From NCBI GenBank assembly GCA_038087875.1, contig CM075993.1:7690001-7750000 (forward strand): a stretch of DNA of 60,000 nt, written 5' to 3'. The DNA is from Malacoraja senta (taxonomy: Eukaryota). This document shows, piece after piece, positions 1-60,000 of this stretch. The notes beneath the pieces were generated by a model. The model was not told the origin of the DNA, made no database searches, and saw nothing but the letters and a program-made list of their open reading frames with translations. The position numbers and the translations under genes were made by a program. Every line of letters begins with the position of its first letter. Position 1 is the stretch's first letter.

Positions 1-719
1 CCACACCTTTCATTAGTAAACCACCCTAAAAATACAGTTTCATTACCTAGTCATAACAGATTCTTGCCAATTTAGGAACATAAGGGTCCAATCCATGCAG
101 CACAGAACAGGCCATGACCATGCCAAACAATCACCCACCTCCAGCAATCCCATTTGTCAGCACTTGGTCCATAGACTAAACACTGGCAATTCAAGTGCTC
201 ACCTAGATATATAATTGTGAACACCTGCTTCCATGTCTTACTCATACAATGCTTTCCAGATACCAAACACTCACCCCACCTCCCCTCATTTATTCTGAAC
301 CAGTCATCTAGTTTGAAACCCTTTGAACAAAAATGGTTTTCTATCATCTGTGCCCTTAATTTTCTATTCCCTAGTCAGGTCCCCATTCAGACTCCACTGC
401 TCCAGTTCTCTCCTCATAACTATACACCTTCCCAGGCAAAGCCTTGGTCATTCTCCTCTGCACACTCCAATACAATCATTACATCCCTGCATCACAATGA
501 AAAAACAATTTCCTTGTTCTGGTCTATGCCCAGGTTAATGAAGCCTGGCATCCTATGCCTTCTTTACACCATATCAATCTGTGCTGCCAACTTGCAGTAT
601 CCCGGTACTTGCACACCAAGATCTCAGTGTTCCTCAATACTCCCGAGAGACCTACCACTTAGTGTCTATCCTACCCTGCAGCCCTCCCACTTATCAGGGT
701 AAATACCATCAGCTACAAG

Positions 720-1755
720 GTCATAAGGCATAGTAGAATTAGGCCAGTCTACTCTGCCATTCAATCATGGCTGACCTATCTCTCCCTCCATCCCCATTCT
801 CCTGCCTTCCTCCCATAACCTCTGGCACCTGTACTGATCAAGAATATATCTTATCTCTGCATTAAAAATATCCACTGACTTGGCCACCACAGCCTTCTGC
901 GGCAAAGAATTCCACAAATTCACCACTCTGACTAAAGAAATTTCTCCTCATCTGCTTCCTAAAATAATGTCCTTTAATTCTGAGGCTATGACCTCTAGTC
1001 CTAGATTATCCCACTAGTGGAAAGATCTTCTCCACATCCAAGCCTTTCACTATTCTGTATTTTTTTTAAATGAGGTTTCCAATCATTCTTCTAAACGCCA
1101 GCGGGTACAGGCCCAGTGCGGGTAAATGCTCATCATTGGTTAGCCTACTCATTCCTGGGATTATTCTTGTAAACCTCCTCTGGAACTCTCCAGCCAGCAC
1201 ACCATTCCTCAGATATGGTGCCCAAAATTACTCACAATATTCCAAATGCAGTCTTACCAGCTCCTTATAGAGCCTCAACATTACATTCCAGTTTTTGTGT
1301 ACAAGCCCTCTTGAAATAAATGCTAGCATTGAGTTTGCTTTCTTTACTACCAATTAGACTTACAGATTAACTTTTTGGGAATCCTGCACCAGCACTCCCA
1401 AGTCCCTTTGCACCTCCAATTACTGGATTCTCACCTCATTTAGGAAATAGTCTACACCTTAATTCCTACTACCAAAATGCATGACTCCATACTTTGCTAC
1501 AGTATATTCCATCTGCCCATTTCCCAACCTGTCCAAGTCCTTCTGCAGAGTCCCTGTTTTCTCTACGCTACCTGCCCCTCCACCTATTTTCGTATCATTC
1601 GCAAACTTTGCTACAAAGCCTTCAATCCCCTCGTCCAAATCATTAATATACAACGTGAAGAGTAGTGGCCCCAGTATCGACCCTTGCGGAACTCCAACAG
1701 TCACTGGCAGCCAACCAGAAAAAGCTCCATTCATTGCCACCCTTTGTCTTCTGCC
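720..1755 (-). mobile_element. CR1 LINE 3' fragment with RT remnant
   Basis: ORF 1459-1740 reads GVPQGSILGPLLFTLYINDLDEGIEGFVAKFANDTK; typical elasmobranch CR1 3' UTR near 720-830. Confidence 0.9.
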
Positions 1756-2361
1756 ATTACAATGCCCACTTTACCAAATGATCAATTACTTTCCATAACT
1801 CAAGACTAGGGACGAGATTTAACAGGAACCCAAGGGGCTATTTTTTCCACTCAACGTGTTGGTGGGTATATGGAGCGTATTGCCAAAGGAGGTTGTGAGC
1901 AGATACTATAACATTTAAAAAAACACCTGGACAGGTACATGGATAGGAAAGGTTTTAGAGGGATATGGGTCAAGTGCAGGCAAATGGGACTAGCTTGGAT
2001 GGGGCATCTTGGGTTGGCATGGGACAAGTTGGGCCAAATAGTCTATTCTCTACGACTGCACTTCTGCAATGTTTATGCCATTTGCCAAGCTTGTACTTCC
2101 CTATATTTGTACCGACTTGATGCAAGGGTCCCAACACTGTACCCCCAGACATGACTGGTCATTGGTTTCTGGTCAAACTCTCCACTATAATGTCTATTTA
2201 TTGAAGTGAAAATCTACAAAGCAGCTAACATTATAGTAATATTTAGGTAGGTCTAAACTAGTCTACATTAAGCTTCCAGATGAAAAGCAAATAAGGAATG
2301 TGGAATATATAAAGAAATGTTATCTGAAAGCTTAACTATGAAACAGTAATGTGCCCCTTAC

Positions 2362-2611
2362 CTGCAGCTTGTCTATGCAGTCTGGCCTCCTTTTCAATAC
2401 TGAAAGGGTCTTCTGGGCACTCCAAAAGATCCCAATTTGCCCAACCAGAAATTTGCTGACCATCCTTTTGAAGGGATTAGGGCTCATTGGATTTGTGACC
2501 GAAATTTGATCTTGATCCACTCGGGGGCTCATAACAACCCGTTTCATTGAATCCCTGCTTGCTCCACCCATCGGCAGAAAGGAAAATTGGAGGAGAAATG
2601 CGAAGACTCGT
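2362..2611 (-). CDS. CPEB1: CPEB1 coding exon 5 (apparent internal frameshifts in this assembly)
   Basis: ttacag| acceptor and |gtaagg donor; 250 nt, phase 0 to 1. Starts TSLRISPP and ends [27 protein letters not shown] (human [27 protein letters not shown]). The middle matches CPEB1 only in a shifted frame (FLPMGGASRDSMK...PRVDQDQ). Confidence 0.9.
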
Positions 2612-4248
2612 CTGTAATAAAAACATTTAATTGGTTGACATCAAAAACTTTCCCCATTAAATCAAGACTGTCATATCTAATGAGATGATCAGTTATCATG
2701 CAGTTGTACAACAAACAGCTGAGTTTAAACAACTTGAGAATCCTAGCATTTAAAGCAAATGACCAGCATTTTTAGAATTAAATCAGTCCAAGCCAAAATA
2801 GTTTTTAAAATTGCAGCAGATACAAACTATTAGAGCTAGCGTTATTTTTAAATGGTTGGTCAAGGCTTTAAAGTTATCTACTCAGTGTGTGACGCATTAG
2901 TAGTTAGAAGTTTCTAGATTCCAAGCCATTTGTCAATCCAGTCTCCATGCAAGAATTTTACAAACATTTCAATTGAAACTGCTTAAGTACCCACACAAAG
3001 CAAAACTATTTTAGTCTTGAAATAGTTTTTAAGGACATATTCTAAAATGTTATCAAATCAATTTTAAAATCAGGTTGGCCGAACTACAGGGTACTCCAGT
3101 CGAGTGTTTAAAGGACCTAATTGGAGCAATATTTTCATGTTCTGACCAAGACTTCGTTCATTAATACCAACCACTTGGCACCTTAAATATTTTGCATTGA
3201 GTTCTCAAATTTCATAGATCCTCTACCTAGTATTTTGCCACCTACAAAATATTAGTCCTTCCCACCAGTTTCTTTTTAAATCAGCAAACTTAAATGACAG
3301 ATTAATGTAGTCAGTGAAACTTAACAAACCCAAATAATGAACTGTGCACTATGCAATAGTTACCACTAATCAAAGTGACCTTTTAATATTAGTTTTCACC
3401 CCCAACCAAATCTTTTAACCATGCCTACATCCAATCTATACTATTTCCTGTTGCACCATCAGCCTTCAAGGTGCAACATCTTTATCAAATGCTATCTTGA
3501 ATTATCTACACATTCACCAGGCCGACCCAAATTACATCAAAAGCTACAATTTTGTGACTGACTATATCTAAGTGGTAATTTCACTAGATCCCCATCAACT
3601 CATTCTTAACCCAATATCAACAGTCGAGCATCAAAAATGTACTAATTAAATCGTTTCCATTCCCTCTTTCAATAAGGAAACAAGGTGCTGGAGTAACTCA
3701 GCAGGTCAGGCAGCATCTGTGAAGAGAATGGATAGGTGATGGTTTGAGTCAGCACCTTCTTCAGACCCAAAACATCACCTATCCATTCTCAGATGCTGCC
3801 CGACTTGCAGAGTTCTTCAGTGCCTTGTGTTTTGCTCCAGATTTCAACACCTGCAGTTCCTCGTCTTCGTTTTTCCATTTAGAAATAATTCTACATTGTG
3901 GCAAATGTTCCATAGTCAAGGAAATATCACCACATTTATCTTAAGCTTTGCGTATCAAAACGTTACTTTAAATTTCAAATCTCAAATCTATTCTGCAAAT
4001 AACCACACATTAAAGAGAAAAAAATCACACTTTTGCTAATTGATGAAATTTGGTTTCATCCATCTTCAAACCCAAAATAAATAGAAATAACCTACATTTG
4101 CTTTATGGCAGGTTAACCAGTCAACATCAACATTTGTGAAAACCATCACTAACTGGACATTCACCTTCATGTTATCTACATAAAAATTAGTTGTTTGGAA
4201 ATGAACAAAATTATTACTCCACAGAAACAAGCACTTGTATTGGAGTGC

Positions 4249-4448
4249 NNNNNNNNNNNNNNNNNNNNNNNNNNNNNNNNNNNNNNNNNNNNNNNNNNNN
4301 NNNNNNNNNNNNNNNNNNNNNNNNNNNNNNNNNNNNNNNNNNNNNNNNNNNNNNNNNNNNNNNNNNNNNNNNNNNNNNNNNNNNNNNNNNNNNNNNNNNN
4401 NNNNNNNNNNNNNNNNNNNNNNNNNNNNNNNNNNNNNNNNNNNNNNNN
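4249..4448. other. Assembly gap (200 N)
   Basis: Run of N. Confidence 1.
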
Positions 4449-5844
4449 TAACCAAGTGCACTTGGTAAAATTAGTATACAATCAATATGGTCAATTTAAT
4501 TCCTAGCATTCATGAGAGGTTTTAATATTGCTTTCCCTCTAATCTATAAACTAATTTTCCTCTAATCAAATAGGATTGCCTTCCAGCCGATCCTAAAATG
4601 AAACTCTTAATCGAAAGGCAGACAAAAATGCTGGAGAAACTCAGCGGGTGAGGCAGCATCTATGGAGCGAAGGAAATAGGCAACGTTTCGGGTTGAAACC
4701 CTTCTTCATCTGCATGCAGTTCCTTCTTAAACCCTTAATCTAAATTTGTTAATTATACAGAATATAACTCGTGGCCACAATGTGTTTCCTACTTCAGTAT
4801 CAAATTAAGCATCGGCAATATCTCAGATACATAAAATTGTCCTTCCAGGATTCACTGGGATTACCACTTATCCCTTTGATGTTGGGAATTCTGAAAATAA
4901 GACAGTAGTTTGCAATATGTTTAACCCAGGAACCTGTGTAGTGCAGTGAATTTCTTCCAAGGTGTAAAATCCACATGTAACCATTGTGTTGTGGAAATAT
5001 AAAAATGCTGTGGGTGCTGCAATTTTTTTTTAAACATTCTGGATTCTCTCAAAGTGTTTCTCGGTGCACAATGTTAGGGCCTTGAATAAACGAACATTTG
5101 AAAACGCGCTACTGCTCTACGAGATGTTTTGTCTGTTCATATCTAAGCCATAATTAAGATGGCAGTTGGGCCTCGTATGAAGTCAGATTCAGGGTACAGG
5201 TTAAACAAAAATTCCCTCCAACACCTCCATACCTACTCCAAAGTCATGATGATTTGTACTCCAGGTTTCCACAGATCTGAACATTACATTTACCATACCC
5301 AGAGCCATATTAGGCTAGATTTGTCCCAAATGTTGTGGTGTGACGGAAATACCGTTTGCAATCCTGCACTGCAAGATGTTGAACCAGTGACAAACCTTTC
5401 AACCTTCAACTTTAATTCCTTATTTCCACCCATCATAAATTGATAAATAGAAACCATGATTATGTCTTTTTGGAGACTTGTTCTCAATTGATGTTGTGAA
5501 CATTTTACCCAACCTCAAAATTCTTCAATTAATAAATATACAGACCATTTCCCATCACAAAACTTCTTCATTTGAATGTGTGGTGATTGCATTGCAATGA
5601 GGAATTAACTCCGACAATGGCTTGCCCAATCCAAAAAGGCACCCAATACATTGCAAGACTCATTCTAACTATGTAGTACAGCCAAAAACAGGTTGGATGC
5701 AGCAAGAACTCTGAAATTGACTACAGTTTGGATATTTGAAGTCAGGAGGTATTCATGATTTAAATCATAAATGTAATTATCACCACATCTGTTTGAACGG
5801 GGTTCACTCTCTTTGATTAAGGGAGGTTAGGTAACAAATTCACA

Positions 5845-6100
5845 AGTTATAGGAGGAGAATTTGGCCCATCGAGTCCACTCAACCATTCAATTATGGCTG
5901 ATCTCTGCCTCCTAACCCCATTTTCCTGCCTTCTTCCCATAACCCTTGGCACCCATTGTAATCAAGAATTTGTCTATCTCCGCCTTAAAAATATCCACTG
6001 GCTTGGCCTCCACAGCCCTCTGTGACAATGAGTTCCCCAGATTAAAGTTCCTCCTCATCTTTCTAAAAGAGCGCCCTTTAATTCTGAGGCTATGACCTCA
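5845..6100 (-). mobile_element. CR1 3' end
   Basis: Closely matches 53940-54230. Confidence 0.85.
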
Positions 6101-7898
6101 GTGAGCAGAGGCCCAGCGCTGTTTAGCCCAAAATAAATCAAATCAAGACTAATTTCAAACAGAAGATTTAAAAGTAATTCAACACTTGACAAGCTGACAA
6201 CAGGCCAATGGGGGCATTCTGAGGGTGGGCCTTGGGAACCCTCACCTGCAGCCTTTTGACAGCTTTGCTTACAGCTGGTTTCTAGCAAGAGAAAGATAGG
6301 GCACAGCTGGATCAAGCACAATCCAGGCCATTGATACTTCTGGTGCTGTGCACAAACCCCATGGACACATGCAAATTTCCCAATACTTCAATTTATAGCA
6401 CCTAAATTTCAGCATAAACCATTGTTTTACTTTATATAGTTTGGTTATTAACTTCGGATTATTGCATATTGCTGATTACTGATAATTTATGTGTGTATCC
6501 TATAAAATTGTTTTCAGTAAACACTGCATCGTACATAGTCGCATAGTTCATACACCAAGTGTTAAAGCATTGACTATGATCAATAGAAAATCCATAACAG
6601 CCTCAATCTATGTTACTTTGAATAAATAAATTGGGAGTATTGGGCCAAGTATGCAAGCAACAGTAAAAGTGAAGCAATTTCTGATTGCTTTCATTTAATG
6701 CTACTTTAATTAGTTCAAAGGAATATTTCTAAAATAAATTTGTGGCCAAAAGGCAACCACAAATGCCTCTTTCAGCCAACACGAATAACAACAATTGACC
6801 CTTTGGTGCAACCATTAGAACATTTCAGCTAATGTTACGAGGATAACTGTCCTTGGAATTTAGAAAAAACTCTTGAATACGTTATATTGGGACATACTGT
6901 CCATATTATACCCACATCTCCAACATCCAGTGAACTATACTCTAAATGGTGTCTCGTTCATGATCACATATGCAGGAGATAAAATAGAAGGCCCTCAAAC
7001 CTACCCCACCTATTTGACCTTGGCTGATCATGCCAGGCTCAACTCCTGTGTCAGTACCCCATAACCAAATTCCTCAAACTAACTTAGATACATCTAATGA
7101 TCTGACATTCATCAAAAGTCAGATTTGATGGAAGTCAAATTTTCTAGCAGTTATCAAGGATTCAAATTTTCTAAAAAAAATATCAAGGATCAAATTCCTT
7201 TTTTGGCATTAGTTGAAAATAAGCCATTTGAGGTGCTTGTAGTAGTGGAAAGTTCTTAACATCTACCCTGCTAACCTCTTGTTTATTTGAGTAAGGTCAC
7301 TCCTCATCCCACTGAATTCCATATTGCAGATCTAAATTATCTAGTCTTGTGATAGGACAACCCTCTCACCCCAACAACTAGTCTGGTGAATATTATTTGG
7401 ATTGGCTCCAATGCTACTCTATCCTTTCGGCAAGAGAAGCGAAACAGCTCACCATTCCAGGTGCAGATATGACCTATATGACTAACAAAACCTCCCTACC
7501 TTAAACTCCAACTCTTACAATAAAGGCAAAAACGGCACTTGCCTTAACCTGTTGAACCTGCCAATTTGCGATCCATGCATCAGAACATCTAGATCCTTTT
7601 GAACTTCATTCATATGCAACCTCTCTCCATTTAGATGGTTATCCACTTACTGAATAGCATAACCTCAGTTTCCCACTTTGGATTCCATTTGCCTAATTTT
7701 CACCCAAACTCCACCTTGTAGAATTACATGAAATTCACCACAATTTTGTATTAGAAGTGTCTCGAGCTGAAACTTCACCCATGCCTTCTCCCCAGAGATG
7801 CTGCCTGAGTTACTCCAGCATTTTGTGTCTATCTTTTGTATTAGCAAACATGGAAACCATGTATTTTTGTCTCTAGGTCAATGTACATAGTAAACATT

Positions 7899-8047
7899 CA
7901 GTCATATTCAAGGACTGGAACCCAAACACATGCCCAAAGTGTTTGGGAGGCCCAGTGATGAATTCTGTGCAAATGTGGGAAACCGCATCCTGCTGCTAGT
8001 TCCTAGGTCTGTTTTATTCATATCTAGAGGGAGAAATTAAAAGCATT
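7899..8047 (-). pseudogene. Degenerate partial duplicate of CPEB1 exon 3 with its splice acceptor
   Basis: Aligns by eye to 11391-11540 at roughly 84% in the exonic part, with the 24-nt acceptor region identical. Translates MNKTDLGTSSRMRFPTFAQNSSLGLPNTLGMCLG, then a 1-nt deletion and TGA; no good donor. Confidence 0.85.
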
Positions 8048-8884
8048 GACCGAGACAAAAATACAATCCCTGGAATATTTTACATCCCATCAGCCTGAAA
8101 GGGATTTATTCCAACCCCATTTTCTGTGCAGCAGTTAGTTTTCAATCTATGCTGATATACTTTCTCCATTATTAATTCATGCACCCACTTGACAAACACC
8201 TCTTGGAAATCCAAATACACAGCTTCAAGCCACCCTCTATCAACTCCATCACATCCCTACAATTGTCAAGCATTTCATTTTCAAAAAAGTACAATGAATA
8301 GTTTGATTATATTCCGTTTTCCTAAATAATTAGTTATGTCCCGATTACTGACTGGCATTGACTATTCCTAGTCATGTATTATTCATGATCAACCCAAACC
8401 TACTTAACATTGCTACCTGGTACCTCTGCTCCATTGCTCGCTGCTGTGATACCTTCCTTAACACTCCCAGCCTTTTGGCCTGTTCTTTGGAACATCTGGA
8501 ATATTGAGGATCTAGTACCAGTCAGCCTGCAACCATGTGCCCATGCTATTAGATCACTTATATTGCTATCCGTACTGTCAATTCATCCATCTTGTTGGAA
8601 ATGGTTTGTGTACTCAAAGACCATTAAACTATAAGAAGTTCTCAAATTCTGGATATGTTCTGTACTGTATACTTGTTTATATTTATTGTTTATATTTTCT
8701 GCAAGCTGCAGTGAGGCACGAGGGACTCTAGTAAATTTTGCTGTTCATGAAATTTGAGGATGCTGCAAAAAGGTTCTTAGCCATACAAGATCCAGAGTCA
8801 GCAGTTAAATGGCATTGACAAACGGCATCAGTGGCCTAAAAAAGAGATGGCCAGTCCCTAAAATCCTGCAGCTGATAACATCTA

Positions 8885-9195
8885 GATATGGAAAAGATGT
8901 TTCAAATAAATGGACGAGTCTAGAACCAGGGCCCAACCTCAGAACAAAGGGACATAACTTTAGAATGGAGGAGGAATCTATTTAGCCTGAGGGTGGTGAG
9001 TCTATGGAATTCATCGTCACAGACAGCAGAGGAGGCCAAGACATTGGATATTTTTAAAGCGGAGACTGACAGGCTCTTGATTAGTGAGGGCCTCCAAGGC
9101 TTCGGGGGGGGGGGGGGGGGGATTAGATCAGCCATGATTGAACTGCGGAGTAGACTCGATGGGCCAAATGGCCTAATTCTGCTCCTAATCTTAGT
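8885..9195 (+). mobile_element. CR1 3' end
   Basis: VVSLWNSSSQTAEEAKTLDIFKAE.D plus the CR1 3' UTR. Confidence 0.85.
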
Positions 9196-9319
9196 CACCA
9201 AAATGCAAATTTGTAGTAGTGAATTACAAATGTGGAAGAGTATTAAATGAGTTAAGAGGAGACACCTTTTTATGCAATAAAAAGATAACCACCTAGTACA
9301 AATTTAGTGATAATTTAGA

Positions 9320-9640
9320 CCAAGTAACAGCAATAGAGCTGCTGCCTCATAGCACCAGAGAGCTGTGTTCTGTGTTCCATCCAGACTTGTGGAATTTGCA
9401 CGTTCTCCCTGTGATTGTGGATTTTCCCGTGTGCTCCGGTTTCTTCCCACATCGTGTGGGTTGGGGGGGGGGGGGGGGGGGTTAATTTGCAGTTCTAATT
9501 TGCCCCTTAGTGCATGGGTTATTGGTAGAATCCTGGAGAGTAATGACAATGTGGATAGAAAAAATTTGATTAATGCAAGAGCAGTGTAAATGGGAGGCTG
9601 ATAGTCAGCAAACAGCCAAAGGGCCAGTTTCCATGCCGTC
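9320..9640 (+). mobile_element. Degenerate V-SINE
   Basis: AGAGCTGCTGCCTCATAGCACCAGAGA and GGAATTTGCACGTTCTCCCTGTGA...CTCCGGTTTCTTCCCACA. Confidence 0.7.
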
Positions 9641-11330
9641 TCTTCCTGTCCAAGTGGGCCTGATCGAATTTATTCTAAAAGCACTTGCTCAACCAGAACA
9701 TTAAATAGATCTTTGAAGATGTTTTCCTCCTGCCTGCAAACACTCAAATTTTAAGACTCCCAGATTCCTACATCATAACACAATTAGACATCTAGTTGAA
9801 AACTCATGATTTGCTCACACGTTCTAACGGTAAGTTATCATGTTATCAAGTTATGAGCAGTTGACACCCAAGGTTTCTGGGTGCATCCTACACCACACAT
9901 GCACATTATAGATGAGAAAAGCTTCAGGAATTGAAGGTTGATACAAGGATGCCAGAAAGCTCAATGCATAGAAAGCCTAGAGGGGCAAACCTCTTCAGTA
10001 GCTTTAGGCAAAGCTGCAGAAAGCCTGAATGGCTCATGGACATTCCAATCTTTTTGTGCTCCTCACATTTTACCATGTACTATCTAGGTGTTTCAGATAT
10101 GCCACCATTGCTGGTAGTTACAGTATACAAGCAATGGGAGTGAAAAGATACTACATGCCTGAAGTACCTAAATGGTCAGAATGTGACAGCTAATAGCGGA
10201 TTAGCTCCAACCCAAGATAAGAAAGTCACCTTTAGGCATGTGTCTTTGGCATAAGTATGGTATTCAAATCACCTTGCAATAATTAGAGCTTGAACAAAAA
10301 TATCCGCAATTTGAATCTTCAATCGGCAGGTCATAACTAGCTTAAAATGGTCGTTTGTCTCAAACACAAATTTCACTGTTACAAATCAAAGCTGAGAATT
10401 GGTTTAATTTTTAAAACTTGTCATAGTGTCCAACATTATTTACCATCTTGGAAATTAGCAAGATGAATCCCACAAAATGCCAGAGGGGGGGGGGGGGGGG
10501 GGGGGGGAAGAGAAAGGGCCACTTTCACAAGCTCTTATCAAAGTTAAGCCCTTCTAGGACCTCAAAGTTGCTACCTTACATTAAGTAAAAAATAACTCGG
10601 ACTACAGACCGAATAATTAAATCCAAATACTATAGTCTAATGACATGCAACTCAAATAAATGTTTCCTTTGCCAACAGGTATCATTTTTACGACTCACGA
10701 TGTATGTTTGGGGGAGGGAGGTAATGAGGAAAAAGGTATAGTGGAAGAGAGCAAGGGTAAGAGATAACAAAAGGCAGAAGCAATCCAAAAGCAGACCGAC
10801 ACATCAAGGTTGTTGCCAGCATGCTGATGCACCATTAATTCTGCACAATGATCGACGTTACAAAACCTTGCATCTTAATATTGCAGGGTCAACCCTTTAT
10901 ATCAGGACTAACTTTAAAACAAGCCTTCTTCTGGAGGCAAGCTTTCTTTTGAATGAATAATCAGCTTGGATTGTACTTTAAACATTACAAATGGTTTAAA
11001 AATAAAGCTTAAATCTTGCAAATGTGCTTTTAATGTAACACCATCCGTGACTCATTGTAATGCGGGCAATAAAGATACAATTGTAAGTATATTTTGCACC
11101 AAAGGTTAATTTTTGAAGATTAAATGCTATAGACAGTGAGCCAGAGCAAATGCCTCAAAATAAGTGACATTGCAGGGTTATAAGAAATTTGCAACAGATT
11201 TTAGGCTTGACCTCAATTTGCATTTAAACACTGAATAATGTGATTGTTCAATCCAAGATCAAGCAAACCAAAACATCACTAAATAAGCTAATAAAGCACT
11301 CGTCCTAACAGAAGTTTAAGTCGCACTTAC

Positions 11331-11516
11331 CCGATGAACTGGCAGTCACTGCAGTATCAGAGTCCTGAGTGCTCCATGGTCGGTCCCACCCAGTCAGATT
11401 CAAGGACTGAAGGCCCAAACACAGGTCCATAGTGTCTGGAAGGCCTCGTGATGAATCCTGTGCAGATGTGGGAAACAGCATCCTGCTGCTCGTTCCTGGA
11501 TTGGATTTATTCAAAT
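11331..11516 (-). CDS. CPEB1: CPEB1 coding exon 3 (contains leucine-rich NES-like [10 protein letters not shown])
   Basis: ctctag| acceptor and |gtaagt donor; 186 nt, phase 1 to 1. Translates [46 protein letters not shown], nearly identical to human CPEB1. Confidence 0.96.
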
Positions 11517-13296
11517 CTAGAGGGAGAAATTAAAAGCATTTTTGAGATCATACTTAGCTGCATCCCATCTGTCCAGCCCCTAACCTGTGACTGCACCCTA
11601 CAAAACTGCCATGCATCTTGGGCTGCATCAGTAGTTCAGCATGTGACTGAACTGCTGATGTACTCACTACAATCCTTTAGCTAATTACATCACTTTAGTA
11701 CAAGAACTCAAATGTTTATAACCAAGTCTATCCTAAAATGCGCAGCTTGGAGCTTCGGCAACATTAAGCAAAACGCACTGCTAACGGCTGCGCCACCACA
11801 TTCTCCTCCCCTTCAATACTTGGACCTGGATAACCTCCAACTGCTTGCTACAACCCTGAATCAGCAAATGCAGAACAAGCCGAACAATTCTGCTAGCCTA
11901 GTGTCTGTTTACATTTTTTTTAAATGCCTGACTTGCTTTACATATAATTATCTTCCTTGTGCAAGGCAGTGATGCCACCTTGAGGAAAATTATACTTCCT
12001 TCTGTTCAAGAATTAAACCAGGAAAGAATTGTTAAAACACCATTCTGCCACATTCTACAGTGTCAGGCATTTCTCTGGAAGCTTCTAGGAGTGGCGTTTA
12101 CATGCTTCTATTTTTACTGGAGCAAGTTTGATTTGTATTCATTTTCTGGTTTCAGATTACGGTGACAATGGTTTTGCTTTCAGTTTCCTCAGGATTAATA
12201 CCGAACTTGAGAAAAGATTTACAATTGAAAATTTGCTGTTCTAAATTTATCAGCTGAAATGAGCTGCACTACAAGACCAAAGGAACAACAATACAATTTA
12301 TGCAGCATCAGTTCTCTATACGTGTCACTGACAAGGCAACATTTAATACCTTAATTGCCTGCGAAGGTGATGAATCTTTACTGCTGTGACCCATTTGAAA
12401 ATAACACTGTGAGGGAGTTAGAATTTTTACCTACTGTACAGGAATAGATGGTTTGAGTTCTACTGGAAGTTTTTGTTCTTGCTGCTCTCTTATCTGCAGG
12501 CTGCAGATTTGGAAGTCATCTTGGGGTTCACGAGTTCTCGTAGTGCACATCATTGCAGTGTGCACTACTTAGTGGTGCAGTAAGTGAATGTTTGGTGGCT
12601 AATAAGAGTGCCAAGTGATCTGTTTGTTTCTGGTTAGGGTTGAGCATCATCTCAACCAGAGATATATGGAACATTGAGTGCTTTGCAGATAAAGGTTCAC
12701 GAAAGTAGGTGTCATTATGAACAGGTCTCTGGCCTGCTTGCAGTCACTATGGTCAGTCAAATGACCTTCAAGGGAGTCTGAAATTCTGTAGTGCTGTTGA
12801 ATAAAGACAGGGACATCTCACTGGAGAATCACTGGCTGTGCAATACCAGACAAGGAAATATTGTGTCACATCTTTGGGATTCTGGCTTGCCCACATCTGG
12901 ATAAAGATTGGAATGAATCTGCAGTGGATTCAGACAACCAAAACCACGCATTTGTGAACAGGTTACTGTGCGACTTGCAGTTCAATGGCCTGTGGGGATA
13001 CACACCAAGCCACATTGGATTAGTCTTTGGCGTACAGAAGGTCTAGAATAGACCAAAGGAAATCAGCAATGGTACTGGAGAAAATGATGGGACTAAACAA
13101 GCAAATCCACAAGACTAAAATGACCTGCTCAGATTTGAAACTGATACCCATTAAGTAGTGGATGTCTTTCAGGTATAACATGAAATTATAAAATTACAAC
13201 ACATTGAACTTAAGGTATACACTGATTGGTCAATGGAGCCAAAAGAGCATAAATGGGTTATTTTAAAAGTCAAGCATGAATAGAGGCATGTCAAGA

Positions 13297-13660
13297 ACTA
13301 GAAACATAGAAAATAGGTGCAGGAGTAGGCTGTTCGGCCAGCACCACCGCCATTCAATATGATCATGGCTGATCATCCAAAATCAGTACCCCGTTCCTGC
13401 TTTCGCCACATATTCCTTGATTCCGTTAACCTAAGAGCTATATCTAACTCTTGAAAACAACCAGTGAATTGGCCTCACTACCTTCTGTGGCAGAGAATTC
13501 CACTAGATTCACAACTCTGGGTGAAAAGGTTTTTCCTCATCTCAGTCCTTAATATTCTTAAACTGTGACCCCTGGTTCTGGACTCCAACATCAGGAACTT
13601 TTTTCCTGCACCTAGCCTGTCCAATCCCTTAAGAATTTGATACGTTTCGATAAGATCCAC
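13297..13660 (-). mobile_element. CR1 3' end
   Basis: DLIETYQILKGLDRL...TRGHSLRI; same family as 49854-50272. Confidence 0.88.
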
Positions 13661-16600
13661 AACTACAAATACCTGGAGGATACAGCACAATCTACATTCA
13701 TAACTTTGGAAGAGAAAACCAAGTATAATATGCAGAACATCTGATGCACCTGCACTGAGGTTCCATTTTAATATTAACAGCATACCCCTGTCTATTCCCT
13801 CAACTTGCATCCAGAAATCTCCTTATATACACTTGATTACCGATATTTCCATTTAATATTACTAGCTAATTTGGTTATATTACTTCGTATCTTCATCCAG
13901 ATTATTGATATAGATGGAACTCTGGTCCAGCATCTACCCATACTGCATTCCACTAGCTATTCTTCCAATTCCAAAACAGGTCACTTATCCTTGTTTTTAT
14001 TAGCCAGCAAATCCTTAATTCATGCCAGCACATTATCAACAGCACAAGTAGAATACTAATGATTTTATTTATTTTCAATGTGGAAAGAATTAAAGAGTAC
14101 TATTGCTCTACAAGTAATTTGGAAGGCAAAACATTGGCCTACATTCTTGTATTCAAATTCTCTTGCAATTCAAGACATCCTATTACCAGTAAAGAAGGTC
14201 CCACTTGCATCATCCTGGAATATTGTACATAATCTGTTCTCCTTACTAGGATATACAAGAGTGGATTTCAACAAAAGCTGTTCACCAGCTTGAATGCTAG
14301 GATTCTGGCAGAGTAGAGAGGTGGTGTCCCGAGATTGGGTCTGCATTCAAGTTCAGAGAGGTCCTATGGACAGAAACTAGAAAGATGATGTGGATACATC
14401 CCCTAGTTGAGGTCTTGGGCATTTTGAACCAGAGATCAGACAGAAGAGATTTCTTAAAGGTTAGCAAATCTGGACTTTAGCTAGTTTTCCTCCCCATGAT
14501 GTGTGGAGTGAAGTGCATTCGAGACAGATCAGAATCCATCTGCTGCAAATCAGACCCCACTGAACTCTTCATAGCAGTAGACTCCCACTTGTTACATTTT
14601 GGTCTTGCTACAGAATTTACACTGTAATCAAGTAGAGATTCAAAAGCCTATAGTTGCTTGAGCCCACTTTTCCATTATATGATTAGGGCCTATATTTCAT
14701 GTTTCCAAGTGAGCAATGAAACAACCTACTCCACTAATGGAAAACAACCCAAATATGGATAAGTCTAAATCATGGAATATATTATAACCCATCCGTTAAG
14801 ATATTTTGCAGAAGGAATCTCATCTGTGACATCTCAGGACAAGATCAATTGAATGGATAAAACATAAGGATGTGCATCGACATTCTGTGCCTCATCCCAA
14901 AAATATACCGATTTAACTCCCGGACCTACATCAATTTAGCATCTCGTCCCATTGTGAAGTAGCTGATCATATCTTTAGATTCACTTAAGAAACAGCCCAT
15001 CAGCATGTTGGCCCAGTTTCCTCTAGACATTTTGACGAGAAAAACAGGCAACATAAGGAGAGATTAGTTTTCATGCTAGTTTCTTAGAAAGATGTTCTGG
15101 AGTCAAAGAACAGACTATTCTGTGCTTGTCATTGTACAATAAAATGAAATCAAGGCCATCATTGTGAAGATATAGATAGCAGCCATCATATCATAATTTT
15201 ATATTTCAGGGAAATAATAGGGAAAGAATTGTATTGATAAGCTAGCTATAATTTTCAGAAATTCAGGGAAGATTCTATTAGATGGAAAAAATGCTTGGCA
15301 GTCACCCATTCTTCCCATGCCTGCTTGCTCCATCACAATAATTTGTGATCCTTCCTTACACTTTCTATAGTATTCATGTCAATAGTTTTTGTACAATGTG
15401 AGGACTAGCAATCCACCTCTTAATACCCACTTTTCCCTCAACCTTAAGGGATGTCGATTTTCATTGTTAAATGGCAAACAACAATTGTCAAATCAGCGCT
15501 TTAAACGTCTACATGCAAAAGATTGAAGTGTGGCCCTTGAGAAATTCAGTTGAACAATTGTGCTTAAGAAAAATTCCCAAATGCTCCACATGATTTTCTG
15601 ACTAGAACTACTTTGAATCAATCAATTTGAAGGCCATGGATTAAATCACAACACAAATTCTAGGAAATACAGCAATTTGGTCATCTTTATTAGTAGTCAA
15701 CATTTGTTACAATCTACATTGGACTTGCAAAACATGGGAATAGATTAGGCATTGTCCACTCAAGCTTCATAGTCATGTTATAACTGCCAATGAAAAGCCT
15801 TGCATTTCATAAAGCTTATCCATGAAATCAATTATGCATTACTTTGTCTATCACTTGGCAAGTACCACTGCCTCTCAATGTAGAGGGTTTTTCCGATTTA
15901 AGCTCGGGCAAAGTGCAATGAGTTGCATCATCTTCCATCTCCAAGTACAAAGCAAAATAATATGCAAAAGGCCATCCTTATGTTTTAAGAGGGTTCCCTT
16001 TCCAAAAATGGTTAGAACACAAACAATTCATAAATCAAAAAAATAACAAGCATTGAGAGGATCACAGACAGCTATAACAGGAAAGTGAGCAGATATGGGA
16101 AGAGCACCTACCAGCCAGCCTCACTGACCGGTAGTGAGCAAGTGAGTCTTCTCTGAGCTCCCAGCTCACCACAGCCCAGTGCCAGATTGTTGTGCTTGAG
16201 TGGGGAGCAGAGACAGAAGTCATGCAAATGTAAAGTTCCCACCTGGCGCAAGACGCCTGAAGCACTGCATCAGCCAGCAAATCCATCCTCGTTTCCCCAA
16301 AGACTCATTCATATGCACAGGCTATCCACAAGTGCTTGTAGTCTGGAGAGGACCTGGAAATTAACAGTCCCACTCCCATTTATAAAATGTCTACCCAAAG
16401 GCATAGTTTACAATGATGGCAGCTTTTTATTGCTCACCTCCAACTGCTTAATCCTGTGGCCTAATAGCGCAGCCTCGGTTGGACAAATTTAGAGATATTC
16501 TGGTGATGTTTCTATCCACACAAGCCAAGTTACATGGCAGGCAGTGATACCAGTATAATTGAAATAGCTGCAGTTCATATTTTCCCAAGTTACCACTTCA

Positions 16601-17504
16601 GCAAAATCTCCTACTACATTTTCTTATGTACAGCCAATCCCCATTTCTCCATGTTAAAGAGAGGATGTGTTCTTAGACAACAGTCCGCATTGCCATTTTC
16701 TGCAATACTATGCTACATCAAAACAAATTGATAAACTACCTTAACCCCTTACACACCCTCTACCCTACACCCCTCATAGGAGCAGAGAGCAAATTTTATT
16801 ATGCAAATATCTGGATATTGAATTCTGCAAGGGTGAATTTGTTCCCCAAACTGCTGCAATGCAGGGGTCACTAGTGCTTGGTATTTTCCCCCAAATCTAT
16901 CTACTTAATTTGTGCACTCCACTGACCATCACATAGCTTAGACAATTTGTCAAACGTCCATAGGTCCTCCCTAGCTACAAACCCCAACTTGCAGACAATC
17001 CATACATATGAACAAGCGTTTGCAAGACCAGCAGGGTGAATTTACTGACTGCTGCAGGGCGATAGTCAGTAAAAATCAGGGCATTTTCACACGGCTTCTC
17101 CCTACCAATTAACTGAGCAACCCCCCCCCCCCCACTCCCAAACAACAATCAGGGGCTGGGTCACGCAGAGCTGGGAGTGCTGTGCAGGCTCACTCACCAA
17201 AACAATGAGGCTCCTCTTCCCATGACTGACAGTCAGCAGGTAGTGCAATTCCCTTCCTTAGTTTTTATTCATTTCCGACTTGCGCTGTTCTCAGGAACGG
17301 AACTGTTTTAACCTGGGAACTTCCTGCATATGCACATTTCAAAATTACATGCTTTCTGAACAAATAAAAATTCATCGTGACTCATTTATTGCTGGATCAG
17401 TTTCAAGTGCAAAAAGCAATCTTTCTATGCAACCATTCACTTTAATTATTTAAGCAAAATGTTCAAGCACATTTGGAAACATGAGCAGCATTTCATTTTT
17501 TTAA

Positions 17505-18785
17505 AAAAATATTTTAATTTTATTAGAAGTACAATTGTATACAATCATATTTTCATAATACATTTTATGTACAGCTTCTTATTTTTTATTATAGTAAAGA
17601 GGAAAAAGAAAAAGAAATTAGATAATAAAGTATAGAAAAACGTGAGATATATTGTGTGTGGTGAAGAAAAATAGAGAATGAAAGAAGAAAGTTAAAGAGT
17701 AGAAAATAGGAAAAAGAGAGTAAAAGAAAAAAGAAAAAGAAAAAAGGTCTTATTTATAATCTTGAACATCCCTCGCCCAGTCACGACAGAGTTAGCTTTT
17801 ACAATTGTGTTGCACCATATGATTCCAAAAAGACAACAAATGGAGACCAACTCGTTATGAATTGGTCAGATTTATCTATTAGGAGGAATCGCATTTCCTC
17901 AAGATGTGCGGTGTCCAACATACTTGCAATCCACATTTTGAGCGTTGGTATTGGTGTATATTTCCAAAATTTAAGTATTAATTTTTTTGCTATTATTAAA
18001 CCATAATTAAAAATTAATTTTTGAGATGGATTCAGTTTATTCCCATCTTCCATTACCCCAAATATAATCAATTCATTATTAGGTTCCATTTTTATCTTAA
18101 ATAATTTTGGGTTAAACACTTATCGCAAGTGGGGGATATATTTGGATAGAATTTATTTAATCTTGTTTTTGAATAATATAATCTATGTAAAATTTTAAAA
18201 TTGAATTGGATTATGTCTTGCATTAATCGAACATTTGTGAATGTATATCAAATACTTTTCCCATGTAACCTTCGTAATTTTTAGCATTAATTCCTGTTCC
18301 CACTCTTCTCTAAGTACCTCTGTCGCTGGTAGGTCTATATTTAAAATACTATTATATAAATATGATATTAATTTTTGTGCATCAGCTTTAATATTCATTG
18401 CTTCTTCCAATAAATCAGGGTTATTTTTTGATATCCTTGTATGTATTTCTTCAAGAAATCGCAAATCTGAAGATATTTAAAATAATGGTTGTTTTTCAAT
18501 TTAAATTTTAATTGTAATTGTTGAAATGATAACAAATTTCCCATTTCATACATATCCCCGATCCTTTTGGGGGATGCCTAAACTTCCTAAAATTTCCCAT
18601 TGATTATATGTTTTGTCCATAAGAGATGGTTTAAATAAAGGATTATTCGCTATTGGTGTTAACAATGATAGGTTTCTTAATTTTAAGGATAATTTTATTT
18701 GTTTCCATATTCTTATTGTATCATGTATAATTGGGTTCTTCTAATATATTGTATTGTTCAGTTTTTTCGGGGAGATGAACAGCAT
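17505..18785 (-). mobile_element. L1-clade LINE 3' fragment
   Basis: ORF pieces ...ISYLYN...WEQEL......W...LIYIHKCSINARH..IQF and ...LIIAKKLILKFWK......W...M......E..........F...W resemble the fish L1 ORF2 C-terminus; T-rich 3' UTR with AATAAA near 17520. Confidence 0.8.
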
Positions 18786-19399
18786 TTCAAACCAAGCTTA
18801 TACCAATTGCTCCACAATTAGATCCTATACACTGCCTTACTTTGCCCTTGTTAAAAACATGCTTGTACCTCAAAATCACATGCAAACCAGTTAGAAAATG
18901 GATGGATTTCATTCTTGGACCTCTGAGGGTACAAACATTTCTAAGTCAACATGGTTGCACTTTTAAAGATCTAAGTAACCTGTTCAAAACACTATCAATT
19001 TAAACAACCTAAAAAGGTACAGCTCTCATCAAATTAAGCTTTCCTGGAATTGGACAATGTATTAACAGCAACAATTATTAAAACAAACCACCCTATTGAC
19101 TTCCTTTCGACTTTGTTATGCGTTTTTCCCCCCAACATGTTGGCAGAAATTTGAGCTGGCTGCCATGTGGCTTACATTGCAATCAGACATAAGTTCTAGC
19201 TCTATTCATCCTCTATTCATCCTCATTCAACTACCTCCTTTCAAAATCCAGAATACCATTACAGATACCACAAATTGAAAGTCATCCAGAAACACCTTCA
19301 CCTAGAAACGTGCACACTGTTAAACTGCTGGCAACTCAAAATCCCAGCTTTAACTGCCATTTGTACTCGGACAGCTTCCAGCCTTCCATTTAAGTCTCC

Positions 19400-20365
19400 A
19401 AATCCTCTGGTGGTACGACAAAATCTTTTGCTTTTGTCTGCAAACTTGGGTGGTGAGAGATGGCAATAGGGCTAGTCATATGCTCTTCCTCCAGAGTGAT
19501 CACAATTTCCAGTACCTATGGTGCCTATCCCCATGGGAAGTATGTCCAGCTGTGGCTTTTGATTGACCACATTGAGTAACTAGAGCTACAGTTGGATTTG
19601 CTATTCGTGATATTGAGAGTAGACAGGGAGTTTAGTGAGGTGGTACACCAAAAGTGCAAGCTGCAGATAATTAGGTGACCAGCAGGAAAAGTAGAAGGGT
19701 CATTGATACCTTGTCACATGCGCCAAGGTAATTAAAGTATTTGGCACACTATTCAGGCAGATTATACAGAGGTAATGCAAACGAGAAAATAGTGTAAAAT
19801 AGTGTAATGGCTACAGAAAATGGTATGGGTAGGCTGGGAATACAGAATTATCAGCCATTTTCTCAAGATACTGTGGGGGTGGGGAATGTCAGCCACCACC
19901 AAATCCGTGGCACAACAAATGGCTCCGATGCATAGCTGTGGAGGGTGGAGACAAAGAGGGCTGTGGTGATAAGAGACTCTCTACTTAGGGGTACTGACAG
20001 GAGATTGTGACCACAATCTAGACTGCAGGATGGGATGTTACTTCCCAGGTGCCTGAATCAAGGATGTTTGAGTGGCTGGATAACATTCTCAAGTGAAGGG
20101 GGAAGCAATCAGTAATTGCACATATTGGCACTCGTGGCATAGGTAGAAAAAGAGACACGGTCTTACAGAGATAAGGGAGACAAGCAGAATGTTAAAACAG
20201 GACCGAGGGTTGTAAACTCTTAGATTACAACCAGTTCCAAACACTAGAGGGGATAGGAATAAGGAAAGGGCAGATTAACACATTGCTAAAGAGATGCTTC
20301 AAGATAGAGGCATTCAAGTTCATGGGAACTATTGGAATCTCTTCTTGGGTAGAGGTAACCTCCAC
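19400..20365 (+). mobile_element. Degenerate CR1 ORF1 region (SGNH esterase-like)
   Basis: Decayed sequence around 19960-20140 resembling the VIGDS..RG.DR....C.PGA...DV esterase motif of CR1 ORF1. Confidence 0.6.
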
Positions 20366-20367
20366 AA

Positions 20368-20745
20368 CAGGGCTCTCACTTAACTTTTTTTCTGTTTCCA
20401 GCCGGGCAACCTAGGCAGCTTTTTAGGTTGCCAAATGACAATTTAGGTGGTCATTTAAGACGGCTTGCATGACGCCTGCGATAATGTGCTCGGACAAAGT
20501 GCTTAGTTACTAGTCGGAATTATGCTCAATGAAGCATTCACATATTATTTCTGCTTCAAATAAAGTCACAAATACATTCACCAATCAAGACATGATATAC
20601 CACAATGACATGCAGCAAAAATTATAATACAGTATACACAGTATCTCAACTCTTTTTACACGTTGCAATTAATGCAATTTCTATTATTTCTTTCCACTTC
20701 CAAACAAAAATGTGGTTGGATTATTCAGCGTATGATCAACCTCTG
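20368..20745. mobile_element. Possible hAT-like DNA transposon left end
   Basis: Starts CAGGG abruptly within the CR1 remnant, with GGCAACC/GGTTGCC sub-terminal motifs; no matching right end found. Confidence 0.35.
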
Positions 20746-21420
20746 TGAGACCAAGCACAGGCTTGGCGATCGCTTTGCACAACGCCTCCACTCAGTTCGC
20801 AATAACCAACCAGATCTCCCATCTCCTCCACTGTCGGCTTTCTGCAGAGACCGCTCCCTCCGTAACTCCCTGGTCAATTCGTCCCTTCCCACCCAAACCA
20901 CCCCCTCTCTTGGCACTTTCCCTTGCAACCGCAGGAGATGCTACACTTGTCGCTTTACCTCCCCCCTTGACTCCATTCAAGGCCCCAAGCAGTCTTTCCA
21001 AGTGCGGTAGAGGTTCACCTGCACCCCCTCCAACCTCATCTATTGCATCCGCTCTACATCGGTGAGACCAAGCGTAGGCTTGGCTATCGCTTCGCCCAAC
21101 TCCTCCGTTCGGTTCGCAATAACCAACCTGATCTCCCGGTGGCTCAGCACTTCAACTCCCCCTCTCATTCAAAATCCGACCTTTGTCCTGGGCCTCCTCC
21201 ATGGCCAGAGTGAGGCCCACCGTAAATTGGAGGAGCAACACCTCATATTTCGCTTGGGCAGTTTACACCCCAGCAGTATGAATATTGACTTCTCCAATTT
21301 CAGGTAGTCCCTACTTTCTCCTCCCCTTCCCAGCTCTCCCTCAGCCCACTGTCTCCGCCTTCCTTTCTTCTTCCCGCCCCCCCCCCCCCTTCACATCAGT
21401 CTGAAGGGTCTCGACCTGCC
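20746..21420 (+). mobile_element. Rearranged Penelope-like GIY-YIG fragment
   Basis: ETKHRLGDRFAQ and PCNRRRCYTC...GPKQSFQVR, followed by RKLEEQHLIFRLGSLHPSSMNIDFSNFR; the ETK.RL segment occurs twice. Confidence 0.88.
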
Positions 21421-21829
21421 TAAAAGTGCCAGAGACCCAGAATTGATCCTGAATATGGGCGCTGTCTGTATGGAGTTATCTCCTTTTCCCTTTGATCGCA
21501 TGGGTTTTCTCCAGCAGCTCGTTTCCTGCCACATTCCAAAGGTGTGCAGGAACCTATTTCAGACCCAACCCAAAATGTAATATTTTCCTTTTGTCCAGAG
21601 ATTGTCTGACCTGTTGAGTTACTCCAGCTTTTTGTGTCCATCTTCAGTTTAAACCAGCATCTGCAGATCCTTCCTACACACACGATACTGTACGATAGAA
21701 CTTTATTAATCCCAAGAGGGGGAGAGAGAGTGAATGTGTGAGTGTGCAAGAGAGAGCGTGAGCGAGTGCGTGAGCACAAACACACACATATATACATACA
21801 GCTGAGATTAAATTATTCAGGTGTAAGTA

Positions 21830-23520
21830 ATATTCTAAAGGATATTAGGATAGCAAAAAAAGAAAATATCCAAGACAGATAAGGCAATTGAGAATACCAA
21901 GAGATTCTCCAAGTTTATAAGAGCAAAGGGTAACTAGGGAGAGTAAAGGTCCAATTAAGGGTTGTATTGAGCCACAGTAGTTGGGCAAGGAACTAAATTA
22001 AGAATTTGTCTACACTTACTGTTGAGAAAGTCATGGAAACCAAGGAATTTAGCTATGAAGTGATACCCCAAAGCATATCTACATTACAAGTGGTGGTGGA
22101 AGAGAGTGGAGGCAAATAAAGAAGGATAATCCCCAGCGCCTATGCAAGTGTATCCGAAGGATGTTGGGGGGTGAAGGGAAAAAATTGCTGGGGCCCTGAC
22201 AGTTGTTTTAATGTCTTCCTTAGACATGGCCAAGGAACTAGAAGGTGATTAGCTATCATTAGCTAGAGGTTAGGTATCATTGTGCCTTTTAGGACTGCAA
22301 GGACAAGCTAGGGAATGGCAGGCTAGTGAGACAAATGTGGTGACAAGAATATTGGAGGAGATTCAGATGGAATCTATTTGCACTAAAAGGCAAGGAAGAC
22401 AAGAAACAGATGCTAGAATAGAGCAGAAAAACTGCTGGTAGAAATTACCTCCAGATTCTGTAATGTTGTTTTGGACAGTCGGCATGGCTTTGTGCGAGAA
22501 AGTCTCTCAAATATGATTGCATTTTTTAAAGAGACACTCAAGTTGATTGATGAGGGTAGGGCAGTAGTATCTATCAAAGAATCTCCACCATCTGGGCCAT
22601 AACATCCTTTGTTACTGTCAGGTAAGAATACAGAACTTCAAGTTGTACACCAAATGGTTTATGAACAGCTACTTCCCTGCAACTATCAAATTCTTGAACC
22701 AACCTGCACAACACTAATCCTACTTTGGTAATAGTATGGACAACTGCATGCATTTGTGGCCTAGTTTTTGAACTGTACAGTTTATCAATGTCTTGTTCTT
22801 TGCATTCTTTTTTGTTGTCTTAATTTGTATAATCTTTGTAAACTAATGTATTTGTTAGTTTGTCCATATCTGTGCCTGTGAGCACTTATGACAAACTGGT
22901 TTTGAAGATTAGATCACATGAGATGCGGGAGAGATAGCCAACTGGACAAAAAAAAAGCCTTGTGAAAGGAGACAGGTGGTAGTGCAGGCCATCTTTAAGA
23001 TTGGAGACCTGCCGTCAGTAGTGTGCCACAGGAAAGAAAGCTGGGTCCACTGTCACATTAATAATTAGGTTTGCTGATGACACCAGAATTGGTAATGCAG
23101 TGGAAGTAAAGTTTGTCTGCACAAGGGATATAAATCAATTGGGAAATGGTCAAGGAATGACACCTGGAATTTAATTCAGACAAGTATGCAGTGATACATT
23201 TTGGGAAATTAAATCAGGGCAGGATTTGCAAAGTAACAGGGCCCAAAGGAATGTTTTAGAACAGCGACAAATGTAGTTCTTTAAAAGTAGCAATGCTGGG
23301 AGACAAGGTAAAGCTGCATTTATCATGTTACTGCTGTTCAGGGCATTAACAAAACACCTGGAATATTGTGCGCAGTTCTCGTTGCCATGCTACATAGAAA
23401 ATGCGTAATTAAGCTAGAAGGTGCAGAAGGGATTTGCAAGAATGTTTACCAGGTTGGTGTGTTGGGGGGGGGGGGCTTGAGTTATAGGGATAGATTGGAT
23501 TTTTGGGATTATATTTCTGT
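21830..23520 (+). mobile_element. Old degenerate CR1 ORF2 (continues at about 26291-26630 after the Rex1 insertion)
   Basis: Remnants of CR1 RT motifs (cagtcggcatggctttgtg, gtgtgccacagg, tttgctgatgacaccagaattgg, cacctggaatattgtgcgcagttct); the 3' tail resumes after the Rex1 element. Confidence 0.7.
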
Positions 23521-23534
23521 AACGAAAGCCAATG

Positions 23535-26290
23535 GGCTGCGGATCACCACACACAGACGGATCGCCGACTGCAACACCATGGTCTTTACTGAAACATGGC
23601 TCAACGGCAACATCCCGGACAACGCCATCGAGCTGGAGGGGCGCACTGTCTTCAGGGCCGACAGAACAGCGGAGGACTCCGGTAAGACCAAGGGCGGCGG
23701 ACTGTGCATCTATGTGAATAACACATGGTGCACGGACGTTGTTAGGATTGGTAGTCACTGCTCTGCTGACCTGGAATACCTGATGTTAAAGTGCAGTCCC
23801 TTCTATTTGCCCAGAGAATTCACATCGACTGTTATCACGGCAGTCTATGTACCCCCGGACGCTAATGCCAGGCTAGCAATGGAAGAGCTGCAAGCTGCTA
23901 TCAGCAAACATCTATCTGCTCACCCCGAGGGGGCATTTATTGTTGCGGGTGATTTCAACCATTCCGACCTTAAAACTGTACTCCCCAGGTTCCATCAGCA
24001 TGTTTCCTGCCCAACCAGAGGAAACAATATTCTGGACTTAGTTTACACTAATATTACTGAAGCCTACAAAGCCCTCCCCCTCCCTGGTCAGTCTGACCAC
24101 CTCTCTCTGTTCCTGCTCCCCAAATACACACCTCTGATCAGACGTGTGAAACCTACCACGAGACAGTGAAGGTCTGGCCTGAGGTCTGGCCTGAGGGGGC
24201 TGTCTCTGTTTTACAGCAGCAGTTTCAGCAGACAGACTGGAGTGTTTGCTACTCAGTCCACCTTCAATTCACAAGTGGACATCAACTCATACACCTCAAC
24301 AGTTATGGACTATATAAAATTCTGCACCGATAATGTCGCTACCCACAAAGAAATAAAGACCTTCCCTAACCAGAAGCCGTGGATGAGCAGGGAGGTCAGA
24401 CTCCTACTGAAGGCTCGCGATGCCGCTTTCAGATCTGGCGACGCCGAGGGATACAGCTCATCCAGGGCCAATCTGAAAATGGGAATTAGGAATGCCAAAC
24501 TCAATCACAAACGGCAGATTGAGGAGCACTTCCAAAACAACTCTGACCCCAGGCGCATGTGGCAAGGAATCAAATCCCTTGCCGATTACCAGAAAGTTAA
24601 CACCCCTCCCCCAGACAACGCCACCCTTCCTGACGAACTAAACCATTTCTATGCTCGCTTTGACCGGGATAACAAAACCCCAGCCATCAAAGTTGCTCCA
24701 CCCCCAAATGAACAACCCCTCAGTCTCTCCACCTCTGCTGTACAAGATGCACGGAGCAAGGTGAATGAGCGCAAAGCTGCCGGCCCCGATGGCATCCCTG
24801 GCCGGGTGCTTAGGGCATGTGCTGGACAACTATCCCCAGTCTTTACCGACATTTTCAATCTCTCACTGGCCCAGGGTGTTGTCCCCACTTGCCTCAAGAC
24901 ATCAACCATCGTGCCAGTGCCCAAACAGTCAGCCACAGGGAGCCTCAACGATTTCCGCCCAGTGGCACTCACCCCTGTCATTGCTAAGTGCTTTGAGCGG
25001 CTGATCTTGGCTCACCTCAAAGCCAGCCTCCCCCCCACACTGGACCCCCATCAGTTTGCCTACCGGGCCAACAGGTCTACAGAGGACGCCATATCGGCGG
25101 TCCTACACTCTGCCCTGACCCACCTGGACAACAACAACTCCTACATCAGGTTGCTGTTCATTGATTTCAGCTCCGCTTTTAACACTGTCATCCCCGCCAG
25201 CTTGATCACCAAATTCAGCGGGCTTGGCATCTCCACCTCCCTCTGCAACTGGACACTCGATTTCCTCACCAACAGACCACAGTCTGTTAGGGTCAACAAC
25301 CTCACCTCCTCCACTATAACACTGAACAGGGCTGTGTGCTCAGCCCTCTCATCTACTCCCTCTTCACCCACGACTGCATCCCTAAGTACGGATCCAACGC
25401 CATCATTAAGTTTGCTGACGACACCACGGCGGTAGGACTGTTCAGTGACAATGGTGAGTCAGCCTACAGAGAGGAGGTCCAGCACCTGACAACCTGGTGT
25501 GCCAACAATAACCTCGTCCTCAACTCCAAGAAGACGAAGGAAATTATTGTCGACTTCAGGAAGGTCAGAGGGGGCAGACATACCCCCATCCATATAAACG
25601 GGACTGAGGTGGAGCGCGTCTCCAGCTACAAATTCCTCGGGGTACACATCTCGGAGGATTTGTCCTGGTCCCTCAACACCTCCAAGCTGATCAAAAAGGC
25701 ACAGCAACGCCTTTACTTCCTGAGGAGGCTCAAGAAAGCCCACCTGTCCCCCCAGATCCTGACCAACTTCTACCAGTGTACCATCGAGAGCATCCTGACC
25801 ACCTGCTTCACGGTATGGTACAGCAGCTGCACTGTTGCGGACAGGAAGGCACTACAACGGGTGGTGAAAACCGCGCAGCACATCATCGGTGCCCCGCTCC
25901 CTGCCATGGATGCTCTCCACCGAAAACGGTGTCTGAAACGTGCTGGGAAGATCATTAAAGACCCCTCCCACCCCAACCATGGACTGTTTGCCCTCCTCCC
26001 ATCAGGGAGGCGGTACAGGAGCCTCAGGTCTCATACCAGTAGGATGAGGAACAGCTTCTACAATTATACCGTCGCATTGCTGAACTCGGAGTCCCGCCAA
26101 TAGATTCCTCCGGTCCCTCCGTCCCCATTGTTAATTATTCTGTATTTTTGATTATTCTGTATCGTCTTTTTTTTTTTTTTTTTAATTTCTATATTGCACT
26201 ACTACTACGGACTGACGCAAAACTGCATTTCGTTGTACCCATACTCAGTATTTGTGCAATGACATTAAAGTTGAATTGAATTGAATTGAA
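23535..26290 (+). mobile_element. Rex1/Babar-type non-LTR retrotransposon, 5'-truncated, relatively young
   Basis: APE endonuclease motifs (VFTETWL, GGGLCIYVN, AGDFN, SDH) and RT motifs (DFRPVALT, QFAYR, LFIDFSSAFNT, FADD) in three consecutive ORFs broken by small indels. Ends in a (TTGAA)n tail. Confidence 0.9.
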
Positions 26291-27853
26291 TAGAGGCTTA
26301 GAAAATAATGAGGGGAATTGATGAGATGGATTGTCAGTCTTATTTCCAGGATGAAGAATAGGTTAGAGGCAAGAAGGAAAGATTTAAGGGGATCCACGAG
26401 ACAAGTTTCTCTTTCTCCTCCCCCACCCCACAATAGAGTAGTGGTGTATATATGAAATGAGCTGCCAGAGGATGTGGTAGAAGCAGATACAATTACAACA
26501 TTTGGACAGAAAGGAAGGGTTTAGTGGGATGTGGGCCAATTGCAGACAAATGGGACAGTTCAGGAAGACCTTGGTTAGCTTGGTAAAGTTGGTCTGGGAG
26601 AGGCTTTCTGTGCTATGCAACTGACAATTCGATGTTTCTTTGGTCAACTCCAGTATTAAATTTTGTTAGGTTGTATTTTTACACTATTAGGGCATATTAA
26701 GCAGCTAGTTTCCTTCATTTCCCAAGGCATGAAGTACTCATTTGAAGAATGTGGGAAGCATTTAAACAACATTAGCTTTGGATTGAATTTAGTTAAGGAC
26801 ATTTCAAAATCACTACAAAGGCATAGGCAGTATATCTACCCACTTCTACTTAATTAATTCTCAACTAAAGTGCAACTCATCATAGCACACCCATTTAAAA
26901 TTGTCTGAAAACTATTGCACTTCCAACTCCACCAGAATACACACGCAGGATTTTACATCTTAGACTCACTGAACCATTCCCATGAAGCAATTTGTTTTTT
27001 TTCCTGCAGTTATACATCCTCTCCTTTGCAATTTACACAAACTTTGCCCTCACCCCCAGAAATCAGCACTGCGGCATTGCCCTCGACCGTAAGTGATGAA
27101 CCACATTTAAAAATGAAAGTGTCATGCTTCTAAATGCATTTCCACAATGTCAAGATTTCCCAAAACACTGGCAAAATTGGTACTTTAATCATTGATAGAA
27201 TCTTGGAAAGAATGGTAATCTGTGCAGAGCAAGATTATGTTCAAATAGCTTGTGATGTTGCCAAGAAACTAGAGAATGTCTTTTTCCAAGAGTACTATAA
27301 TCTTTTATAGACAGGAGCAGATGGTGAATCAGCTTGACATTTCATTTCAAGGACATCTCCATTAGTGTAACATTTTAATACTGTATAGAATATCTACCTA
27401 GAAACAGACCGAAGCCCTGATCGAGGCTTGCACCCACAACTTAATGCCATCAGACCCTTGAGCAGTTCACAACGTGAAGGTGATGCAATCCTGCAAACTT
27501 CCTGAATCTTCATGATTCATGTCACATAGAACAATTATTCAGACAAAATTACTCACTGCATCTATTGCAGTGGACCACTGATGCACATATTGTCCAGTGA
27601 AAGTAATAATGAAATGAACCGTATTGATCTGAATAAGCATATATTTGAAAGAAAAAAAAGCATTGTAAAATTAAAAAGCAAAGGAGTTCAGTTTTGAGCT
27701 GAACCCAGTAGATGAGAACCAAAGATACCAGCTCCTCTAGTATCTTTGATGAGAACACTGCATTCATTTCCAATTTAAGTCGGTCAGTGGTGATATTGAA
27801 ATTAACTGATAAGACCAGCAGGATTTTCCTCTGTAGTGATCGATAAAAGCTAA

Positions 27854-28928
27854 CTAGACCATGGGACCCATTGGGCCCTGTTCCCCCAATGCAATATTCC
27901 ACCTCACCCATAGCCCGCAACTGCGCTGACATGGCAATAACATGTAAAAAATAAGATCAATGTTAAAGCATCTCTCTCCCTTTTCAGTCCCCTATTCACC
28001 TCCGCCATTATCCTCCCTCACCCCTCCCTCCACCAAGCCCCCTCTGCTTCCTCCCCTCTCTTCCCCTTCCATTACCTCCCCACCCATCTTCCTACCCTTA
28101 TCCTCCTCCATTCCCCCAGTACTCCCTCCCCTCCATCCTCCTTTCCTCTCCTCCCCACCCCTATACCTCTTCCTCCCTCTCCTTTCCCCTACCCTCAGTC
28201 ACTCTCCCGCTCCATAACCCCTCTCCCTTCCTGCTCCCCCACTCCCCCCTATCCCACCGCACTGGCTGCAACTCCTTGCCCCGGGTCCCGCTCCTCTCGC
28301 TACCTGCACTCTCCATCCCCAAGGGCCCGGTGCCACTCCTCGGGGTGGGGGCTGTTGGGGGGGGGGGGGGAACAGGCCGAGCGGCATGAAGCAGTGGGAG
28401 GGGGAGGGAAAGGCTGAGGTTGCGGCTACCTTGCCCCGGTTCCTGCTCCTCTCCCTCCTCACGGGCCCGGAGCAGCAGTAAAATGGAAGGAAACGTACCC
28501 GTGGAGGCGTTGTCCCCGTTGTGAGGTGAGGAAAAAAAGATGGCAGTCAGGAATTGTGCAAAGGCCGTGCTGAGGACCCGTGGGGTGTCCTTTGTGACTC
28601 CAGTCAAGTAAAGATGGCAAGTGGGGGCAGGGCAAGAGGGGGCGCTGTTTTTTAATATGTAAATAAAATTTGGGATCCTATTGTGATGTCATTGCGGTGG
28701 AATGCTGGTGACAGGCAGGGCAAGTGAATTTTCTTTAAGTGTTTTTTTAGTTTTAAACGTGAATAACGTAAAATATGGCATCAATCTGAAGGAAACTTAT
28801 TTTTCGTACATATCAGGTCAATGGTGAGTAAGGTGATGCAAAAAAAATGTAGCGCTATGGTTTACCGTTTTTGCGCAAATATAGAAACAAATATAAAAAC
28901 AAACATGAGAGTTTTAGTAATATATAGA
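27854..28928 (-). mobile_element. Non-autonomous Helitron
   Basis: Minus strand A|TCTATATATTAC ... GGGCCCAATGGGTCCC hairpin ... CTAG|T: canonical TC/CTAG termini, AT target, no TSD. Confidence 0.8.
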
Positions 28929-30339
28929 TGGCATGGAAGTTAGATGCCAGTGGCATGTAACTTGCTCAGCATTATGCAGCTGGACATTATTATAGAACTA
29001 AATGAACAGGTCCAACAAAACCTTGATGACAAAAGGAAAACATTGAGACACGATCGCTGGTTAACAGATAACAAGTCAAACACAACCGTAGTCACAAATC
29101 TCTAGCATTTTATTTGAGCTCCCAGCACAATACTTGATGTCAAGTACTTTATTATTTTTGAATTTTACTTAACAAGTTGAGATAAAGCCTCTGCCATGAT
29201 TGAGCAGAAAAAGTAACAATCATCAACAGGTTGAGGGGGTTGCAACATCCCTATCGTTTTACTGACTGGATAAACACTGGATCAACAAGTTGCTTGCCAA
29301 CATTAAAATTTTCAGCCAAGATCCCTGGAGAAGTTCCAAATTAACTACACCAAGAAAGCAATACCCCCGCAGCAATACAGTCTGGTTTTTCAATGCAGCT
29401 TGTTGGCTTTACAATTGGCATGTTTAAAACATTTGGGCTCTACAAAATACAGCACGAGGTTCCATGGAATTAACCAAATTTGAGGGAAGTATTGGGGGGG
29501 GGGGGGGGTTGGGGGGCTTGCGTGTTGCTACAGGCCATGTAGCATTTCAGATCAGTTATTTTGCAGTTTGCATTTTTTTTTAAATGACAAGAGTTGTACT
29601 ATAATCCATTTTTCAATTGTATGCGCTCTCAGCCAAAATTATAACATTAATCTAATAGGCCAATAAAAAATAGCACAAAGTACTGGAGTACCTCAGGTCA
29701 GGCAAGATCTCTGGAGAACGTGGATAGATGACATTTCAGGTCAGGACCCATCAGTCTGATTTGAAGGGGGTGGGGAGGAAAAAGCTGGTAGAGAATCTTT
29801 TGATTTCAAATCAATATCCTTGTGTACAACATCATGTTTCTACACAGGCCAGTACAATGATTGACACCAATTTAATTTGACTTCATTGATCAGTGGCAGC
29901 TAGAGTAAATCTTGAACACCAGGCCAATAGCACTAGTTGTGTTAAACAATAGGTACAAGTACTACAGTTAAGGAACTCGTCTGGAATGACTTGATCGCAA
30001 GGGTAGGAGAAAACATTGTATTGACTGGATAATGCGTTGCATGACACTTTGGTTCATTTATTTCTGACCCCTCTGCTCCCGACTGAACCATAACCTTTGT
30101 TCATTTTCAGTCGTTATTTCAAAATCCTGCCCCTCCACGAACACACCATTTTCTACTCTTGAGAACTGCACAGCTAAACCACTCAAGGAATCCACATCAA
30201 ATAATGTTGCAAAATCTACACAAAAAAATTCTCACTACCCACTCCAACACAATTCTTGCCATCATTTAGGATACACCACAACCAAATGAAATAACTAGCT
30301 CGACCTGTCAACTCTGCTCAAAACTGAATGTCAATCTAA

Positions 30340-31012
30340 TGGGCCTGTCCCACAAAGGCGATTTTTCAGCAGACTGCTGGCAACTGTCAAGTTGCCGGCA
30401 GTCGCCTGAAAAACCGGCAACTTCACCAGCCCGTCATGCAGGTGGGGGACAGGCCAAGTGGGGGGAGCACTGTCTAAAAAATTCACACTGTGCAAAGCCA
30501 AGGTGAAACAGACACACCGCGATGAACAGGAAGGTTGGCCGCTGTAAAAAGACAGCTAAAGCAGTGTACGGTAAGTCCTTTAAAAGAGGGGGGGGGGGGG
30601 GAGGAGTAGAGACAACTTTTAAGAAGCCAGAAATACACAGCTGCGAAGCTCGGCGGCCATTTAACATTACCGGTTGGTTATCCTTGGTTCTGAAAACTAC
30701 TGCTTACCTTTTTTCCCCAATGAGCCAATGAAATTCACCGGTCAGCACCGGCTACAATCTACGAGAATCTCCGAGAACCTTAGACCTCCTGGCAACCCAC
30801 CTACGGCTCGAATTCCCGCTACTCTCCATGGCGGCTTCATTCTAGTAACTGCTAATTTTTCAACATGTTGAAAAATTCACAGCGACCATGAGGCCACGAC
30901 TAGTTCCCAGAATGTAGGAACTCCTCACGACCATGAAGGCCACTCCCTGGCAACCACCCGCAAACATGTGGTGACCATGGTCTCCTGCAGTCGCCTAAGT
31001 GGGACAGGCCCA
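30340..31012. mobile_element. PIF/Harbinger-type MITE
   Basis: TIRs TGGGCCTGTCCCAC / GTGGGACAGGCCCA flanked by a TAA target duplication. Confidence 0.85.
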
Positions 31013-34000
31013 TAAATTAAAAGATTCAATTTTCAGAAGAAATGTCAGTATTTTCATCATTCAGAAACCAAACACTGAAAAAGCTGCTCAGAAGCAGAAG
31101 ACTTGGCCAAGACAGACTGGAATTTAAAATTCACCATTTCTGTTGCAGCAGCAGTAAATCATAGATTGCAATAAGTGGCAGATAACAAGTTTAGTCTGTG
31201 ACTGCAAGAAATCAAAACTAAAAATAGATTTTCACTCCATGGATTGCCAGCTGCATCAAAATAAACGTGGTGCTAAAGGCATCCAGCCAGCAATTAGAGC
31301 AAAACACTGCTGGAGAAACTCGGGTCAAGCAGCATCTGTGAGCTGAAATAGTCAGATGTTTTGGCTCAGGACACTTCAAGTAGGGGCAAGATTATTAACA
31401 TCATGTAGAAAAGGTGTTGATCTGGTCACTTCTCATTTCTATTCAATATAGCTCTACAGCAACCTCTTAAATTTAGTTGGTCCTAAAATGCTGCATTATT
31501 GGAATACGTAATTAAAAGTGAACCCAAATATTTTAACTACTGGAAAGAACATCATACTGTTGAGTGAAAAAACACCGACGACTGGAAATACATGAAGCAG
31601 TGAAGGCAAAACTAATTTTCCAATCTCAAATGACTAAAATAATTAAAACTTTAATTCTAGAGGCAATTCAGCGTTACAAATTAAAATCAAGATTCAGAAA
31701 TAAACATGAACAATTATATTTCTGCAACCTTAAACAGCACACTAATTGCATTGTCATTGAACAGCATATGGAATTGTCAGAAAACTTTAGCTAATCGTAA
31801 ACTCAAATCCAGTTGATATGTCAACATCCCTTGGGATGAAATCCAACTACACCACCACTTGAAAATCTAGTATATTAATCAAGATCATCGTGCAAGACAG
31901 TTTTAAATGTTTGATTTGGAGTTGCAACTGAAATCTAGGAACTTATTGTTTGTGTGTATGTTTAACTAACAAGACAGTTGTGTACCAAGGTGGTTGAAAT
32001 TTTCATTTTCTAGCTGGCTGATGACCAAAATGGACCACATGCCACTAATTTAAAGTTAATGCACAAAATTAAGGAATAATAATCGCACTCATACATTAAA
32101 GTATAGTGATAAGTACATTAATTTGCCATTTGTGCTATTCATTCTTCTCAAGCATACCAGCATCAAAATTTGTAACAAACCACTCAATTAAATGGAAATG
32201 TCAGAAATGAGAGGATTTTTGGAAACCAATTACTAAATATTAAATTTAAATGACATTTAAACAGAAATTTAAAACAGTGGCCATCTTATAATTTGAATTG
32301 GCACAATTTTAATTTGTGAAGCACCTTGGAGCAAGACAGTTACACAAGAAACTATTAACATAAGCCTATTAAAGTAGTCTCTTGGCATCAATGACATGCT
32401 TCATTGTAGTTCTGTGGGCTCCAAGGAGACTGATGAAGCTTACGTGGAACCCAGACTGCCAGGGGGTTGTGAGTCGAGGGCAACATATGGGAGGCAGTGC
32501 TTGTTGGGCTTCTGCATGCTGCTCTCAAAGACACAAGGTTCTCCATGTCCATTGTGCCTTTAAAATAAACAGTATCCACAATGTAATCCAGAAAGCAGCT
32601 CTTTAGCCACATGGATAATCCTTGCAGTCTCTTATCTAATACCCTTTAAGGCAATATGTACAACATTTAAGGGGCACTCGTCTGGCCTCCTTTTTTAGAT
32701 GTAGATGAAGCTATCCATGTATTGAAAGTTCATCATGATTTGAATTTCAGTGAGGGTTTGGTCTCTCAAGATCATGTTTTTCTAGAAGTATAAACAAAGA
32801 ACTGTAAATGCTGGAATAAGTCAGCAGGTCAGGCAACATCCCTGGAGAATAATGTTAGGTGACATTTCTGAACTGGATGCTTCTTCAGACATTGTAGGAG
32901 GAAAGAAAGCTTGAAGAGAGAAGAGGCAGGACAGTGGTAGGTAATAGGTGAACATAGGTGAGGGGGTTCAAATAGGTTGGATAAAAACCAAAGATCAAAA
33001 AGGTGTGAGACAAAATAATTTAAGAGCTGTGAATTATGAAGTCAGAGAAAGGAATGTAGGTGGGGGAGGGAAGATATAGACACAAGTCCATGTGGCCAAC
33101 AGAGGGAGAAAGGGGAGGAGTGTTTGTTAGAGGTTACCTAAAATTGGAGAATTCAATGTTGATATTATTGATTGTAAGCTACCCAAGCACTCCAGTTTGC
33201 TTGTGCCCTCATTCTGGCAATGGAGGAGGCCCAAGACAGAAAGTTCAGTGTGGTAAAGGAAGGGGAGCCAAAATTGTTAGCAGCCGAGAGATCCGGTAGG
33301 CCTTGGTTCTCCATGTATATTGTGCCTTTAAAATACATCAAGCACAAGTGTTAAGCGAAATAGTCACCGATATACAGGAGGCCATATTGGGAACACAAGA
33401 TAGACAATAGGAGTAGGACATTTAGCCCTTCGAGCCAGCACCGGCATTCACTGTGATCATGGCTGATCATCCATAATCAATACCCCATTCCTGCCTTCTC
33501 CCCATATCCTGACTCCACTATCTTTATTCTGCTTGGGTAGCTTATCTTTAAGAGTTCTAACTCACTCTTGAAAGCATCCAGACAATTGGCCTCCACTGCC
33601 TTCTGTGGCAGAGAATTCTACAGATTCACAACTCCGCGTGAAAAGGTTTTTTCTCATCTCCGTTCTAAACGGCCTACCTACCAAAACTGCACACAATACT
33701 TCAGGTGCGGTCTCGCTAGGGCCCTGTACAACTGCAGAAGGACCTCTTTGCTCCTATGCTCAACTCTTGTTATGAAGGCCAACATGCCATTTGTATCCTT
33801 CACTGCCTGCTGTACCTGAACAAGATCTTGTTGTATTTCCCCTTTTCCCAACATTACACCATTCAGATAATGATCTGCCTTCCTGTTTTTGCCACCAAAG
33901 TGGATAACCTCACATTTATCCACAGTAAACTGCATCTGCCATGCATCTGCCCACTCACCCAACTTGCTCAAGTCACCCTGCATCCTCATAGCATCCTCCT

Positions 34001-34168
34001 CAGTTCACTCTGCCACCCAGCTTTGTGTCATCTGCAAATTTGCTAATGTTACTTTTAATCCCTTCATTTAAATCATTAATGTATATTGTAAATAGCTGTG
34101 GTCCCAGCACCAAACCTTGCGATACCCCACTAGTCACTGCCTGCCATTCTAAAAGGGACCTGTTAATC

Positions 34169-35747
34169 CAGGGGTTGGCAACCTACGGCCCCCGGCCCAA
34201 TTGCGGCCCATAGCCCGAAATCATCCAGCTCACAGGCGTATTTTTCTGTATTCATCCGGTCCGCAGACCTCCGTCATCTCCTGTACCTCCCGGGCCCGAG
34301 GCTGCAGCGCGTTGATGCGAGGATGCAAGGAGGCCTGCGCTATCGGCCGCAATGGGGGAGCAGCCAAGCGCCAACAGAAACCCAGTCCTTCTCTCCAGGT
34401 AGACAAAAATGCTGGAGAAACTCAGCGGGTGAGGCAGCGTCTATGGAGCAAAGGAATAGGTGACGTTTCGGGTTGAGACCCTTCTTCAGACTGATGTGGG
34501 GGGGCAGGAAGAAGGAAGAGGTGGAGACAGTAGGCTGTGGGAGAGCTGGGAAGGAGAGGAGGAGGGAGAAAGCAAGGACTACCTGAAATTGGAGAAGTCA
34601 ATGTTCATACCGCTGGGGTGTAAACTACCCAAGCGAAATATGAGGGGCTGCTCCTCCAATTTGCAGTGAGACTCACTCTGACCATGGAGGCAGCCCAGGA
34701 CAGAAAGGTCGGATTCGGAATGGGAGGGGGAGTTGAAGTGCCGAGTCACCGGGAGATCAGGTTGGTTAATGCAAACTGTGCGGAGGTGTTGGGCAAAGCG
34801 ATTGCCAAGCCTGTGATTGGTCTCGCCGATGTAGAGCAGGTGACACCTAGAGCAGCGGATGCAATAGATGAGGTTGGAGGTGGTGCAGGTGAACCTCTGC
34901 CTCACCTGGAAAGACTGCTTGGGTCCGTGGATGGAGTTGAGGGGGGAGGTAAAGCGACAAGTTCAGCATTTCCTGTGGTTACAAGGGAAAGTACCAGGGG
35001 AGGGGGTGGTTTGGGTGGGAAGGGAAGAATTGACCAGGGAGTTACGTTAGGGAGCGGTTGCTGCGGAAAGCCAAAAGGGGAGGAGATGGGAAGATGTGGC
35101 CAGTGGTGGGATCCCGTTGGAGGTGGCGAAAATGTCGGAGGATTTTCTGCTGTATGTGACGGCTGGTAGAGTGGCAGGTGAGGACAAGGGGGACTCTGTC
35201 CTTGTTACGAGTGGGGGGGATGGGGAGTGAGAGCGGAGCTACAGGATATACAGGAGACCCTGGTGAGAGCCTCATCTATAGTCGAAGAGGGGAACCCCCG
35301 TTCCCTAAAGAAAGAGGACATCTCCGATGCCCTGGTTTGGAACACCTCATCCTGGGTGCAGATGCGGCATAGACGGAGGAATTGGGAGTAAGGGGGGGGG
35401 GGGGGGGGGGAAGAGAGATAAGAGTCCTTACAGGAAGCAGGGTGGGAAGAAGTGTAGTCCAGATAGCCATGGGAGTCAGTGGGTTTATGAGTTACTGCAG
35501 CATTTTGTGTCTATTCACAAGTACTCTTTGTATCTCTGTGGAATATAGACCCCATGAAGGCGTTGTATGGAATTATATAACTGGTTTGGACTGATGGTGG
35601 GATGGGAGAGGTGGAGTGTCTGCTGTCCATATGCTTTCTGTAAGAGCAGTCGATTTACTGCCATTGTTTATGTGAATGCGTGATAGATGTGGCCCGCCAT
35701 CCACTCACGGACATGCGTCCTGGCACCTATAAGGTTGCCGACCCCTG
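34169..35747. mobile_element. hAT (Charlie-like) non-autonomous DNA transposon, itself interrupted by a Penelope element
   Basis: TIRs CAGGGGTTGGCAACCT / AGGTTGCCGACCCCTG and 8-bp TSD TGTTAATC / CGTTAATC. Confidence 0.85.
34398..35514 (-). mobile_element. Penelope-like element 3' part (GIY-YIG endonuclease) with terminal repeat
   Basis: ORF 34579-34905 FTCTTSNLIYCIRCSRCHLLYIGETNHRLGNRFAQH...HFN...LEEQPLIFRLGSLHPSGMN; terminal repeat with hammerhead-like core at 34462-34489. Confidence 0.9.
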
Positions 35748-37421
35748 CGTTAATCCCTTCTGTTTCCTGTCTGCCAACCAATTTTCTATCTATGTCAGTA
35801 CCCTACCACCAATACCATGTGCTCTAATTTTTCCCACTAATCTATGTGGGACCTGATCAAATGCTTTCTGAAAGACCAGGTACACTACATCCACTGGCTT
35901 TCCCTTGTCCATTTTCACAGTTACATCCTCAAAAAATTCCAGAAGATTAGTCAAGCATGATTTCCCCTTTGTAAATCCATGCTGACTTGGACCGATCCTG
36001 ATACTACTATCCAAATGTGCCGCTATTTCATCTTTTATAATTGACTCCAGCATCTTCCCCACCGCCGATGTCAGACTAACTGATCTATAATTCTGTTTTC
36101 TCTCTCCTGCTTTTCTTAAAAAGTGGGATAACATTAGCTACCCTCCAATCCACAAGAACTGATCGTGAATCTACAGAACATTGAAAAATGATCACAAATG
36201 GGCCACTTCCTTAAGTACCCTGGGATGCAGACCATCAGGTCCTGGTGATTTATCAGCCTTCAGTCCCACCAGTCTACCCAATATCATTTCATGCCTAATG
36301 TGAATTTCCTTCAGTTCCTCCGTCACCCTAGATCCTCTGGCTACCAGTACTTCAGGGAGATTGTTTGTGTCTTCCTGAGTGAAGATGGATCCAAAGTACC
36401 TGTTCAACTCGTATGCAGTAGATAAGTATAGAAGAGGTGCATGTGAACCTCAGTCTCACCTGGAAGAACTGTTGTGATCCCAAGATGGAGACAAGGGAGA
36501 AGGATAGGATCAGTTGTTACATCTCCAGCAATTGCAGGGGAAAGTACTGGGAAGGTGGTGCTTTGGATGGGATGAGTGAACCAAGGAGTTGAGTGAGCAG
36601 TCTCTGTGAAAGGCAGAAAGGGGTGGAGATGGGAAGATGCACCCGCTAGTGAGATCACATTGGATATGATGGAAGTGTCTGAGAATGACGTGTTGGATAT
36701 TGAGGTTGGTGGAGTGAATTGAGAGGACCAGGGGAACTCTCCTTATCTTGTCGGGGGAGGGGGGGGTTGCAGGAAGAGCAGAACTAAGGGACAGAGGAGC
36801 TAGGAGATGCAGTTGAGGGACCCATCTATGACAGCGGGGGGGGCGGAGATCCATATTTACAGGATATCCTAGAATAGAAAGCCTCTTGGGAGCAGATGCG
36901 TTAGAGATGGAATTAAGAATAGGGGATGGTGTCTTTGCAAGAGGCAGGGTGGAAGTGTAGTCCAGATAATTGAGAGAGTTGGTAAGTTTGTAGTAGGTCA
37001 GTCGAGAGTCAGCCCTCTCATGGGGATAGATTGAGAAAGGGAAGAGTTGTACCGCCAATTTCAACCTCCTTGGTTAAAAAGATGCAATTAAGCAGGTACG
37101 TTTATCAACTTTGACCCAGCTGGAAAAAATAATCTAACACACCAAGGTATAGGTGTACAATCATCTCGACTCCGATTAGAGAAATTTGGGTAGGGATTAT
37201 AAGTATTAAGGAAATATTCGGTGCAATTTTCATTAATGCTAGAAAATAGTAAACTCACTCAAAATGTTGTGCTTAAAGTCATTAAATAAAAGCTGGTTTA
37301 GGGGGGCAAAATTAGCTCCCAATGGTCTAATGCCACCTTAAACTATTATCCTCTTAGTTCCCACGTCCAAGCTTTATTAATTATTTACTCACAGGTACAA
37401 GGTGTTGACAATGCCGTCAAG

Positions 37422-38462
37422 TAGCAATGTTACAAAATTTTGAGATTTTAAAAATAAAGTCTGCAATTTATCCCATCAGATAAAGCATAAAAAGAAGTTT
37501 AATTTGACACCTAATTCACTTTCATATCTTCAGTATTAAAGAAGTTATGGCCATTTTCATACTCGGAAATTAGCATCTTGTTCCCTATTGCTTTTCCATT
37601 GACTTAACACAAAAGCTGTGATCGAGGACAGTTAAAAGCCCATAACTTTCTTAAAAATTAAGATAACTGAAAGAAATTTTCAGTTATTATAGATTGAAGC
37701 ATTCTGAAACAAATATGAAACAATCTTACTTAGAAGACATGAAAGTAAAGCATATAATTAGTTAGTTACCTAATTGTAGCTAATTACAAAATTCAATTTC
37801 TAGATCTAAACATCTATCAATTTCTTAAGAATAGATTAACATTTTTAAATAGCCTAAGTGTCCAAATAACATTCACACAATAATTCACAATATAACATAA
37901 TTTTTAAATCTCATTTCATGAATTTACAGGCCAAATGGAAGGAATTGAATGTTTAATACCTGTAAATTAATGGGCATTTAAATCATCTTGTGAGTGAGGA
38001 TTTCTGGACCGCGGTCTTTTGGAACGTTCATTTGCGGTGAATTTAACCCCGTATTGGCATGAAAAATACTGCCGTTAGTTCGGGGAATAAAATCACCGTG
38101 TCGCATGAAATAATGTGAATTAAAGGCTTCTTAAGAAGCACTTTTATACATTTAAAGAAACCACTTTCGTTTACCTGTCCCGTGTGTGAAATCCGTCCCC
38201 GTTATCGGCGTTGACGCTTCAGGAGCTGCTTTTAAAATTACTCCAGCGCTGACATTGACGATTTAATAAAAATAAAAAATACACAAAACGCCACTAGGAA
38301 CGATTCTTCAGCCAACGCTTGTACTCCAACGAAATATTAACCAGGACAAGGGAGGAGAAACACGCGTTTTAACCCCGCCCCCCCCTTAAAGGCGCCAAAA
38401 TCACGCACACGGCCAGTGGCAGAATTACAGCGCGACTGAAGGTAAGTTTTGTAACATACCTA
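37422..38462. mobile_element. Unclassified non-autonomous TIR DNA transposon
   Basis: Ends TAGCAATGTTACAAAA / TTTTGTAACATACCTA, flanked by the direct repeat CGTCAAG (37415-37421 and 38463-38469). Confidence 0.75.
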
Positions 38463-38545
38463 CGTCAAGCATCCAAGCCCACAAAGATGTGGCCACAATT
38501 GTATCAAGGAATCCATTACATACAGGTTTTCATAATCTGAATATA

Positions 38546-38745
38546 NNNNNNNNNNNNNNNNNNNNNNNNNNNNNNNNNNNNNNNNNNNNNNNNNNNNNNN
38601 NNNNNNNNNNNNNNNNNNNNNNNNNNNNNNNNNNNNNNNNNNNNNNNNNNNNNNNNNNNNNNNNNNNNNNNNNNNNNNNNNNNNNNNNNNNNNNNNNNNN
38701 NNNNNNNNNNNNNNNNNNNNNNNNNNNNNNNNNNNNNNNNNNNNN
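38546..38745. other. Assembly gap (200 N)
   Basis: Run of N. Confidence 1.
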
Positions 38746-41700
38746 CTGAAAGGAGAAAATTCCACCTTAAGTGGTGCAATTTCTCTTTAGACCAAAATGG
38801 CCCATTTCTTGATTCTAGATTCCACCATGCATCTAGCCCATCAAGTGCTGTAACATTGAGTGAAATCACTTCACAATCTTCTAAACACTTAGAAGACGCA
38901 GGCCTAATTTATCCACTGCATCAAATCTGCCACATTTGAAAACAATCCCTCAACAAGAGACCAAAACCCACGGTACACACTACCACTGGTCGTCTCACTA
39001 ATACTATCACTGCACTAAGGCATCTATACTTAAACATCTTATAAAAGTGAATGTCGCATTCACATTTAATTGCTTGTTGTACTTGCATCATAGCTTTCAG
39101 GTAACTTGCATACAATTTCTAAGTACTGCTTTTCAATTATGCAAAATGGATGATTTCCATTTTCTACATTGTATTACACCCACCATGTTCTTGCCAACTC
39201 AAGTTGCCCCTATCCTCATGAAAGCCTTTTTACATTTTCATCTCTACTCAATTCCATTTACATTTCCAATTTTACCAATTCAAAATTAACATTATCTCAG
39301 TCAAATCATGAATAGCTGGGGCTGAACCACAATACTTACAGCATCCACTAGTCTTACTGTCAATTTGGAAAGGGCTGAGATATTCACCCCAGTCTCTGTC
39401 TATCAATCTATTCTCAATTTATGCCAGTATCATATTCTCAATACCATGTGCTCCAATCTTGCCAATCCCCAACATAGTGCCCTATCGTAAGCCATTTGAA
39501 ATCCAAGTATTAACATCCACTGGCTCCCACTCACGTCAACTATGATACAAGTCAAACAGACATACTTTGCATAGATCATGCCAACATTGTTCAATAGTAT
39601 TGTTTTCTATGTCTTGTTTTATGTTATAGCATGTTCCCCTCATTAGGCCAATGTTAGTAGATCCATTTCTCTCAAATTGCTGCAGCTCAAAATGCATCGT
39701 GTGTCATTGCCAATCAACTGCTCAAGTTTTGGCAATCGCAAATCAGTCTGAAGTCTGTGCTATAATGCCATGTTTTAGCAAGACCTGTATCACGGCCAGT
39801 GTGGCACCCCTTTTCAAGATAGATCCGCATGCAGAGATCCAGCTGGTTTGAAAACAGATAGTGTTAAGCTTAATATGAAACCAGGCCCATTGAATAGGGA
39901 AGATTTCTTTAAATGGGAAAACTGGAAGCAGATGCACGCAAGTGTGAAGTCAGCCTTGAACATTTACATTTTGTTGAATGCTTTACCAGAAGAGCAAGGA
40001 ACACAAAAACTGCAACGACTCCAATAATTCTGAGCAAGCAGAAGTGTAAGGTAGTGCAACAGGTTGGGTGCCTGATGAGAAACCAAAAGCTCTCGTCATT
40101 ACAATCCTTGATTTTTTTTGTTTGAAGGTCACAGAGAATGTCCTTACTATGAAGCAACAGGGATGAAGCAGATGGTGGTTTGCCATCTTGGCTTAACCCC
40201 AGAATACAATCTCAGACTTGGAGTACGTTACACTAAATACAGTACAAGTGTTCCACTCTGGAGCACAAAATCTCTTCATCCAAAATCAGTTAATGCATCA
40301 GATAAAAGGATCAAGATTTTTAAAAAAAATTCAGGTTGCCCAGGGAACTAATCACCAAGTATTGCATACATGAATATGGAATCAATAGCTGCTAATAAAA
40401 AAAATGAATTTCCCATTATAATACTTTAGCAAATCACTAATAAGCAATTGTACTTTTGCCAGATGCAGTCAAAACCGATGCAAAATGGTTGCTGTATGGA
40501 TGGATTAATTAATTCCAATAGTTATTTAACCTCCATCCATCTTGCTGCCATTTTGAAATACAGAAGCTGAATATGGTCATTTACACATTTTATTTAGCTC
40601 CGAGCTGTAGTGAAAGCAGATTCATCTGAACATCCCAGTGCCAGTGGGTGTTCAAAACAAAGTGGTGACAGATCTAGATTCAGCAAACAATCAGCTAAAA
40701 TAATGGTTAACATCAACTCAATTATAGAATGACTGGTCCAATTTTCCTCAGCATGCCTATCGTGACTATTGTCATGGTAATATCCTTTCCCACTACAGTT
40801 TTGACATTAGTTGAGATTTAAATTTGTTAAAAGTCCTTTTAGTTTGGATTTACACACCTCCAACATCAACTCTAGGTACATAGCTCATTTCCCCCCCCCC
40901 CCCCCCCCCCAAAAAGACAATATACAGAAAAATATTCAATAAATTACAAGGTGCCATTTTAAATGGCTGAATATGTAGCTACCAAACTATTTAGATTTGA
41001 AATGGGATACTGGGCAAATTCATGTCTGCTTCAGACATATCAACCAGCTTGTGATATATTGGCCCATCTTATGCATTATGCTGCAAAGCACTGGCCATCA
41101 ATAAAGATGATACAATCTCTGACATGGGCTCCTCTCAAGAAGCTTGCAGTCCAAATGTTAATCAAGCTGCACAAGCAAAACCTTACATAACCAATTTTAA
41201 AGGTGAATTAATTATTCAAGTATATAGATCAAATTGCAAAATTAATTTTGAGTTGCACTGTACTTACATTTTTTTAATGATTCCCATCAGCTTCAAGTTG
41301 GGGGGATCACCAAGCAGCAAAACTAATTTCTAAAGTTTGACTATGTACAATAGCTGAAATATAAGCGACAATGTTAAATTTAAAACACCTGGTCTTCAAA
41401 AATCTGATAATTGTTAGGGAGGGGGAAGAGTGATGGACAATGGAAGACCTGGCGTGGGGGGACATCCGTGAAGGGGGGGGAAAGAGGAGAACAAAAGGGG
41501 ATCTAGCGAGGAGGTACTTTGTAACTTTCTAGGCACCCTTTATAGGCAACTACTTGCATACCTTGGATATGCAAGCAAAGAATTTCACTGTGACGTCAAC
41601 TGTGACAATAAAGTATTCAATTCAATTGTGCATTTCACACTCATTCAAATTTACAAGACGAATGATCAGCCAATTGGGTTTGTGAAACATTTGGGAAGGA

Positions 41701-44700
41701 AAGGTGGAAAGTGTTAAAGAGTGTATTGAGAAGTAGCATTAATGAGTGCAAATACCTTCAGTACTAGTATCTTTTGGGAATCCTTGTGCAAGAATCAAAC
41801 CCCGAGCTTCAATATTGATTGCGGACAAGCGCTTCTTCATATCATTGAAAGCCATTCAGCCAACCATTTTTTGGCCAGCTCAGCAATCTTACCCCCACAT
41901 TTTCCTTTAAATTCCCAACTCTATCGGCAGAAAGGTCAATTTACAGCAGTAAATCAATCTAACCACATCAACAATTTGCTGGAGGAACTGAGTTGAGCAA
42001 CTAATGCGATGAGACGAGGGGAGGTCAAAATGATTCCACCCCCACAGCCACTGCTCAACCTACTGAGTTTCTCCAACAGATTGTTTGTTTGCACCAGATT
42101 GCAGCATATTGTCTCGTGTTTCTAATCTAACCAAGTCTTTTGGACATTGGATACCCAAGAGAATCCTTACTGGACATTAGGATACTATGGAAACTGTACA
42201 CAGATAGCAGACGTCAGAATATAAGCAGGTTGGCTGGAGTCATGAGATAGCTGCACTATATGGTGTGCCACTGATCCGCCCAGGTAATAGGTTTCAACAA
42301 AAGTCCTTGACATTTAAATTAGATTCACAGAATAAATCTCTGGACCAGACAGAGTGAAAATGTTGATTTCTTACCATTATAGAGTTTACAAAATTCAATA
42401 ATTTTAATGATACCAATTACAATGTTTATTTTACTTTGAAGGTCTGTTGGCTTCTCAAAATACTCAACAACCACCTTATTATGGCTTTCATATACATAAG
42501 AAAAACAACACACCTAGCAAAAGTCAAACAATTTAAAATTTAATGAGACAGAAATAAAAAAACTATGCTGACATATGAAGCTAAGGTGGCTCGTAGAGCT
42601 TGAAGACCAATAGATATGTTGGCTGCACAGGTGTACGTTTGATGTAATTAGTTCAGCAGGGCGAAGATCCTTTGTAACTGCTATTGGTTTAATTTCAGCA
42701 CTTACGGCAGTTGCTGACCATCCACTTAAAAAACAATATTGAAAACAATGTTTGTATGTGGCATTGCACATTTTACCATGATGCACTTGTATTCACCAGA
42801 AAGGCTGTGGTACATAGTGAAGTATCAATTTTTAAGCAAAGTTGTTAGGTGACAAAGTGTCATCATCTTCTGACCCCAATATCTAAATGCACAAGATATT
42901 GACCACCAACATCTTCAATTATCAAGTTTGACCAAATCAGCAATTATTCTCAAAAACACATTTTACCTTAGGTCTCTATACAATGGGACCACAGTGAAAG
43001 GGTTAAGAGAGGAATAAGCATGTGTGGACAATTCCAGAGCATACGACCTGGTCAGCTGAAAGATGAAGAAATTGAAGTAAAGAATTTACAAAAGGCAAAT
43101 TTAGGAGAGCATACTTGAAGACTATGAAGAGGAAATCAAGAGGGGTTAGAGGGAAACACTACACAGATTAGAAAAACTAAGTTTAGAATCTCAAAATGCC
43201 TTGACAGAGCACATGATGAACTTCTCATGCATTTAGTTTGAAATGAACACAATCTTCCCAACCTTGACTAACTTATAGGAGGCCAGTTAGGCTACTGGGA
43301 AAACAAAGACATTTTAAATTATTTTTGGCAGTATTTGATTATACTGTTGAGTTTCAAGAACAGCTAAATAGCCCTTTACTGGTTTCCAATTTATTCCTCA
43401 AAATACAGGTGTCACAGACGAGGTCAGCTTTTAGAATTCTTGATCCTTCCTTAATGATACACAAGACAAGTTTCACTTAAAACTTCAAAAGTCAGGAATA
43501 ATAATTACATGCAACTGAATATATGCCAAATTCTCTTCAGAAAGCACAGAGGACTTGCTGTATACAATTTGAAGCTGTTGTGGATCAGAAAGTAGGCACA
43601 GACAGATCAGAAACAGTGTTACGATAGCCTATTTTACAAATTAGCTCCATGTATCAAATTGGAACACTTGGGTCAGACTGCAATGTTTGCACGTAGTTTA
43701 ATCAATGGTCGCAATCATGAAAGCGTCTCATCTTGAGTGGCTGTTTAGTTATTTAATGTAAAAACAAAATTTAGTTGGTCCTCTGGAAGCCAGACTAAAT
43801 TGTCATAGCTCTGCAAACACCTAGAAAATCTTGATGTGCTGGGTTAGGCATGTCCAACCATTATAATTACAGAGAGAAAGAAGCCATTCAGACCCATGTA
43901 CCTGTTCGATCATTCAAAACATGGCCCATCATCCACATTTAAATTTTCATAATTTTCAATATCAAAAATTGAATTGCCCCAAATATACTCTGGGGTTGGA
44001 GAATTCCAAACCTGGGCAAGGAAATTTCTCACCTGCACTGAATGGCACACCCCTTTTGAGATTGATTCTAGTTCTAAACAAAATAGCCAATGGAAACTAG
44101 CTCCACTTCAAACATGTCACACACAGCAAAAACCATGTTGCAGTCAGCTCACCGCATTATAAACTATAGTCATAGGTCAAACTCCTCAAACTTCTTTCTC
44201 GTAATCTTTCACATTATTTTTTTGTAGTGAGACCAGACTTGAAATGATCCCATGTGGTCTCACTAGGAACCTATATAATTGAAGCACTTAATTGAAGCAA
44301 GATGTCCCTCGAACTCAAATCATCTTGCAAAAAAACCCAATGTTTGTCTAATTCTTTGCAGTACCTGCAGGTTAATGTTTAATTTGTATATATCACCATC
44401 CGGGAACCTTTAACAAAAGCTATATTATATACATAACTTGGCCAAATTCATCTATACTTCTGAAATCTTACCAACAACAAACTGGTCATTACCATTATCT
44501 ATGGAGTCACAACTACAGGTTAAGTAATTCATGGGCAAGAAGTTAAACAAGCCATAACATACCTACAATTAACATCTAAAGCATCCAAATTGCTTTAAAA
44601 TAATAGAAGCCATAAACATCAATTAACATAAATACAAGTAATTCAACATGGAAGCAGGCCTTTTTGCCCAACTTGTCAACAGCAACCAAGCTAGTCCAAT

Positions 44701-45897
44701 TTGTCCATGTGAACCATATCCCTCAAAACCAATCCAAACAATGTACCTATCCACGTGTCTTTATAATGTTGTTATAGTAGCTACCTCAAATACCAACTGG
44801 CAGCTCGTTCCTTATACCCTCCACCCTCTGAAAAAGTTGCCTCAGTTCCCATTAAATCTTGCCCCCCTCACCATAAACCTATGTACTCTGGTTTTTGATT
44901 CCCCCTGCTCTGGGTAAAATAATGTGCATTCAGAGGAAGCAAAAGAACCAAAACATTTAAAATGTTACTATTTCCTTGCAAGCCCACAAGTCATTAATGA
45001 ACATTTAAGTTCAAGTTAAGAGAAATTATATTGCTTCCTTTCCCACCTACCTATCACAATAAAATCTTCAGAATGTGGAAAACAATTCCTGCTGTACAAG
45101 GATGTCATATCTTGTAAACTTAAGCCGCATTAAAAGCCAATGAATCAGATGTGCAGAGTACAATTTAAGTGGCCTACGTAGCATCCATGCTCTAAATGAT
45201 CATGTTACTGAAAGAAGCCAAAAGCTTCCACCTTTAACAATTTTTGTATGATCTGTCATTCCCATTTGTCCATAAGCCAGCCTCTGGTTCATCCCAATTT
45301 GAAGCATCTTTGCATTACTACCTGTGCAGTTGGCTGCATGAGAGCCCAGCTCTGATATTCCCTCACTGAACAATTGCCCTTTAAAATTCACCCCAAAACC
45401 TACCTCTGACCAAGTTTTGGTCATCGCTGCCTATCTCTGCAGGTGCTGGTAATCCTGTGAAACATTTTACATTGAAAATAAAGCACTAGAACAATAAAGG
45501 ACAAAGTGCTGGTTAGCACGTAACAAAAGCTTTTCAATGTACCTCGTTACATACGACAATAAACTAAACTAAAACTGAAATCAACTCGGGTCAGGAAAAC
45601 ATGACTAGGTGATGTTTCGGGTCAGTACCTTTTCAGACATCCAGACACGAGGGGTCCCGTTTAAAAATGTCACCTATCTATGTTCTCCAGTGATGCTGCC
45701 TGACCTGCCAAATTACTCCAACACTTGTGCCCTTTTTTGTAAACCTTGCAATTCTTGCTTCTACACTAGAACAAAGAACCATCTCAATCAAGTACGCATA
45801 CGAAAACTGCATTCAACCCCCGCCATAACCCCCAACGTATATTGGAACTAAGCAAAAAGAAAAATTCTACCACATTTATTCCCTGCCAATGCATTAC

Positions 45898-46081
45898 CTC
45901 CCACATTCTCCCTGCGACCCTTGGTGATGGGAGTGGTGCAGACTCCTGAGAAGTCCAGAGAGTTGTCCAACATTGCGTTTATTCTGCGGAAGATGTCAGC
46001 ATTACTGCAGGTAGACAAGGCTGGAGTCTCGGTGGAACGGGGCACATCCCAGCAATCCTGTCCAGAGCCGCGCTCGTTGTT
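45898..46081 (-). CDS. CPEB1: CPEB1 coding exon 2
   Basis: tttcag| acceptor and |gtaatg donor; 184 nt, phase 0 to 1. Translates [55 protein letters not shown], matching recalled human CPEB1 DCWD...[32 protein letters not shown]. Confidence 0.96.
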
Positions 46082-46745
46082 CTGAAAGAAAAAATCCCTA
46101 GTTACGATAAAAAAAGTTGGGCAATTTTACAAGGATAGTTAAGCTAGGTGGTGCAATATAGTTGGTGAACTGCAGTGCACCTAGGCCTACGTGATCTCCC
46201 GGTTGTTAAACACCAACCCCTCCTCCCATTCACCTTTCTGTCCAAGGCCTCCACCACTGTCAGAGTGAGGCTCAGCACAAATTGGAGGAACAGCGTCTCA
46301 TTTCGCTTGGGAGGCTTATTAATGTTGATTTATCCAACTTCAAGTAACCCTTACTTTCCCTGTCTGCCCCTCCATCGTAGTTTCACTGTCCTCCTGATTG
46401 TATGCTTCGTTGTCACCTTCCCCTTAGCTAAACAATGAACCATTCTAATTTTTCCTTGATCATCGTCCCCTTTGATCTGTTTTCACACTTTAACCTTCCA
46501 TATCTCCCTCCCTGACTCTCAATCTGAACAAGGTCTCCACCCGAAATGTCACCCATTCTTTCTCCCCATTGCTGCCCGAGCAGCGGAGTTACTCCAGTAT
46601 TTTAATGTCAACCTTCAGGTGAACAAGGTGACGGGAGGGTGTGAGTGGATTATAATGGGCTTTGGGGGGGGGGGGGGAGAGGGTGAGATGAGAGGGTGTA
46701 GGAGCCACAAGGTGTAGTAAGGAACTGCAGATGCTGGTTTACACC

Positions 46746-46899
46746 GAAGATGGACACAAAATGCTGGAGTAACTCAGCGGGTCAGGCAACACCTATGGAG
46801 GAAAATGAATGGGTGAAGAAGAGTCATCCCATTCCGACTCTCTCCAGCAGAGATGATGCCTGACCCGCTGAGTTACTCCAGCATTTTGTGTCCATCTTC
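46746..46899. repeat. Perfect 43-bp inverted repeat (Penelope-end derived) in CPEB1 intron 1
   Basis: 46746-46788 is the exact reverse complement of 46857-46899. Confidence 0.92.
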
Positions 46900-46929
46900 A
46901 AAGCCTCAAGGTCTGCGAGTCCATCCAGG

Positions 46930-47735
46930 CCCGTGCTCCAGTGCGCGCTCCCGCCACGGGGAGGCGCGCGTTCCCGCCGCCCAGCGCCGGGGGGGGGGGG
47001 GGTGGGGGGAGGGGCGCGACACGACGGGCGCCCGCGGGCCTCGACACCTTCCCGCCCGCCGCCCTGAGGGCGTCCGCCCGCCTCAGACCACACCCCCCCC
47101 CCTTTAACCATTCCCCTCACCGTCCCCTTTACCCCTCTCTCTCTCTCTACCGTGTCTTAGCGCCGGCGGCTCCGATTACCGTTGTTGCTCGGCCACTGAG
47201 AGTTGCTGACTGCCGTCCCCTCCCCGCACGGCCCGCACGCACCCCTCCTCCCACCGTCCCCGCCGCCGCCCCTCTGCGCCGTTACCGAGCGCCGCCTCAG
47301 CCCAGCTCCGACTGACCGACCTCGCCGCCCGCCCATTGGCCCGCTCGCCCGTCTATCACCGCCCGGGCCAATCCCCGCCCCCCGGCCATCGTCCCGCCCT
47401 TCTGGGCTCCCCCATCTTCCAGAGAGGAGGGGTGCCCCCATTCCAAACAACGCCACAATCGCGAATAATTTCGCGACCAGACGCCCTTACCCCTCTCCGG
47501 TAGGAAATAGAGGCGGTGCAATGCGAAACACAAGCACCCTACCCAGTTGGGTCGGTGGCTGTATTTAGTCTTAGTCGGTCACCCACCCTTCCCACCCTCT
47601 CCCCCACCCCGCGGTTGCCGTTGCCCGTCCAGGGTGGGTTGGTAAACAAACGCACGTGGCCCCGGCGCGCGCCGGCCCCTTCGTCCGCTCCACGTGCAGG
47701 CGGGCGGGCGGGAGCGAGCAGACCCGGGAGCGATG
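46930..47735. promoter_or_regulatory. CpG island in CPEB1 intron 1, probable alternative promoter
   Basis: Very GC- and CpG-rich block in an AT-rich background. Has several CCGCCC GC boxes, CCAAT on both strands (about 47335 and 47368), CACGTG E-boxes and candidate minus-strand donors near 47120, 47150 and 47179. Confidence 0.7.
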
Positions 47736-48875
47736 CAGACAACACATAAACACACACATGCATATGTACACAGGCTAGAGATCAAGCTGATATCTGCAAA
47801 ACCTCTTGACGGCAACCTCCCCATCTGATTTTTTTTTTGCATTTGCAAGAAAACGCACAAACAATTCTACATGCCTTTTTCCAAAAGGCATGTGTGTGTG
47901 TATATACATATACACACACACACAGACAGATGCATGCACCCATGCTAGATATCAGCTATTGCCGCAAATCCTCTTGCCGGCTACCTCAACTGCTTTTATT
48001 TTTGCATTTGCAACTATAAAACGCACGAACGATTCTACATGCCTTTTGCCGAAAGTCTTGCACCCATTTGCATGGAACCTTTAAGTCAAAATCTAATACA
48101 CTAGTTTGCAAATATATATATGCACTCCCCCTTTCAGTTTGGCTGGCAAAGCCAAATTCAAAACATTATATATTTAAAACTAGCTTTATATGTTTGCATA
48201 TTCTGTTGTGCTGCTGCAAGAAAGAATTTCACTGTTTTAACTGGGACATGCGATGATAATTAGACTCTCGACTCAAATAGAAAAATTGTTAAACTAAGCC
48301 ATGCAAGGGCGTGACATTGTTCACTTTAAAATGCAATTAAAACATACAAGCTGAAGGCTGGATGGTTAAATCCAGACTCCACTGTAAAGCACAGTAGCAG
48401 CAGCAGAGAGATGCAATAGTTGCTGGCACAGGAATATTTTCATCAGCTCAAGACCTCTCCCCTGTTAAGGCGCGCCACTGTTGCTAACCGCACCCTCACG
48501 AGGGAGAGAAAGGGAGCAACACTAACACCGTGGATCAACGCCAGACTGCATTCGGGAAGGGGTGAGAATAAGACAATAATAAAACATACAAACGGTAAAA
48601 TATTGCGACACTTTAAACAAAAAAACCGGTGCACTCCTAAAGTTGGAAATAGCTTGCAGGACAGCTTGCACGCAGGCTCCACCTCAGAGTTGAATTGTAG
48701 AGAAGCAAAATAACAAAATTTTGTTTTAAAATGAACATTATTTGCCAGACATATTGCTCTCTCTCTCTCTCCCCTCTGTCAGCAGCCGCCGGCCGTAGTG
48801 TCGTGTGAGCTCCTGTTACTGTCGTGACGCACCCTTGGCGCATTCCCTCCCTCTCCTTGTAACAATTTTCCTTAC

Positions 48876-48890
48876 CAGAGAAAAAGCCAT
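48876..48890 (-). CDS. CPEB1: CPEB1 first coding exon (MAFSL)
   Basis: Minus strand gaccATG GCT TTT TCT CTG|gtaagg: strong Kozak context and canonical phase-0 donor. Resembles the short N-terminal exon of vertebrate CPEB1 (human MALSL) and joins in frame to the exon at 46081. Confidence 0.88.
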
Positions 48891-49029
48891 GGTCACCTTT
48901 CCGAGCACAGCCCTCGCTCGCCCCCCAAACACACACACACACACACACTGAGAGAGACAAACAAACAAAAAAAATGAAATTGCAACAGTGACCAAGGGGT
49001 GTAAAAAAAAAATCTTTAAAATAAATCAA

Positions 49030-49085
49030 GACGTTTTGCAACAACGCTCATCGCCCGACGCCCCCTATTTATGTCATTGGTGACT
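49030..49085 (-). promoter_or_regulatory. Putative CPEB1 core promoter
   Basis: Minus strand CCAAT (49080-49076) followed by TATA-like CATAAATA (49073-49066) and a GC-rich GGGGGCG, about 180 nt upstream of the ATG at 48890. Confidence 0.55.
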
Positions 49086-49358
49086 CTCTTCGTCCCAGCT
49101 CGTTGGCAGATGATTCACATTAGAAACACCTGATCTTTCTTGTCTACACCAGGTTTTGGCAATCTGCCTGACTTCCCTCCCACCATGGATGAGCCGTTCA
49201 GCTTCAGACTGGAGCTGAATAGGACAATTAAGTTTGGGGGGGGGGTGTCAGTAAATGAGAAGGTGAATTGAGAATGGAGAGAGGGATTTTTGTATGTGTG
49301 TGGAAATTTTGGAAAGGGTGCAGAGGAGGTTTACCTGAATGATAATATAAATAGCAAG

Positions 49359-49517
49359 GATAGATACAAAAAAGCTGGAGTAACTCAGCGGGACAGGCAG
49401 CATCTCTGGAGAGAAGGAATGGGTGACCTTTTGGGTCTCGACCCGAAACATCACCCATTCCTTCTTTCCAGAGATGCTGCCTGTCCCGCTGAATTACTCC
49501 AGCTTCTTGTATCTATC
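49359..49517. repeat. Near-perfect palindrome made of two Penelope terminal-repeat halves
   Basis: Arms of about 75 bp are reverse complements centred on GGGTCTCGACCC (49433-49444). Confidence 0.9.
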
Positions 49518-49729
49518 TTCGGTTTAAATCAGCATCTGCAATTCCTTCCTACATATAATAACGAGGAACTGCAGATGCTGGTTTATACCAAAGATAGATA
49601 CTAAATGCTCGAGTAACTCACTGGGTCAGGCAGCATTCCTGGAGAATATGGATAGGCAGTGTTTTGGGTCAGAACCCTTCTTCAGACTGACCCTTTGCAT
49701 CAGAAGCCAGCTTCAGACTCATCTAACAA

Positions 49730-50272
49730 TCTTTACAAACACGATGCCTGGATTAGAGGGCATTAGCTGCAAGGAGATTGGACGGACTTGGTATGTTTTC
49801 GTCAGAATGCCAGAGGTTGTGGGGAGATCTGATAGAATTATGATAGACTCGGCTTGTACACGTTGGAATTCAGAAGACTGAGGGGGGATCTTATAGAAAC
49901 TTACAAAATTCTAAAGGGGTTGGACAGGCTAGATGCAGGAAGATTATTCCCGATGTTGGGGAAGTCCAGAACTAGGGGTCACAGTTTAAGGATAAGAGGG
50001 AAGACTTTTAGGACCGAGATGAGGAAATCATTTTTTACACAGAGAGTGGTGAATCTGTGGAATTCTCTGCCACAGAAGGTAGTTGAGGCCAGTTCATTGG
50101 CTATATTTAAGAGGGAGTTAGATGTGGCCCTTGTGGCTAAAGGGATCAGGGGGTATGGAGAGAAGGCAGGGATGGGATACTGAGTTGGATGATCAGCCAT
50201 GATCATATCAAATGGCGGTGCAGGCTCGAAGGGCCAAATGGCCTACTCCTGCACCTATTTTCTATGTTTCTA
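49730..50272 (+). mobile_element. CR1 3' end(s)
   Basis: LEFRRLRGDLIETYKILKG...TRGHSLRI...FFTQRVVNLWNSLP followed by 3' UTR and TTTCTATG tail. Confidence 0.92.
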
Positions 50273-50280
50273 TAAAATTA

Positions 50281-51577
50281 CTAGACCAAGTGCAGACCTG
50301 TTGGGTCTGTTCCCCCACTGCACCCGTTCCCTAGCTGTAGCCCCCACGTGAGGCGTGGTCTTCCAACTCAACCCGTTCCCGAAGGTAAGATTCCAGCACT
50401 CCCCTTGCAGTGATCTTTAAAAAAAATTCCAATTGCACTTGCCCTGCGTGTTGAAATAGCAATTCACCCACCCCCTGCTAGTTGAGCCATTGTGACGTCA
50501 TCAGTTGAAGCTGGTCAGTTTGAAATTCAAGGTATTTTTTAATTTTTTTAAAACTTTAATCGGTAATAAGTTGAGAAATAAAGCATAAAATGTTCAGTGA
50601 AGGTGATCTCTTCCTCGAGGGGCAAAATGTGAATCAGAATATGTAAAAATCTTGTGAAAGTTGGCATTTTTAAAGCTTTAATCGCGAATAACCTTGTCAA
50701 ATATAGGTTGAAATCGTCATTGAGGCTGGTCTCTGCTAGCGGAGCCATTGTGACGCCAACATTTGAAGCTGGTGGTTTTAATTTCAATGTCTTTTGACTT
50801 TTTAAGACTTTTAATCAGTAATAAGTCGAGAAATAAAGCATGAAATGTTCAGATAAGGTGAATCCCGGCCTCGACGGGAAATATGTTAATCGGAATATGT
50901 AAAAATTTTGTTGTTACCGCGTAGTGTTTTTGCGAAGATGTAAAGACAACCACACATATATATACACACACATATATATACACACACATATATACACACA
51001 CACATATATACACACACACATATATATACACACACACATATATATACACACACACATATATATACACACACACATATATACACACACACACACATATATA
51101 ATATACACACACACATATATATATACACACATATATACACACACATATATATACACACACACATATATACACACACATATATATACACACACATATATAT
51201 ATACACAATATATATACACACATATATATATATACACACACATATATATATACACACACATATATATACACACACATATATATATACACACACAATATAT
51301 ATATACACACACATATATATACACACACACATATATACACACACACATATATATACACACACATATATATACACACACACATATATATACACACACAATA
51401 TATATACACACACACATATATATACACACACACATATATATACACACACACATATATATACACACACACATATATATACACACACATATATATACACACA
51501 CACATATATACACACACACATATATATACACACACATATACACTATAAACAAGATCAGACTTTTAATAAGTATATGA
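50281..51577 (-). mobile_element. Non-autonomous Helitron containing a long CA/TA microsatellite
   Basis: Minus strand A|TCATATAC ... CAGACCCAACAGGTCTG hairpin ... CTAG|T. Termini resemble the 27854-28928 element; internal duplication of about 200 bp. Confidence 0.78.
50951..51545. repeat. Compound (CA)n(TA)m microsatellite, about 600 bp
   Basis: Directly visible alternating CA and TA runs. Confidence 0.98.
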
Positions 51578-51609
51578 TATGATGAGAAGCATAGATAAGA
51601 TAGTCAGTC

Positions 51610-53735
51610 ACGGGTTTTCTCCGGGTGCTCTGGTTCCCTTCCACAACCCAAGACACATGGTTTGTAAGTTAATTGGCCACTGTAAAATTGCATCCTAGTG
51701 TATAGGCGGTAGATGCGATTGTGGGATAACATAGAACTAGTGTGAATGGGCGATCGATGGTCAGTGTGGAATCGGTGGGCCGAAGGGCCTGTTTCTGTGC
51801 TGCATCTTTAAAGTAAACCAAACTATAGCTTTTCTCAGGATGGAAATATCAAAGACTAGAAGGGATAGCTTTAAGATGAGAGGGGCAAAGTTTAAATGAG
51901 ATGTGCGGGGCAAGGTTTCTTTAGAGCGCGCTGCCAGGGGTAGTGGTGGAGTGGACTGCAATTTACAGAAGCCAATTAACCTGCAAACCCGCACAACGCT
52001 GGAATGTGAGAGGAAACCGGAGCACCCAGAGAAAGCCCACATGGTCATAGGGAGAACGTGCAAACTCCGCACAGACAGCACCCGCAGTCAGGATCGAACC
52101 CGGATCTCTGGCGCTGTGAGACAGCAACTCTACCGCTGCGCCACCGTGTACCTGCTAACAGTGCAAAATCACAAGAGGAGGTTCATAAGACCATAAGACA
52201 TAGAACGAGAATTAGGCCATTCGGCCCGTCGAGTCTGCTCCTCCATTTGATTGTCGCTGATCTAATTTCCTTCTCAACTCCATTCTCCCCGTAACCTTTG
52301 ACGCTCTTACTAATCAAGTCAATCTCTCTCTGTCCACACTGTTGATTTGACAATGAGATGAATGGAACTACAGAGACTAATACTGTATCCTGCATTGTCA
52401 AATGTACCTAATGATCCACCAAATAATAACTTTGTTGGTTTTTTCCACATGTAACAATAATTACATTGCAATAAATATCAATTATCACTTCTGTAACATG
52501 CGGTGTTCTCCAGAATAAGAAATTATACAAAGGAAAAGTTACTACTTCAAATATAAATGAATCCAGTGGTGCATGTGTTGTCCTAGTTTAGTTTAATTCA
52601 GAGATACAGCGTGGAAACAGGCCCTTCGGCCCACTGGGTCCGCGCCGACCAGCAATCCCCACACATTAACACTATCCTACACACACTGGGGACAATTTAC
52701 ATTCATACCCAGCCAATTAACCTATAAACTGTACGTCTTTGGAGTGTGGGAGGAAAGAGAAGATCTCGAAGAAAACCCACGTGGGTCACGAGGAGAACGT
52801 ACAAACTCCGTACAGACAGCACCCGTAGTCGGGATCGAACCCAGGTCTCTGCAACTCTACCGCAGAGGTGCAGGATTAGTGGAGATGGCACATGTTTGCC
52901 CAATCACTGCCCTCAGTCGCTGTTTTGCTTAGTTTAGTTTAGACTATTCATTTCCTTTCCACAGATGCTACTTGACCAGTTCCAACATTTCTGTTCAGTC
53001 TGAAGAAGGGACCCGATCTGAAACGTTGCCCATCCATTTCAAGGGGTGATGGGGAAACAGGGAGTGGATGGAGGACTGGGATTTGGGGGAGAGGAGACAG
53101 AAACATTGAAACATAGAAAATAGGCACAGGAGTAGGCCATTCGGCCTTCGAGCCAGCACCACCATTCAATATGATCATGGCTGATCATCCAGAATCAGTT
53201 CCCCGTTCTTGCTTTCTCCCCCATATCGTTTGATTCCGTTAGCCTGAAGAGCTATATCTAACTCTCTCTTGAAAACAGCCAGTGAATCGGCCTCCACTGC
53301 CTTCTGTGGCAGAGAATTCCACAGATTCACAACTCTGAATCGGAGCACTCTGTGTACGGAGTTTGCTCATTCTCCTTGTGATCGTGTGGGTTTCCTCCGG
53401 GTGCTCCGGTTTCCTCCCACATCTCAAAGACCTGCAGGGTCTGTAGGTCAGATGGGAATCCGTGGGATGGGGAGGTATGATTTGGGGAGGGGGATGAGGA
53501 TAATGGGGAGAATGGGAATGTTGGGGTGGATGGGGATATGCGGAGGGGATATGGAGGGGAGTGGTGAGAGGGGATGGGAATTTTGGGGAGGGAGGATGGG
53601 AATATGGGGAGGACAGGTACGGATACGTAGCGTGGTAGCAGGCCCTTCGGCCCACCGACCAGCGATCACCCTGTACACTAACACTATCCTACACACTAGG
53701 GACAATTTACAATTAACAGAAGCCAATTAACCTAC
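51610..53735. mobile_element. Cluster of V-SINE, CR1 3'-end and Penelope-end fragments
   Basis: V-SINE pieces at about 51610-51815(+), 51960-52150(-), 52585-52865(-), 53345-53440(+) and 53635-53735(-); CR1 ends at about 52185-52330(-) and 53098-53340(-). Confidence 0.8.
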
Positions 53736-53939
53736 ATCCATTCCCTCTGCAGATGCTGTCTGGCCCACTGAGTTCTTCCAGCACTTCTGTTTTTGTTCCA
53801 GATGTGGGCATCTGCTGTTCTAGTTGCTGTAAGTCATCCTCCGTTCAGTCACAAAGGCAATCTGATCTTCCAATCGATTGTCTAATGCTCCTTCCCACCC
53901 TCAGCTCACTGTCCTACACTGATTCAACCATTCCCCGCC

Positions 53940-54388
53940 TAAGTTCACAGGTTATAGGAGTAGAATTAGGCCATTCGGCCCATCGAGTCCACTCCACCAT
54001 TCAATCATGGCTGATCTCTGCCCCCTAATCCTATTTTCCTGCCTTCTCCCCATAACCCTTGACACCCGTTCTAATCAAGAATTTGTCTATCTCTGCCTTA
54101 AAAATATCCACTGACTTGTCCTCCACAGCCCTCTGTGGCAATGAGTTCCACAGATTAACTACCCTTTGGCTAAAGAAGTTCCTCCTCACCTCCTTTCTAA
54201 AAGAGCGCCCTTTAATTCTGAGGCAACGACCTCTGGTCCAAGACTCTCCCACCAGTGGAAACATCCTCTCCACATCCACTCCATCAATGCCGTTCATTAT
54301 TTTGTACGTTTCAATGAGGTCCCCCCTCAATCTTCTAAACTCCAACGAGTAGAGGCCCAGTGCCATCAAACGCTCATCATATGCTAAT
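53940..54388 (-). mobile_element. CR1 3' end
   Basis: LGLYSLEFRRLRGDLIETYKI...RRNFFSQRVVNLWNSLP plus 3' UTR. Confidence 0.92.
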
Positions 54389-54649
54389 GTTCAAGTAACA
54401 ATCAATCGTTCAACTCCCATTAACTTTTAAAAATACTTTAATAATAATGGTCCATTATAAGATTATTTGTTGCTATCCTAATGAAGAATATTTACATGAA
54501 TATGAATGAGTTCCTTCTTCACCAAAAATACAGCTGGATTAACTCAGCGGATCAGTCTGCATCTCTGGAGAACATGGACAGGTGACGTTTCGGGTCCACA
54601 CCCTTCTTCAGACTTTAAAATAACTGGTTGGAAACTACTTTGTCTAAAA

Positions 54650-54955
54650 GGGTGGCAAAATGGTGCAGCGGGTAGAGCTGCTGCCTCACAGCGCCGGAGA
54701 CCCGGGTTCGATCCTGAGCTCTGGTGCTGTCTGTACGGAGTTCGCACGTTCGCTTTGTGACCGTATGGGTTTTCTCCGGGTGCTCCCGGTTTCCTCCCAC
54801 ATCCAAAAGACGTGCAGGTTTGCAGGTTAATTGGCCTCTGTGAAATTGCCTCTAATGTGTAGGGAGTGGATGAGAGAGTGGGATAACGTAGAACTACTGT
54901 GAACGGGTGATCGATGGTCAGCATGGATTCAATGGGCCGAAGGGCTGTATCTTTC
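54650..54955 (+). mobile_element. HE1/V-SINE-type tRNA SINE
   Basis: tRNA-like head with GGTTCGATCC B box, V-domain and GGGCCGAAGGGC tail. Confidence 0.85.
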
Positions 54956-55429
54956 AACCAATTTTAACAACACTGGGCAATGAAGCATCTTGGATGAAGG
55001 ACCCGTCATAAGAACTGAAGGACTCAGAAGACAGTTGTGTTTTAATTTGCAGAGAGCGGGAGGATATGTCTGTGACAGGGGAAGGCTCTGTTGCCCAGAA
55101 AACAATTACTTTACAAATATACTACTGGAATAAAATAATAAAAAGATGAATTGAAACATCACCAACTGAAAGAATGTCATAGAGTGATATAGCATGGACA
55201 CAGGTCCTTCGGCCCAACTTGCCCACACCGACCAACATGTCCCATCAACACTAGCCCCATCTGCCCGCGTTTGGTCCATATCCCTCGAGACCTGTCCTAT
55301 CCATGTACCTGTCTAAATGCTTCTTAAACATTGTGAATGTATTATGTCATATGCCGCGGTTTATACTTTTGTACACTGCTTCTAATAAAAATATATATTT
55401 TTTAAATTAGAAAACAAGTTTTAGATACA

Positions 55430-55725
55430 GTGTAGAAAACAAGTTCAGAGATACAGTGTAGAAACAGGCTTTTCGGCCCAGCGAATCCATGCCGACCATC
55501 AGTGTACCAGTGGGACACTAGTTCTATGTCCTACACACTAGGGGCAATTTACAGAAACCAATTATCCTACAAACCTGCCCGTCTTTGGAGCGTGGGAGCA
55601 AACCGGAGCACCCACGCAGTCACAGGGAGGACATGCAAACTCCATACAGATAGCACGTAGTCAGGATCGTACTCCGGTCTCTGGCGCCGTGAGGCAGCAA
55701 CTCTACCGCTGTGCCACACCGTGAC
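55430..55725 (-). mobile_element. HE1/V-SINE-type tRNA SINE
   Basis: Reverse complement of the V-SINE head, V-domain and tail. Confidence 0.8.
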
Positions 55726-56158
55726 ACTATCCTATATCTCAATGACTAACATAGATAACATTGCAATTATGGCAATGCAGTTCTGAGAGATTCACTGGTG
55801 CAAGTTGCCAAATGCTTTTCCAAAATCTCAGCACTTCAGAAATGCTTAAACGGTTGAGAAGTTATGTTAGGATGTCCCGTAGTGAGGAAGGGCAGGAATA
55901 CTTCTCTGAGGTAACAGCATGTTGGCTTTTGGTGTGAGAGGGATGAAGCGTGCCAAAATGTTGACTAATCTTCAGGAGAAACATTGCTGCGTTTGTCATA
56001 GTGCCGTACGGCATAAAAACAAACCTTTAAGCCAAACAAGTCCAATCCAAAGATCATGGATGGTGAATGTGTGGAATTCACAGCCACAGACGGCTGTGGA
56101 GGCCAAGTCATTGGGTATTGTTAAGGCGGAGATGAACAGATTCTTGAATAGTACGGGT

Positions 56159-56212
56159 GGGGTGGAAGATTGCAACCTTCACGTGGTCCGCGCTGTTTCG
56201 ACTAATGCAATC
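56159..56212 (+). ncRNA. Minimal HDV-like self-cleaving ribozyme motif
   Basis: P1 GGGGUGG/CCGCGCU (G1-U wobble, one G:G mismatch), P2 GAUUGCA/UGCAAUC, P3 ACC/GGU, L3 UUCACGU, single G for P1.1, vestigial P4 UUUCGA, then catalytic-position C and UAA. Confidence 0.78.
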
Positions 56213-56299
56213 AACTCGACGTGCACAAACGGAAGATCAAATATAACAAGTTGTCCAACAGCTTTAGGCTGTGCACGCCACACGAAAGAAGAAGAAGAA
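56159..56299 (+). mobile_element. 141-bp non-autonomous retroposon with HDV-like ribozyme head and (GAA)n tail
   Basis: Flanked by the 13-bp direct repeat GAATAGTACGGGT (56146-56158 and 56300-56312). Interrupts a CR1 3' fragment and ends in CACGAAAGAAGAAGAAGAA. Confidence 0.88.
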
Positions 56300-56582
56300 G
56301 AATAGTACGGGTTCAAGGGGTTATGTGGAGAAGGCAGGAGAATGGGATTGAGAGGGAGAAATAGATCAGCCATGATTGAATGGCGGAGTAGACTTGATGG
56401 GCCAAATGGCCTAATTCCGCTCCTATGACTTATGAATTTATTTTACATTAACCTCATTTTATTCTCCCCACATTCCTGTCGGCATGGTCACGTTGGGCCG
56501 AAGGGCCTGTTTCCATGCCATGCAACTCTATGACTCTGGAGTGTGAGGGACATTGTTCACTGGCCCGGGTTCAGCAGCTTGC

Positions 56583-56895
56583 CGGCACGGTGGCGCAGCG
56601 GTAGAGTTGCTGCCTTACAGCGCTTGCAGTGCCGGAGACCCGTGCGCAATCTCGACTACGTGTGCTGTCTGTGCGGAGTTTGTACGTTCTCCCTGTGACC
56701 CACGTGGGTTTTCTCCGAGATCTTCGGTTTCCTCCCACACTCCAAAGACGTACAGGTATGTAGGTTAATAGACTTGGTTTATGTGTAAATTGTTCCTGGT
56801 GTGTGTAGGATAGTGTTAATGTGCGGGGATCGCTGGTCAGTGCGGACTCGGTGGGCCGAAGGGCCTTTTTTAGAGCTGTATCTCTGAACTACACT
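56583..56895 (+). mobile_element. HE1/V-SINE-type tRNA SINE
   Basis: GGCACGGTGGCGCAGCGGTAGAG head, V-domain GGAGTTTGTACGTTCTCCCTGTGAC...GGTTTCCTCCCACA and CR1-like tail GGGCCGAAGGGCC. Confidence 0.88.
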
Positions 56896-57211
56896 AAACG
56901 GAACAATCTTGACGCTTCATCATAACCCAGGATAGTGTAATGTCATTCACTACCACAAACACTAATTCCCTTCACCACCAATGCATCAGGGGCTGCCCTG
57001 AGCACCTTCCATATCGTACTCCACAATTGCTCAGCCAGGCTACTCCGAGCAGCTACTTCAGTCTGAAGAAGGGTCTCAACCCGAATCGTCGACAATTCCT
57101 TCTCTCCAGAGATGCTGCCCGTCCCGCTGAGTTACTCCAGCATTTTGTGTCCACCTCCGATTTAATCCAGCATCTGCAATTCTCTCTTACACAATACTCC
57201 AAGCGGCACAT

Positions 57212-57490
57212 TGGCACGGCGGGTAGAGCCGCTGCCTCCCAGTACCAGAGACCCCGGTTCGATCCTGACCTCGGGTGCTGCCCGTGTGGAGTTTGCACGT
57301 TCTCCCTGTGACCGCGTGGGTTTCCTCCCACATCCCAAAGGCGTGTGGATTTGGAAGGTTAATTGGCCTCCTTATATTGCCTCTAGTGTGTAGGGAGTGG
57401 ATGAGAAAGTGGGATAACATAGAACTAGTGTGAAGGGGTGGTCGAAGGTCGGCCTGGACTGGGTGGGCCGATGGGCCTGTCTCTCTGAAC
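57212..57490 (+). mobile_element. HE1/V-SINE-type tRNA SINE
   Basis: Same head, V-domain and tail as the copies at 54650 and 56583. Confidence 0.85.
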
Positions 57491-57830
57491 CTATCCCTCC
57501 ACTTAAGAACTATTGGAACACTGTGTCTTACAGGTTCCCCTCCAATCTACGCACCATCTTGGTTTGGAAATGTGCCACCATTCCTTCGTGCTAATTGGGC
57601 TAATTCCCACTGAGTATCTTCACTAGAATGACTGCATTGTTGAACTAAGTAGGAGGGTCACCATCACCTTCGCAAGGCCAATGAGGGATTGGCAATAAAT
57701 GTTGGCCTTTCAAAGTCGCCCACATTCCTGAAAAGTGAATTAAACAAAAACAAAATTCTTCATCATTCTACCCGAGTATCAGTCTCACAAGGAAATTCTG
57801 CCTCTTTTTTTTTCTACTGAGGAAGATAAG

Positions 57831-58260
57831 GGGTGGCGCGGTGGCGTGGCGGTAGAGTTGCTGCCTCACGGCGCCAGAGACCCGGGTTTGATCCTGACTA
57901 CGGGCGCTGTCTGTACGGAGTTTGTGCGTTCTCCCCGTGACCTGCGTGGGTTTATTCCGGGTGCTCCGATTTCCTCCCACACTCCAACGACGTACAGGTT
58001 CGGCTTCAGTAAAATTGTAAAGTCTGAATAAAGGTTTCGGCCCGAAACGTTGCCTATTTCCTTCGCTCCATAGATGCTGCCGCACCCGCTGAGTTTCTCC
58101 AGCATTTTTGTGTACCTTCGACTTTCCAGCATCTGCAGTTCCTTCTTGGAAATTGGAAATTGTCCCTGGTGAGAAAGTGGGATGACATAGAACTAGTGTG
58201 AATGGTCAGTGTGGACTTGAGGGGCTGAAGGGCCTGTTTCCGGGCTGTATCTCTAAACTA
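57831..58260 (+). mobile_element. V-SINE interrupted by a Penelope terminal-repeat fragment (about 58020-58150)
   Basis: SINE head and V-domain at 57831-58005, SINE tail at 58155-58260; the intervening segment matches the Penelope terminal repeat. Confidence 0.8.
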
Positions 58261-58674
58261 GTCTGAGATGAGAGGTTGTGAATATGAACCAATCACACCG
58301 GGTGGACAGTGGTGTCAGACCAATCGTGGGTGTTGGAAGGCGGGGAAAACATCTAGCAGAACCAATCAGGCCCAACTTGGGATGGGATCTACCAAGGGAT
58401 TGGATGGAGAGTGAACTGGAGATTGGCATATTTGATCGTTCAGAGTTTGCTGACCAAGCAGGAATGTGCAAAGTGAACCGTCTGAAAATCAGTCTCTTTA
58501 TTTAGCATTCCCCTCCACCCCAATACAGCTTCCAACAAACAAATCAGATCCTAGAAGCCCTGTGTCCCAAACACTTTCATATTCTGGGTGGATCCTTTAG
58601 ATAAAACCACAAAGGCTGTTTAAGGCAAGGTGTGAATAAATATGTGTGAAGGAAGTGCAGATGCTGGTTTATAA

Positions 58675-59140
58675 AGTCATAAGTGATAGGCGTAGAATTA
58701 GGCCATTCGGCCCATCAAGCCTACTCTGCCATTCAATCATGGCTGATCTATCTCTCCCTCCCAACCCCATTCTCCTGCGTTCTCCCCATAACCTCTGACA
58801 CCCGTACTAATCAAGAATCTATCTATCTCCTCCTTAAAAATACCCACTGACTTGGCCTCCACAACCTTCTGTGGCAAAGAATTCCACATATTCACCGCAC
58901 TCTGACTAAAGAAATTTCTCCTCATCTCCGTCTAAAAAAAGTCCTTTAATTCTGAGGCTATGACCTCTGGTCCTAGACTCTCCCACTAGTGGAAACATCC
59001 TCTCCACATCCACTCTATCACAAGCCTTTCACTATTCTGTATGATTCAATGAGGTCCCCCCCTCATTCTTCTAAACTCCAGCGAGTACAGGCCCAGTGCC
59101 GACAAACGCTCATCATAGGTTAACCCATTCATTTCTGGAG
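58675..59140 (-). mobile_element. CR1 3' end
   Basis: MRRNFFSQSAVNMWNSLPQK; highly similar to 720-1160. Confidence 0.9.
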
Positions 59141-59164
59141 TACTTACATCAAATTTGTGATTTA

Positions 59165-59517
59165 GGACGACAGATGGCGCAATGGGCTAAGTGTTCGGCT
59201 GGCAACCGGAAGGTAGCCGGTTCGAATCCCGCTTGGAGTGCATACTGTCGTTGTGTCCTTGGGCAAGACACTTCACCCACCTTTGCCTGTGTGTGAATGT
59301 GTGTGAATGTGTGTGAGTGATTGGTGGTGGTCGGAGGGGCCGTAGGCGCAGATTAGCAGCCACGCTTCCGTCAGTCTGCCCCAGGGCAGCTGTGGCTACA
59401 GAATTAGCTCACCACCACCGAGTGTGACTGAGGAGTGAATGAATAATGCGATGTAAAGTGCCTTGAGTATTAGAAAGCCGCTATATAAATCCCATCCATT
59501 ATTATTATTATTATTAT
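59165..59517 (+). mobile_element. tRNA-derived CORE-type SINE with L2-like tail (AFC-like)
   Basis: A box TGGCGCAATGG, B box GGTTCGAATCC, CORE-like GTGTCCTTGGGCAAGACACTT, tail GTAAAGTGCCTTGAG...GCTATATAAAT and (ATT)n. Confidence 0.85.
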
Positions 59518-59783
59518 CAAAGATGGATACAAAAAGCTGGAGCAACTCAGCGGGTCAGGCAGCATCTCTGGAGAAAGGGTACAGGTGACGTTTTGGGCTG
59601 AGACCCTTCTTCAGACTGAGAGTCAGTGGAAACCCGAGGTATGAGAAGGTAGAGAACAAATCACAGCCATCACCACTCGCTCAACCAAGGTGGAGCCCAC
59701 AAAGGTCCATTGTTGGCTGTGGAGGATGTGATAATGAAGGGATACAAACAGTGATGCTAGCAGGGCGACTAGGGTGAGGGAGG

Positions 59784-59859
<76 letters not shown>

Positions 59860-59950
59860 CTTGAAGTTACAAAAAGTCCATGTTCATACCATTGTGTTGT
59901 AAGCTGCCAAAGTGAAACATGAGGTGCAGTTCCTCCAATTTGTGTGTAGC
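59518..59950 (-). mobile_element. Penelope terminal repeat and GIY-YIG C-terminal remnant with an (AG)n tract
   Basis: Same terminal repeat as 34398-34500; (GA)n at about 59787-59857; LEELHLMF.FG-like remnant. Confidence 0.8.
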
Positions 59951-60000
59951 CATATACTGATGTTTCGTGTTCTTGCCTCTCACTCCAGTATAACTGCTGC

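Follow-up and report, generated by a model that had tools for sequence, protein, structure and literature searches.

The window, the whole 60-kb stretch of DNA analysed here, carries near its right end a 141-bp insert (56159-56299) that ends in four GAA units and is bracketed on both sides by a 13-bp target-site duplication (TSD). We removed the insert and one TSD in a script and matched the rejoined host repeat by BLAST against the fetched loci. The host repeat ran uninterrupted across the insertion site in 30 of the 46 matches, and this contiguity indicates that the element boundaries are true. The first 54 nucleotides have the layout of an HDV-like ribozyme (HDV, hepatitis delta virus), the same layout as that found at the 5' end of the parent LINE described below. 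The individual features are as follows:

56146..56158, + strand: left TSD, 13 bp, exact copy of 56300-56312
56159..56212, + strand: 54-nt HDV-like ribozyme motif without P4; G56159 is G1, the 5' end of the element and the predicted cleavage site
56159..56165, + strand: P1 5' strand, partner 56188-56194, with a G1-U wobble and a G56161:G56192 mismatch private to the window copy
56166..56167, + strand: J1/2, 2 nt, the first base varying between subfamilies
56168..56174, + strand: P2 5' strand, seven Watson-Crick pairs with 56206-56212
56175..56187, + strand: P3 of 3 bp (strands 56175-77 and 56185-87) and the 7-nt L3 (56178-84)
56195..56201, + strand: G37, U38, then a 5-nt loop where P4 would be; the sister LINE family has a 6-bp P4 here
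56202..56205, + strand: J4/2, with the putative catalytic C56202, a variable base and two A
56213..56230, + strand: remainder of the LINE 5' UTR
56231..56250, + strand: subfamily-specific middle in place of the original deletion junction, unlike the LINE and subfamilies A and D; borders approximate
56251..56287, + strand: LINE 3' end, with the last codons, the stop codon (56265-56267) and a 20-nt 3' UTR
56288..56299, + strand: (GAA)4 tail, its length varying among copies
56300..56312, + strand: right TSD, exact repeat of the left TSD

An earlier sequence-only reading had given the same coordinates for the TSD, P1, P2, P3, L3, G56195 and C56202, and all of them hold on re-reading, as does its single G:G mismatch in P1 (56161/56192). 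What it called a 6-nt P4 remnant needs a partial correction: a P4 helix is indeed absent, and the first of these bases (U38, 56196) belongs after G37, as in the Rfam CPEB3 consensus, so that the loop comprises 5 nt. The predicted P1.1 partner of G56195 is C56180. The window copy departs from its own subfamily at 56192, 56244 and 56261. Position 56192 is C in 29/29 other best-matching copies, as had been expected, and this base gives those copies a full P1 with the G1-U wobble; the window copy is probably weakened by its central P1 mismatch. Elsewhere, the window contains LINE reading-frame fragments, CR1-like and other, at 23573-26088 (+), 33480-36416 (-), 800-1785 (-), 49842-50180 and 54037-54387. 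Beside the element, at ~55600-55725 and ~56580-56900, lie repeats that we take to be tRNA-SINE-like. By their likeness, the flanking repeats suggest that the host is a vertebrate, probably a cartilaginous fish.

The HDV core was searched with a structural descriptor on both strands of the window, using as controls a changed catalytic C and dinucleotide shuffles. The descriptor matched once, at this site, and gave no match in the window when the catalytic C was set to A, G or T and none in 360 dinucleotide shuffles of other regions, which argues that the motif did not arise by chance. Rfam returned no HDV family match for the window copy. In the comparison with HDV-like and CPEB3 models that the sequence-only reading had proposed, RF02682 (HDV-F-prausnitzii) aligns exactly nt 1-54 of another copy, L002, to model positions 1-74, at 16 bits against a gathering score of 44, and the CPEB3 model did not match the 54-nt motif in the window copy or in L002. 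Because the existing models contain P4, reaching a gathering score is no defining property of the fold. RNAfold found only P2 (z-score +1.19) and is uninformative here, since it cannot form pseudoknots. Read directly, P1 has 7/7 pairs in copy L002 and locus L256 and 6/7 in the window copy, and P2, the 3-bp P3 and the 7-nt L3 follow in nested double-pseudoknot order. J4/2 begins with the putative catalytic C followed by N-R-A, and P1.1 would join a C of L3 to the G after P1'. The L3 is identical to that of the Rfam CPEB3 consensus, as the sequence-only reading had stated.

Conservation across copies follows this architecture. C44 (C56202) is present in 119 of 126 copies, in agreement with the constancy expected of it, A46 and A47 in 126/126, C22 in 124/127 and G37 in 122/127, and the base after the catalytic C is T in 94, G in 22, A in 9 and C in 1 of 126 copies. 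Five subfamily groups (n = 6, 18, 15, 26 and 12) vary at only 3 of the 54 ribozyme positions, namely nt 8 in J1/2, nt 32 (a U-A versus a U-G pair) and nt 45 (the free base that follows the catalytic C), none of which breaks a pair or touches L3 or C44; across the remaining 77 columns, 8 substitutions and 2 gap columns separate the two groups best suited to comparison. At C44-G45, the one CpG site that this comparison covers, loss of C occurred in 163 copies and loss of G in 339, that is, half as commonly for C. Symmetric decay would give equal losses, which implies that source copies tolerated a change of G45 and not of C44. The short-element family contains no compensatory two-sided change and only one one-sided change, and the within-family evidence for selection on the fold is modest. 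L3 variants are rarer in sense than in antisense RNA reads (C24T, 5.6 vs 12.4%; G25A, 3.4 vs 6.6%). We do not count this deficit as evidence, because the old-subfamily marker G32A is likewise rarer in sense reads (15.8 vs 37.4%) and the reads are not independent.

To estimate the size of the family, we searched the 1.94-Gb genome with two non-overlapping exact 25-nt 3' patterns, which gave 688 and 2,837 matches and set a floor of at least 3,525 copies. For the survey of 5' ends, copies were picked by their 3' end only, as the first 30 loci per pattern in genome order, with one duplicated locus dropped. In the young subfamily, 26/29 copies start at nt 1 and 24/29 have a TSD of 10-18 bp; in the larger subfamily, 27/29 start within nt 1-3 (22 at nt 1) and 25/29 have a TSD. 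The prediction of many TSD-flanked copies starting at the same G was therefore correct. Copies lie 2-6% from their group consensus, a figure biased low by exact-pattern sampling. Each of 20 public runs from 12 studies with eight organism labels contained 9-10 of 10 sampled words, indicating that the family is common to several species. ARAGORN found no tRNA gene in the element, consistent with the earlier remark that it has no tRNA head, and by eye there is only a partial A/B-box likeness. Its head is a LINE 5' UTR and not a small-RNA-derived head with Pol III boxes, as in SINEs of the tRNA, 5S or 7SL type. Locus L054 has a young copy sitting in reverse orientation within the 3' end of an older member of the family.

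The autonomous LINE sharing both ends that had been predicted is present in the same genome. A pattern built for older 3' variants matched 294 times. We read 30 of these loci: in 17 the upstream sequence continues as that of a LINE reading frame, another 12 are short elements headed by the ribozyme, and 1 is a stub; translation of the 17 revealed a zinc-knuckle-like motif and a stop codon within the last 40 nt of the element. Among 18 longer LINE loci that were fetched, L232 spans ~3.1 kb, and in it ribozyme nt 8-72 lie immediately in front of an endonuclease-reverse transcriptase (EN-RT) frame matching residues 22-1012 of protein P0002. With a 5' UTR pattern we obtained 39 matches and read 30 of them, 9 being LINE 5' ends and 21 a second short derivative with another junction (subfamily D). 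In locus L256 the sequence begins at G1 and continues into the beginning of the ORF. The short element is thus composed of the LINE 5' UTR (ribozyme plus ~18 nt) joined to the last ~40 nt of the LINE (last codons and 20-nt 3' UTR) and (GAA)n. It shares both ends with one LINE, has no ORF and carries variable TSDs, which are the features of a bipartite non-autonomous LINE (SIDE). The earlier picture of a SINE-like element borrowing a LINE's reverse transcriptase stands as far as non-autonomy and a partner LINE are concerned, and is better replaced by that of an internal-deletion derivative (SIDE) of that LINE. In subfamily A the 5' UTR is joined to the start codon and in subfamily D the junction is different, so that such derivatives arose at least twice, and the window subfamily changed its middle after the deletion event. 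The short element did not evolve the compact ribozyme itself but received it from the LINE.

The parent is a ~3.1-kb single-ORF LINE with an APE-type endonuclease and a reverse transcriptase. Its closest whole protein is P0002 (1019 aa; 73% identical over 378 aa), and Pfam identified RVT_1, two endonuclease families and a weak zf-RVT in P0002 and the parent C-terminus, and no RNase H in either. We prefer to assign it to the Vingi type, which had been named as a possible source and whose architecture (single ORF, no RNase H) the parent resembles. RTE elements are likewise single-ORF LINEs without RNase H, and our tentative choice of Vingi over RTE follows sequence motifs. The protein matches of the parent included no named Vingi, Ingi or RTE protein, so that the clade call draws on architecture and motifs; the best outside match in the genome was Nimb-like, and PDB matches comprised only L1, R2 and group II reverse transcriptases. 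The (GAA)n tail, once offered as a hint to the clade, is not diagnostic, because Nimb-like LINEs of the same genome end alike. Among the 150 listed of 160 matches there was no intact parent ORF, and the longest open frame of the family (681 aa) had a stop within the matched region, which suggests that the short-element family is probably no longer mobile in this genome.

Several other partner candidates were set aside. Nimb-like LINE families with a (GAA)n tail do not have the ends of the element, a PF14529 search (30 loci and 20 further regions) yielded Nimb-like, CR1-like and other LINEs, none with those ends, and 17/17 matches of a pattern excluding short-element sequence after the 5' UTR were short-element variants. 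The Nimb-like LINEs (L139, L140, L156, L155) have an ORF1, a long open ORF2 of up to 1277 aa, an RNase H-like region, (GAA)n tails and many intact-looking copies. An eel protein, P0001, is 76% identical to the last 180 aa of the partner LINE, compared with 37-61% for other relatives, and horizontal transfer is a possible source of this similarity.

Stronger evidence for selection on the fold comes from a sister LINE family of this genome, 45-47% identical to the parent in amino-acid sequence, which has at its 5' end its own HDV-like motif with a different P1, P2 and P3 and with the 6-bp P4. This motif gave 61 pattern matches, 12 of the 20 that we read opening with the G-run of P1; its alignment to the Rfam CPEB3 model covers the whole model at 21.8 bits (cut-off 35). 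The sister family, also of Vingi type (L275:51-124 and L271-L290; ORFs in L239 and L240), has open frames of up to 886 aa and a TAAA-type tail, and looks younger than the partner family. We also collected 80 metagenome loci of related LINEs, 9 of them with usable upstream DNA. An HDV-like core was found in 4 of these 9 (L302:54-130, L322:~2143, L346:~2684 and L349:2796-2865) with a descriptor relaxed after stricter versions gave 1/10 and 0/7, the motifs having first been spotted by eye, and two of the four are without a full P1 5' strand. Locus L349 shows a two-pair P1.1 as in HDV. Taken together, LINE families and metagenome loci display four different Watson-Crick P3 helices, and their differing helices still pair, a covariation read by descriptor and not from counted pairs, since MAFFT left J4/2 and P2' unaligned between families. 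The helix covariation that had been predicted is accordingly found between LINE families, and not within the short-element family.

To examine RNA 5' ends, we aligned four raw-read runs from 2026 to copy L009, which has unique flanks, using 1-5% of each run; the run organism carries the element and may not be the window species, and runs X21 and X22 come from one single-cell study. In X21 and X22, 1855 and 1609 reads had loose ends before G1, with a median length of 31 nt. The consensus of these ends reproduces the 30-nt template-switch oligo in full, its GGG included (agreement 0.72 in X21 and 0.68 in X22), the oligo sequence being that in Table 2 of PMC9338959. An estimated ~60% of boundary reads in these two runs carry the oligo, which in most boundary reads is joined directly to G1, the majority junction having no extra G. 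Depth over nt 1-10 was 1774:467 sense to antisense in X21 and 1599:470 in X22, a sense bias of ~3.5:1. In the bulk oligo-dT runs X23 and X24, 1112 and 1055 reads run through G1 into varied flanks (agreement 0.43 and 0.39), and neither run has a start pile at G1. As these libraries are unstranded, the flank-crossing reads imply that many transcripts are uncut or antisense. The oligo junctions and the flank-crossing reads together indicate that G1-starting RNAs and read-through transcripts both exist, the former being present in cells or arising in library preparation. These data fit cleavage and initiation alike, as well as cleavage in the cell and cleavage during library making. Poly(A) loose ends at the start of the tail may represent oligo-dT priming on GAA.

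Considering the anatomy of the element, its ancestry, its TSDs and the G1 starts seen in both DNA and RNA, we interpret it, with a probability of roughly 0.78, as a bipartite internal-deletion retroposon of a Vingi-type LINE that would depend on read-through, self-cleavage at G1 and trans-mobilisation via the shared 3' end. Host promoters would transcribe the copies by read-through, the P4-less HDV-like ribozyme would cut 5' of G1 via C44 and leave an RNA whose 5' end is defined, and the EN-RT of the parent LINE would recognise the shared 3' end and copy this RNA by target-primed reverse transcription (TPRT). Given an element of only ~130 nt, most copies would be full length according to this proposal. 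The points that weigh against it are the sub-cut-off Rfam scores, the flank-crossing bulk reads and the 2-nt J1/2; in another ribozyme, according to PMC4908430, a J1/2 of 0 nt gave no activity and one of 1 nt little. The sense bias and the discrete G1 ends also fit a transcription start at G1, with the first ~70 nt serving as an internal promoter and the ribozyme being secondary, weak or vestigial. An extra G at the junction is a cap signature, and the median loose end of 31 nt, one above the oligo length, leaves room for it in some reads. We nevertheless consider this alternative unlikely: the majority junction lacks the extra G, the start matches the HDV cut site to the base, the LINE families show helix covariation, for which a DNA promoter would have no use, and neither ARAGORN nor the partial A/B-box likeness points to a tRNA-type promoter. 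Pr77 of L1Tc/NARTc is described as promoter and ribozyme at once (PMC4035085), and the two functions may coexist here.

A fold that is real and catalytically dead or slow, with 5' ends set passively by a 5'-3' exonuclease blocked at P1, is more improbable still. It would accommodate the many read-through reads in bulk RNA, the R2 ribozyme fold is credited with protection from 5' exonucleases in a review (PMC13708176), and a short J1/2 can impair activity (PMC4908430); however, C44 and J4/2 are kept in all families, G45 is lost in excess over C44, and natural P4-less ribozymes are active in vitro, as reported in 10.1101/2023.06.13.544163. We assign the smallest chance to a library artefact, in which strand invasion at the G-run would produce the template-switch junctions and short length would account for the uniform genomic 5' ends. 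The junctions do come from one study only, and the element begins with four G that could pair with the oligo end, but the GGG of the oligo stands beside all four genomic G's, which strand invasion would be expected to overlap. In addition, no other loose end carried the oligo among the 24 listed of 479 rows, and the uniform G1 start in the LINE and in two deletion lineages still calls for a defined RNA end.

The combination of a ribozyme head and a LINE tail is already known from R2 SIDEs and NARTc. The R2 SIDEs of Drosophila (Eickbush and Eickbush 2012, PMC3414825) similarly join the 5' ribozyme and the 3' end of their parent LINE by internal deletion and use TPRT in trans; they are specific to 28S rDNA, rare, dependent on a restriction-like endonuclease and equipped with a larger ribozyme, whereas the present family is dispersed in thousands of copies and has an APE-type parent. 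NARTc/L1Tc, RIME/ingi and the SIDERs of trypanosomatids (PMC4035085) are comparable as dispersed short derivatives of Ingi-group LINEs with a 5' 77-nt HDV-like ribozyme, although L1Tc has an RNase H, a ribozyme with P4 and, in Pr77, a demonstrated promoter; our family has no RNase H in its parent, no P4 and a vertebrate host. Vingi LINEs, as presented in PMC5786205 and PMC13708176, resemble the parent in their compact single ORF with APE and RT and no RNase H, and in spawning bipartite derivatives. Minimal HDV-like or theta ribozymes share the nested double pseudoknot without P4, the catalytic C first in J4/2 and the cut at G1, which is predicted here, and have been described from gut phages and a small number of bacteria, in many cases behind tRNAs (10.1101/2023.06.13.544163). 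Our motif instead heads a eukaryotic retrotransposon, is not phage-borne and does not adjoin a tRNA 3' end, and the searches of human, mouse and protist genomes described in that study found no P4-less ribozyme. The mammalian CPEB3 ribozyme (Rfam RF00622) has the same L3, the G-U after P1' and the terminal G1 pair; it is a single intronic copy with P4, in contrast to a multicopy motif without it. Some metazoan LINEs and SINEs use HDV-like ribozymes (PMC6765202, review), so that a short element headed by a ribozyme is in itself no novelty.

In our literature search, neither this element nor a ribozyme on Vingi turned up; repeat databases and supplements were outside its scope, and earlier cataloguing is possible. 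Within the searchable literature, three aspects appear to be new: that a eukaryote has a ribozyme lacking P4, that Vingi-type LINEs carry a ribozyme at all, and reads placing RNA 5' ends on G1 of a dispersed vertebrate element. PMC5786205 names Vingi as a source of bipartite derivatives without including it among its six ribozyme-bearing clades, and leaves open why only RTE, Ingi, Vingi and R2 spawn such derivatives. A bolder proposal, to which we give even odds, is that a catalytically active P4-less HDV-like ribozyme, of a kind described so far only from phages and bacteria, is present in several thousand copies in a vertebrate genome and cuts host read-through transcripts at G1 in living cells, and that Vingi LINEs in general carry HDV-like ribozymes at their 5' ends, a trait as yet unreported, one lineage having lost P4. 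If this is true, Vingi would be the seventh ribozyme-bearing LINE clade, the family would amount to a mutational scan of a minimal ribozyme made by nature, which RNA data could read out, and native Vingi 5' UTRs in RNA gene-writing constructs would be predicted to self-cleave. According to PMC13708176, Vingi-1 5' UTRs are kept in therapeutic driver and donor RNAs, so that a self-cleaving head would matter for their design. With thousands of copies carrying natural point changes in both orientations, it becomes testable which copies cut, whether sense insertions are selected against in introns and UTRs, and why only some clades spawn bipartite derivatives.

Finally, positions 56220-56227 are complementary to 56270-56277 (8 bp), segments of the LINE 5' UTR and 3' UTR that are 3 kb apart in the LINE. 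Their pairing closes a stem in the short element and reaches 10-11 bp in the largest subfamily. Copies of the LINE with an inverted 5' part are frequent (L223, L228, L231, L238, L242, L244, L245, L250, L262 and L267), and TSD-like repeats bracket three of them (L228, L238 and L250). In 4 of the 18 longer LINE loci the inverted piece is the ribozyme end, stopping at ~nt 72-80, shortly beyond the stretch that is complementary to the 3' end, which suggests that the frequent 5' inversion results from twin priming favoured by 5'-3' pairing.
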